Positions 1-64,000 of a stretch of DNA of 64,000 bases are shown here, piece after piece. The DNA comes from Calcarisporiella thermophila CBS 279.70 (lineage: Eukaryota; Fungi; Calcarisporiellomycota), in assembly GCF_041956535.1 (NCBI RefSeq), contig NW_027192200.1, positions 267,477 to 331,476 of the forward strand, given 5' to 3'. Each line of letters begins with the position of its first letter. Positions within the stretch are counted from its first letter, which is position 1. The notes under the pieces are model-generated. The model worked only from the letters and a program-made list of their open reading frames with translations. It made no database searches and was not told the origin of the DNA. The position numbers and the translations under genes were made by a program.

Positions 1-383
1 GGTTGCATATTTGCGGAATGATTTCAGGGATGGCAGATGGGTCATATGTTAATCATCTAGATCGTAAGCAAGCGATGGCCTAATATTGATTGATAACTAT
101 TATACCTCCACAATGGGTTGTGAATATTATGGAATTGAAAACTTCCTATCTTGAAAGGATACACAATACCTATGCCCTTGCATCCAGTATTACTAATGTG
201 ATGTTATCACATGTATAAGCTTTCCATACACCAAAAAATACTACCCTTAGGTTTATATTAAACAATACGTCTGCACTTTTATTTTAATGGGAAACGTTTT
301 AAAGAAAAAATAAATTTATTCGGTAAAGAATTGAAAAAGAAGTGTATCTATATACAATTAGGTGAAGAGTAGAATGAACTGTT

Positions 384-923
384 TCATACGCTCAACCAGT
401 ATACGTTTATGATAGCGTATAAACTTTTGTTTTCGTATCGATAGGCCGTCGTACCTATTTATTGCGAAATGTAAAAGAAATGGGTCGATATGAGGATATA
501 AAAATAAAGGGAAGCGGGTATATACCATCGGCACCTGCTTCCCAGTAGCACGAAGTCGCGGAATGAAATCCAGCGTCATTTTTTTGTAATATTATACAAT
601 TGACTATCCACAGAATCTATGAGTATTTGAGAAATAAAATCTATAATTGAGCAGCCATACCAATATATTTGAGTGATTTTTTAATCTGGGTAAGTCGTTG
701 CGTTCCCAGTTCGCATATTTCTGAAGTCCATTGAGCAACTTTATTATGCTGATAAGTCGCGTCTTTTAAAACTTGTTCAGCAATCTAAAAACCAATGTGG
801 ATGTTAATCAACATTTTCGAGATAAAAATCTTCACATAGAAAATTTACTTCTCGCAGAATATTTGTAACTTCATCGGAATTCAATGCTTCTACTTGAGAC
901 TCGGTCGAATTTGATTTCTCCAT
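384..923 (-). CDS. DYNLT1: Dynein light chain Tctex-1 family (4 exons)
   Basis: Not in the ORF track. Manual splicing gives MEKSNSTESQVEALNSDEVTNILRE/IAEQVLKDATYQHNKVAQWTSEICELGTQRLTQIKKSLKYI/VNCIILQKNDAGFHSATSCYWEAGAD/GTTAYRYENKSLYAIINVYWLSV*, matching the Tctex-1 YQHxKV..W, KYIV and EN motifs; all introns GT-AG. Confidence 0.9.
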
Positions 924-1026
924 GATTTTCAATCAATTTTGTGTATTTGCTCTATGCATTATATATTTAAAACCGATTTTATGAAATACTGCGCCATTTT
1001 ACAACTGTAAAATCCATTTTCTAATT

Positions 1027-1798
1027 CTACTGCTTCTTCTCCTCGACTTCCTCGGGCAACAAGAGCCCAGCTTTCTCCAGCATTGTCTCCAGCTCGCCAG
1101 ATTGATGCATGTTAAGCATAATGTCGCAGCCACCAACGAACTCTCCTTTAAGGTATACCTAAACCAATACCAAACAACAGCAAATATCTGATCAATCATT
1201 ATGTTTTTGGCTATGAAAATATATCTACAGAGTATACCTGAGGAATCGTGGGCCAAGAGCTGAAGGTCAAATGATAGGAGAATACATTTGTTATGTTGTA
1301 TCTCAAAAATTCTGAAAGATGGCTATTTTACTTACGAAAATTCTTTTATGCCTTGTCGAAGCTCCTCATCTTCCAACACATTAATAGCGCGTACCTTGTC
1401 AAAATCGACGCCCTGAACTTCCAAAATCTGACACACTGCACGACTAAATCCGCACTAATAACGTAATAAATTGATCAATATTTCTAAACTAGCTCGCAGA
1501 ATGTTATAAATACTAAATCAATTATTTACAAGGGGAGTATCAGGAGTGCCCTTCATAAAAACAACGAGATCATGTTTTTTAACGATATCATCGAGTTGAT
1601 TCCTTAGAGAATCAGAGAGTAACCGAGCAAGGAAGTATGTATGAGGGGTGCGGAGAGAGCCATTAATTGGAAGTGGGCTGCTTGTGAATCGGAGGCGAGA
1701 GAGCTATAAAGGATATAACTGCTTTAGCCTAAGAAATAATAAGACAATTCAGTTAGCATGCATACTTGTCGAAGTGCGGATGCCCTTAGAGCTGTCAT
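1027..1798 (-). CDS. GRX5: Mitochondrial monothiol (CGFS) glutaredoxin
   Basis: Spliced product [17 protein letters not shown]...[23 protein letters not shown]...[29 protein letters not shown]...KKQ*. Contains CGFS, WPTIPQ and GGCD motifs and an Arg-rich presequence. Confidence 0.93.
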
Positions 1799-1878
1799 TG
1801 TTATATTCTCCTATAAATTCAAACTACAGTGTAAAATCAGAACGTGAGTTTGTAGTAAACTTATAGAAAATTTACAAA

Positions 1879-1887
1879 GGCAGTCAC
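1879..1887 (-). promoter_or_regulatory. Homol-D-like box GTGACTGCC upstream of GRX5
   Basis: About 83 bp upstream of the ATG; same core and gene-relative orientation as boxes before ILS1, RPS7, RPL17 and GAL7. Confidence 0.4.
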
Positions 1888-2450
1888 TTAAACTTTACCA
1901 AAATCTCACTAGCTGCCCTACATAAAGAATCCCACAATAAGGATTAGACTATTCAATAGAATGGTGCTCTTTCCATTCGTCTAATGTAAATCTAATAATT
2001 CTCGTAATAAATTGGAGAGATACTTGAAATTTTTTACCATTATTAAAATTTACAAGAACTTTTAGAGATTTCTTTTCGAATTTACTCTTTATATCAATTG
2101 GCAACATCTGGTACACGTTTACGACCGAAAAATGTTTTTAAAGCTAATAAAGACAAATGATGAGGATGTCTTTTTCACTATTTTATTGAGATTTATAATG
2201 AAAAATGAAGTGTTCATCTTTATTTCGAAACGAGAATAGTCCTAACTCGAGTGAAGTTTATATACATTTAAATCCATATCTCACTGAACATTTATGATGT
2301 AAACGGAATAAATCATTGAGTTCTATTGTTTTATTCACCTGAGTCGTTAGGTGTGTGAATTCTTTTGATTAAAATAAATTTCCATATTGTAATTATATGA
2401 ACTATCCACTATTCAATCTAACAAATAAGCCGTGAATTGCTTTGAATCAA

Positions 2451-2460
2451 TGTGACTGCC
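2451..2460 (+). promoter_or_regulatory. Homol-D-like box TGTGACTGCC upstream of ILS1
   Basis: Exact TGTGACTG (reverse complement of CAGTCACA) about 160 bp upstream of the ATG. Confidence 0.45.
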
Positions 2461-2618
2461 AATTATTTTGTTTATACATTTAATTCGATGACGATACATG
2501 ATGAATATTATATGACAAATTTATAGTACAGGATCTTCTCCACTTCATTCATTAGTCAATTAACTGAAAGTATATAAATAATATTCTCTTTTAATATAAA
2601 AACTACAATAGATTAAAG

Positions 2619-5600
2619 ATGTCAGTGGAGGAGGTGCTTTCTGGCCAATTTAACTTTCCTAAAGAAGAGGAGAAGATCCTCGCTTTCTGGCGTGAGATTG
2701 ACGCGTTTAACACATCCGTTAAGTTATCGGAGGGCCGAAAGCCCTATTCATTTTTCGACGGACCTCCCTTTGCTACCGGGCTACCTCATTACGGTCATTT
2801 GCTTGCTGGTTCCATCAAGGTAGCTACATGATATTTACCTTCATTTTTGGAACCCGCTTACTTATATTCCGCAGGATATTGTAACACGCTACGCACATAA
2901 TACTGGCCATTATGTTGAGCGGCGCTTCGGCTGGGATACTCATGGTCTTCCCATTGAATTCGAAATTGATAAGCTGCTCGGTATCAAAACTAGAGATGAT
3001 GTTCTTGCTATGGGTATTGACAAGTACAATGCTGAATGCCGAAAGATCGTCTTAAGATATTCTTCTGAGTGGCGTTCAACGGTGGAGCGTATTGGGAGAT
3101 GGATTGACTTTGACAATGCCTACGTCACAATGAATCTTACGTTCATGGAGTCGGTGTGGTGGGTATTTAAGCAGCTCTATGAGAAAGGACAGGTGTACCG
3201 CGGCTTCCAGGTGATGCCTTTCTCAACGGGATGCCACACGCCATTGTCAAATTTCGAGGCCCAACAGAACTATAAAGAAGTTAATGACCCCTCGAGTAAG
3301 CCTCTCCCTGATTCGCACTATATATGAATTTAGAATTTTAAAAATTTACGTATTCTCCGTGCCTAGTCGTGGTCTCTTTCCCTCTCGTTAGTGATCCCAA
3401 CACACTTCTACTCGCTTGGACAACCACGCCTTGGACTTTACCCAGCAATCTTGCTGTTTGCGTCAACCCTGATTTTGACTACATTAAGATCAAAGACGGG
3501 GCTACCGGTCATATTTACGTCTTGATGGAGAAGCGTCTTGAGCAAATATACAAGGATCCGAAGAAAGCCAAATACGAAGTTCTCGAGAAATTCAAAGGAA
3601 AAGATATGGAGGGTTGGGAATACCAGCCTCTTTTCGATTACTATTACGAACAGGTAACAGAGAATATCTATTTTATATCCCGGAAAACACAATGTATTAA
3701 CCAAGGATGTCAAATTAGTTCAAAGGAAAAGGATTCAAGGTCTTGAATGACGCCTATGTCACTGACGACAGCGGCACTGGAATTGTACACCAGGCTCCAG
3801 CCTTCGGTGAAGACGATTTCCGTGTGTGCTTGAAAAATGGCGTCATAGAAGCTGATGGCTTTATACCATGCCCTGTAAATGAAAGTGGTCTATTCACAGC
3901 AGAAGTGACTGATTTCAAAGGCCAATATGTTAAGGTAAATTACCTTGATCGCTGTGCTTACTTATTCCATGCTAATCAGTATGGCTATTCTGTTGTAGGA
4001 TGCCGATAAAGATATCCAGAAACAATTGAAGCAGAAAGGACGCTTGATCGTACAATCACAATTTTACCACAGCTATCCCTTCTGCTGGAGGTCAACACAC
4101 TCATACTGGTTTTAACCGTGATGATTGTCTGATTTTATTCAATTTCATAAATAGATCGGATACTCCTCTACTGTATAAAGCTGTGCCTTCCTGGTTTGTC
4201 CGTATTAGTACCGTGGTCGAGAAAATGTTAAAGAATAACGCACAGTCACGCTGGGTTCCAGATTTCGTTCAGGAGAAGCGCTTTGCTAACTGGATTGCTG
4301 GTGCTCGCGATTGGAACATCTCTCGCAATAGATATTGGGGCACACCCATCCCTCTCTGGGTTAGCGAAGACTTCGAGGACATTGTCTGTGTGGGCTCGGT
4401 TGCTGAGTTAGAAAAACTCTCCGGAGTGAGCAATATCACCGACCTCCACCGCGACAACATTGACAATATCACGATAACGTTGCCAAATGGAAAAGTACTT
4501 CGCCGAGTAGAAGAGGTCTTTGACTGCTGGTTTGAATCGGGCTCGATGCCTTACGCTCAGCAACACTATCCATTTGAGAATACGGAGAAGTTCCAGAAGA
4601 CGTTCCCTGCCGATTTCATCGCTGAAGGTCTGGACCAGACTCGTGGCTGGTTCTACACACTCTTAGTGCTCTCGACGCATCTATTTGACGCTCCCCCGGC
4701 GAAAAATGTCATCGTTAATGGGCTAGTGCTGGCCTCTGATGGAAAGAAAATGAGCAAGCGCCTCAAGAACTATCCTGATCCAGTTGAAATTCTCAACAAA
4801 TATGGTGCAGACGCCCTTCGACTTTATTTGATCAACTCGCCTGTGGTGCGCGCTGAAACGCTTAAGTTCAAGGAGGAAGGTGTGCGCGACGTGATCTCAC
4901 GTGTCTTCCTTCCGTGGTATAATGCGCACCGTTTCTTCGTTACTCAGACGGTTGTTTTGAAAGACGAGTTCGATATCGACTTCAAATATAATCCAGACCA
5001 GCCTCGCTCCACCAAACTCATGGATCGATGGATCTTAGCCTCGACTCAGAGCTTGATCCAGTTCGTCCGGGAGGAGATGTCGAACTATCGTTTGTACACA
5101 GTCGTGCCACGGTTGCTGCACCTCATTGAAGAATTGACCAACTGGTATGTGCGCTTCAACCGTCGCCGTCTTAAGGGCGAGAACGGTGCAGATGATGCAG
5201 TACATGCCCTTAACACGCTATTTGAGGTCTTGTTCACCCTTTGCCGTGCAATGGTAAGACTCTTAGTCCCTCCACTAACCAGTATGTCCGTAACGCTCAT
5301 GCATGGTAAAAAAATGTAGGCTCCATTCACACCTTTCATCACCGATAATATGTACCAAACCCTTAAACTCTATCTTCCACCTCCCTCTGAAGGCGAGGAT
5401 GTTCGCTCCGTGCACTTCCTCTCCTTCCCAGAGGTACGCACCGAGTACTTTGATGCTGAAATCGAAAGACGTGTTGCCCGCATGCAAACCGTGATCGAGT
5501 TGGGTCGCGGCATCCGTGAGAAATTCAATATCAGCTTAAAGACTCCGCTGCGCGAACTCGTCGTCATTCACCGAGATGCGGAATATAGGGACGATGTCAA

Positions 5601-6293
5601 GTCACTCGAGAAATATGTGAAGGAAGAACTAAACGTCCGCGAAGTTGTTCTCACTGCGGATGAAAATGCCTACGGAATCAAATATAAGGCCGAAGCCGAT
5701 TTTAGAACCCTCGGCCAAAAACTAAAGAAGGATGTGATGCGCGTGAAGAAAGCGCTCCCCTCTGTGCCTTCGGAAGACGTGAAACGCTATCTCGAGACCA
5801 ACGAGATCACCGTCGACGGCATCAAGTTAGGCGAGGGAGATCTCAATGTTATTCGGTACTTTGAGAACTCAGGCGGCCACTACGAATATAACACCGATCG
5901 CGATGTCCTTGTCCTTCTTAACGTTCAACTTGACGAGGAGTTGGAGCGCGAAGGTTTTGCCCGAGAGGTGGTGAATCGTGTACAGAAGCTGCGAAAGAAG
6001 GCCGGTTTGCAGCCCGTGGACAAAGTTTGGATGTATTATGAGGTGAAGGATGAGAAGAACAAGGATATGCTGGTTCGTGTACTCGGAGAGTACGAAGAGA
6101 TGATTATCAGGGCAGTTAAACGGACCCTTCTTCCTTATGCGGAGCGTAAGGACGGGGAGATCATCATTGAAGAAGATCAAGATGTAAGTGTTCATAAATG
6201 CTTAATGGATAGGGCTCTGCTAACTTTTTCTTATCTCTCATTTCTTAGATAAACGGCGTCGGCTTCACTCTTCAATTCGTCAAAGACTTCTAG
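2619..6293 (+). CDS. ILS1: Cytosolic isoleucyl-tRNA synthetase (multi-exon)
   Basis: [14 protein letters not shown] (HIGH motif), [18 protein letters not shown] (CP1 editing domain), DQTRGWF, KMSKR; last exon [14 protein letters not shown] ends at 6293. Confidence 0.97.
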
Positions 6294-6541
6294 AAATGCT
6301 AGTTTATCAAGATTATATTTTTTCCAATATGATGTGTTAAAGCAAGTTTTTATTTTTTATATAAAGAGTATATCAAAATTTTTGTTTATAAAGTTATAAA
6401 GTTGGATATATATATATATTTATAGATATATATTTGGAATCTGATATTAAAACTTTAAATGAATGTGTCGAGATACAAGCAGCAAGTGAGAACAAGGAAT
6501 GAGATGAAGAAGAAAAATAAATGATATATATAAAAAATGCA

Positions 6542-6928
6542 CTATATGTTTTGACACACTTCCTCATCCCTCGACACGAGCCAGAGACCACTACTCACAA
6601 TGAACACTCCGAATACTATGCATGAAAGATATGCGTGCCAAGGGTGTGGGATGTCATTTCCCTGAAACATCACGCGGTGTCCCAGATTAATATCGCGCTT
6701 GATTACTTGGTTTTCCACTAGTGAGAGTTCTCGAGAGTCGGATGGCAGGGGCGCGGATTCCGCAGATAGTGGGGGTAAGATGCGTTCTATGAGCATGGGT
6801 GTATGGAAATGAATGCCAGCCTCTGTCATGCCTTTATCCCCATGCTGTACAAGTGCTATCGAAACGCCCTGAGCGAGGTAGAAGATAGCAAAGGAGATAA
6901 GGAATGGCAAGAGCCGTCTTATGTTCAT
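6542..6928 (-). CDS. Hypothetical 128-aa single-pass membrane protein with signal peptide
   Basis: Intronless ATG-initiated ORF; hydrophobic N-terminus (LLPFLISFAIFYLAQG), internal KR site, C-terminal hydrophobic helix (AYLSCIVFGVFIVSSGLWLV); AT-rich 3' flank. Confidence 0.6.
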   Translation of the reverse strand: MNIRRLLPFLISFAIFYLAQGVSIALVQHGDKGMTEAGIHFHTPMLIERILPPLSAESAPLPSDSRELSLVENQVIKRDINLGHRVMFQGNDIPHPWHAYLSCIVFGVFIVSSGLWLVSRDEEVCQNI

Positions 6929-7209
6929 TGCTTATGAATGGCGATGTGACCCGAAAGAATGTGATGAGAAAGGAATTGGAAAAAAGTGCACGACCATTCG
7001 CTTTTATCACTTCGAGCCGAGGAGCCATTCCTTTTTTAGGCACAAGTGATGGGTGATCCTTTCTTATTCAATATGCCTTCGAGTGCATATTATCTTTTTA
7101 TACAAAAAAGAAAGGAAAAACATGGGGTTGCATATGCATTGCATTAGAAGAGTGTGACTACTGCACAGACAAGGAGTCTGCCAAAATAATATATAGGTTT
7201 GTCAGGGAA

Positions 7210-8604
7210 TTAGTTTCCATTCGGCACATTGTCCGATTTTTCTATCACACCACGTAGCCGTGGGTTCACCTCGATATTGGGAGGCAATTTTGAAATAGCC
7301 ATTTGACGACTGTGTTGAACAAGAAGCGCACTATATAATCGATATAGAGGGGTTAGGAGAGACTTGGCCTCGTTTGTTTTTGGCACGATGCCCCCAACTT
7401 ACTCCATGATCACTAGTGATGCCATTGCCTCAACAATCGGCACTGCACGTGGCAATACACAAGGGTCGTGTCGTCCTCTGGCCGATAATGTTCCAGGAGT
7501 TCCGTCGTACATCGATGTTGCTTGGGGCTGAGAGATTGTGGCAGGTGGTTTGAACGCAACACGGAAATAGATATCTTCGCCGTTCGTGATGCCACCCTGG
7601 ATGCCTCCGGAGTTGTTGGTCGTCGTTCCCAGTGTCCCGTTCTTCGATATCCACGGGTCGTTATGCTTATGCCCGGGGATGGCCGTGCCTGCAAAGCCAC
7701 TGCCTATCTCGAAGCCTTTTGTGGCAGGAATGGAGAGCATTGCATGTGCTAGCTTAGCCTCGAGTTTATCAAAGACTGGCTCGCCAAGTCCAACTGGACA
7801 ATTGCGGATCACACAGGTGATGGTGCCCCCAATAGAGTCTTTAGCTTCGCTTGCAGCCAATATACGCTTGAAAAGAAAATGTCAACCATAAATCCAAATT
7901 ATTACTCAGCTACTCGTTATATGGCAAGGTACCTTTTTCATGCTCTCAGCCGTATCGGCATGAGGGCATCGTACCAAATCCGCATCGACCTGCTCACGCG
8001 TTACATTCTTCAACAGGTCTAACCACTCCTTGCCCTCGCTATCCATCTGAGGCATTTTAACTTCACCAACCGAACTTACAAACGATACCACTTCTATGCC
8101 GTAGGTCATCCGTAGGTATTTTTCTGCTACAGCTCCTGCTGCAACTCGTCCTATAGTCTCGCGGGCAGAAGATCTCCCCCCACCACTGCTGGCCTTAACA
8201 CCATATTTCTGAAGGTATGTCCAGTCCGCATGTCCAGGACGTGGATAGAGATCGGTCTCGGAGTAGTCGTGAGGTCTTTGATCTTCGTTGGGGACGAACA
8301 TTCCAATGGGAGTGCCTAGTGTGACACCGAACTCGGTGCCAGAGTAAATGGTGACGCGATCTTTCTCGTTTCTCTGAAGGGTTAGGTAGATGGGTTATAC
8401 CCAAATAAAAGCCGAGAGGATGCTTTAAAAAATTACCGGTGTGGTCAAGTTGCTCTGTCCAGGCCGCCGACGATTTAGCTGTTGTTGAACTTCATCTTCA
8501 GAAATGGGTAGGCCGGGAGGGCAGCCATCAATAATGCAACCAACTCCTTTGCAGTGTGATTCACCAAAAGTTGTTACACGAAACAAGGTGCCAAAGGTAC
8601 TCAT
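7210..8604 (-). CDS. ARO2: Chorismate synthase (4 exons)
   Basis: [59 protein letters not shown]. Confidence 0.97.
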
Positions 8605-9313
8605 CCTGGGATTTTGAGGAAGTAGAAAAAAGAGGGGGGAAAGCTTTAATTGAAAGACGATTTATATGGGTTTGATTTTATCTCAGCTACCCGAGAATTT
8701 CGATATTTCATGTTGACTCAAGTTAAGTGTGGCTCAATTGATTGCTATTATCTCGAAGATAATAACGGGATAATAAACAATACAGTAGAGAAAAAGCCAC
8801 CCAATAGGGCTAATGAAGCCCAATTTTAAAACAGACGGCGAGAGCAAGCCTATTTTCCTCTAGGCAATAGCATAATATACCGAGATATCCTAGATCAAGT
8901 CTGGTCCATATATTTGTTGGCCATTGCATCATCAATAAAGACCGCTTGTTTAAGCTTTTTACATCACCATTTGAGTGTGATTTGACTAGAAAAGATATGC
9001 ATAAATGGTTGTCGGTGGATTGTTTTCAGGAAATGCATCTCCCTCAACAAAGTCCAGATAAAGAGATCTCATCTTTCATGCTATCTCGCATAGATACATG
9101 ACGCAAGGCTCTCGCACACTGCAGAAACAAAGAAAGATTATTACAACTTAGATGTGTTTTGTTTTTGACTCATGAGTGTGGCTGGCGTATTTTTATGACG
9201 TTCGGACACTCTTCAACGGAATCGCCCAAGCTCCTAGTATTTCAGGCCAAACTCAAAGGCTTCTTCTCCTCCATAACCCTATTTACACTTTCGCCTACTC
9301 ATCAGTGCAGATT

Positions 9314-12300
9314 ATGGCCGAATCGACACAACTCAAATCGCCCTCTCCTACAACAGTACAGGTATCTCGCACAGCCTCGACTGGCAGCGTAAAAGAGGCA
9401 ACAACAAGACAGCGAAGCGGCTCTCTCATCAATAAGTTGGGAAACGCGTCAAAACGAAGCCTAACAGAGGGAGCCGAAGATAACATCACACAATTTTCCC
9501 TCCGATATGAAGATTACGAGATTAAGTCGCCCATTGGTAACTATCGGAAAAATTGTGATGGTGTAGGGGAAATTCGTTGAATAGATGAACTTTCTATGGA
9601 TGCAGGCTATGGATCTTCTGCGGTCGTATATAACGCCATATACAAACCATGGAATAAACGCGTTGCCATCAAAATGATAGACCTGGATATGTTTGAGCGT
9701 AATCAGATCGACGAATTAAGGGTGGGCTAACAATGAACATTTTTTGAAGATGCCCAAATTTTGATGTCTTTTGTTCGATATCCTGTCTTGCATATCACGA
9801 TAGAGGGAGACTCAAGTGATGTCACTATGTAAACATCCAAATGTGCTCAAAGTGTATGGGGCTTTTGTGCATGAGTCTAAACTATACATTGTAACGCCAT
9901 ATCTTTCGGGAGGTGAGCATGCCAGCAATTTGCAATAAGGCTTTAAGAGGTTAATTGCCTGGATTTATCTATTAGGATCCTGTCTGGACATCATGCGAAA
10001 AGCATTCCCAGAAGGATTCGATGAGATAACTATTGCAACTATATTAAAGCAGGCGCTTCTGGGGCTAGAATATCTCCACAAGAATGGTCATATTCACAGG
10101 TACTGACTGATTTTTGAGGAGGTTCGAGCCAGCTTGCTGGATGACTTTTCAATTGATACAGAGATGTCAAGGCTGGAAACCTATTAATGGATGAGGAGGG
10201 CACTGTATTGCTTGGGGACTTTGGCGTAAGCTCCTCTTTGATGGAGAGTGGAGAGCGAAAGGGGCAGCGTAAAACATTTGTCGGTACTCCGTGCTGGATT
10301 GCTCCTGAAGTGGTATGGTGTGATCCTTATTTCACTGATTCGGCATCTGAAATCTAACACTGTTCAAATAGATGGAGCAGAATGGATACGACTACAAGGC
10401 AGATATCTGGTCGTTTGGGATAACGGCCATTGAACTTGCAACAGGGCATGCCCCCTATGCCAAATACCCGCCCATGAAGGTGCCTCTCATTCTCGTAGAA
10501 AACAACTTTATACATCATTAAAACTCTGGCCTTTGTAGGTGATTATGCTGACACTCTCCAACGACCCACCCACCCTAGAGCGGGAATCCACCAAGCATAA
10601 GTTTTCCAAAACATTCAAGGATATGATAGAAACTTGTTTGCAAAAGGACCCCACAAAACGGTTAGTGAGAATATTTAAATCCATCTATCCTCAATGTCAA
10701 AGTCGGCTTATATCTATCTTGACAGACCTTCTGCAGAAAGACTTCTGCAACACCCGTTTTTCAAACAGGCCAAAAAACGAGACTATCTAACAAAAACACT
10801 TTTGCATAATTTACCCCAGCTCGAACTCAAGCAGCATAATAGTGAGATATTAACAGCTTGACGATACCAGATATCGAAGTTTAATCCTTTACTATACACT
10901 TTCCAATTATAGAGGTGCAAGAGAAGCAACCAATATTTCAAAAAGGCGTTTCGTGGGACTTTGGTGGCGAAGATCCGCCCTCCCTAGGCTCCTATGAGCC
11001 TCAGGTAGAACCCACGATCGAGATAGAAAAACCTCACGAGAATCCACTTCCCTCAGCCATCATCAAGGATAAGGATAGGATATCGCCTGGCGAACAGCAG
11101 AAACACATAGCCTTTGTCCCCGGTGATGTTGTCGTCATCAACAAAAATCGCCCTGGTGAAGGTTCTGCTCCAGTGAATTCATCGAATATACCCGCGTCCG
11201 CCCTCCCCCAGATGGTACCTAAAAAGTCGCGATTCGTGATTGAAGATGATGGAAGAGAGAATGCACCGCGGGCTGTGGGCGGAGTGGAGCCCGGGGGGAA
11301 CCATTCAAATCCAGCAGCATCGCAACCGCAACATATTTCCGTTCGTAAGGGGCGTTTTAGCGTGACCGATGGCGACCGGCCGGTGACCCCGCAATCGGAT
11401 GCTGGAGAAGGTATACCAATGCGGCGCAACCCCTCTTCCGAAATCAACAGTGAGCGCCGCACGAGACTGGAACACTATCCACACCCTCAATTGCCGGCTC
11501 CGCTCTCCATCTCTTCCAACTGGGCCAATGCATCGGGCTCGTCGATGCGGGATTTCACTCCAACTTCGTCCCCCTCCTCTGCTTCTCTCTCTAATTACCG
11601 TGACGGCAGTGGTGCGAATTTATCGCGAGAGGGATCTCTGGGACGCATGAGTCGGTTCTCAGTGGAGACCTCTGTGAGCGGGGATGGCAGCAGCGGGACA
11701 AGCCATTTGGGAATCGGCAAAAAGGGGCGGTTTGAAATCTCCAGTGTTGCAGAGAAACGTCATGATCCAGCGTGGGGCTCTATTAACACTACAAGCTCCG
11801 AAGCCGCATCTTCGTCCGAAGGAGGATCCGTTGAGGACTCGCCCTCCGTTTCGCCTCATGGTTCGCTCTCCAGAGGCCAGGCGCTGCGCTTCGACCCTGC
11901 CACGGTCAATGCAATATCCTCTCAACTGGAAATACTGATGAGACAGAACGAGGCTCAGCGACAGGTGCTCACTGAGCTTGTCTCTGGGATCGGACTAAAG
12001 CCAGTCGGGACACCCCATTTTTCTGTAGGAGGTGGACACTCGCCCCCTATACACTCCGCCCATTCTTCAAGCTCCAGGAGTGAACGCGATCGAGACGACC
12101 ACCCGTCCAAGGGCGGAATTGCAATGCAGCGCACCGGGTCGGGGCATCATTCGAACATGATAGAGAACCCATCCCACATAGGACCACTCCAAAAACAAAT
12201 TCGATATTTGGCCTCCGAGAACGAACACCTACGAATTGAGAATGAGCACCTACGCCACGAGCTGGAGCGCTTATACCATTTGGAAGCTGAGCGAGCCAAA

Positions 12301-12387
12301 GCAGCGGCAGCAGCGGGAAGCGCGGAGTCCAACAGTGATGCTCCCGTGGAGATGCATGTGGAAGCAGGCGACGAAAAGGAAAAATGA
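9314..12387 (+). CDS. STE20-family Ser/Thr kinase, OSR1/SPAK/Fray-like (GCK-VI), with long disordered tail and C-terminal coiled coil
   Basis: Spliced [61 protein letters not shown]; 490-aa terminal exon. Confidence 0.9.
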
Positions 12388-12903
12388 AATAGATGTTGAT
12401 TTATTTTGTTATTGTTGTTTATTTCCTTTTTTTATTTCTTTATTTCACTTCATTTATTTCAACCTATTTTATTTTTTATCTCTATTTTAATTCTTTGTAG
12501 ATGTTATTTCCCTACCCCCTCCTATATACATCCATTCCTCTTGCTCTCCTCCGTCCTCTCCCCCTCTTCCTCTTCCTTTATGCTTTCCTATTTGCCTTTA
12601 AATGAATGTTTATCAAACTTGTATTTAAAATAAATCCGATTGACTCTCCCTATTCATAGTTTGGCAAGCAGTTGAAAACATCGGCTGGAAAGCTCCGCGA
12701 TTTTCCATTGAAAATGGTACGCTATCAGTATTTATCTGTGAGAGATATGAGTTTTACCATATGAAAGTACGAGCGAGGTTCGGTGAGCAGCGACTTTCGT
12801 GCAAAAGTCATCTCCACGATTTTGCACATTTGACTGGCACAGTGCTGTTTGAATTGCCCAACCTACACTTCAGTCCTAAAGAAACAATTCGAGGGTGTTT
12901 AGA

Positions 12904-12912
12904 GTGACTGCC
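12904..12912 (+). promoter_or_regulatory. Homol-D-like box GTGACTGCC upstream of RPS7
   Basis: About 70 bp before the pyrimidine tract (ttcctcctcttcc) that precedes the RPS7 leader intron. Confidence 0.55.
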
Positions 12913-13041
12913 AAAATTGGTAGGTTTCATTAGGTTAGAGCTTTGCACAAAATTCCTGGAGACTCTGTCAAGGTGATTGTTCCTCCTCTTCCAGGCCAGG
13001 TTGGATTAGACGATATATCCAAAGGCAGTTTTTAATATAAA

Positions 13042-13290
13042 GTGAGTACCCTGCTTGGATGGATGGATGGCAAGGCTGATGGATGGAGGCGGAATGCGCG
13101 TGCAAATCTAGATAGTTGGATGGCATTCATGTGGAGAATACATCTACCCCATGCTTGGAGTAGCGATAACCGCTGCCATTTGGATGGCTTCTATTGTGAT
13201 TCGAATTAATTGAATTGGATGCCTAGCCTGATCGCTGCCTCTTTTTGTATACCAACTGCATAATTCACTAATCTGGATTCTACTTTATAG
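13042..13290 (+). other. 5'UTR intron of RPS7 containing 8 TGGAT copies
   Basis: GTGAGT donor, CTAAT branch point, TAG acceptor one base before the ATG. Confidence 0.7.
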
Positions 13291-13291
13291 C

Positions 13292-14062
13292 ATGGCTTCT
13301 AGCAAAATCGCAAAGCCCGCGGCCGATGAAATAGAATTGCAGGTCGCCCAGGCGCTCTATGATCTCGAAAATAATGTGTCCGAATTGAAGGCTGAACTCC
13401 GGCCGTTGCAGATCTCGGCTGCCAAAGAAGTAAGTAACCCCTATGCCAGTTTGATATCGATATGGGGGTCCTTGTCGCCTTTCGATCTATATCCTTGTGA
13501 TCCGCTTGTTAACTCACGTGTCTCTTTTTCTGCCCTTACCAGGTTGAAATCGGTGGTGGTCGCAAGGCAATCGTCATCTTCGTCCCCGTCCCCTTCCTAA
13601 AGCAGTTCCACAAGATCCAGCAGCGTCTTACCCGAGAGCTCGAGAAGAAGTTCTCCGACCGCCACGTCCTTTTCATTGCTCAGCGCCGCATCATGCCTAA
13701 GCCAGGACGTCACAGCCGCGAGAAGCAAAAACGCCCGCGTTCGCGCACTCTGACCGCAGTCCACGAAAACATCCTCGAGGACCTTGTCTATCCCACCGAA
13801 ATTGTCGGCAAGAGGACTCGCGTGAAGGTCGATGGATCCAAGATCCTCAAAGTGTAAGTAGCGAGGATGTTTTCCAGAGTTGAGGAACTTAGCAATGTAT
13901 TGATCCTCTATCTACCATGGATATTTTGCCTCTAGCTTCCTCGATCAAAAGGACGCCACCTCCCTCGAATACAAGCTTGACACTTTCTCGGGTGTGTACA
14001 AGAAGCTGACTGGCAAGGATGTTCAGTTCGAGTTCCCGGCCACCCAAGAACTTGTGCTCTAA
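13292..14062 (+). CDS. RPS7: 40S ribosomal protein S7 (eS7)
   Basis: [77 protein letters not shown]. Confidence 0.96.
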
Positions 14063-14345
14063 TTGTGTTTCTTTGCGGTTTTATGTTTCCTTTTTTTTTC
14101 AAGAAAAAAATAATAAAAAGCATTTTATATAAAATATCAAAAGGGATCGTCGTGCACTTTTAGTAGGTTTATTAGCTTGAATAATGCCGAGTTTTCTCTC
14201 ATCCACGTAGTAAGATTTCGGCCAATGACCTGACAAATACGCCACCGAATAGAGCCGCCCTCTAACGCCCGGCTTGAAAATGGAAATATAGGGATAGCTT
14301 TCGATTTTTTTCTTGGATCGTCCGTTTTGTTACAACCACTACAAT

Positions 14346-15004
14346 ATGCCAGAATCGCTTCCAGACTATTACGCCATTCTCAATATTCCCGAGACGGCAA
14401 CAGCCGATCGAATTCGCGATGCGTACAAGCGAGAAGCCTTACTTACGCATCCCGATCGGCATCCTAATCTCAGCGAAGACGAAGCTCGCGCCCGATTCCA
14501 ACAGATTGCAGACGCATACTTTACCCTTAGTGATCCGGCGCGCCGTCAACGCTATGACCAGGCACGTAGAAGGAATAGAGCGGCCCCCTCTGCCGATGCT
14601 GGAGATATCGGAGGGACGTGGCGCCAACAGCAGGCCAATGCAGAAAGGGTCTTTGGGGATGTGTTCCAAGATCTGCTAGCACCCGAGGTAGAGCGCCCAC
14701 AGTGGATATGGACTCCGCTTGGGGCAATATGCGGAGCCGTTATTGGATTTATCATCGGGAACTTACCTGGTGCAATTCTGGTGAGTTGGCTACAATATAA
14801 TTCGTTGCCAAAGAGCTAACCTTGCTTAAACTACCCTTCCTTTTGTATTTTTCTTTTTCTTTGCTCCAGGGAGGCGTCGGTGGAGCAAAACTGGGGACCA
14901 TCCGGGATAATAAGGGCAAATCGGTCTATGCAGCGTTTCAGCAGCTCTCACGCGAACAAAAGAGCGCGCTGTTAAGCAAGTTAGCATCGAAGTTCTTAAA
15001 CTAA
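14346..15004 (+). CDS. J-domain (DnaJ) protein with Gly-rich hydrophobic C-terminal segment
   Basis: DYYAIL, HPD tripeptide, FQQIADAYFTLSDP; PLGAICGAVIGFIIGNLPGAIL/GGVGGAKLG; one intron. Confidence 0.9.
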
Positions 15005-15748
15005 TTGCAATGTTCTATTTTATATTCTCATTCATGAATCCTATCAATGTGATAAGCAGTGATATATATATGTGTGTGTTTTCTTACATTTTTCTTAGTG
15101 TATTTTTGTTCTACTGCTATTTGATACTAAGTTCCTATCTCTATTCATCCCACCCCCTCCCAATTCAATCCACCTGTCTCCCCCAAATTTTTTATGTGTA
15201 AATATACGAAATCCCCAATATATCCTTGACTAGATGCGTGAGATTCCGGGAACAGGACCATCATGAAAATCGCTTGCGTTGCAACCTGGACAGTTACAAG
15301 AAAAAAAAAACAGATTCTATTAAACATCTTAATAGAAGATAGCAAAGAAAAAACAAATAAAAGATTGGGGGAAGGGGAAATCGAAGAACAGCTGATTTAA
15401 TCTAATCAAACCAAGAAAAAGAGGTTGTATACGGAAATTATATATATATAAAGCACACAGGATTTAGAAAAAGCAAGGATTATAGAAAAGGCGGACACAG
15501 AGGAAAAGTAAGCATCGAAAAGGACCTTACACAGGCATGTATATCCCTGGAAAAAAAAAAGCAGATAAAAGAGATAAAAAAACAGAAGATTGTAAGCGAA
15601 TAAAGGGGGGGGGGTATACTATACTCTGACCCATTTAAAAATATATGTGAGAAAATAATCAACACTATAATCAGACATGATTGCTTATTATACTTGGTTG
15701 GTTCTCCACCTAAGTGCTCTCTGATTTGAGTGGGAAGTGAGAGGAGCG

Positions 15749-18309
15749 CTACTCCATACTCTTCGCCAGGGGACTCCCACCGTTTTCCTGCGACGGTAAG
15801 GCAGAGGCCCCAGCTGGTTTGTTTAAGTCGGCTGGGCCTTGTACCTCTTGAGGGAAGGATTGGCCACCCATTGAATTGGGTAGCACCTCTGTTTTTTCAT
15901 CCAAGTTGGGGTAGTTATATTGCTGGGATTCGATGTTGGCAGGAACAGAGGAGGGAGAGAGGGGCGGCTCGGATATTTCTTCCTTGTCTCCCAAGCATCG
16001 ATCGACAGGGATGGAGGTCGGCTCCTCCGGGATCTCTTCTTTGTTGGAGCCAAAGATTTGATTTTTCTCCGTTGTGTTTATCTCGTCGCGAGCCTTTACG
16101 GTCTCCTCGTCGATTTTGCTGCCTGAGCCGGAGTCGTTATGGGTGGTGTGCTCAACCTGTGTCTCGACGTGCTCTTCCTTCTCTTCATAGCTAGATGCCG
16201 CAACCCGCGACAGTAGCCCCCCCGGTTGTCCCTCTGGAATTGAGCATCCTTCTGCATCGATATCAACGTGTTCTGGCTGCAGATTCAATATCAATGTCCG
16301 CAAGAAAGCCTGCTCATACTTCGTATTCTCAAAGATGACTGCAAGATTGTCCGTAGGGCAGCGGAGGAAGTTAGGTGCGAACACCATGGCGAGGTTGTGC
16401 ACATTCATTTTCGTGGCGCGGATGGTATCCGGCCGGGCGAACACTTGAAGAAAGTTAATCATATACTGTGCTACTCGTCGATTGATGGTAGGCAGTCGGT
16501 TAATGAGATCAAGTGCGGCCGCCACGTCCTCAGCAGAACGGATGCATGCATCATAGTACTCTGTCGGAATGAGGGGGTCCGAGAGATCACGTAGCCAGAG
16601 CTTAAGCAGAGAAGCAGGCACATTGGGATCATTCAGGTTTGCAAGCACATACTCTCCTTTTTCAATACGTAAACGCTGAGGCATGAAAATGAGAACATAA
16701 ATTTTAGTTCGGAAAAGAGGGCGAAACGGAAAGAGAAGTAGCTTTGTGATGGACTTACGAGGTCGGTTACCAAGTCGGCGTCTCCAGGCACTCGGAAAAT
16801 GCCCTCCGATTTGCAGCCGTCCAGATCAAGTATACATTGCGCTAAGAATGGAAGGATGCGAGGAATCTTCAAGTCGGGATAAGTCTGCGACTGCAAGTTC
16901 ATGATAAATTCGAGGCTTTCGCCAAAGATGGAGGGGTGAAAAGGCGCCTCCTGAGGTGGGGTAAAAGGAAAGATGAAGTAGTTTAGCATTGGGACTGAGA
17001 AGAGCAACAGGGATGGGGCCTTCTTACCCGCGCATTCTGAATTTCTGCGAAAGTGAGCACTTTCCCCCGTGGGCCTCGTATACAGATGCGTTGTAGTCGG
17101 TTGAAAACGTGGCGAGCCATGATGACGATCTGCTCATCCTTTGAGTCGAAATGTTGGGCGATGAAATTTTTCAGATAGGCTTCGAAGTTCTTCGAGGGGG
17201 GGAATGCCACCGTCACCACGCATAAAAGCTCCCAGCCTTTGTGTCGGCTTGAACTGCATCGGAAAAAGAGAGAGTGAGCAAATGCAATAGTGGGGAGAAG
17301 GGAGGCGGGAAGAATTACGCGCTAGGATTGTTGGTGAGCTGCTTGCATATCTGCACGTAGATTTCGTCACGCAATTCACCGTGAAGGATGCCATAGCTAA
17401 GCAGCTCTTGAATGTCCTCGGTTTGCTTTGAGCGATGTATCCTATCGCCCATGATCCTCAACACGAGCTTAAAGCACTTGAGCGCATCTCGATGAAGATC
17501 CCGGTTGATGACCATGAGAGGCTTGCTGATGGGTTCCTAGTGGGGAAAAGGTCGGTCAACAAGAGAGTAGAGCCGGAAGAGGCCATGTGGGGAATACCCT
17601 TGTCCAGAGAAGCATTTCCTCCACCGGAACACGTCGCCGAAAAATGCCTTTCTTGTGAGTGCTGAAGTATTTTTTCGCGAATCCGTCGATGCGAAACTGT
17701 AGATAAGGCAGAGGGCAACAAAAAATCGTTGATTAGAGGAGCTCCACCCATTACATGCATTTCCAGCCTCTCTACCTGATTGATATCGTTAGCTAGATCC
17801 TCGGGTAAGACTCTCTTAGAGCTGTAACTGAGATAAAAAACGAAAATGAGCATTGGCGAGCATATGAGGTAATTAGCAAGCTTGTCAAGAAACCTTGGCG
17901 AGCCTCTTCCATTTTTTTGTTGCAGGGTGGAGCTGATTTCTCCAGAGTCGGTAGATTTAAGCTCTACAACAAGTAATGGGTCACACCCTAGCTCAACAAC
18001 AGGCGAGAAAAAAAATCATTTACCGCTCTCTGAACTAGGAAGATTGTTAAGTTTAGCAGCAGAGGCGCCAGATGATTCCGAGCCTGGCTGCGATGAATAG
18101 TCCGTAACTGAAATAGAAATGGGCAAGCCGATGTTTGAAGGGATCGGACTATCAGGAGAAGTCCTGCCGAAGAGCTTTCGTGCAAATTCAAACATCAAGA
18201 GGATGGGGCTCTACACCGAGGGGACAGCAAAACTTGGCAATAACAAGCTCAGTCCTATGAAACTGGGCGATCTGAAGGCTGAGTAATTAGAATGAAGCCG
18301 AAAGGCCAT
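15749..18309 (-). CDS. MyTH4-RhoGAP protein (ARHGAP39/Vilse-like); start uncertain
   Basis: [44 protein letters not shown] (MyTH4), EGIFRVPG (arginine finger), [23 protein letters not shown]. Confidence 0.85.
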
Positions 18310-19916
18310 CGCGTCTGGAGACTCACCTAGAAAGCGGAGAGAAGCGTGCTTGGAAGAGACCGAGATCTGGGGGGGGTGTGATCGGAGGGATAGATGGGAG
18401 AGCACAAACGCACAGGGCGATGAGCGCAAGAAGCAGGGAATGGTAGGCGAATAAGGGAGGGAAAGGAGAGGAAAGATCGAGAGGAAGAGGGCTGAGTGGG
18501 CGCAGAGTTGAGGGACTGAGGCCGCTAGCAGGCGAAGGGATGACGATGCTGATCGATCCTTGCAGATGATGGTCCGTTTCTCTCCGTGCGGGATTACAAA
18601 GGGAGAAAAGAAAAACAAAAATAAACGAGGCAGCGGAGTCGCAGTGTAACCAGCAGGTTTTCTTGAGCTTTCTAGATTTTCTCTCAGGATTTGTGTCCGG
18701 TGTTCAAGCGGACGGCGAAAGGGCCACCGGAACCCTATTTGGCTTTGCCTTTTTGAGTGCGGGCCTGGGCCTGCTGAGCCGCGCGGCCCAGCGAAGCCTA
18801 GCTCCTGTGATTAGTCTGAGACCGCCCCACCCTCCAGTCGGGCTTGATCAGCTCGCTGACTGCATATGAAACAAGTTTCAATACGGGGCAGTGTCGACTG
18901 CCTCTTCTCCTTAAGGAAAGGCCCCTCTCAAATCGCGCTCCCCCTGATCTCGGCCCTGCACCTGGCCTGATCCGGCCGGAGCGTTCGGCCGGAACTCAAG
19001 CTTCAAGCTCAAAGGTTTGCACCCTGCCGGTCATGTGGAAAATGGGTTGGGCAAAGGTTCTTCTTCTTCTTCTTCCGCAACAAACAAACTCCACGCCTGA
19101 CCAAAGATTCTGGCTATCCATGGCCAGGATAGTCGATATCTGCTAATTTTGAAGACCCTCTTAAAGCCACTGCTGTGTTCTTTGGGAAGCAAAGCGTGGG
19201 TGCCATGGGGAGATAGTCTAGCCTTAATTTGTAGCAGGGGCTTTGCAAATGCTCTAACTTAGGACAAAATGCAAGCCGAGCATATTAGTGGAAGAAAAAA
19301 AAGCCGTCGAGTTGATTGGAAAGTTAGGCGAATTTCCGATTGTTTTTATTATCGACTCAACGCTCTGTCATGCTGTTATGCCCATTTGCTCCAAGTATCA
19401 GTGGGGACTTCCCATTCGGCTTTTCGGTGCGCGTCCCATCCATGGACACAGCAGGAGATACCTATTAATCCGAGTGGCAAAATCGGTATAGCTTCCGATA
19501 TGCTAGCTTGAAGACTGTTACAATTTCCCTTCCGGAATAACCTACCCAATTGAAGGCTAACCACTGGTCACTCAACCCGGCACCTAACTCTGGAAAACCA
19601 TAGGTGGAAGAGTATTTGGCCAAGTATTCAAGTTTGATTAACTTAAAAACCGAGCTGCAATTAGAGTTGCATCAGATGTTTGAAGAAATTTCATTGTCTA
19701 TTTAGCCTTCAAGATGATAAGGGACACCTACGGGAAGTTTTTTTTTGTTAAGAGAAAGTTTATTAAATGTATTCGTTTTTGTTCTTAATAAAGGAGATTG
19801 ACAAACTTCAGAAAACAAAAAAACCATGCAAGAGTTGAGGGTGAAAAATTTTTTTGCCGCCAAAACTTTGAAAAATTTTGTAATGTATAATTTTTTTTTG
19901 AAAACGTGACAAGCAA

Positions 19917-19989
19917 GCCCGGTTAGCTCAATCGGTAGAGCGTGGGACTTTTAATCCCAAGGCTGTGGGTTCGACCCCCACATCGGGCG
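19917..19989 (+). tRNA. tRNA-Lys(UUU), intronless
   Basis: 73-nt cloverleaf: GCCCGGT acceptor stem pairing with ATCGGGC, TAGCTCAATCGG A-box, TGGGA-CTTTTAA-TCCCA anticodon arm, GGTTCGACCCC B-box, followed by a T-run Pol III terminator. Confidence 0.96.
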
Positions 19990-20815
19990 CGAACGTTTTT
20001 TTAATTTTTTTTGTGCATCCATCTATTTTCCACAACTATCATCTCTCGGAACAAACCTCATAAAAAGTCCACAGGGTCTTTAGGCTCCTCACAGACATTT
20101 TCTTTCGCATCGGCACTGCGAAAGAGATAAGTCAGGGTGGTGCAACGTAGGATTCTTGACTCTGCTAAATGGAGCAGGCGCCCCTCCAGAGGTTTGAGTG
20201 TCAACAGAAATGTGATGTGTCAGCAAGACATCAAAAATGCTCGCCCTCTTGGTCCATGGCCATTTCTCGCCCCCTCCCCTCCCCCTGGCTCCGAAATTTT
20301 GTATTAATTTGATAACGTAAGTACAGAAATGCACCACGAGCACTGATATTTCATACATGCTTAATTAGGAAATTTTAATAGATCTACGTGTCTCTCTTGT
20401 AGGATCCCTGAACAGAGATGGTCTATTTCGATCTCTCCCCCCTACATACCATTTCCTTTTGTTTCGTGTTCCCCTATAGCGATGCGTGCTCGAGCTTTGC
20501 CTTTTCTTTAAGTGCTTGCTTTGTTCTCCACGCGTGCTTCACCTTCTTAATCCTTTGGACCTAGCACAAGCTTAGGAGCTATTCTATCTATTATTGCCAC
20601 CCATTCTCCCCCCCCCTCCTCCTCTCTCTTCTTCTCTTCCCCCTCCTCTTCTCCTATCCTTATCAGTGAGGTACGGGAGTGCCAGCAAGCCCTGCAACAC
20701 CAAGAAGACCGCAGGGAGAGTGAGACGTGCCGAGTAGCAGCATTGATTTCCGTTGTATAGTAGCCCCTCCGCTTCCTCTTCCTTCTCTTCCTGAGTATAT
20801 TGGTCGTCAAGCGTT

Positions 20816-22398
20816 ATGAATCACAACCTGCCTATACCCCGAGTTTACTCTGATGTGCTCCATACCCCGCAATGGGTGTGCGACCTTGACCTCCGCGATG
20901 CATTGTTTGCGTTGGAGCTGAAACATCGCCCGCCCTCTCATTACATGGACACGGTCCAGGGCGGAGAGCTCAATGACAAGATGCGCCAATTACTTGTAGA
21001 ATGGATGCAAGACGTGGGCGAGGAAGAGCAATTTGAGAATGGCGAAACATTGCAGCTTGCAGTGCTGCTAGTGGATCGCTTCTGCGCAAGAAGGAAGATT
21101 AGGAGGAGTGAGTATCAATGTCTGGGGGCTGCGTGTTTATGGATTGCTGCGAAGCTATGTGAGGTAAATGGAACTTGAAGCTGATGTTTAATGCTGGTCC
21201 TCATCGCATTGAATGGTCTAGATGCATCGAGCGGTGCCGAGAAGTGAACTCTTGGTTCATCTTTCTGATCATGCATTCAACAAGCATCAGCTCAAGGTGA
21301 TACTCAAGTGGACATGAATGGCATATACGAATGCATATTAATCCTTCGGCTTGTTATTTTTTTTCCAAAGTCTATGGAGAAGCTGGTGCTGAACGAATTA
21401 GGGTGGGAGGTGAACAGTGTTACTCCGGTTCTCATGCTCGAAATATTTCTTTCTTTTCTTTCTTATCCCCTTGAATTCGTGGATCGGATACGCGTGCTAG
21501 CGAGGACATTCCTCACTGCGTCACAACATGGTAGAGTAACGGCGTGATTAAGTGATGGTGGTTGGAGAAGGTTCTTCATTTTTTTGTCCAAATGTACTAG
21601 TGATGCTGTTCCTTGAGTATCTGCCCAGCACTTTGGCCGCGGCCTCTCTGATGCTGGCGCTTTGCTACGCACGCGTGGATTGCCCCCAGTTCGAGCTCAA
21701 ACTCGCACAGGAATTTGAACGGGTCGCCTCGGTCACGTTCTCCAACTCGCGCCGCTATATGGTATAGAGATGGCTTTGGGCCGTGTTCGCATGGTCTCCC
21801 TCTCATCTAATCCCTCGACCTTATATAGGAACTTGCCCAGCTCTGCACCTGGACCCTGCACACTTATGTCCAGCAGCGCGTCTATCCTGTCATGCAGCCC
21901 TTGTCTCCCATCTGGTGCTCCAACGAAAGTGGTGATGAGGACGGCGGAATGATCACCCCCACCAGCCTTCCCTCCCCCATCTCCCAGCAATTCTCCTCGT
22001 CCACCACCCTCGGTAGCCAGGGCGACAGCAGCAGCAGCAGCAGCACTGTGAATGCCGAGGCGAGGGACGCGAGTTGGCCAACGCCAACCAAGGCAGTGGT
22101 GGGGATGGTAGTGCAAGGAGAGACGCCCGGTGGGGTGGGCGTCGGCTGTGGAGCCAATGGAGAGCTGTACTATTTCGGCGAGATGCCGCTGTCGTCGGCC
22201 TCATCGGTCTCCCCTCCGCTACGGCCCGTCATGTTCTCTCCCCCTCAACTCCAGGCAAATACCTCGTCTACCGCTACCGCACTGTACTCCAAGGCTAAGG
22301 GGACCCGCCGGAAACCCCCTCCCAAGGCTAAGCCGATCCGATTTTCGCCTTACTCCCCCTCGCTGGTATCGATCTCGCTCTCCTCTCCCGCTATGTAA
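20816..22398 (+). CDS. Cyclin (A-like cyclin box) with S/P-rich C-terminal tail (5 exons)
   Basis: MRQLLVEWMQDVGEE..ETLQLAVLLVDRF..YQCLGAACLWIAAKLCE; MEKLVLNELGW; FLEYLPSTLAAASL. Confidence 0.88.
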
Positions 22399-22795
22399 TT
22401 TTAACTTAACCCTCCCCCGACTATTTCGCCTGTGAAAGTACCTAGTTAATATCCAATACGATATATTTCTAATCGATGACTCTATATATATATATATTCC
22501 CCCTGTTTTCCATAGACTTATACTATATATACCGTTTTACTAAGGAGTTTCTATTTTTTGTCAATATTTTTTTTCCCAGAGTTTTCTTTCTTTCTTTCCA
22601 TACCTTATTGTCAACTAATATCTTTTACTTTTTCTTTTCTCTTTTTTCTCTTTTGAAATGGATGGGATGGGCGGAAGAGTAACAGGTAACATGAGGAAAA
22701 TAATAAAAAGGGCAAAGAAAAAAAGAAGACATTTTAATTAAGAAGGAAACAAAAGAACTAAAAACACGAGTAATAGAACAAGGATGGAACAGGGG

Positions 22796-25294
22796 TCAGA
22801 CTTGAATGCCCTTGGCCCGAGCTTCAGTCTCAAAGATCAACATTCTCCACAGCTTCATCACGAACATCTCCGCCTCATCGTCGAGCGGCTCTTTCAGCTC
22901 GGAGAGCAAATCCCCAGGCTTCTTTCGCTGGCGTATCCGCCGGAGAATGAGTTTGACGAGATCCTCCACCGTCTCCCCAAGCATATCTACGATTTTCTTT
23001 GTCACAAAGGGGCGCAGCTTCTGCTCGACCATCGTGTCGTCCAGCTGCTCCCACTTGATGTCCCACCGCCAGAGTCCGTCCCGGTCCGCAGGGATCGAGT
23101 CCACGAGCTTCTTGACCTGCTGGCGGCGGCGCTCCGCTTGTTCTTCATCACGGGCCGACGGCCTCCCCTCTCCCGACTTGCTTTTACCCTCGTTTGAATC
23201 GCCCTCGTCATCGCTGTACACAAGGGGCACAAACAGCCGCTTCTTCTTGCCGCTGTCTTCCTCGTCCTCCTCGCCGAACCCAAGAGGGGTAGCAGGGCCA
23301 GTTGCAGGCACACCCGAAGACCCCGAGCCTCCGCTGGTGCCTCCTGCAGGGGTGGAGCCTGTCCGACGCTTCGCTCCACTCGCGCCCCCCAAGCTAAACT
23401 TGAGCTTGGCAGCAGCGGACTGGGCCTGTGCCTGCGCCGGTCCTCGCGCCCCTGTTTGCGCGTCCTCCCCATTTCTTCTTGACTCGCCAGAGGCCGCCGG
23501 CTGTAGGTCCCATTTTCTCCTCTCGTCCTTTTGCTCATCTCGACCTCGCGTTCCCCCCGCTTCCACCCCCTTTGTTCTCCCGTTCACCCCCACGTCCGTC
23601 CACTTCGTGCCACCCCCGGCCTTGGAGATGGACTCCACCAGCGGAGTAAGCTCCTCCTCCATCTCCACCACCAGCTTTCTCCTCTCCTCCTCCAACCGTC
23701 GCCTCTCCTCCTGAATCTCCTCCTGCTCCCTCGCTCGGTCCTTCTCGTCCCACTCTTCCTCTCGTGCTCTTGCTACACGCCGGCGCTGATACCATCGTTC
23801 CCGGTTCCGATAGTATTCCTCCTTGCCTCGCTCCTCCTCCTCATCGTCCCTCCACTCGGCAAAACGCTTGGCCATGTCATCCCGAACCCGCGACTCTCGT
23901 TCGGACACCTCGCGCTCCCGCTGGTCCTCCCGTTCATACTGGCGTGCTCGAGCGCTCTCACGTTTCTCCCATCGCCGCTCACGCTCTTTGAAAGCAAGCT
24001 CAAGATTACGCTGAAACCGCTCTGTCCGCCTTCGCTCCTCCTCCTCCTCCTCATCCACCTCCGGCAATTTTTTCTCTTCCCTTCTTTCGTCGCCCAGGTG
24101 GCCTCCTTTAACGAAGCGTACTTCCGTTGAAGGGGTGGGTGATTTCGCGCTCCGGCTCCGACTTCTTCGGTCGCGAGAGCGCGAGCGTGTCCGCCGGTCG
24201 GTCTCATGTTTTGAGGAGAGTTCCCGGAAGAAGGATATTTCGCGGTCGATCATCTCCCGTTGCTCAGGGGGCAAATCTGGGGGGATCTCCTGCTCTTGTC
24301 CGCGCCGCTCTACCGAATGAGGAGCAGATGGTGTGTTGGGGGCGGGGGGCTGGGAATTGGCGGGCGCAGAACTTGTTTGCTCGCTTCGTAAATCTTTGAC
24401 AAATCCTTGAACCATCTCCAAGGCCGTTCTATCGAGACTCTCGTCGTTCTACAATGGAAAGGGGAGAGCAGGCAAAAAGAGAAAAGAGAGGCCGATCAAT
24501 ATCGACGGCCCAAAAGGATTAATACACCGACTCAAAGAAGGCAATATAGGCAAAAAAGAACCTACCGGTGTTTTCGTTTTTTGCGCCTCATGCTCGTCGA
24601 GATGCCGCCGTACATTATCATCCACTTTGACCTGACATGGGTTCATAAACATTAATCCATCTCTGATCGACTTTCCAAATAAAATCACCAAGGTACTTAC
24701 AATCAACTTCTTTTCCACGCCACTTCCATCCAGAGCCGGCAGTGTTATTCCCTCCGGATTAATTGTCGATTCTCCCCCTGCAAGTACGCGTAATGCACGT
24801 AGAACTCCATCGGCATCGCCAAACACTGCAAAGCCGAAGCCCTTGGGATTGCCTGCTTGATCCATGACGCGTTTCCAGCTGGTTAACAACCCACATGCCT
24901 GCGATGAATGCGTAGGATTCATTAGCTTAAAAGTTTCTACTGAAAAAAACTTGCTAAAAGCGAAGTAGCCTACCTTCAACATGCGTTCTATAAATTCATC
25001 GCTGATCCCAGCAGGAATAGCGCCGACGAACAGCGTAGTTAATCCAGGATCGGCGGCAGGGGATCCAGTTGCTTGGTTTTGGGGTGCATTGACGGGGCCG
25101 GTGGCAAGCGGCATCGGAGGAGGAGGCCGCACTCCGGCGGGAGGAGGGATGCCCGCAGCAGGAGGATAGGCCGACCCTACGGGATGAAGAGGCGGTTGGA
25201 CAAAAGGAATAGGAGGGCGCCCATAGGGCGGGATCGGTAGCACGGGAGGGGGTGCATAGTTGGGGTATCCCGGAGGGGGCCGATATGGGTCCAT
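22796..25294 (-). CDS. RBM25: U1 snRNP-associated splicing factor RBM25/Snu71-like (RRM, RE-rich region, PWI)
   Basis: Pro-rich N-terminus, RRM (TLFVGAI, KGFGFAVF), long R/E/D region, PWI domain (LRPFVTKKIVDMLGE..EAEMFVMKLWRMLIFE). Confidence 0.92.
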
Positions 25295-25473
25295 TGCTTC
25301 TGTCCTCAGGATGTTCACGAATCGAGGTAAATAAAATAATCAACGAGCAAGATCACAAGAAAGACATGGTGGCTTGGACCACTCCTAACGAACTTGGCCA
25401 TACCTGATATTTCCTTCCAATAAATTATCGCTCTCCTGCAAATCTACGCGGAATTAGTGTGGCCCCTGACATC

Positions 25474-26333
25474 ATGACTACAGATGCGTTGGAAACTCTC
25501 GAATCGCGTCTTGCCCATCTCGAACATCTTCTCTTCAATCCGCCCACTGGTGACCGTCCCACGTTCTCGCTTCGCGCAGCCTCCGATGAACCGCTTCTGC
25601 AACGCGTGCTTGCACTACAGCAAGAGCTAAACAGAGTGCTGCGGGACCGCATGTCGCTGCAAGGATTTCTGGATCGATGTAAGAATAGGGCCCTCATCGA
25701 ACTAGCACCTTCTTCTCCCCCCTCCCCCCACTCACTAGATAGAGCTAACATGACACCGTCTTGATAGATGAAGAGAACGCTCGAATTCTGTCCACAGGCT
25801 CTACCCTCCGTCTTGAGAAACAATTGCTCTCACCACAAGCCAAAGCGCGCATCATTATTGAGACATCCGAGGATTTGAAGCAGTTTGTGTCCGAGCTAAA
25901 GCAGATAAAATCGCTTGAGGGAATGGCGAGCGGAGAACCCTATAAAGGTAGAGAATGGCGGCTTCCCTTCCTCGCTTTCCTTGGAGCAAGAAGGCTTCTA
26001 ACACTCTTCACGATCTACAGGACTGGACGCCCTAAAGCCGAAATTGCAGCCGTTAGAGGAAAAGCATCGCGAGCAAATGGTCGAAATTGCGGAGCTGTCA
26101 CAAAAAGTCTCGGGACTGCTGGATCAGTACAATGAATACGTAAGTACACAAGCAGAGCTCGCCACACTGGCCTAGTGGGCGTGTGTATATGGGGTGTGCG
26201 TGTGCTAAGTGTCTCTCCCCTTCAACAGGTTAATACCCTCTCGGAGATCTTCCTTTCGTGGGACAACATGCTCTCCTCGATGGAGACCATGGTAACGCGT
26301 CTTGAACGGGAACGCGCTTCGCAAGGGAAATAA
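25474..26333 (+). CDS. DCTN3: Dynactin subunit 3 (p24/p22)-like (4 exons)
   Basis: LESRLAHLEHLL N-terminus; LLDQYNEY/VNTLSEIFLSWDNML C-terminal signature; short coiled-coil protein. Confidence 0.75.
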
Positions 26334-26581
26334 GACTTATCAAGATCCTCAATCTAGATAAGTTGTGCTTCATTCGCTTTCACTCTTCCTTTTTTATCTT
26401 TAGTGTCTACTAAATTGTAATATAATACTCTAATGAATTATAACACAAGTGCATTGCTATTTTGAATATATATCAAGAAATAAAAAGACAAGAGGAAAAA
26501 ATAGCATTAAAATAAAATAGACTAGTGGTTCAATATACAGGCATAATAATTTAAAAAAAAAATGGACGAGGGAGGAGAGAG

Positions 26582-29500
26582 TCAGTGCTCACTAGGGGTG
26601 GTACTCTTGGCCAGCATGTACCGTCCCGTAAGGAAATCAAACTCGTCCTCATTTCGCACCAGGGCCTGGTATACATGGTATGGGACAAGAAGTTTGCGGC
26701 TCGTGCTCGCCCCCTGACCTTTCCTCCCTGCGGTAGCAACGGCCTTCGAGGCCAAGCCATCCTCGCTAGCGGGGGAGGCTCTTGCTTCCGGCGCCGCTTT
26801 CTTCTCATCCTCGCCCACACCATCCTCTTCCCTCTGATCCCTTGAGCCGACGACATCCGTGCTCTGGCACGCCTGCGCCACATCAAGTCGCCGCTGCTTC
26901 AGATCCGGTTGCTCCTCGCTCTCCTCAAGCCGGTAGACCTCGACGGATCGGCGCATCACATTTCGCAAAAATGCCTTCGCCGCCATGTACAAGAGCCCAC
27001 CCACAATGGCCTTGTCTTTTCCCACGATTTCGTTTCGATCTCGTTTCGCCCCGTAGACAGGTTTTTCGACTATGGTCCGCGTGGTTGGGAGTTTCAGCTG
27101 ATTCAGAACGCGACACACCCATTCCACCCCGCGGAGATCGATCACGCCACATTCGAGCGGCTCGGCACTGCTGAGCCAGTCCAGTGCCTCGCGAATTTTG
27201 GGCGTTCCCGCGCTTCCAACGAAATCTGATACCTGTGCCTGATCATCCACCTCCACCTCCATCTCATCGTCCCCCTCATTCCCCTCGTTATCGTCTAGCA
27301 CATCCTGCATGATCACGTCGGCAACCGTTAAGCTGCTCAGCCGACTTCGACGATTCACCATCTCGGCCGGCTGTCTTGAGCATGCAAAATGGAATATACT
27401 CCCTTTCGCCCCCTCGTTCTTCTCATCCGCCCTCTCTTGCTTAGTATGCCATGAGCGAGGACTTCCGCAAAACTTACAGTACATGTCTTGGAATCGAGTT
27501 GACTTCATCGGGGGTGGTCGCTGGTTGAGGGAGCTTAAGGAGTCCGTCTCCTGGCTTTCCCAGAGCGCCATTTTGTGTGAGAGTTGACTGCTCCCTTCCT
27601 TCCGCGGAGTGTGCCCACTTCGACGGCACCAGAGCATAACCTCCTTCGTGGTGAGTTTTTGTGCTGCTTCTTTCTCCCTCTCCACCGTGGAAAGGGTGGG
27701 GTTTAGATTTGCGATTTGGTTTTGGATATGCTTACGAAGCAAATGAGCACGATGCCACTAACCGAAAAAAAAAAAATACAAAATATTATTCATCCACTTG
27801 AGCATCAACAGACTAGGAAAAAAACGTGAATTTACCTCGGTCGACCTTTGACGCCCAATGCCCCACTCCAAGAAAGTGCCCGCGCCTTCTGCACAAGCAT
27901 AGGGCAGCTCAGCCGGCGCAACCTCGTGTCCGCTTGGCCTCACGATCGGGAATGCGGTCACGCCCACTTGTAGATAATCTTCCAAAACATGCCGTTCCGT
28001 TTTCTTTACCGCGTCCTGGCTTTCATTTCTTTCCGCCCTCGTTTCATTGTTTCCTTCCTCGCCAGTTTGGTTAGCGTCAAGTGGCTCGCTTCCTTGTGTA
28101 TGTGACTCCATTTTCCCTTGTTCGTTCGCGGACGGCTGCGTTGGTGCCGTAACAAACTCGGTGTTCCGGTCGAGCTCGAGGTCATATACGCGTTCGGTTC
28201 CGAGCACTTGTCGGCCACAATGAGTATCGTCTAACTGTAGAGATTTAAGTCCCCCCCCCAAAAAAAAATAAAGGATGAATATTTGAGTGTTTAAGCTAAG
28301 AGCGAATAAAAGTTGCTCAGAGGGAAGCTTACCTTGAGCACATGAATAATATCCACGGGTTTGTTCCGCCGATCCACAAAGTGCAGCTGCACTCTTACGG
28401 GCGCCTCGCCCCATCCATACCGCTTGAGGTGGAAGGGGGGCTTCTTCACATCGACCACATCATGCGGCCGATAGCTCGGATGTAGGTAGAACCGGACCTT
28501 AGACAGGAAGGTCGCCACATCAGGGTGGTTGGCTGGGCTTGCCACGTAGATCATCCACTTGTGGGTGAATTTTCCCATGGCCGGGTCGCGCCGCTCAGGA
28601 GGCACGAATTTTGAGACGTTTCCAACAATCACACGGCGCTTGACATAGAACCGCGACCCATCCGTGGAGTTGAGTGGCAGTACGCCGTACACGAGTAGAT
28701 CGGCAACCCGGTTTGCTTCTTGCTGTGCGACTTCAGTATTGGGCAGACGATCCTGAGTTGCTGGCCGATTTAGCGCCTCCTGTGACAGATCAGCTTGGGG
28801 TGGGTGTTTGTGGAGTGTATCCCTATCGGCAGGTGCAGCAGGGGCACTCTTCGAAGCGTTGGCCCCATCAGGAACACTGTCAACACGAACGGGAACAACC
28901 ACGGATTTGGATGCAATGGGTTTTGGGGTAGCTTGAGGCAATTCCCTTGGTACGTCGATGCCAGCTGGAGTGAACGAGCCCATTTCTGGGGATATCAAAT
29001 TAGAATCTGTCCTTTCGCTGGCATCCAGCAACATCTCTCTATCTAAGGCCTGACCGTCAGCCGCTATTCTTTCAGCTATGGGCACACCGAGGCTCTTTAG
29101 ACCTGCAGCCTTATTCTCTCTCTCATCATGCATGGTAACATCTTGCTCATGTGCACCCATATCTTTGAGGACCCGGCTCTCCTTCCCAGGACCCCGATCT
29201 CGACCCGGTTCTCGTTCATTTTCGGACTCACTCTCTGAAGAGTCGCCACTACTGCCACTGCTACTGCTACCACTATCACCGCTACTACCGCCACTACTAC
29301 TACTGCTGCTGCTGCTGCCACTATTCCCTTCATTCTCGCTACTGTCGTCCCCGCTTTCACTTTCATTCTCACTCTCTATTGCAGTCTGCTGAACAGGAAC
29401 ACGGCTGAGTTTCTTCCCCGATTTGCCCGCTATGTGGGGGAGAGTGGCGGGGGCTGGGGAGGATGCACTGGTGGCTGTGGAGGCCGTCTCAATAGTGGAC

Positions 29501-30697
29501 TCTGGGAGAGCAGAGGGGGGCGGGGTCGAGGTGGATGCGATGTAGTCGCTAGCATCCGACTCTGCCTGTGCGAGATGGTGGGAGGCAGCCGCTCTCACCT
29601 CATCCACGTCCATATCCACCTCCTCTTCAAACACCTTAATTTTAGGCTAAAAGAAAACGTTGTTTTAGAGAGAACAGCCCGACCCAGCCCAAATATGCAC
29701 TGCTTACCCTTTCTGCTGGAGCCGCTGGTTTAGGTGGTGTGGCTGCAATCCGAGGGAATGGCCGTGATAAGAGCTTGCGTCGGCATGGGTGATCTGGAGG
29801 TACTTCACTCTCATCCTTTCCACACATACACAAAAACAAAGACAATGAGAAATCTGAAATACAAGTTGCGGTCGACATTTTAGGTAGGAATGGAAAACTT
29901 ACCACCGGAATACCGGCAAGTCGATTTGCTTCATCGTGGCTTGCAAATTCCAAGTGATGCACGATCCGGCAATGGTTCAAGAAGCCTTGATGATTGGCAA
30001 AATCGTCGCGGTGACATTTGGGACAGGAGAGCCTAGTTGGGATGAAAGGTGAGTATAAGTGGTCTCAACATCGACAGTGCGGGGGAGGGCCTACTTCACA
30101 AATGTGCCATCTTCACGCTGCGCATACAGAGCGGACCGCCCAGTATAGGATGGTTGCGATTGACTTCGACCATATACAGGACGGCGCACTCGCCCTGAGC
30201 TTGTGGTAAGGAGGGGTGGGGGGGAAGCAGCGCGTCGTGATGTTGATCGGGTTGAGTACTGTTCGGGAGGAGGATCCTCTATCAGGTAGTGAAAAGTAAG
30301 GAGTAAGGGGAGGGTTAGCCAACCGCCATAACTTGAGCGAGGGAAGCAGGACTCACTATTTATGATGGCATATCTAAGATCTTCGAGGGCTTCTCTTGCC
30401 TTGCGGATTTCCTCTTCAATGGCCCTAATCTCTTGGTGCTTGAGCAAGATCTCGACATCGAATTGGTGATCGATGACATCAACGATCTTTTTACGGGTCA
30501 TCTCATCTAAAACATGGTAACAAGCAGAGGTCATTGGATTGGTTTTCTCCGGCTTGGGTACCTAAAGAGTCGTTCAACGTACCTCGAGGAACAGGCTTCA
30601 ATGAGCTGCCCTCTGCGGGCGTAGGAGGGGCGGATGGGTTTGTCTTCCCTCGTGGTAGTCTCTTGCGCGGGGATTCTTCTTTCATGGCTGATACCAT
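26582..30697 (-). CDS. YEATS2: YEATS2-like chromatin reader with additional Ahc1-type C2H2 zinc finger (multi-exon)
   Basis: Spliced order: coiled coil IDHQFDVEILLKHQEIRAIEEEI; finger CPKC..QGFLNHCRIVH; YEATS domain IVGNVSKF..THKWMIYV..LHPSY..PPFHLKRYGWGE; WGIGRQRSTE/WHRA; WCRRSGHTP; terminal HVYQAL..FDFLT. Confidence 0.88.
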
Positions 30698-31121
30698 TGC
30701 TCTTTGCTCACAAGCGAACGAAGCGAAGCAAAGCAATCAAAGGGAATCAAGAGCGTCGTTTTCGAAAATACTATATATTGCGGCAAAAAAAAAATCTAAG
30801 GGGCGCAGTAACAATAATAATTCAGAGCAGTCTTTTTTAGGAGGTTCCACGTTTAATTTAGGCAATACTGGAAGAAAAAAAAAAATAAAAACCACGAACA
30901 AAAATATCAAATAAAAAATAAGAGAGGGATATTTCGTTGAACCAAAGATACACAAATACATCTTCAAGTGGTAAGGATAGAGAAAGTCGTCGTACAAGAG
31001 CGTGGGGGTGAGGGGAGGGGGAGTGGTGGTAGGAAGAAGCACATACCATTTAACCAACGAAACATGCCTTATATATATAAATTTATATGTGTATGTATTC
31101 TTTCTAGTGAAAGGGGAGAGT

Positions 31122-32270
<1,149 letters not shown>

Positions 32271-34519
32271 ACTGAAGGGATGAATGAGCCCCAGCCGAAG
32301 TTATCTTTTGACGGTATGAGATGGGGAAGGGATCGAGGATGTCAACCTTGATGAGCGAATGCAGCCAGGACCTGTGCAAAGCCCACTTTGAATGAGTTTA
32401 AATTGAAATTCTGGGACGGCTCAAGTATCCGAATCAGCCCAATATGGGCGATGTTGATATTATTCATGCAAAACTCTCGTCGGGGAGTCGGAAGCCGAGA
32501 AGGATGAAATCCTATTTTCCTATTCTCCGGACTTGCACATACGAGGATGGGCACGGGAGAATACTGTGCGACCAGTGTGGCGCCAAAGATCGCCTGGCGG
32601 TGCAAACTCCTTATATGAAAAGGGCAGTTGGCCATCAAGGCGATAGCGATTTCTCAATGTATTTCTGGACCATTTAGTTCGGTTTATACTCCTCCATCAA
32701 CCCCAAGCCTGAGAGATCACATGCGAATATCACCAATGAATACGGAAAATGGGCGCCCTTATCAGGGGATATTTGGCGTAGAGCGCGATTTCAAACAAGT
32801 AAGCTCTTATATTTGTTATGTTTTTCATTTTATTTGCAGATGCGCATGCAGAGAGAAGTAGAAAATTTTGGAGACGATGAAGGCCGGCCATTTGACCTAT
32901 ACTGCTCTTCATTGCAATGGGAGAATGGTTTGGACTGCTCTGTGCCATGCTTGAAGAAAAAAAAAACTGGATGCCTGCTTCGACAAAAGAAGAGTGCAGG
33001 CGTTGGGAGAAGTCCCACTAGCAGCTATTTGGAAGATGGAATGTTCTTGCAAAGTATAAATGTTCTTTGCCCGGTGCATCTTACATAATAGCCGCTTGAC
33101 TTGGATATTGCGCTGGCATGTAAGACACCTATTTGCGGGTGTATTTGAAGGATTGCTTGGCTGCAGGGCACATCTCTGATAACATTGGAAATGGAGCAAA
33201 TGCTTGTGATCTATCAAGCCCTAGAAATCAGGTGAGGCCTTGGCTTTCCATCCCTTGGGAAAGACGAACAGGAACGGGGGCCGCCAAGCAAGCCCGTTCC
33301 TCCCTGCTGCGCACTCTTTTAGAGTTGAGGGGATAAAAGTAAATCTTAGCGTTACCTAGCTTACGCGGTGAGCAATCCAAGAATAGGAAATTGTACCTTG
33401 GGTTCTGCAGACTGCTTGGATCCTTTTGGGAAAGGCGGCCAACGAGGGGAAATCTATTTCCGTTGCACGAATCGATGGTTTCTCCCCATTCTATAGGAAT
33501 TGGTGCGGCCAATGGGCATCCAGATCCAAATTAATTCGTTTCCGGGCCTCCTAATGGTCCGCCGGGGGACTGGGAAGGGGAGGGCCCAATGCTTCTATTT
33601 TTATCAAGTGCTTTCGTCATTGTGTTCGGAAAAAATAATATACAAAGCGAGTGTGTGACATTGGTGGCATGCGAGCCTTCCTCTCAGGCCGCTTTTCTTC
33701 TCAATGGCATCTTTCCCGGGACGGCTAGTTTCCGTGCCCATGCACGGAAATTGGGTCATCGATCACAGGGAGCAGGGGGGGGGGACCTTCGATGGTGAGC
33801 TCGCCCAATCACGCCGGACACCGGTCATTCCCCCATGTTTGATTTCTGATTTCGGCCGCGAGCCTAATCCAAGAATACCGTTCTGAGATGAAACGAACTT
33901 CATTGCCGAGGTTCCTCACCGGTTGATTACGCCCCCCCTCGGTCAGAAAGTAGGGTGGGTTTATCCTTTTTGCCACTAACGCTGCTCCCCCCTCCGACGC
34001 ATGGCCCGTCCGCACCGTCGGAAATGGGGAGCTCTACCACACGAGAAGGAGCAGGAAGGCCTCCGGGCTCCCTTGGTTGACAAGAGGCCGGCAAACGGGA
34101 CTCCGCCCTGTCCAGCTCTTCATAGAATCCGTGTCCAACCGCAAGCTTAACCCAAGTTAGCACAAAATAAGCAGACTTTAGGGGAGGACACATCTAGAAA
34201 AAGCCTTACCAAAGTGCGCCAAATAGGATCTTGCTTGCCGGGTGCGTGGGTTGAAAATATTTTCGTGCGAACCAAGAACTAGGTCAAAACCCATCTTGAC
34301 AAGTGACATGAGCAGAGAGAGAAGCTAAAAAAAAAACATGAGGAAATGACGGTGCCCGGATTCTAGCTTTTTTTCCCGTTACCATTTTATTTCCCACTGA
34401 GTCTCATTTTTTTCTTGTGTCGGTTTCCCAACATAAAAAAGAGTGGAGTTGTATATAAATAAGAATTGCGGGACGTTGGAGAGCCACCGGGAAAGCCCTA
34501 CACGATCTCTGTTCATGCT

Positions 34520-34542
34520 TATATATATATATATATATATAT
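34520..34542 (+). repeat. (TA)n microsatellite upstream of the velvet gene
   Basis: About 11 TA units, roughly 110-130 bp before the ATG. Confidence 0.8.
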
Positions 34543-34650
34543 CCATAGATCGGTACAGATATAAAATAACCCGCCCGCCTCCTTGTTCCCGCTCCCATTT
34601 TCTCGTTTTTCGGTTTCTCTCCTCGCTAGCCCCCGCCTTTCCCCATCAAC

Positions 34651-36067
34651 ATGTCGAGAGGCACCTATAGCTTTGTCAGTGATTTCGACGATACTTGGAT
34701 GCATGAGGGGGTACAGTACGCCCTGACGATCCGACAGCAACCTCGGCTGGCGCGGGTATGCAACGCCAAGGAACGCACTCCCGTCGACCCCCCGCCCATC
34801 ATTCAGATCAAGCTTGCCACCTCCACCCCCGAAGAAGCCCAGTAGGTTCCCCCCTTTTCCTTTCTTTTTTCCCTCCCTTTTGACCCACTCCGGTGGCATC
34901 CTAGACGATTCCTTCAGAGTCCAAACTACTTTATGTGCGCCGACGTCATCGGTGCGCAGGACTACCCCAGCGAGCAGCCCCTCGATGCTAAGCAGGTGCT
35001 CTCCGGAAACAAGGTTTCGTCCCTCCACCGACTAAAGGATATCGACAACACGGACGGGGGATTCTTTGTGTTTGGAGACCTGTCGATGAACGTGATAGGG
35101 GCCTTTCGTTTGAAGTTCAATCTTTACCATGTCACGAGGTAAGGCTTTGGTGGCAAAGAGGGCTTTCTTCAGCCGTGAAGCCAGAGTAACGCAGAGGCTG
35201 TTTTGGTTTGTCTTTAGTGGCCAGGCCGTGCACCTGCATTCGCTGGTCTCCGACGCTTTCACCGTCTACACCGCCAAGGATTTCCCCGGCTTGTCGGAGT
35301 CCACTTTTCTCTCGCGCTCCTTCTCCGACCAGGGCGTCAAGCTCCGGATCCGCAAGGAGCATCGCATCCAGATCAAGTGGAACAGCATCTCTTCCCAGCC
35401 ACGGCCGCCCTCGCCTTCGCAGAGCAGTTCCGGCGAAAAGCGCAAGCGCGAGCCCAGCGTGATCGCTGCCCTCGAGTCGCCCGCCCTGAAGTCTCCTCGG
35501 TATGAGGCGTCTTCCACGAGACAGCCTGGGTATCCCTCCCCCACCACCCCCAGCACAGCGCCGATTCTCACCCCCTTAGCACCCCCGCTGCCCCCCCTGC
35601 GGGCCAAAGTGACCATCGCCACACCCACCGCTCCGGGAATGCGCGACCACAGCCTCTCTGCGTTGCTGTCTCCCATGGCCGCCTCCGCCTACCCATACCC
35701 CTCGCCGGGGTGGCAACCTACCCCTCTCGCCACAAACGCTCCGCCTCAGCACCATCCCTCGCAGCCGCAAGAGAATACGCAGGCAGGAGCCCGCTTAGGG
35801 CCTGCAGAGCCTCTTCTCTGCCCTCGCCCCCACACAGCCCCGCTCGTCGACCACCGCTCCAGCCTTCTCGAACCGGCCTCGATTGCACAGGCCTTGACAC
35901 CTCCCCCTCCGAAACCACCCGGGATGTCCCTGCTTCCGCCCCCCGCTTTTCTGCTACCCGAGCACAATGATGCCCGATGGAAGGAAAAGTCGCCCACTTA
36001 TTGCGGGATCGCGACCCCCCATGTCTTCCAGGACGAGGTGCGCCGGTTATTATCAGCTTCCCCGTAG
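34651..36067 (+). CDS. Velvet-domain transcription factor (VosA/VelC-like layout; 3 exons)
   Basis: [81 protein letters not shown]; Pro-rich tail. Confidence 0.93.
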
Positions 36068-38670
36068 TTTGCCCTCCCATGATGTCCCACCTCTTCAACT
36101 GTAATTGTATCTATAATGCAACTCATCTCTACCTATAAATACTTAGCATTTCTGTATTTTTTTTTCTTCATCACCGTCATTATTAATATTTATAATACTC
36201 TTCCTGGGAGGATAGGCATGATAGAGCACTTCAGCTATTTTGTTGCTTGTTCACAATATTTTGTGTGTTTTTTGTGATGTTTTTCTCTAGCATGGTTTTG
36301 TTATTTCCTTCTTTCTCTTTGCTTTTTTTTTTCTTCCTCCTTCGCACGGATGGTAATTGCTGTTACTCTTTATGCTTAGACTCTTAATATACATAAGAAG
36401 CATTTTCTTTTCCAGCTTTGGGAATCTGGGCGAGACGGTGGCCTCCACCCTAAGGGAGGGGGAGGGATCCTTTACAGTCTATAGATGTAGGACCGAATCA
36501 TGAATATAAACAAACAGGGAGTGGGGACCAAGGTAGCCATGTTTCTTGTTGGCTCTGCAGGGCTCAAATCACCTCCCAATCTCATTGAAACGAGGTTAAA
36601 CAGAGACCGACTCACTTTTCATGCAGCGAAAGGAGGGGGAGGGTGTGAGGGAGGTGTCTTCGGCTAGTTTCGGTTTTAGCCCCTTGCGAACTCAAGAGGC
36701 TGCTGGGCCTTCCATATATACACCATGTGGACATCGGTTCCGTACGGTTGAGGTTCAAAGTAATGTGGGTGAGATCATGCCAGATCGAAGAGCCGGAGTG
36801 TGGGATATTGGCCGATGTAAATGGGCCGACCGAGTGGAAAAGAAGTGAGAGGGGTACACAGCCCTTGTTTGGTTGGGCTCCTTGTTATTTCCCTCCTCTC
36901 CCTTTGCTCCCCCCCCCTCCTTCCCCTGATATCCCAGGAAGTAAAGCATGAAGAAGCATCCGCATCTCGTCGATAGAGGAGCTCTTATGATTTATCTCGG
37001 TTAAGCATTATTAAACCTAATTTCTTAACCTCAGCCGACCTATCATGTCCGCAGCTGTAGCGCCATAGTGATAGTCGCGCAATTTTGCCTAAACCGACCA
37101 AGGGGGAGCGGCCGATTTCAGAGAGAAGGGGAGGATTAGGCAAGGAAATGCACCGGAAAATGGGCAATCGTCACTTGAGCTGCTCTTGGGGAGTGGGATT
37201 GCCAGATTGAGATTTCGTGCTGCGGGAGACTGTGAATGTGCCCTCCCGTATCCCCCCAAACTCAAAGGGAAATCCGAGGGTGAGCCTTGTGATGCAAATC
37301 ACAGGTTGAAGCCTTTGTGTCCGTCGGCCACGCCTGGATGCCGGCTAATGGCGGCCTAGGTTGGCGGCGTTGTGTGATGTCATGGGGGGGGGGGGAGTGC
37401 GGGCGGGAGCCAACGATCTGAAATTTTTGCCGCAGTCTTGGACACACGCGATTAGAGCGCGGCTGGTGGTCCGTGGCGAATTTGGAGCCCATCAATTTTG
37501 CATCCGTGATTAATTAGTTTGATACAAATTCGCCATGGGCCAGGGGGTTCCTGGGCTTTTTGTGGTGAGGGCTGCGAGTCCGATGCACTCTCACCCAACC
37601 GCGTGGTACAAATTAATACCTACTGAAGTTAAACGAGGATTGATGCCATTTTTTCTTATTTTGCACGGGAGCCGCGCGCGGATGCAAGTGGTGCAGGCTG
37701 GGCGGGCCTTGGGAAGCTGCGGCCCCTAGCATCATGGGAAAAAACACGCGCAGCGCTGCCGCTCTCTTGGCCCGCCGGCGCCCGTGGGAGAAGAGCAGAA
37801 GACGCAGGGACGAGCGAGGCGCCGGAGGCAATTTAAGTATGCGCGGGATTCCCCGGCTCGAGGGAAGAGAGGGGGGAGAGAAGGGGAGGGGGGGACTTGT
37901 TAGTTGGCGCGGTGGTTACGCTTAATTAACGAAGAGAACAAGTAGGAGCGAGGCAAGGGAAATATAGCCAAGCTTATCACCTGGCAGGAGGGCGGGCCAG
38001 CACAGAGGTAGACTGGGGATTCGATTTTCGCAGCTTGCTAATGTTTGCCATGCCACAAAGCCTTCCCGAAAGAGAAACTGCGGAACTTAGCGATCGCTGA
38101 GTTTCTTGTCATCAAATAGGAAAATGAATTTAATTAGCAAACGTCACCTCGAATTGGATTGCAAAACCTTTTGTATAGGTGTCAGAAGTTGTTCTTCCTC
38201 CCTATACTGCTGCCTCCCTATCCTCTTTTCCCCCCTAAGTTTCGGTCCCCCCCCCCCCCTTTTCACTCCGCGCACTTTCTCCCTTCTAATCTTTTCCAAC
38301 TCCCTTCCGCCATTTCGATTGTGTGTGGGTTGAAGGTGTTGCATCGGCTTGTTTATGGGTTCCTTTCGCCAGTGTTCTATCGTTTCCAAAACAATATTTC
38401 CAATTCCTCACTCCACATCTCAACTTTTCCATTTTCTAATCAAAGTTTCATCTTCAAATTCCCATTTTTTCGTTCTCTCCTTCTGACCTCATTTGCTCTA
38501 GCCCTGTTCCCCTATTCTTTCACCATTGCCCCATCTCAATCTTGCTTAGTCAAGCCCACCTCCATTGGCCCCCTCTCCTCCTAGACCCCTTGCATCCCCA
38601 CTCTCGGCAAGAAGACGATTGGTAAAGAGAGCAGGCCTCTAGCGTCCATCGAACACAACACATCGCTAGC

Positions 38671-41600
38671 ATGCTGGATCTTCGCCAGTTCTCCATACGC
38701 GAATCCACATCTGCACGCAGTTATGGCCCATCGCTACAGCATCTTCACAGCGACCCATCAGCATCTCCCCCTAACACTCCAACCCATCCAACCGGCATCG
38801 GCTCTTCAACAGTATCATCCCTAATGTCTTCTTCCGCAATGACAAACGGCTCCTCCTACCCCTCCACCACCAACTCCCGCTCGCATACCGCCATGCCCGC
38901 GGTCGGTTCAACCCTTCATCCGCAGGGTGCACGCGGCGAGAACAACCCCTCCCCGCCCCTTACCCCAACCATTCAAACTGCCGAATTTGTGCAGGCCCTA
39001 CACGACTACTCGCCGCAGCAGCCGGTTGATCCAAACTCAATGTGTCTCTCGTTTCGGCGGGGCCAGATCTTGAAGGTGCTTGGGCGAGATACCTCTGGTT
39101 GGTGGGATGGAGAGGTCGACGGACGGCGGGGATGGTTTCCAAGCAATTACGTGGGGATGATTGGGTGCACGAATGGGATGGAAGAGAATCAAACTCCCTC
39201 TGGCAGTGTAAGTAATCCGCTCTTTCTTCCTGCAGACCAAGTCGACACTTGTCTAATGTCTTCTCGATTCTTTTTCACTTCTGATATGGATGGACAGAAT
39301 TCAAATGCATCGACTCCAAAACTCACCGACAAAAAGAAGTCCGACGAAAACATGTCCTCTGATCGCACTAGCGTGGCCCTATCCAGCTCCACCGACGCTC
39401 CCTCCCCCACCGCCTCTGCCCCCACGGCCGGGAGCACGAACTGGGATTCCCTGGCAAATGAAGTCGTCCACAGCGTATCCCTTCTCGTCACCGCCGTCAA
39501 GCTTGGCATCTTCTCCCAGCTCCAACTGCTTGTGCGGCAGGTGATCGGGGCAGTACGAGCGCTCCTGGATGGAGCCGGGGCCGTCAAAGGCACTAGCCAA
39601 GTTTTAAAACAATTCCCTGCGCTCGGCAAAGAGCGCAAGCAGCTTATGGACGCACTCGGATCACTGGTGGTGCTCTGCCGCACTATTGTGGCCGCCGCTG
39701 ACAACTCGCCGGCTCCGCTGGAGAAGGTGGAGAAGGCGGCCTCGCAGGTGATCGATAGCGTCAAAGCATTTGTTGCGTCCGCCAAAAATGTTCCGGTGAA
39801 TAAGAAACAACCGCAGCCACAACCGCAACTGCAACCGCAACCGCAATCGCAATCGCAACCGCAGTCGCAGTCGCAGTCACAGCAGCAACAACAGCAACAG
39901 CAACAAACACCGCCGTTGTCTAGCTCTTCGGTCGAAGAGAGCGGCCAGAGTGGAGAAAAGGGGGATCGAAGATCCAATCTCTCCACGGCATCGAGTAATT
40001 CCTCGCGGCCCATTTCCAGCACCTTTGACGCCAACGCCCCCGCTTATTCCACGAAGAACATCCTCTCCGAGCACCACGATAAAATCCTTTCCCATATCGC
40101 CACCCTTATTATTCACGTGCGTACCTCGCTCAGAGATCCGGCGTCGGCGGCTGAAATGATCCAGCTCACTCGCGACACGGTCAACCATGTGCGTGGCCTA
40201 CTCGCCGTGGTGGAGAACGTCATATCCCTTCTCGGCCTCGAGCGGCGTGTTCGTGATCCTGCCCACCGCTCCGTGCTTGCCTCGAGAGACGCCCTCTATT
40301 CCGCCGTGACAAATTTGGTGACGGCCGCGCGAGCAAGCTCCTTCAGCACGGTAGAAGCCAGCAAGAAGCGCAGCAGCGAAACGGGCTCTGAAAACTCGTA
40401 TGCGGCCGAGTCGGCGGCCGGATCGGATACCGAGGAGGACCAGGATGAGGCAGAGGAACAGGACGAGCGCGACCATCTCCTGACGAGTTGCACCGGGGTG
40501 GTGCGCGCCGTCGGCGAGGTGGTTGCGGCCACGGCAGCATGCTTGGATCCGCCCGCGTCCGGCGAACGACCCGGTTCCCCCGGGAGTGTCATGGGTGACA
40601 GCATCCGGGGCTCCGTGGGGAGCGAGCTTGGAAAGGAGCAACACGGCGGAGCAAAACCGCAAACTGGATTGCGACGGAAACATACCCTCAGCTTCCTCGG
40701 GCGGAAGGCCACCAGTTTAAATTGCTTGCACGAGAGGTACCTCCGGGACGCTTCCATGTTGGACGCAAAGAAATCCACGTCCGATACAACCGGCCTCGGC
40801 ATCGTCATTTCGAATCGAAATTTCAGGAGAAGCCAGAGCGACTCGGCCGAAGACCCAGCTATCACCTCCATCGCCACCACCACCACCACCACCACCACCA
40901 CCACTTCTTCCTCCTCCGCCGCCTCCACCTCCACCACTACCTCATCCAACACGGCCTCGTCTGCCACATCAATAAGCTCGAGTGGGCAACCTAGTCCTAC
41001 TGTCGAGGAGCCGGCCACTCCAACAAGACCCTCGACCCCCGGGTCGCCTTCCCTACGTCGATCGCCTAAGATCAATCGAATGTCGAACGTCAACCCCCCG
41101 TCCATCCGCACTCGCTCATTCAGCCTGAGTGGTACGGCCACGGCCGATTCCGAGAAACGGATGCGAATGACTCGGGCTGGGGCTACTCCTGCAGCCTCGG
41201 CGGCCCCCGCCTTGGCCACGCAAGAACGCCCCCCGCCTCTACCCTCCTCCGCACGGCAAGCCGGTAATCGTTCGCCGAAATCGTACCACCGGGACAGTAA
41301 GTCTCGACGTGCCGAGGAGCACAGCTTCAGCATTCAACCCCCTCCTCCCCCCAACTCAGTCGACCGCCGCCAGTCCCAGCCCACTCCCGCCGTCTCGCAC
41401 AACGCCATTAAGATGCGAAGCCCCCTCACTCCCACCGAAATGACACCTCCCGCGTATCCCATGATGCGCGCCTACTCCGACATGTCGGCCTCTGAGACCC
41501 ATTTATTGAAGGCCGCCCATGCAAGAAGTAGTATCGCCGGTGAGCGGGCTGAATCTAATCCCAACTGGTTCCTACAGCATCAGCATGAGAAAGATGTGAT

Positions 41601-43180
41601 GTTCAATGCGGAAGGGCAGATATACGCTGGGAGTCTGGAGGCTCTTGTGGAGCGCTTGACGCTGCACGACGCTCGGCCAGGTACGATCTGGTTTTGCACC
41701 TATTCCTTTGCATGGTTCTCTGGACTAACCTATCTGTTTCCATTTTACCATCGACTGTGAACAGATCCTCTTTATACCGATGCCTTCATGCTCACCTTCC
41801 GCCTCTTCACTACGCCCACCAAATTTGCAGACCAGTTGTTGGAGCGATTTCTTATTCAGCCGCCCGGGCATTTATCCACTGAGGAGCTGAAAACTTGGAA
41901 ACAGCGCGTTTTGGTCCCTGTTCGGTTAAGGTGACTACCCAGATAGATCTGGTACACTTGTCCAGTACTAACCCTCCCCCCTCCACTCTTCTCCCTTTCC
42001 CTCTGGTTTCTCTAGAGTGTATAATATTTTCAAGACCTGGCTGGAATCCTATTGGGAAGCGAAGCAAGACCATGAGGTCTTGGCTCGCGTCAGCGAGTGG
42101 GCCAACGGTCTCGCCGGCGCAGAGGGTTTGCCTTCCAGCGCGAATGTCCGCATGGCCGAACTTATTCGCAAGAAGCAGGAAAATCTCCAAACCCTGCGGC
42201 AGCGTTTTACCATGTCTCGCCGCATGTCCGTCGACCGGATGGACACCCCCCCTCTCTTCACGCGCATGAACAGCGGAGGCAAGGACACGGACGACGAGCC
42301 CCCACCCCCCGTGATTAGCAAGTCCCTCGCGAATGCCTTGCGAGAGGACCGGTCGGGCATCGCCCTCGTCGATTTTGAGGCGCTCGAGCTAGCGCGTCAG
42401 CTGACGGTGCTGGAGAGCAAGGTGTACTGCGGCATCCGACCCAACGAGCTGGTGGGCCGCGAGTTCTCCCGCGGCGAGTCCAATGTGCGCCAGATGACGC
42501 AGCTGAGCACGGGCATCACCGCCTTTGTCGCCGCCAGTGTGGTGAGCGAGGATGATGTGCGGAAGCGTGCCGCCCTGCTCAAGTTCTGGATCAAGGTTGG
42601 AGAGCGCCTCATGACCCTGAACAACTTCAACTCGCTGATGGCGGTGGTGTGCGCGCTGAACTCATCGACCCTCGGCCGCCTGCGCAAGACCTGGGAGCTC
42701 GTCTCCGCAAAGCATCGCGCTATTCTTGAGCAGCTTCGCAAGGCGACCGATCACTCGCGCAACCACGCCGAATACCGCTCGCGCCTGAAAAATCTCGTGC
42801 CGCCGTGCCTCCCCTTCCTGGGGGTGTATCTCTCCGACCTCACCTTCATCCACGAGGGAAACCCGGCGTACCGGGCCTCCCCCCATACCCAACGCCAACT
42901 CATCAACTTCGACAAGTACATGAAGACGGCACGCATTGTGCAGGAGGTTCAGCGCTTCCAGCGGCCGTATCCACTGGTGGAACTTGCCGAGGTCCAGACC
43001 TACCTTTGGGAGCAGATCGAGGCGGCCAGATCCAGGGACGAGATGGATTTGTACCGCCGAAGCCTGGTGATCGAGCCCCGAGAGGAGCAGCAGCACGAGG
43101 GGCAGGAGCACGTCGCCATCACCAAAGGCCTCTCGGATCTGCTACGATTCAACGGGGGGGCCCGCAAGGGCTCCCAATAG
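38671..43180 (+). CDS. Cdc25-type Ras GEF (SH3, helical region, REM, RasGEF)
   Basis: SH3 VQALHDY..LSFRRG..SGWWDG..GWFPSNYV; REM AGSLEALVERLT, FMLTFRLFTTP; catalytic domain ELARQLT, LNNFNSLMA, PCLPFLGVYLSDLTFIHEGNP, INFDK. Confidence 0.94.
39808..39906 (+). repeat. Coding (QP)n-(QS)n-polyQ repeat in the RasGEF
   Basis: CAACCG/CAGTCG/CAACAG hexamer runs. Confidence 0.85.
40874..40905 (+). repeat. (ACC)n poly-Thr microsatellite in the RasGEF
   Basis: About 9-10 near-perfect ACC units. Confidence 0.85.
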
Positions 43181-43392
43181 TACCCTGCTCGCCTCCTTTG
43201 TTTTTGGGTCGCCCACGCGTCCCTCAAAAATTCTTCATGGTTCTCTTTGCATTTTTCTTTTCTTCCTTTTTCTCCCCTCTACTTTATTCCTCCCCTCCCC
43301 CTCTCCCCTACTTTCGTTTTTTTTTTCATGTTTGTTTATTTCTTCGTTCGCTTATACATAACTTATAAGATAGTGTAAAAATTGGCTATGTT

Positions 43393-43424
43393 TTATTATT
43401 CTTATTATTCTTATTATTCTTATT
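43393..43424 (+). repeat. 9-bp tandem repeat (TTATTATTC)x3.5 in 3' flank
   Basis: Read directly from the sequence. Confidence 0.75.
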
Positions 43425-43831
43425 GCCTTCTACTATTCTATACGGATCGCTTTTGCTAATCTATCTGTACATTTCCTTCGTCATTAGTCGTCTTTCAAGG
43501 GGTCATGTGATAAAAGAGCTTTCCTTGTTTTATATTCACACCTATGTCATCCACCTAGTTAATGGAGAGGCAAGATAATGAGTATGGTATGTCATAAAAT
43601 GGATAAGCAATCCAATAAAATGATCATGGAATAAAACCGTGCTTCCAAAACGATCTTATACGGCCATGATGTAACCCTGGGTGGAGTCAGGAGAAGAGCC
43701 AAGGGAGGCTTAGGGATAGGTTGTTGCTTCGCTCGAATTTTCCGAGGATTTCTTTCAACCTAACCTAGACTCTCGGGAGGTGCCACCATTTCAGAGAAAG
43801 CGCAAGTCTCGCTTAATAGCGGAGCGATTCA

Positions 43832-44580
43832 ATGCAACGCGGCTTGCTTCGGTATTTTCTCCTCCATCAGACGCGCCGACATTTTCCAACCCATTTTCGT
43901 AGGATGAGCAGTCAGTTCCAGAAATCAGATGCAGAGTGGCAAGCCATTCTCACTCCAGAACAATTCCGCATTCTGCGGTTGAAAGGAACCGAGCCAGCAG
44001 GCAGTGGCGAATACAACAAATTCAACAAAAAAGGTAGGGGATAAGGGGGAGAGAAGAAAACAGATCGAGAAAATGAGAGAGAGAGTATGGGAATGCGTGT
44101 TTGTGCATGTCGAAGAACATCTGGATTTGCAAAAGAATTTTCTAAATCCATCAACTGCTCTGCTTTCCAGGTGTGTACGGGTGTGCGGGTTGTGGAACGC
44201 CTCTATATACATCGAGCACGAAGTTTGATAGCGGCTGTGGATGGTAAATAGCTCAGTGTTTCATGTTGGCTCGAATCTTTGGTATTCAACCAGGAATTCC
44301 TAATTCATAATTGTAAAGGCCGGCATTCTTCGACTGCATTCCCGGCGCTGTCAATCGCCATGAAGATCGATCGTATGGAATGAATCGCATAGAGATCACT
44401 TGTGCTGCCTGTGGCGGGCATCTTGGCCACGTCTTTAAAGGTGCTGTGGAGGCAGGATCTTCTATTGTCCTAGCTCTTGACTGAAATATTCTGTATCTTA
44501 TAGGAGAAGGCTTCAAAACCCCCACCGACGAACGCCATTGTGTGAATAGTATCAGTCTGAAGTTCCATGAAGACAAATAG
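43832..44580 (+). CDS. MXR2: Methionine-R-sulfoxide reductase MsrB (Zn-binding, Cys type; 4 exons)
   Basis: [53 protein letters not shown]. Confidence 0.95.
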
Positions 44581-44723
44581 TCGTATCATTGAGGCGAAGA
44601 TTTGCTTCCCCCTTTTCTAAAATACATTGAACCAATACATTGATACGTGTTTAAATTTATTATTATATTTTTAAATGGCTGTGTGTAAACTATTTACAAA
44701 TTTATTTAACTCTCTCCCTCTGG

Positions 44724-45298
44724 TCACGAATGCTCTCCCGGAACCGTGTATTGCTCTGGCACAAAATAATATGCGTTTTCCATGTCGGCAATGGCCATTT
44801 CAAGCTCGTCCCGTATGGAGCTTAATCGCGATTTGATATGAGATTTCTTGGCGCTCAGCGCCTCGACACGTTTCTGGGCAGAGTTGACCCAGGTGTGTGT
44901 ATCGTTCAGGAGGAATGATTGCTTGAGTTCGGCAATGAGAGAGAGAAGCGATTCGACCGAATTCACCTAACAATGGGGAAGAGAAGTTGTGAAGGAATAT
45001 GGCTTAGAAGAGTAGACGTTTTGAAAAAATAGTTACAATGCTTGCTGCACGGCACTCTACTTGGTACGCCTCTTGGGAGATTTTGAATCTGTCCTTATTC
45101 TCGATCTAGACACAACAAATAAGCGAACAAGAGTTACTAAGGCTTGCGCAGTAAGATGGTGGGGAATGGAGTTACCCCTGAAACGCGAATGATATCCGCA
45201 AATGCCTCGGCCAGCTGATCTACATTCTCATCGATGCGTTTGTGGTAGCTCTCTTCCACGAGATTCTTTTGCGATGAGATCTGCTTTGGAGCCTGCAT
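44724..45298 (-). CDS. MED22: Mediator subunit 22 (Srb6/Surf5) (3 exons)
   Basis: YHKRIDENVDQLAEAFADII/..VECRAASI/VNSVESLLSLIAELKQSFLLND. Confidence 0.82.
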
Positions 45299-45443
45299 TT
45301 CTGCCCAGCACTGTAAGAGAGAGATCTATTTCTCTTCGCACCTCTATTCAAAGAACATCGCTGCTGTGCCACTTTATATTAATTTGAAATATCACTTTGG
45401 TCAAAGTTGATCTGAAAATCAGTCAACTGAATCCTCTACCAAC

Positions 45444-47297
45444 ATGTCCCTCGCCGACGAGCTTTTGGCCGATCTTGATTCTTTCGAAGAGGAAGCTCAG
45501 GGAGCGGAGGGCTATGATGAGGGGTACGATCACATGGAATCGGAACAGATCGCTGCCAATGGAGATCGAATGGACGAAGATCAGCCAGAAGCTGACGTTA
45601 ACATGGAGCACTCATCGCACGAGGAAATCGAGCAAATGATGCTTGCCAAGGTCAACGACGTAAAGTCCGTTGCCAAGTTGTTAGGGAGTAAGAGCTTTAA
45701 AGAGGTGCTAAAGGTAAGATTCTGCGCTTTGTCTACCCTGATCCTAAGCTCCTACTGATCTCCCCTTAATTCCTTTAGAAAATCGAACATTATAAAGCAG
45801 AACAGCGCAACGTCACGCACATAAGCGGGCCGGTGGAGGAGGATCCAGAGTACAAGCTAATCGTGCAAGCAAACGAATTAACAGTGAACATTGACCACGA
45901 AATTGCACTCGTACACAAGGTAATTGTCTCCTTCCTCTAAAAGCTTGGGTTGTAAGGCTTTATTCACCATTTCTCCTACAGTTCATTCGTGATCACTACG
46001 CATCCAAATTCCCGGAACTTGAGGGGTTGGTGACCAACCCGATCGAATATGCCCGAACCGTCAGAGCAATCAAAAACGAAAGTGACTTGGCGTCGATTGA
46101 CCTCCACTCCATTCTTCCCCCCTCTACCGTCATGATCGTCTCAGTGACCGCAACTACCACAAATGGCATCCCCTTGTCAGAGGAGCAACTGAAAATTGTA
46201 ATCGAGGCATGTGACATGCTCCTTGCTTTAGACGCTGCAAAACAAATGGTAGAACGCCTCACCTTATTTTCCATCTCCTTCTTGTAGTGGTGACCTCTTT
46301 ATTTTTTTTGGACATACAGATTATGGAATACGTCGCATCTCGCATGTCTCTTATCGCCCCCAACTTGACAGCGGTCGTCGGCAGCACTACGGCTGCCCGA
46401 CTTCTAGGTGCAGCCGGAGGGCTCACGGCGCTCACCAAGATGCCAGCATGCAATGTGCAAGTTCTTGGAGCACAGAAGAAAGTCTCGACTGGCTTCTCAA
46501 GTGTGACCATGAAACAGCATGCCGGCTTCATTTACTACTCCGAGATTTGCATGCAGGCACCCCCCGATTTGCGGATGAAAATGCAGAAGATGTTGGCCGC
46601 CAAGTGTGTACTTGCTGCACGGATTGATCGCGTTCACGAGAGCAAGAACGGTGCCCAGGGGCGTAAAATGCGCGAGGACATCGAGCAAAAATTGGAGAAG
46701 TTGACAGAGCCTCCGCCCAAAAAAGATGTCAAAGCTCTTCCGGTACCAGACGAGGGACCAAGAAAAAGGAGAGGTGGTAGAAGGCAAGTGTCTGATTCTG
46801 GATGAGCTTTATTTTTTTTTATTGCGTTGAGCACATGCTGAGCCTTCTCATTTCCTTTCTTAGGGTCCGGAAACAGAAGGAAGCATACGCGATGACCGAT
46901 CTACGGAGAGCACAGAACCGGATGGCCTTTGGAGTGGCCGAGGATGAAGCTTCCGCTTTCGAAGATAGCAAGGGACTTGGGCTTATTGGAAATCAAGTGG
47001 GCAAAATCAGGGGATCAGGAATTGATCTGCGAACCAAAGGTGATTATTTCTCTCCTTTCCTTACGCCTACTACACGAATATTGACTGACGATGTGTTTTA
47101 CTATAGCCAAAGTTCCCAAGAAAAAGCAGTGGACCTCCTCCAGCAATGTATCTGGCCTCTCCACCTCCATCACCTTTACCCCTGTGCAGGGAATGGAGTT
47201 CGTGGATCCTACCGCCGCAGCCGAGAAAATAAAGAAGGCCAACGACCGATACTTTAGCGGCGGATCCTATTTAAAGGTGGGGAAAAAGCCGGAGTAG
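45444..47297 (+). CDS. PRP31: U4/U6 snRNP protein Prp31
   Basis: MSLADELLADL, GPVEEDPEYKLIV, FIRDHYASKFPELE, KMPACNVQVLG, LAARID, KRRGGRR, NRMAFG, FTPVQGMEF. Confidence 0.96.
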
Positions 47298-47772
47298 TTT
47301 TGTATATTTCATCTTATTTTTTCTACTGTCTCCTTTTCTCTCAAACTATGTAATCGAGTCTTTTTCTTTTGTTATTTTTCAAAACATTTCCAAATATGAC
47401 CACCGCCATTTAGTCAATTCTCTCACCAAACTCTCAATACATCGAGCCAAAGCCGTTTGACATTATTTCAGCCCACAAATCCTGCAAAATTCGGGAAAAA
47501 TAGAGTAAGCCCAAACAATTTAAGGTTTATTTATCTCGGGTAGATTTCGCGAGATTCTTCGGCTCCTCTTGAGTTAAACCAACTCTAGTTAATCCTGGCA
47601 AATGATCAAGGATAAGAAATGATGTTAAATAATACTCCATAAATGGTGATAGAATAGGCGAGTGGAAAGAAATGAAAAAATTCGTATTGGGTTAGGGCGG
47701 ACGTATTACAGATATGAGAACCCGAAGAGGAAGAAGGGAAGAGCGGGAAAGAGAGGGAAAAGGGCCTGACGG

Positions 47773-48970
47773 TCACGAACGCTGTTTATAATGGACTTCA
47801 GAGCATTGTCGTAGCCTCTCGGCCGCCTGCTCTGCAGTCAAGTCACGCTGAGGTTCAGCCAGCATTTCATATCTATCATTTACACAATGAAAAAATAACA
47901 TTAAGTATAATACTCAGAAAAATGAAGTTCTCTGGTATAGCTTACCCAACAAGGAATTTTCGCACGGTAGGACTTCGAAGCAGAGGCGGATAAAAGTGAG
48001 CGTGCAAGTGACATTCCTCATGAACGTTACCATCGACAGGCGCCTGGTGAAAGCCCATCGAGTATGGGAATGAGCATTCGAACAAGTTGTCATATCGAAC
48101 GGTCACTTTCTTCATTATTTTTGCCAGGTCGGCTTTTTCGCTGTCCGACAAATCTGCCAAGCTGCCGGCATGTCGTTTAGCGAGAACGAGGGTTTCAAAC
48201 GGCCAAACGGCCCAGAACGGCACCACGGCTACAAAATGCGACGTCTCACAGATAACTCGTTCTCTGCGCTCGAGTTCCTGGCGCGTGTAATCGCAGAGCA
48301 AGCAAGCCCCGCTCTTTGCTTGGCGATAGTTGAGAAGAGCTGCGATTTCTTTTGCAGGCTCCTCAGGTATATTGTCTTGGCACCATGCTTGGCAGTGTGG
48401 ATGAGGATTGGAGCATCCCATGGAGGCCCCTTTGTTTTCAAAAATCTGAACGTGAGCTATAGCTGGGTTGGCTTTGGCGGCTTGATACAATTCGGTCCAT
48501 GTTTGAATGATGCGCGTAATAGCGCTAGTAGGAAGCTCCGCAAGTGTTAGATTGTGTTTTGGAGTGAAGCAGATCACTTTGCACTCCCCCCGGGTACTCT
48601 GGACGCGAAAGAGATCTAGAAGAAGCCCCCCGCCAAAGATAAGCAATTCAGTGAAGCTAAATCGACTTGAAGATTGCTTTCATTATTTACCGTCATTATT
48701 GATATTGCTATCCGGCTGGTCGGCCTTAAGGGCCGAGAAATCATTGGTAAACACAAAAGTATCCTCATATATCGGGTTGTTGCTGCCATTGGCTCTCGAA
48801 TTACCAGGGCAAAGGTAGCAGCCAGAGTCGTACTCCGGCAGCTTGTCCTCGTTTAGAACCTCACGTTGTCCCAGCCAAGGCCGCTGTGTACGGTGAGGAG
48901 ACACCAGTACCCATGTATTGGTGAGGGGATTGTAGCGGCGATGCGAGTGCTGTGTAAATTCAAATGACAT
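47773..48970 (-). CDS. GAL7: Galactose-1-phosphate uridylyltransferase (3 exons)
   Basis: [69 protein letters not shown]. Confidence 0.97.
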
Positions 48971-49186
48971 TGCTTTAGGCCGAAAATGATGCAGAGGTGC
49001 AGACCCCTTCGGTTGGACAAATAAAAATGCACTCTCAAGTGGATGCACAGTCACGGAACACGTGTGTTAAGTGCGGTCTGGATGTTTGATCTTGTATATA
49101 TTTTATTTTCAGAAAGCAACTCAAAAAACATAAAGAGGAGAAGAGAAGAGAGTAGGAGACGGGGCGAGATTAAAGGACAGGAGGCA

Positions 49187-49980
49187 TTACGCGCGGGCCC
49201 TGAGACGGGAGGCACGGGCAAGCTGTCTTGCGTTGAGCTTGGTAACCTTCTTGTCATCTGCCCGCTCCACTGTTGCATCCTCCTCTGCGACAATAATCTC
49301 GATGTGCGAGGGCGAGCTCTGATAGGGGTTGATGCGACCATGAGCACGGTAGGTGCGGCGGCGCATTTTAGGAGCCTAAAAAAGAGAGAAAATCCGGGAA
49401 TCAATTAATGCCGCTCGTCTTGCAGGAAGTCGTAGAGCCAAGTGCTAGAACCACGTACCTGGTTGACTTGGATGTGTTTAATGACCAAGGAGTCAACATT
49501 CAATCCCTTTGACTGAAGAAGAGCCAGATTAATACAAGTTCTCTACAAAAACAGGATCTTTTATCACGCAAAATCAAATTACCTCAGCATTAGCCTCGGC
49601 ATTCTTCAAGAGACCCTCCACAAACTCGCAGGACTTCACAGGCCAACGTCCTTGGGTTGTGCCGAATTCTTTGGCCTGGGCGGTACGTCCAACACCACCG
49701 TTGAACCGGCGGAAGGGGATCGCACGCTTGTGGTCCTTCACCGCGGTGAGGTACGCCAGCGCCTTCTTCAAGTTCATGCCCGAGATGGCAGCGGCAACTT
49801 CGCGAGTGTTCTTGAAGTGGACGCGGAGGTAAGAGCCCCGAGCTTTGGCGACTACAAAAACAAATAACAGGATGCGTTAAGTATTTTGATCACGTTTCTG
49901 GTGGATCAAGTGATGGGAAAAAAAATGAAAAGAAATTTACTCTTGGCGGGGTTAGCCGGAGTAGCAGCGTATCTGACCAT
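49187..49980 (-). CDS. RPL17: 60S ribosomal protein L17 (uL22)
   Basis: [46 protein letters not shown]. Confidence 0.96.
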
Positions 49981-49986
49981 GGCGAT

Positions 49987-50177
49987 CTATCAATTTTGGG
50001 AAATTTAATAATGATTAGCGCAAGGTTCAGTCAATTGATCATGTTGCATCCATTATGAGATCCAAAAATGGTTCATTCCTCCAACAATTATTACGATCCA
50101 ACCCATCTATCCATCCATCCTCAACGATCCATCCATATGCACTCCTTTATCTAAAAAACAAAAGCGCTGATCCTTAC
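49987..50177 (-). other. 5'UTR intron of RPL17 containing 7 TGGAT copies
   Basis: GTAAGG donor, CTAAT branch point, TAG acceptor 6 nt before the ATG; preceded by a pyrimidine tract. Confidence 0.7.
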
Positions 50178-50289
50178 ATGATAGGGGAAGGGTGCGCACT
50201 AAAAGGAAGAGAGAAAGAATCTTCACTATCCACCAACTCGAATTTACAGAACCATGCGAATTTCAGAAGAGTATAGCTTCTGATACCGA

Positions 50290-50296
50290 CAGTCAC
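50290..50296 (-). promoter_or_regulatory. Homol-D-like box GTGACTG upstream of RPL17
   Basis: About 70 bp before the pyrimidine tract, the same spacing as at RPS7. Confidence 0.55.
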
Positions 50297-50447
50297 CCAA
50301 GTGTGGGGTCTGATGTGGCTCACTTTTGACTCGAGCAGGGATGGCAACCATTGATTTTTCAGTGTTATTGTTAACTTCCCACTATACCACTAATCCCTCT
50401 TTATTCCCCTCCCCCTCCATCTTTTTGGTCGAATTCAGTCCAGGAGC

Positions 50448-52740
50448 ATGTCTAAATATGCTGCAAAGGGTGCTTTGCGCACAGTGTATGTCTTCATGCG
50501 TTGGATTTCATTATTTCATCTAGCATCCATGACTTTTAGTTTATGGATGATTATCTCAAGTTTGTGAGTCTAATTTGGTTCATTAATTTAGGAAGAACTA
50601 TACAAAAGGATATTCGAATATCCAGTCCAAAGTGCGCGAGGCAACCTCAAATGATCCATGGGGGCCATCCGGCACATTGATGAATGAGATCGCACAGGCA
50701 ACTTATCACAAGTACGTTTAGCAGATTTGTTCTTTTTCGGGAGAGGGGGGACTCTAATTATCATTTATTTTTTTCAGACACTTGTTCATGGAGGTGATGG
50801 AGATAATAGATAAACGCCTTAACGATAAGGGTAGATTTATTTCCAATTTTCCTTCGAATGTTCTATACAGAATATCAATTGTTGAATTTACCGACTTAAT
50901 CCAAACTTTCCATTCTTAGGTAAAAACTGGAGGCACGTATTCAAAGCCTTGATGTTGCTCGATTACTGTCTACACGTTGGTTCGGAATCGGTGATTGCGT
51001 ATGCTCGCGAAAATTTGTACGTTATTAAGACACTAAAGGAATTTCAGTATTTGGACGAGCGAGGCAAGGATGTTGGCGCTAATAGTAACTATCGCACATG
51101 ACTGCCATTAAATTCCCGATATTTATTCCTCTTTTTCTCCGCCTACGTTAGTCCGCCAAAAAGCAAAAGAAATAACCAACCTTCTTCAGGACGAATCTCG
51201 TCTCCAGGAAGAACGCCGTGCGCGTATCGGTATGCATGACCGGCTTGCCAGCGGGACTGACATACAATGGGGCGAGGATGCTGGTAATAGCCGTAGTACA
51301 CCACTATACGAGCGGCCAGGTTATTTGGACGATGACCGCGAGCTCCAACGGGCAATAGAAGAGAGTAAGCGGATGGCCCAGGAGCACGAAAACCAGATAA
51401 TGGAAAGGTAAATATGATCTCTTGAACTGCAAACACTCTGGCTCTAATTTTGCTAACGATGCTAAACAGCGAGCAGCAGCTCAAGCAAGCATTGGAGGAG
51501 AGTGAACGCGAAGCTAAAGAACAAGAGCTATTACGCTTGAGACAGCAACAGCAGGAGCAACAACGACTCCATTTAGATTTGCTTGGACAGTCCACCAATT
51601 TTGCACACCAGCCGCAGCAGCAACAACCCCAGCAGCTGGGCTTTGACTTCTTCGATCCACTATCTTCAACCAATACCAGCACGCAGCCAAGCGGTTTTGG
51701 TGCAGGTAATTTTGTGGGTGGAAATTTCCAGCAGCCTTTTGCCCAGCAACAGCAACCGATTTCGCCTTTCTCTCAGCAAAACATTTTCCCTACCTCACCC
51801 GCTATGCCCCCCCTTCAGCCCATCACCTCAGCATCCAATAATCCCTTCGGGAATGTCAGCAGTTCTAGTGGATTTCCTGGTGCTGCTTCCACGATGTATG
51901 GCAATTTGGCGGCAAATGGAAGCAGTTCTCTTAATACCCAGTCTATGAATAGCTCTATTGGTTTGTCCGGAATTCCTTCTCCTTCTAGGTCCCCTCTGCC
52001 TCAATCACTCTCGCTGCAGCAGCAGCAGCAGGAGATTGCAAAGGAAGATGATAAGTACGCAAAGCTTTCAGCGTTGCTAGGGAGCAGAGGAGATGGGGTA
52101 GATACGTTCGGAAATGTTGGAAATTTGCGCGTTCCTTAGTATGTTTAACCTGTACACAAGTATTGATACCCTATGCACATGCTAATTATTATATTACAGC
52201 GGATCCGGGTTCAGCTCTAGTGTGCCTTACTATCCGGATAATTCCCAAACGGCATCCAATCCGTTTGGCGGAGCCAACTCCGGCAACACAGCTCCAACAG
52301 CCAATGTTGATCTATTGGGATCAAACGGCGCTTTCGGTGGAGGACTCCAGAACCCGCAGCAGCCTTTTGGAGCCTCGCAGGTATGAATGCTATACCTTTC
52401 ACGTTTTTAGCTACTTGAAGACTAAAGCTTCCATATTGCACACTAGGTGTATTCCCCAGCCATGTCTCCTGTGAGCCCCACTCTCTCCTCTTCTTCTGCG
52501 TTCGGCAACAGTCAGCTCTTCTCCCAACAACAGGCCAACCGCAATCCATTCCAGACTGCACCCGCTCAAACGCAGGTGTCCAATAACCCATGGGCCTCGG
52601 GTTCTGCAAATGGCGGCGGAAAGAGCCTGAATGATTTGTATTTGGAGCAGCAGAGGCAAAAGCAGCAAGGTCAGTTCGGGGGACAACAAATGACGGGACA
52701 GCAGACTTTCACTGGGCAGTCACCGGCGTGGTTTTCGTGA
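50448..52740 (+). CDS. Epsin (ENTH domain, two UIMs, NPF motifs)
   Basis: KNYTKGYS..KVREATSNDPWGP, KNWRHVFKAL, UIMs ELQRAIEESKR and QLKQALEESER, several NPF/NPW, DGVDTFGNVGNLRVP. Confidence 0.93.
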
Positions 52741-53191
52741 ATTTGGGAGAGTGGATGCTTTGTAATTGCTACCTTTATTTATTTATTCATCCTCTACCCC
52801 ACTTATTCTATCTATAGTATGAATTTTATCTATTATATTTTCTGTAGAGAAGTATTCCTTATATGACGTACAATATATCGCCTATTTATTACCACACTCT
52901 TATTTATTTTTCTTTTATTCATTTTTTTCAAGTGGGAATCCTTCCAGAAATTTCAGCTGGCAATGTGTAGTGCTAGGGAAATTTAAAGCTAGAATCTCCC
53001 AAGCTGATTAAAAACCCAATACTAATCACCGATTTGCAATTATTCCAGCTCGATCTAAACAGTCCTCAAAAATTAAAGTTAAATGGAGACAAACGCCGAA
53101 GATTTTCAACTACGCCAGCTTCATTTATTTAATATCCTTTTGCCACACGCAGGCTCTCGTTTTCATCTCCCCCATTAGTGAGAGGCAAGCC

Positions 53192-54135
53192 ATGGACAAG
53201 TACATTGCAAAAAAACTCATCCGGCACAATGCAGATAAGCTGTGAGCGATATGCCTAATGCTAGCTCATTAGTAGCTTCAATTAATTTTTTTCTTTTGCT
53301 GATACAATAGAGGATGGCTCGCACCTCCTGAGCTCAAGTACTCACAGCCTCCCCCTGAACCCAAATTCTCTCTGTTCCGCCGAAACCGGCCCGCCGAGAA
53401 TCAGCCGCCAAGCCTTCCAGCAAGGGATGCGAAAATCCTCAAGAGAGTTAAACGGCGAGCTAATCTGCTTGATGCAGGACTCCAGATTTGCTGTTGCCGC
53501 ATTGGGATCGATCCCATTATTGGGATGATTCCTGTGGTGGGAGACTTTATTGCTCTGCTTCTGGCATGGGACATGATCCGAATGGCAAAGCAGGCAGATT
53601 TGCCGGATAGAATTGTAATGCAGATGTATACCAACGTAGCTGTAGACTTTGTCATTGGACTTGTGCCCGCTCTGGGGGACCTCTTCGACTTTTTGTTTAA
53701 AGCCAATTTAAGAAACAGCGTAGTGCTTGAAAATTACTTGTAGGTTATCTTCTGTGGCATATCGTCTATCGATTCTGTCCATTTTCTTCATTTTCCACCC
53801 CCATATAGCTTCGCCTGTGCATCACTAAGTCTATTTTACTTAAACTTCTAATTCTCCTTTGTTTTACCAGATGGGAACGGACACTCGGCCTCGATAAACA
53901 GTCCAAGAGCAAGAACAAGGGGAAAGAGGGCGGGGCAATTGATATGACTGAGGTACCCAAGGATGGCCCCAGCACCTCGAATGCTCCAGGTTCGTCCACT
54001 GCAGAGACTGGGCCCACTTCCTCCGCACATGCGCCAAACACCGGTGCGCCGGTAGCCGCCTCCACCAATAACGAAGTATTGCCTCCGCCTGCGTCTTCGA
54101 AACCTGCAAGTAAAAAGTGGTGGCAAAATGCATAG
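53192..54135 (+). CDS. DUF4112-family membrane protein (3 exons)
   Basis: KILKRVKRRANLLD..RIGIDPIIGMIPVVGD..NVAVDFVIGLVPALGDLFDFLFKANLRN. Confidence 0.85.
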
Positions 54136-54486
54136 CCGACTTTCTCTATGGCCCACGCCTTTCATATATTCTCTTGGCTCTAATTTCCTCTATACTAGTT
54201 TGAAACAACTCATCTCTTTTGATTCTGCGAGTGTATCTATATGTTTGTCTTTCGTCATGTTGTTCCATAAGATATTTCCGTTATTAATCTGAATAGAAGA
54301 TTTTCCATATTTCCCATGATCTATTCAAAATAAAAATATATAATATAATAATACTTTTAAAAAACATATATTTTCCCTCACAAAAAGCAAACAAAAGAAA
54401 GTAAGAAGTAATGTGAAAAAGCTCGTACTTTTTAACCAGAAAAAAAAAAAAAAAACAACGGGAAAATCCTTGCTGGCTTTCCGAAT

Positions 54487-57426
54487 TTATTCATCTTCAG
54501 CTTCTTCCTGCTCTTCCTCTTCCTCAATCTCCTCCACGGGTTCCTCTGCCGCTTCTTTAGGCAATTCCTCCTCTACTTGATCTTCAACGACTTCCTCCTC
54601 ATGGTGTCCATCCACTCCGTTCGATCCGAGCTCTACAAACTGCTCCGGGTGTGACACAGGGTCTGCCAAAGATTCTGCGATCTTCTCCTTTCCTTCCTTC
54701 ATCAACGCTTCCCTCCACAACTTAACTTCTTCTGTTACGCGCTCTGGCTTGTATGTTCGTGCAAGTATCGCGGCCTCGGGCAGTCGCTCGGTTTCGTTCA
54801 GCAGATCAATACAACTATCCACCCGACCCAGAGCCCAAAGACACGCAAATCTGATGTTATTCTTGCCATCGGCAGCTAAGAAAAAAAGAAAATAGATAAA
54901 TATATGCACCATAGACTAACTCTATTATGTCAATGTAAAGAACATTTACCTGCCATGTTGGCAACTTCCTCCAAACCGCGTGCATTACCAGTAGCACTAT
55001 GCAACAACATCAATCCACCCAAATCTTTTGCCCGCGTCATGCATTCTTCCGCAAGGGTGAATTTCCATGCGGCCAGGGCACAATCGGCGACTGCTCGCCA
55101 CTTCACTTCTTGGTTAGCTTCGCGTGCAATTGCAATCGCATCCTCAAGGCGGTTCAATTGTAAAGCCAGCTCAAACTTGTGCTCAATGTCAGTCGATACC
55201 TCCAGCGCAAGCTCCTTGAGGTCTTGGCTCTCGAGGAAACGGGCAATGCGATTGCGCTGATCTGACGGTACCGATGGGAGTAGCCGCTCTGCAGTTTCAA
55301 AGTCACCACGAAGAATTGCGGTTTGATACTCGACCACAGTTAAGGACAGAGCATAGCTGTATATGTTGATGTCTTTATCCGCGAGGTATATCCGGTTGTC
55401 ACGGGGGATGTAGGCCAAGAGATACATTGGCGAGTCGAAGTGGCTGATGGTGTAGGTTTGACCTCCAACCAGGTAGTTCATTCGGTTCGAACCAGTCGTG
55501 TAAATGAAGCAATCGCCCACCCAGGTACCCGTTCGCACACTATCGGATATTTCGGTCACAAATTCCAAAGCTTCCTCCACGCCTTCTTCGCCCACCTCAC
55601 CGCCACTCTCAACGAACTGCATATAGGCCTGGCGATTGTACCGCAAAACGTAGAAAGTGTCCTCGCAAGCAATCACCACAAGGTCACCCTCGTCCGACCA
55701 GTAGACATTATTCGACGCAACATCAACCCGACGTACGCATAATCCCGAATCCCAGTCGTAGAAGGAGAGGAAGCTCCCACCCCGAATACCTAGCAGAGCG
55801 CCACCGTAGATACCTTCAGCCGCGTAACCAAGCCGTCCCAAGAGGGGCTTTTCTTTGAAGTTTTTATAAACCTTTACTGAGCTTGTTGATTCTCGAACCG
55901 CATATACGTTTGAGTCGGATGCCCACACAAAATCAAGCCCTGCGCCGAAGCTCTTGTTACGCCATGCAAGCGCGGTGTAAATAATATATTCCCCATCACC
56001 GCAAACGACCACGAAACGTCCGTTAGGGCTATGCTTCAGTGTTTGTGGGTACACTTCACAACTTCCCAGACCCTTGATCGGTAGTGTTAGACGCTCTCCA
56101 TCTTTAATATTTTCCATAGCGTCGATTCCCGCTTTGACATTGGCGGTTTGCACCTCACTGTGCTTGGCCCAAATAATTTTGCCACCGCTGTCCATAGAAA
56201 CAGCAGGCTCTTCCCGCCCTAGTTTAACACACACTGTGCCCTCATCGAAACCGAATGCGACGTCATTCGACCCTTTCAAATACGCGACAGCCCATGCTCT
56301 CTCAAGGCCGTAGTTAAGAGTGTTTTCGAGGCGGTATGTGTTGGCATGCCATAGACGTACACTTCCATCCTCACTACCCGAAATAATTAATGGCAACTCT
56401 GGGTGGAAGCATGCAAATGTTACATTTTGCGTGTGACCTTCTAGGGTTTGCACACAGGATTTATTCTGGTAGTCCCAAATTTTAACGAGTCTAAATAGTT
56501 GAAGTGTTAGTTTTTTTTTTTTGAAAAAATCCAAAAATAGAGTATTAATAGGGGAAAAAAGGAACTTACTTATCATCGGCGCCGGAAACAAGGTAGGGCT
56601 TATCTCCCCCATGATAGTAATCCGCGTAGTTTACTCCCTTATCGTGGCCTTCGAGAGTAAAGTTTGGAATGGGGGATCCAAGAGACCACACTTTGATTGT
56701 TTTATCCAAACACGCAGAAACGAAAGTATTGGTGTCCTTGGGATTGAATGCAAGGGACATAACATAGTGAGTATGACCTTCGAATACTTGCATGCACTTC
56801 CATCCCTTTTCCCAATCCCACAGACGAATAGTCATATCATCTGAGCCAGAAAGAACAAGGGGTTGCGTCGGATGCACAGCAAGACATCGGATGTAATCTG
56901 GATGTGCTTCAAAACTTGTGACTTTTTCATGGGTATTATAGTTGAATACACGGATCTGCATATCATCTGATCCGACAATGAACCAATTCTTGCGTGCGAT
57001 GAACCTGCCGGCACGAACTAATTATCGACGTTTTGAAATATTTTGTCATGCTTAAACGTAAGGTATTATAAAAAAGAAAGTGCAAGCGAATTTACCTGGT
57101 ACATCTGCCACCTCAAATGTCTTCACGAGATTCTGGGTAAACGATGATGAAAAATATCGAGATTAGATTAAAAATTACACTCTTACAACTAAATCCTATT
57201 AACTACCTGGGTTTCATGATTCCAAATGTGAACTTTTCCGTCGTATAAACTAACCAAGAGCCATGGCTCGGTTGGATGAAAGTCTATGCATTTCACACGA
57301 TCAGATCGCGAATAAAGCTTTCTCTGTATTTAGCATAAAAATGATGAGCACCATGAAAGAAAATTCAGCGAAAAATTTCAGATGAATGCGTTAATAAAGA
57401 AAATTCACCTTGATGTCCAGCCTCAT
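54487..57426 (-). CDS. SEC27: Coatomer beta-prime subunit
   Basis: [29 protein letters not shown]40 repeats, [22 protein letters not shown], acidic C-terminal tail. Confidence 0.97.
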
Positions 57427-57678
57427 CTTTTTTCAATGAAGAATAATTTGCCCAAATGAGAGTAGAGCAAAGTCTGCGATAGACGTCGTGTCTGAATAAA
57501 ATCGAGAGAAAAAATCGCGTTCGGGGTTAAGCGATGGTGGGATATTTGCAGATTTTGTGAGGTCATTGTTTGTTTATTCGAGATATGAATGGGGATAGCT
57601 ATTCATGATTCTAAAGGATTGGTATCGAATTTTATATTAGAGTAGATTTCTCACTAGTAAAAAAAGTATGAGACAGTG

Positions 57679-59208
57679 ATGCGTGGTCTTATTCAAAAGT
57701 TACGGCACCATGTTAACCGCCTGGATCACTATACACGCCCTGTTTCTAGTTTGAAAGATACACCGCTCGCATTAAACCGAGCGGTTCGGCCCATCCACGA
57801 GGAATATGGCAGAGTCGTTGCCAATCTTCAATCGAAGCCTTTTCTTACTTTGAACACTTACAACCGCATGCTTGAATACCATGGCCTTGCAAATCGGTTA
57901 ACTCCAAGAGAATTCCCAATGGAAAAGGCAGAGCGGATATTGGTTGCGATGCAAGCGCAAGGTGTGCAACCCGATTACCATACCTATCTGCATCTGATGC
58001 GTGGCTATGCCCGCACAAGGGAATTTGACAGCCCGCGCGAAAACAAACGTCTCGATAAGGCGTTGGCCGTTTTTTACCGTATGCAATCATCGGGCGTGCC
58101 ATTAGTCGATCAGCGTCCTTTCCAGGCCCTCTTCGAGGCATGTCTTCCGCACACAATTACCTTTAATTCAGATTACTTTTTAATAAATCGTAAGCGTCGG
58201 CACAACCTCCAGCAGCCACCTTGGGTCGATCCGCGAATATTCGATATCGAGCGCATTATGATTGAGGCTGGAATCCCTCATGATCGTGTCACACTTAAGA
58301 CTTTTCTTACGTGTTTGGGGCTATCCGGGTTGTACGTGTCAATGTGGAGCAGATGGCGGGGATTGTACTATGCAGGCATTCGCCGGGATGAAGGATTATA
58401 CCAGCGAGTATTAGCATTGGCATCATTGGACCCTGAAGCATCACAATATGCGCTCTCGGTTGTGCTTAACTCTATGCGAAGAGAAAGCCCGCCTGTCCAA
58501 ATGAGTGTATTACTGTATGAAACTCTTCTTGACTGTGCTAATACCGCTCAAGATGAAAATCATGCGCGCTCCATTGCAAAAGAGATTAGGGAGAACTCAG
58601 AATTTGCTAAGAATGATCGACTACAATCCGCAATTGCCGAGACATTCCTCTCCATACATGGATTGGAGAGCGAAGGGCTTGCGCTATGTGATCAGTTACT
58701 TAATGCGGGCTGTATTTCGACGATTCGAAGTAGCTTGTGGGTAGCATTCGCCGATTTCTTCGCTCGCAAAGAGCCAGCCCTTGTTGAGGACATATTTCAG
58801 CGGTTCGTTCTGTGGCGAAATAAATCTCTTGCAGAGAAGCAGAAGAAAACTAGAGAAACGAGTGTCACTCTGCCTAATTCAACGAGCCAATTCCCAACTG
58901 GACCTTATGTCGCTGTGGATCTTGAGATGATTCATCTGTATCTCCGAAGGTTACTTGACAGCCAAAATCTCGGTCTTGCGACGGAGGCTTTGAAAGCTTT
59001 TGCGGATCAGTTCTCTCCAGAGCAGAGCATTTATCTACGACGACAAATGCTACAGGATTATGTGGAAATGGCAAGGCGACAAGAGCGAAAAGAGGATGCA
59101 TTGTGGGCGTTGAACCACCTGGGCGATCGCGTTCTCGGGTCTAATAGTAAATACCGACATTGGACTAGGTTTACAAAGTGGAAACTGGGTGAAGCAGCTT
59201 CCTGGTAA
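57679..59208 (+). CDS. Pentatricopeptide-repeat (PPR)-like protein, probably mitochondrial; intronless
   Basis: PPR-like units TYNRMLEYHG..AERILVAMQAQGVQPDYHTYLHLMRGYA, ALAVFYRMQSSGV, IMIEAGIPHDRVT. Confidence 0.72.
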   Translation: MRGLIQKLRHHVNRLDHYTRPVSSLKDTPLALNRAVRPIHEEYGRVVANLQSKPFLTLNTYNRMLEYHGLANRLTPREFPMEKAERILVAMQAQGVQPDYHTYLHLMRGYARTREFDSPRENKRLDKALAVFYRMQSSGVPLVDQRPFQALFEACLPHTITFNSDYFLINRKRRHNLQQPPWVDPRIFDIERIMIEAGIPHDRVTLKTFLTCLGLSGLYVSMWSRWRGLYYAGIRRDEGLYQRVLALASLDPEASQYALSVVLNSMRRESPPVQMSVLLYETLLDCANTAQDENHARSIAKEIRENSEFAKNDRLQSAIAETFLSIHGLESEGLALCDQLLNAGCISTIRSSLWVAFADFFARKEPALVEDIFQRFVLWRNKSLAEKQKKTRETSVTLPNSTSQFPTGPYVAVDLEMIHLYLRRLLDSQNLGLATEALKAFADQFSPEQSIYLRRQMLQDYVEMARRQERKEDALWALNHLGDRVLGSNSKYRHWTRFTKWKLGEAASW

Positions 59209-59435
59209 TTTTTTTTATATAAATTTATTAGAATTTCTTTTCCCTTTGTATCACAACCCCTCTTGCTCCTATTTTCTCTGCATTATTCTCTATTTTATAA
59301 AAATAGCACTTTTTGTATGCTGATAGATATTTACAATTTTTTTCTTGTCTTCCTCCCCTGAAAAATATAATCGCCATTTACGTGAGAGACATCTATAATC
59401 AACTCTTTCAAAAGTGAAGATTTTATTGCCGCATT

Positions 59436-61290
59436 TCACGCAATTATATCATATTTCCGAACACAACCATCATATTTATCTCTCCCAGCCAAATACACTA
59501 CTCGACGACGATCATAGGAATGCACACGGACCCCCATTACGGGATCCATATCAAACCCAGTAAACTCTTGTACTGAACGTAGATTGCTCGCATCTAGCAA
59601 TGACGAGGTGCGAAAAGCTGATCCACCTCCTATTATTTTAAAGTTAGCTACTTACTCAGTCCTAAACTTTAGGAGAGACAAATTACCTTCAGCAACCAAA
59701 AGACTTGGGAACCCATCTTCATCCATAAAGTGAATATCATATATTGGGAATTCACTCCGCTGGAACGTGAGTAGCGCACTATTTAAATTGCGAACATCAT
59801 AAACGGTGATAATGCCTTCGGCGGAACCAGTTGCTATGAGATTGAGTTCTGAAGCATAGCTACATGAGATAAGGGGAACAGAAAGTTGACTTGCATTTAA
59901 GTTGAAGATCTATTTAATAAATAGAGAAGCTATATGTTATTTTTTAAGTTCACCAAAGCTATTGCTTTAGAATCCAAACCTCATCCTTTGACGCTAAATC
60001 AATGCCTCTCAGTGACCCATCATCTAACGCCGCGACAACTAACTTATCCTGTGTTTCAACTTCTCTTGTATCTACAGAAAGTAATTACATGTTATAAAAA
60101 TTTATCCCATGAAGAGAACATAGTATAATGTTAAATCACCAAGATTATAATTGTCTTGAGAAGCTGAACCTTCCATTCGGATTCCAAGGGCAATCTTATT
60201 TACTGGACAACTATAATTTCCCATTGTCCTAATGGTATCGGCAGATGCGCACTCCCAAAGTCTTATTGTACCGTCTCTAGAAGATGCTGAATATAGAAAG
60301 AAATTATATGAGGCGTTAAATGATGACAGTTGGGATTTGAACCTTTGTAAATTTACATAGCACATTCCGTCCTCTTACAATAATGGCTGTATCAAGCACT
60401 CCCATTTTGTGACCTTTTAGCGTGACCGGGCAAGAGCCATCCAAAACTGACCAAATCTTGAGTTGGAAATCGGTGGCCCCGCTTAAGATTACTTATCCGT
60501 TTATAGTGTGAATATAATAGCTTAGCCTGAATATCATGTAAGAGAAATACCTTGTCCTGAAGGGAAGAAACGACAGGTGGTTATATCCCCGACATGTCCT
60601 CTGAGCTCTCGCTTTATCAAATCAATACTTGAATTTTGGATTCTAGAGCTGAATTAAACTATTATTTTACCCGTATATCCCCGGTACTTGTGTCTCCAAT
60701 CTTCAAGTTTCCATTGTCCCCGCCAACAACAAAGAGTTCTCCTCCTGGAGAAATATCCAAACTTGTATACTATACAAGAAAATTAGCAGTGTTGTATAAT
60801 AGTAATAAAGCCGTGGATATAGATATAAAACTTACAGGATTTTTTTCATTCTTAAATGAAGCGGCGGGAGCACTGATAGTTACGTTCTCGATTTCAAAAG
60901 AAGGGCAGGAGATTCTAAATGATTTCTAGGGCAATACTACACATTTAGTTATTATTGAGATATGTTATTACAATTGTACTAACATCGTGAATCCGTTGGA
61001 CTTGTATGCTATTTTCACCCTCCATCTCGACATAAATAGGCTCAGATTGATTTTTATATACCTGTACTGATCCATGTACAGAGGGAGTACCTATATCAAA
61101 CCGAAATAAATCAGATCGGGGAAAATTTGCAATAGGCTCAAAAAACTTAACCTTTCCTGTAGCAGGAAACCCAAAACGAATCAGTTCTTGTTTTGCCGGA
61201 AGCTACATCATCCACTACACTCTCCCAATCAGATTGAACGGATACGTAAGGAAGCAGACTAACCGAAGCTGACGACATTTGTACTGGCAT
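59436..61290 (-). CDS. PAAF1: Proteasomal ATPase-associated factor 1 / Rpn14 (WD40; about 10 exons)
   Basis: VSVQSDW, SFWVSCY, LRGHVGDITTCRFFPSGQVILSG, SSRDGTIRLWEC, AGRDKYDGCVRKY. Confidence 0.85.
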
Positions 61291-61487
61291 GTTGAATTTA
61301 ATATGGGAGATATTTCAACCCAATGCCACGTATCATTATAACGATAATTTTTAATCTGCGAAAGAGGCGCAGGTACCAAATTTCACCCTGAATCGTGGAG
61401 TAAGTTGAATTGAGGATCAAAGCTTGAAAAGACTTAAAGCTAATCGCGGTTCAGGATTCTAAATAACTCATTAACGAATCGCGTTGC

Positions 61488-64000
61488 ATGGCATATCTCT
61501 TTAAAACTCTCTCTCTTGTTGGACTAGGCTCCAGCATTCCCGCATTTCCATATAATATTGGGGATAAAGTAGAGTGGTATGAAGGCGAATCGATTTGGAC
61601 ATTATATCATGGTACGAAGAGAGTAAGTTTATACATCTGCCATCATTACTTCTGCATTTTTATAATGGATTCACATTTTATCATATTTACAATATTTAAA
61701 TTGTTGACATCTCTATATAGGAAGATGGATCACCGTGCTCTATCTTTGGATTTGACTGCATTCGACAGCGCGACAAAATTCCGTTAGCCAAAAATGCATT
61801 CAAGAAAATGCGCACGATGCGGCACCCTGATCTCTTGAAGTATATTGATGGAGTAGAAGTAAGCTAGAATTTAAACCATGCCCATCTATTTTTTATCATT
61901 GATTTACCATCATAATTTGTGTAGACAGAAAATTATATATATATCGTCACAGATCCGGTAGAACCTTTGCAAGACCAGCTGAAGCAAAATCCAGATTCAA
62001 GTCTTAAACTTTGGGGATTGTATAAAATATCGGTAATAACTCTTCTGATAATGGGGTTCTATGCAAATATTTATTTGAACATCCATAGAATGCATTAAAA
62101 TTCCTGAACAAGGATTGCGGAGTATGTCATGGTAACATCAGAATATCCTCTATCTTCACCAACAAGGCTGGAGAATGGAAGTTAGGAGGATTTGAGCTAA
62201 TGAGTTCTATGCAAGAAGAAAGCCCAGTCATTCTGGTATTTCCATTTGATATACCGTATTCTACGAGAATATTTTTTTATATTCCTATTTTTTTAGACAT
62301 ACGGTGGGCTTGTTCCAGAATCGGCAAGATATGCCGCACCAGAAATTGCAAAAGGCGGATGGTCAGGGATTAAAGAGTATATATTATTTACTCTATATAT
62401 TTTAACTGGTTTGATTCACGAATCAACTTATTAAACTAGTCACAATATTTCTGCTTATGATGCATGGCAATTCGCATGCCTTATCTATGAAGTATACAAT
62501 GGCGTCTTCAGTTCACAGGATCAACTTCGCGCGGTTGGCTCTATTCCTAGTGTACGTAATTCCACCCCGAGCCATCCTAGCTACTTCTGCTAATCTTATA
62601 TTTTTTAGAAAATGCATGGTGAATACAAAGCACTTTTAAACCCGAGCCCACGTACCCGCCCTGATGTTACGCGCTTCATTGACTTTGGCTTGCGGCAAAA
62701 TGGCTATTTTCAAGACAATCTGATACAAGTAAATCTCTTTTTGGAGAATCTTGCTATGAAAGACACAAAGGAAAAGGAAGCATTTTACAAGTAAATATCT
62801 GAAATCTGGTGAAATGTATTGTACCAGTTTGCTAACTTTGTTTAACTGCAGGAAATTAGATGGGATAATTGACAAACTGCCGTCTGAAATTTGTAAATAT
62901 AAGATTCTCAACGAACTTATCAATGCTTTCGAATACGGCTCAGGTAACATAAACATTCTATTTTTTTTCATCTGGTACGATAAGAGTATAGCTATTTATT
63001 TAACATAGGTGGGGCTAAAGTTTTAGGACCAATTATGAAGATTGGTGCATCTCTGTCAGATGAGGAATACGAAAAAACAATTGTGAATTCAATAGTCAAA
63101 ATGTTTGCATCTCCTGATCGCGCAATTCGCCTTGGCTTGCTTGAGAACCTTGCTTCGTTTGTGGACCACCTGAGCAATAAAACTGTGAATGATAAGATTT
63201 ATTCCCACGTGGTAAGTAGATATTTCATCCCCACACCAAAGGGCCAAAATCAATGACTGACATGTATTCTTGCATAGGCAACTGGATTTTCGGATACTGT
63301 GCCTCTTATTCGAGAGTGGACTGTGAAGAGCATTTTGTTATTAGCGCCAAAGGTAATTAAGCGGAAATGAATAGACGCTTAATGCTAATTAACCTTATGG
63401 TGATTTTACTTTAATACAGTTAAGTGATAAAAACATCAACTACGACTTACTTCGTCACATGGGTAAATTACAAATGGATGAGGAACCCGGAATTAGAACA
63501 AATACCACTATATGCTTGGGAAAAATTAGCAAATATATGAATGATTCGGTATGTATTTGGTCAGAAAATTCTTGATCTCTGAATCAGATTTTGATTTTTT
63601 GATCGATTTAGACGAAGAAAAAGGTGCTAATTCCTGGATTCACGAGAGGGCTGCGAGACCCATTCCCACATGCACGAGTTGCAAGTTTAATGGCCTTAAG
63701 TGGTAAGTAATTTTCCGTCATATCATTTTTCGTTGCACCTGCCCATTACTAAATCTATACTCTATAATAGCTACTTGTGAATATTATGATGCCGCCGACA
63801 TATCAAGTAAAATCATCCCTTGTATCTCGCTAGCCCTAGTTGACAAAGAAAAGTAAGATAATTTGTTTGGAGTTACTGTTTTTTATCATGGTTTATATTA
63901 AATTGAGCTTCTAAATAGAATTGTGCGGAACCAGGCATTCAAAGCAATTGATATTTTTATTAAGCGTGCTGAGAAACTGGCCGAATCTATGGTAATTTGA
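61488..64000 (+). CDS. SCYL1: SCYL1/Cex1-like pseudokinase with HEAT repeats (runs off the window)
   Basis: AKNAFKKMRTMRHPDLLKY, HGNIRISSIFTNKAGEWKLGGFE, FASPDRAIR, EEPGIRTNTTICLGKI, LRDPFPHARVA; at least 14 short introns. Confidence 0.92.

What the first reader, a model, noticed from the sequence alone, without database searches (positions are those of the whole stretch)
26582..30697. YEATS2 orthologue fused to an Ahc1-type zinc finger: possible link between animal ATAC and yeast ADA complexes
Seen in sequence: one spliced ORF holds an N-terminal coiled coil (KIVDVIDHQFDVEILLKHQEIRAIEEEIRKAREALEDLR), a C2H2 finger (REDGTFVKLSCPKCHRDDFANHQGFLNHCRIVHHLEFASHDEA), a YEATS domain, a WGIGRQRSTEWHRA..WCRRSGHTP block and a terminal histone-fold-like block (HVYQAL..FDFLT). 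Recalled knowledge: the YEATS subtype (IVGNVSK, HPSY, PPFHL) and both C-terminal blocks resemble metazoan YEATS2 of ATAC, not Yaf9/Taf14/Sas5. The EILLKH coiled coil and the QGFLNHCRI finger resemble fungal Ahc1-like proteins of the ADA complex. ATAC is usually described as metazoan. Inference: Ahc1 and YEATS2 may be reciprocal truncations of one ancestral protein, and this fungus may retain an ATAC-like Gcn5 complex.
Basis: partly seen in the sequence, partly recalled or inferred. Interest (0 to 1): 0.8.

Follow-up and report, generated by a model that had tools for sequence, protein, structure and literature searches.

The report
Fungal YEATS2 carrying the Ahc1 finger
This fungal gene is a full-length counterpart of animal YEATS2 that also carries the helix and zinc finger of yeast Ahc1, which suggests that the yeast ADA and animal ATAC histone-acetylation complexes share one ancestral scaffold protein.

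Summary
Window 26582-30697 (minus strand) holds one 8-exon gene of 1191 codons. All eight exon translations match, exactly and contiguously, the public protein P0176 (Calcarisporiella thermophila VTP21DRAFT_838).

Four blocks are collinear with metazoan YEATS2:
- an N-terminal helix
- a YEATS domain (136 bits to human YEATS2, 59 to GAS41/Yaf9)
- the 3HBD domain
- a C-terminal histone fold

Between the helix and YEATS lies a C2H2 finger of Pfam family PF25909 (zf-C2H2_AHC1).

The helix-plus-finger module aligns with ascomycete AHC1-like proteins (hhalign 99.9%, E 5.5e-36). Their helix also aligns with metazoan YEATS2 (95.5%, E 1.6e-8).

The full architecture occurs in chytrids, Zoopagomycota, Mucoromycota, the ascomycete Saitoella and the holozoan Pigoraptor. 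Agaricomycetes keep the finger, a decayed YEATS and 3HBD. Saccharomycotina and Pezizomycotina keep only helix and finger. A tree of the module follows the species tree. This genome has a single copy.

So Ahc1-like proteins are most likely truncated YEATS2 orthologues, and metazoans lost the finger. The held literature calls Ahc1 yeast-specific and ATAC metazoan-specific.

Not shown: RNA evidence, S. cerevisiae Ahc1p itself, or complex composition. I found one ADA2 and a ZZZ3-like ZZ; KAT14 and MBIP were not tested.

The parts
26582..30697 (-). Whole gene: 8 exons, 1191 codons plus stop. It is the YEATS2 orthologue with the AHC1-type module.
   Evidence: Exon translations are identical to P0176.
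30583..30697 (-). Exon 1 (residues 1-38 plus 1 nt). Basic, Pro-rich leader specific to this species.
   Evidence: Only a self hit in the iterated search.
30357..30506 (-). Exon 2: the conserved N-terminal helix (residues about 40-88; motif IDHQFDVEILLKHQE). It is shared with metazoan YEATS2 and with AHC1-like proteins.
   Evidence: jackhmmer hits 14/14 metazoa and 53/54 AHC1-like proteins. hhalign results. AF2 predicts one helix with pLDDT above 90.
30095..30278 (-). Exon 3: variable linker plus the first beta strand of the finger domain (REDGTFVK).
   Evidence: Alignment A5; AF2 model.
29903..30032 (-). Exon 4: the AHC1-type C2H2 finger. Likely Zn ligands are C153, C156, H170 and H175 (C-x2-C-x13-H-x4-H). 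R158, F161, G166 and R172 are invariant.
   Evidence: 474 representative proteins at E<=1e-3. PF25909 precomputed on P0176. Invariant columns. AF2 gives beta-beta-alpha plus a helix and a strand, pLDDT 96-98.
29708..29815 (-). Exon 5: conserved post-finger motif DESEVPPDHPCR and a linker.
   Evidence: Consensus of A3; 98 relatives for residues 194-260.
28668..29646 (-). First part of exon 6: the PKIKVFEEEVD motif, then about 300 residues of acidic, Ser/Gly-rich low-complexity linker.
   Evidence: no relatives beyond near kin.
28136..28668 (-). YEATS domain (residues about 556-700), interrupted by intron 6. H618, S620, Y621, W641, G642 and E643 are kept. Position 644 is Ala where relatives have Phe.
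27590..27985 (-). 3HBD three-helical bundle (PF22951; residues about 751-856), interrupted by intron 7.
   Evidence: Present in 14/14 metazoan YEATS2 and 87/89 agaricomycete homologues.
27380..27478 (-). Conserved Cys motif Y-C-K-x-C-G...H...C (C894, C897, H904, C926). Possibly a second zinc site.
   Evidence: C894, C897 and C926 are invariant in 39/39 sequences; H904 in 22/39. Not detected in metazoa.
26585..27160 (-). C-terminal histone-fold-like domain (residues 1000-1191) with an insertion of about 60 residues before the last helix (VPYHVYQALVRNEDEFDFLT).
   Evidence: Matches the extreme C-terminus of metazoan YEATS2. In the VIA-align wide search the top rows are almost all histone folds: Dpb3 Z 5.8, NF-YC Z 5.5, NC2beta Z 5.2. 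The best PDB profile hit is NC2alpha at E 0.22.

Best explanation
The gene encodes the fungal orthologue of YEATS2, the scaffold and histone-reader subunit of the Gcn5-containing ATAC complex, in what is probably its ancestral opisthokont form.

Domain order: N-terminal helix, AHC1-type C2H2 finger, YEATS acyl-lysine reader, 3HBD bundle, a Cys motif, and a C-terminal NC2alpha/NF-YC-like histone fold.

Shown here: the gene model, the homology of each block, its distribution across taxa, and single copy in this genome.

Inferred evolution: the Ahc1-like proteins of Saccharomycotina and Pezizomycotina are orthologues of this protein that lost YEATS, 3HBD and the histone fold after the split from Taphrinomycotina. 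Agaricomycetes are intermediate. Metazoan YEATS2 lost the finger.

Inferred mechanism: the helix-plus-finger module is the only part kept in Ahc1, so it is the part that docks the protein onto the Gcn5-Ada2-Ada3-Sgf29 HAT module, directly or through a small adaptor as Ahc2 does in yeast. The YEATS domain binds acylated H3 tails. The histone fold pairs with NC2beta. On this reading, yeast ADA is a reduced descendant of an ATAC-like complex.
For: Gene model: identical to P0176.

YEATS subtype: 136.6 bits (E 1.4e-38) to human YEATS2 against 59 bits for GAS41/Yaf9.

Other YEATS2 blocks:
- 3HBD, found once in the genome and in all metazoan YEATS2.
- N-terminal helix against metazoan YEATS2: hhalign 97.9%, E 4.2e-13.
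- C-terminal block matches the metazoan C-terminus and has a histone-fold shape.

Ahc1 link:
- PF25909 is precomputed on P0176 and on more than 60 fungal YEATS2-like proteins.
- Fungal YEATS2-like against Pezizomycotina AHC1-like: hhalign 99.9%, E 5.5e-36 over 168 columns.
- Metazoan YEATS2 N-terminus against AHC1-like: 95.5%, E 1.6e-8.

Phyletic series:
- Saitoella has YEATS plus PF25909.
- Agaricomycetes have PF25909 plus PF22951 with a weak YEATS.
- Saccharomycotina, including 'Protein AHC1 [Yarrowia]', and Pezizomycotina have helix and finger only.
- P0229 from Pigoraptor chileana has the full set.

Orthology:
- The module tree follows the species tree: Dikarya 89/77, Ascomycota 89/83, and Saitoella sister to Saccharomycotina plus Pezizomycotina at 92/97.
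- Only one such gene exists in this genome.

Yeast biology: Ahc1 and Ahc2 form the ADA-specific module on the HAT module (PMC3159981).
Against: - No RNA data are available for this gene.
- S. cerevisiae Ahc1p itself was never retrieved. The link to it rests on the Pfam family name, on Saccharomycotina proteins named AHC1, and on a paper stating that Ahc1p has a putative zinc finger (PMC9127870).
- Beyond helix and finger, no homology between AHC1-like and YEATS2-like proteins was detected.
- The AHC1-type finger also occurs in multi-finger proteins without YEATS (P0001-P0003), so the finger alone does not prove orthology.
- Whole genomes of Dikarya were not checked for a separate YEATS2.
- The holozoan case is a single transcriptome-derived protein.
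- Histone-fold matches are modest (Z 5-6; sequence E 0.22).
- No binding was tested.
- Only one ADA2 was found, so there is no Ada2a/Ada2b split as in animals.
Confidence: 0.78

Rival explanations
1. AHC1-like proteins of Dikarya are old paralogues, or products of domain shuffling, that merely share a mobile helix-plus-finger cassette with fungal YEATS2. On this reading ADA and ATAC are not related through this subunit.
For: The finger occurs in other contexts, such as tandem arrays in P0001-P0003 and two fingers in the Chytriomyces proteins. No homology was found outside the module. Dikarya genomes were not searched whole.
Against: Helix and finger occur together in the same order in all 42 sampled lineages. 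There is one copy in this genome. Intermediate architectures exist in Saitoella and Agaricomycetes. The module tree matches the species tree. No Dikarya YEATS2-type protein other than these appeared among the hits.
Confidence: 0.12
2. The gene is a true YEATS2 orthologue, but it works outside any Gcn5 complex in this fungus, for example as a stand-alone chromatin reader. The Ahc1 resemblance would then have no bearing on complex composition.
For: No interaction data. There is only one ADA2. KAT14 and MBIP orthology were not tested here. The cage position is Ala where 34 of 39 relatives have Phe.
Against: In both lineages where members were studied, the members are Gcn5-complex subunits: ATAC (PMC13631227) and ADA (PMC3159981). 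A ZZZ3-like ZZ domain exists, and SGF29 has an adjacent GNAT gene.
Confidence: 0.08
3. The gene model is a false join of two neighbouring genes: an Ahc1-like gene and a YEATS gene.
For: No RNA evidence could be obtained.
Against: - The introns are 61-99 nt with GT-AG ends.
- Exon 6 carries a class-specific motif and the YEATS domain in one 438-codon open frame.
- Conserved motifs bridge the junctions.
- The same architecture appears in well over 60 species from several annotation pipelines.
- The public model is identical.
Confidence: 0.02

Closest known systems
Metazoan YEATS2 (ATAC complex scaffold and H3K27ac/crotonyl reader)
   Same: Four blocks are collinear: the N-terminal helix, a YEATS domain about 60% identical to human YEATS2 in the PDB alignment printed, the PF22951 3HBD, and a C-terminal NC2alpha-like histone fold.
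   Different: This protein carries an AHC1-type C2H2 finger and a CC(H)C motif that were not detected in metazoan YEATS2. 3HBD follows YEATS closely rather than about 750 residues later. One cage residue is Phe-to-Ala. The histone fold has a long loop insertion.
Ahc1 / AHC1-like proteins (ADA HAT complex component 1; Pfam PF25909) of Saccharomycotina and Pezizomycotina
   Same: The QF-x-LEILLKH helix is followed, 41-147 residues later, by the same C2H2 finger with identical invariant residues.
   Different: Ahc1-like proteins have no YEATS, 3HBD or histone fold. Their C-terminal halves are unrelated and lineage-specific, for example the ...LQKFIPLSRFF end in yeasts.
Agaricomycete 'YEATS domain-containing' proteins (e.g. 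Obba rivulosa P0133) and Saitoella P0389
   Same: Same family and same domain order. They link the two ends of the series.
   Different: In Agaricomycetes the YEATS domain is so divergent that Pfam PF03366 is not recorded, and the C-terminal match covers only the first half. Saitoella keeps YEATS and the full C-terminal domain; PF22951 is not listed for it.
Yaf9/GAS41 and Taf14/Sas5 YEATS proteins
   Same: They share the YEATS fold.
   Different: The subtype differs: 59 and 21 bits against 136. The genome encodes its own Yaf9-like and Taf14-like genes elsewhere, on contigs C2 and C1.

Membership tests
YEATS2 (ATAC subunit) | YEATS domain of the YEATS2 subtype | tested here: met
   Human YEATS2 chains score 134.6-136.6 bits (E about 1e-38). 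The next families, GAS41/Yaf9, score 59 bits.
YEATS2 (ATAC subunit) | Acyl-lysine pocket residues (LHPSY and GWGEF motifs) | tested here: met
   H618, S620, Y621, W641, G642 and E643 are present. Position 644 is Ala where 34 of 39 relatives have Phe. The effect on binding is unknown.
YEATS2 (ATAC subunit) | PF22951 3HBD domain downstream of YEATS | tested here: met
   65.7 bits, above the 27-bit cut-off, and a single locus in the genome. The same domain is recorded on metazoan YEATS2.
YEATS2 (ATAC subunit) | Conserved N-terminal helix | tested here: met
   jackhmmer scores 47-61 bits on 14/14 metazoan YEATS2. hhalign 97.9%, E 4.2e-13.
YEATS2 (ATAC subunit) | C-terminal NC2alpha-like histone fold | tested here: inconclusive
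   Homologous to the metazoan C-terminus. The structural matches are nearly all histone folds, but at Z 5-6. Sequence match to NC2alpha is E 0.22. Foldseek found nothing.
YEATS2 (ATAC subunit) | Physical membership of a Gcn5-Ada2a-Ada3-Sgf29-ZZZ3-MBIP-KAT14-WDR5-NC2beta complex | not testable with these tools
   Gene presence only: one ADA2, a ZZZ3-like ZZ (best PDB hit ZZZ3, 43 bits, against p62 at 36), SGF29 with an adjacent GNAT gene, and NC2beta.
AHC1-like (Pfam PF25909, ADA HAT complex component 1) | AHC1-type C2H2 finger | tested here: met
   PF25909 is precomputed on P0176. The local Pfam copy lacks this model. Independent checks: phmmer 41-70 bits to AHC1-like proteins in 1.84e9 sequences and hhalign E 5.5e-36.
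AHC1-like (Pfam PF25909, ADA HAT complex component 1) | QF-x-LEILLKH helix upstream of the finger | tested here: met
   Present in 53/54 Pezizomycotina and all sampled Saccharomycotina members, in the same order.
AHC1-like (Pfam PF25909, ADA HAT complex component 1) | Short architecture without reader domains, as in yeast Ahc1 | tested here: not met
   This protein also has YEATS, 3HBD and a histone fold. I therefore file it as YEATS2, the full-length orthologue of Ahc1-like proteins, and not as an Ahc1.
AHC1-like (Pfam PF25909, ADA HAT complex component 1) | Direct similarity to S. cerevisiae Ahc1p, and binding to Ahc2 and the HAT module | not tested
   S. cerevisiae Ahc1p did not appear in any result. 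The nearest named members are Yarrowia 'Protein AHC1' (P0367) and Cyberlindnera P0404.
Yaf9/GAS41 or Taf14/Sas5 | YEATS subtype, with a coiled-coil or ET C-terminal domain | tested here: not met
   Scores are less than half those for YEATS2. Separate Yaf9-like and Taf14-like loci exist.

The most novel reading that the evidence does not exclude
Yeast Ahc1 is the truncated orthologue of YEATS2, so the 'yeast-specific' ADA complex is a reduced ATAC complex. ATAC-like complexes with a YEATS2 scaffold would then predate the animal-fungal split and still exist in early-diverging fungi such as this one. The helix-plus-finger module would be the universal anchor to the Gcn5 HAT module, and Ahc2 might correspond to another ATAC core subunit.
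Probability: 0.6. Interest if true: 0.8.

Novelty: new variant of a known kind. Interest (0 to 1): 0.72.

Why it matters
The papers I could read describe the two proteins as unrelated:
- ATAC is called metazoan-specific (PMC13631227, 2026).
- Ahc1 is said to have no orthologue in flies (PMC6468242) or to be found in S. cerevisiae only (PMC9676040).
- No held paper links Ahc1 with YEATS proteins.

A protein that carries the diagnostic parts of both, together with a graded series of domain loss across fungi, gives a simple common origin for two Gcn5 complexes that have been treated as unrelated.

It also names the likely HAT-module docking element of YEATS2. That makes the origin of ATAC testable in tractable fungi such as Mucor, Rhizopus, Spizellomyces and Saitoella.

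Public databases already show the domain co-occurrence, so the novelty lies in the interpretation and not in the sequence.

Tried and rejected
- **RNA evidence:** The look-up of sequencing runs listed no run.
- **Local Pfam on the finger exon:** no hit, but the local library lacks PF25909, so the blank means nothing.
- **ESM Atlas on the finger exon:** only a weak lead, a PF25909 cluster at score 0.78.
- **ESM Atlas on the GNAT exon next to SGF29:** only generic bacterial GNAT clusters, so it says nothing about KAT14.
- **Foldseek against PDB:** nothing significant for either model.
- **VIA-align on the N-terminal model:** swamped by coiled coils, so uninformative for the finger.
- **Finger remnant in metazoan YEATS2:** none detected by jackhmmer or hhalign.
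- **Wider homology between AHC1-like and YEATS2-like proteins:** none beyond the module.
- **Second Ada2:** not found among the ZZ loci. L017 is Rsc8/Swi3, and L012 and L015 look like NBR1 by eye, PB1-like and two ZZ, unscanned.
- **S. cerevisiae Ahc1p:** not retrieved in any search. Eberharter 1999 and Spedale 2012 are not held.
- **Complex prediction:** not run. The NC2beta histone fold is split over four exons and no stored protein id was available for it or for Ada2/Ada3.
- **One paper search:** badly framed and returned nothing useful.
- **Joined spliced model:** Searches used single exons by reference. After they used the database protein P0176, which proved identical to the model.
Full report
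**1. Gene model**

The minus strand of window 26582-30697 contains eight exons joined by short GT-AG introns: 30697-30583, 30506-30357, 30278-30095, 30032-29903, 29815-29708, 29646-28333, 28234-27836 and 27757-26582. Together they give 1191 codons.

Each exon was searched by reference. A later search returned the public protein P0176, 'uncharacterized protein VTP21DRAFT_838 [Calcarisporiella thermophila]', 1191 aa. All eight exon translations are exact, contiguous substrings of it. The window is therefore from that thermophilic Mucoromycotina fungus or an identical sequence, and the public annotation uses the same model. From then on P0176 served as the full-length reference.

That this is one gene rests on four points:
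- the Pfam 3HBD domain is split exactly at intron 7
- conserved motifs run across the exon 4/5 and 5/6 junctions
- one 438-codon exon holds both a class-specific motif and the YEATS domain
- the same architecture occurs in well over 60 species

**2. It is a YEATS2 orthologue**

- The YEATS domain scores 134.6-136.6 bits (E about 1e-38) against human YEATS2 structures. GAS41 and Yaf9 score 59 bits, AF9/ENL 35 and Taf14 21.
- The genome has two other YEATS loci, which by eye are Yaf9-like and Taf14-like.
- PF22951 (3HBD) occurs once in the genome, in this gene. It is recorded on metazoan YEATS2 from cnidarians to echinoderms.
- Iterated searches inside the collected protein set show four blocks shared with 14 metazoan YEATS2 proteins, in the same order. 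These are the N-terminal helix (14/14), YEATS (14/14), 3HBD (14/14) and the extreme C-terminus (9/14, more with further iteration).
- Profile-profile comparison of the fungal N-terminal module with the metazoan N-terminus gives 97.9%, E 4.2e-13 over the helix.
- The C-terminal 192 residues fold, at mean pLDDT 75, into helices whose best matches in an exhaustive structural search are almost all histone folds. Examples are Dpb3 at Z 5.8 with 83 of 92 residues aligned, NF-YC at Z 5.5 and NC2beta at Z 5.2.
- The best sequence-profile match in the PDB is NC2alpha, though not significant (E 0.22). [quoted passage not shown] 2008 name in their title (cited in PMC13631227). I score this feature as inconclusive but consistent.
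- The pocket residues H618, S620, Y621, W641, G642 and E643 are kept. Position 644 is Ala where 34 of 39 relatives have Phe.

**3. The Ahc1 link**

The 43-residue finger exon, searched against 1.84 billion representative proteins, gave 474 hits at E<=1e-3. Local domain mapping split the listed 150 into two classes.
- The first class has helix, finger and a YEATS2-type YEATS. It comes from Chytridiomycota, Zoopagomycota, Mucoromycota and Glomeromycotina.
- The second class is 580-780 aa with helix and finger only. UniProt names its members 'AHC1-like C2H2 zinc-finger domain-containing protein' and JGI names them 'ADA HAT complex component 1'.

The local Pfam copy lacks PF25909. The precomputed annotations list PF25909 on P0176 and on most fungal YEATS2-like proteins, but on no metazoan YEATS2.

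Further comparisons:
- An alignment of 39 fungal YEATS2-like proteins matches an alignment of 54 Pezizomycotina AHC1-like proteins at 99.9%, E 5.5e-36. The match covers 168 columns, P0176 residues 35-198, which is helix, linker and finger.
- The metazoan YEATS2 N-terminus alone matches the AHC1-like alignment at 95.5%, E 1.6e-8. Ahc1-like proteins are thus tied to animal YEATS2 even without the fungal intermediates.
- Nothing else is shared. The AHC1-like proteins have no YEATS or 3HBD.

**4. Phyletic series and orthology**

- Agaricomycetes carry PF25909 plus PF22951 with a YEATS so divergent that PF03366 is not recorded. An iterated profile still finds it in 89/89.
- A Saccharomycotina query recovered Yarrowia 'Protein AHC1', Lipomyces, Dipodascopsis, Geotrichum and Cyberlindnera, all with helix and finger only.
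- The same query also recovered Saitoella coloradoensis (Taphrinomycotina), 910 aa, with PF03366 plus PF25909 and the full C-terminal domain.
- P0229, an EukProt protein labelled 'Opistho-2', has helix, finger, YEATS, 3HBD and the C-terminal block. Clone Opistho-2 is the holozoan Pigoraptor chileana (PMC7147346).
- A maximum-likelihood tree of the helix-plus-finger module (42 rows, 191 columns) follows the species tree. Dikarya has support 89/77, Basidiomycota 100/99 and Ascomycota 89/83. Saitoella is sister to Saccharomycotina plus Pezizomycotina at 92/97.
- In this genome, both the finger exon and the module profile hit only this gene.

The simplest reading is a single ancestral opisthokont gene with the full architecture. 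The finger was lost on the animal stem or within it. YEATS decayed in Agaricomycetes. YEATS, 3HBD and the histone fold were lost in the common ancestor of Saccharomycotina and Pezizomycotina.

**5. Structure of the module**

With 42 aligned sequences, AlphaFold2 gives mean pLDDT 83. It predicts one long helix (P0176 residues 40-88), a disordered linker, and a compact domain at pLDDT 96-98. That domain is a beta hairpin and helix (a classical beta-beta-alpha finger) followed by a further helix and strand.

Invariant residues across all lineages are C153, C156, R158, F161, G166, H170, R172 and H175. This makes C-x2-C-x13-H-x4-H the likely zinc site. The Cys after H170 varies, so it is probably not a ligand. 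No solved structure resembles the domain beyond generic C2H2 fingers.

**6. Is there an ATAC-like complex here?**

This was only partly tested. The genome has:
- one ADA2 with ZZ_ADA2 and SANT exons (L013) and no second copy
- a ZZ domain whose best solved relatives are the ZZZ3 ZZ domain (43.1 and 38.5 bits) ahead of p62 (35.6) (L016)
- SGF29 with a GNAT-domain gene tail-to-tail beside it
- a clear NC2beta gene about 19 kb away, which every eukaryote has

Earlier unchecked notes of this scan report KAT14-, MBIP- and ZZZ3-like genes in this genome. I could not test KAT14 or MBIP orthology.

**7. Literature**

In the held library no paper links Ahc1 with YEATS proteins, and none describes a fungal YEATS2.
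- A 2026 review calls ATAC 'metazoan-specific' (PMC13631227).
- Soffers et al. 2019 state that flies have no Ahc1/Ahc2 orthologues (PMC6468242).
- A 2022 survey says Ahc1 is found in S. cerevisiae only (PMC9676040).
- Lee et al. 2011 show that Ahc2 tethers Ahc1 to the HAT module (PMC3159981).
- A 2022 paper notes a putative zinc finger in Ahc1p (PMC9127870).

Many NCBI records already name the early-fungal proteins 'YEATS domain-containing protein 2', and Pfam records both domains on them. The sequence-level facts are therefore public. The inference that Ahc1 is a truncated YEATS2 appears not to be published in what I could read.

**8. Verdict**

- the architecture is ancestral, not a fusion in this fungus
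- the helix is as much a YEATS2 feature as an Ahc1 feature
- there is no Ada2 duplication

Confidence is about 0.9 that this is the YEATS2 orthologue and about 0.75 that Ahc1-like proteins are its truncated orthologues. It is about 0.5 that the protein sits in an ATAC-like Gcn5 complex in this fungus. The main gaps are RNA evidence, a direct comparison with S. cerevisiae Ahc1p, whole-genome censuses in Dikarya, and any biochemistry.

Noticed in passing
window 28395-28409 (P0176 residues 640-644): The YEATS pocket motif reads GWGEA where 34 of 39 fungal and holozoan relatives have GWGEF. Only this species has Ala at that position (3 have Thr, 1 has Ser). It may enlarge or open the end of the acyl pocket.
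   Followed up: partly
window 27380-27478 (P0176 residues 894-926): A Y-C-K-x-C-G...H...C motif has C894, C897 and C926 invariant in all 39 YEATS2-like proteins aligned, including Pigoraptor, and H904 in 22 of 39. It may be a second zinc site. It was not detected in metazoan YEATS2 and has no Pfam model.
   Followed up: partly
window 26720-26960 (P0176 residues about 1100-1158): In this species the C-terminal histone fold carries an acidic, low-complexity insertion of about 60 residues between the long central helix and the last helix.
   Followed up: partly
proteins P0001, P0002, P0003, P0004, P0008: The AHC1-type finger also occurs in tandem. There are two copies before the YEATS domain in the Chytriomyces proteins. 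P0003, P0002 and P0001 gave 2, 3 and 15 matched stretches and have no YEATS; their origin is unknown. The finger is therefore a more widely used module.
   Followed up: no
L016 (G000:C9:479305-482415), minus strand: A multi-exon gene has a ZZ domain closest to human ZZZ3 (2fc7, 43 bits). Its upstream exons have no Pfam match and no SANT/Myb exon was seen in the pieces scanned. It is a candidate ZZZ3/Atac1 relative.
   Followed up: partly
L019:5500-8050 (G000:C13:about 298000-300550), plus strand: A multi-exon gene ending in a GNAT acetyltransferase domain lies tail-to-tail with SGF29. NC2beta lies about 19 kb away on the same contig (L022). It is a possible KAT14/ATAC2 candidate; orthology was not tested.
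   Followed up: partly
L020 and L021 (G000:C18:407388 and C11:681103): Two nearly identical NF-YB/HAP3 histone-fold genes, a recent duplicate pair.
   Followed up: no
proteins P0398 and P0404: Some Saccharomycotina AHC1 proteins carry a second precomputed family, PF25910, next to PF25909. It is absent from the local Pfam copy and its relation to the YEATS2 blocks is unknown.
   Followed up: no
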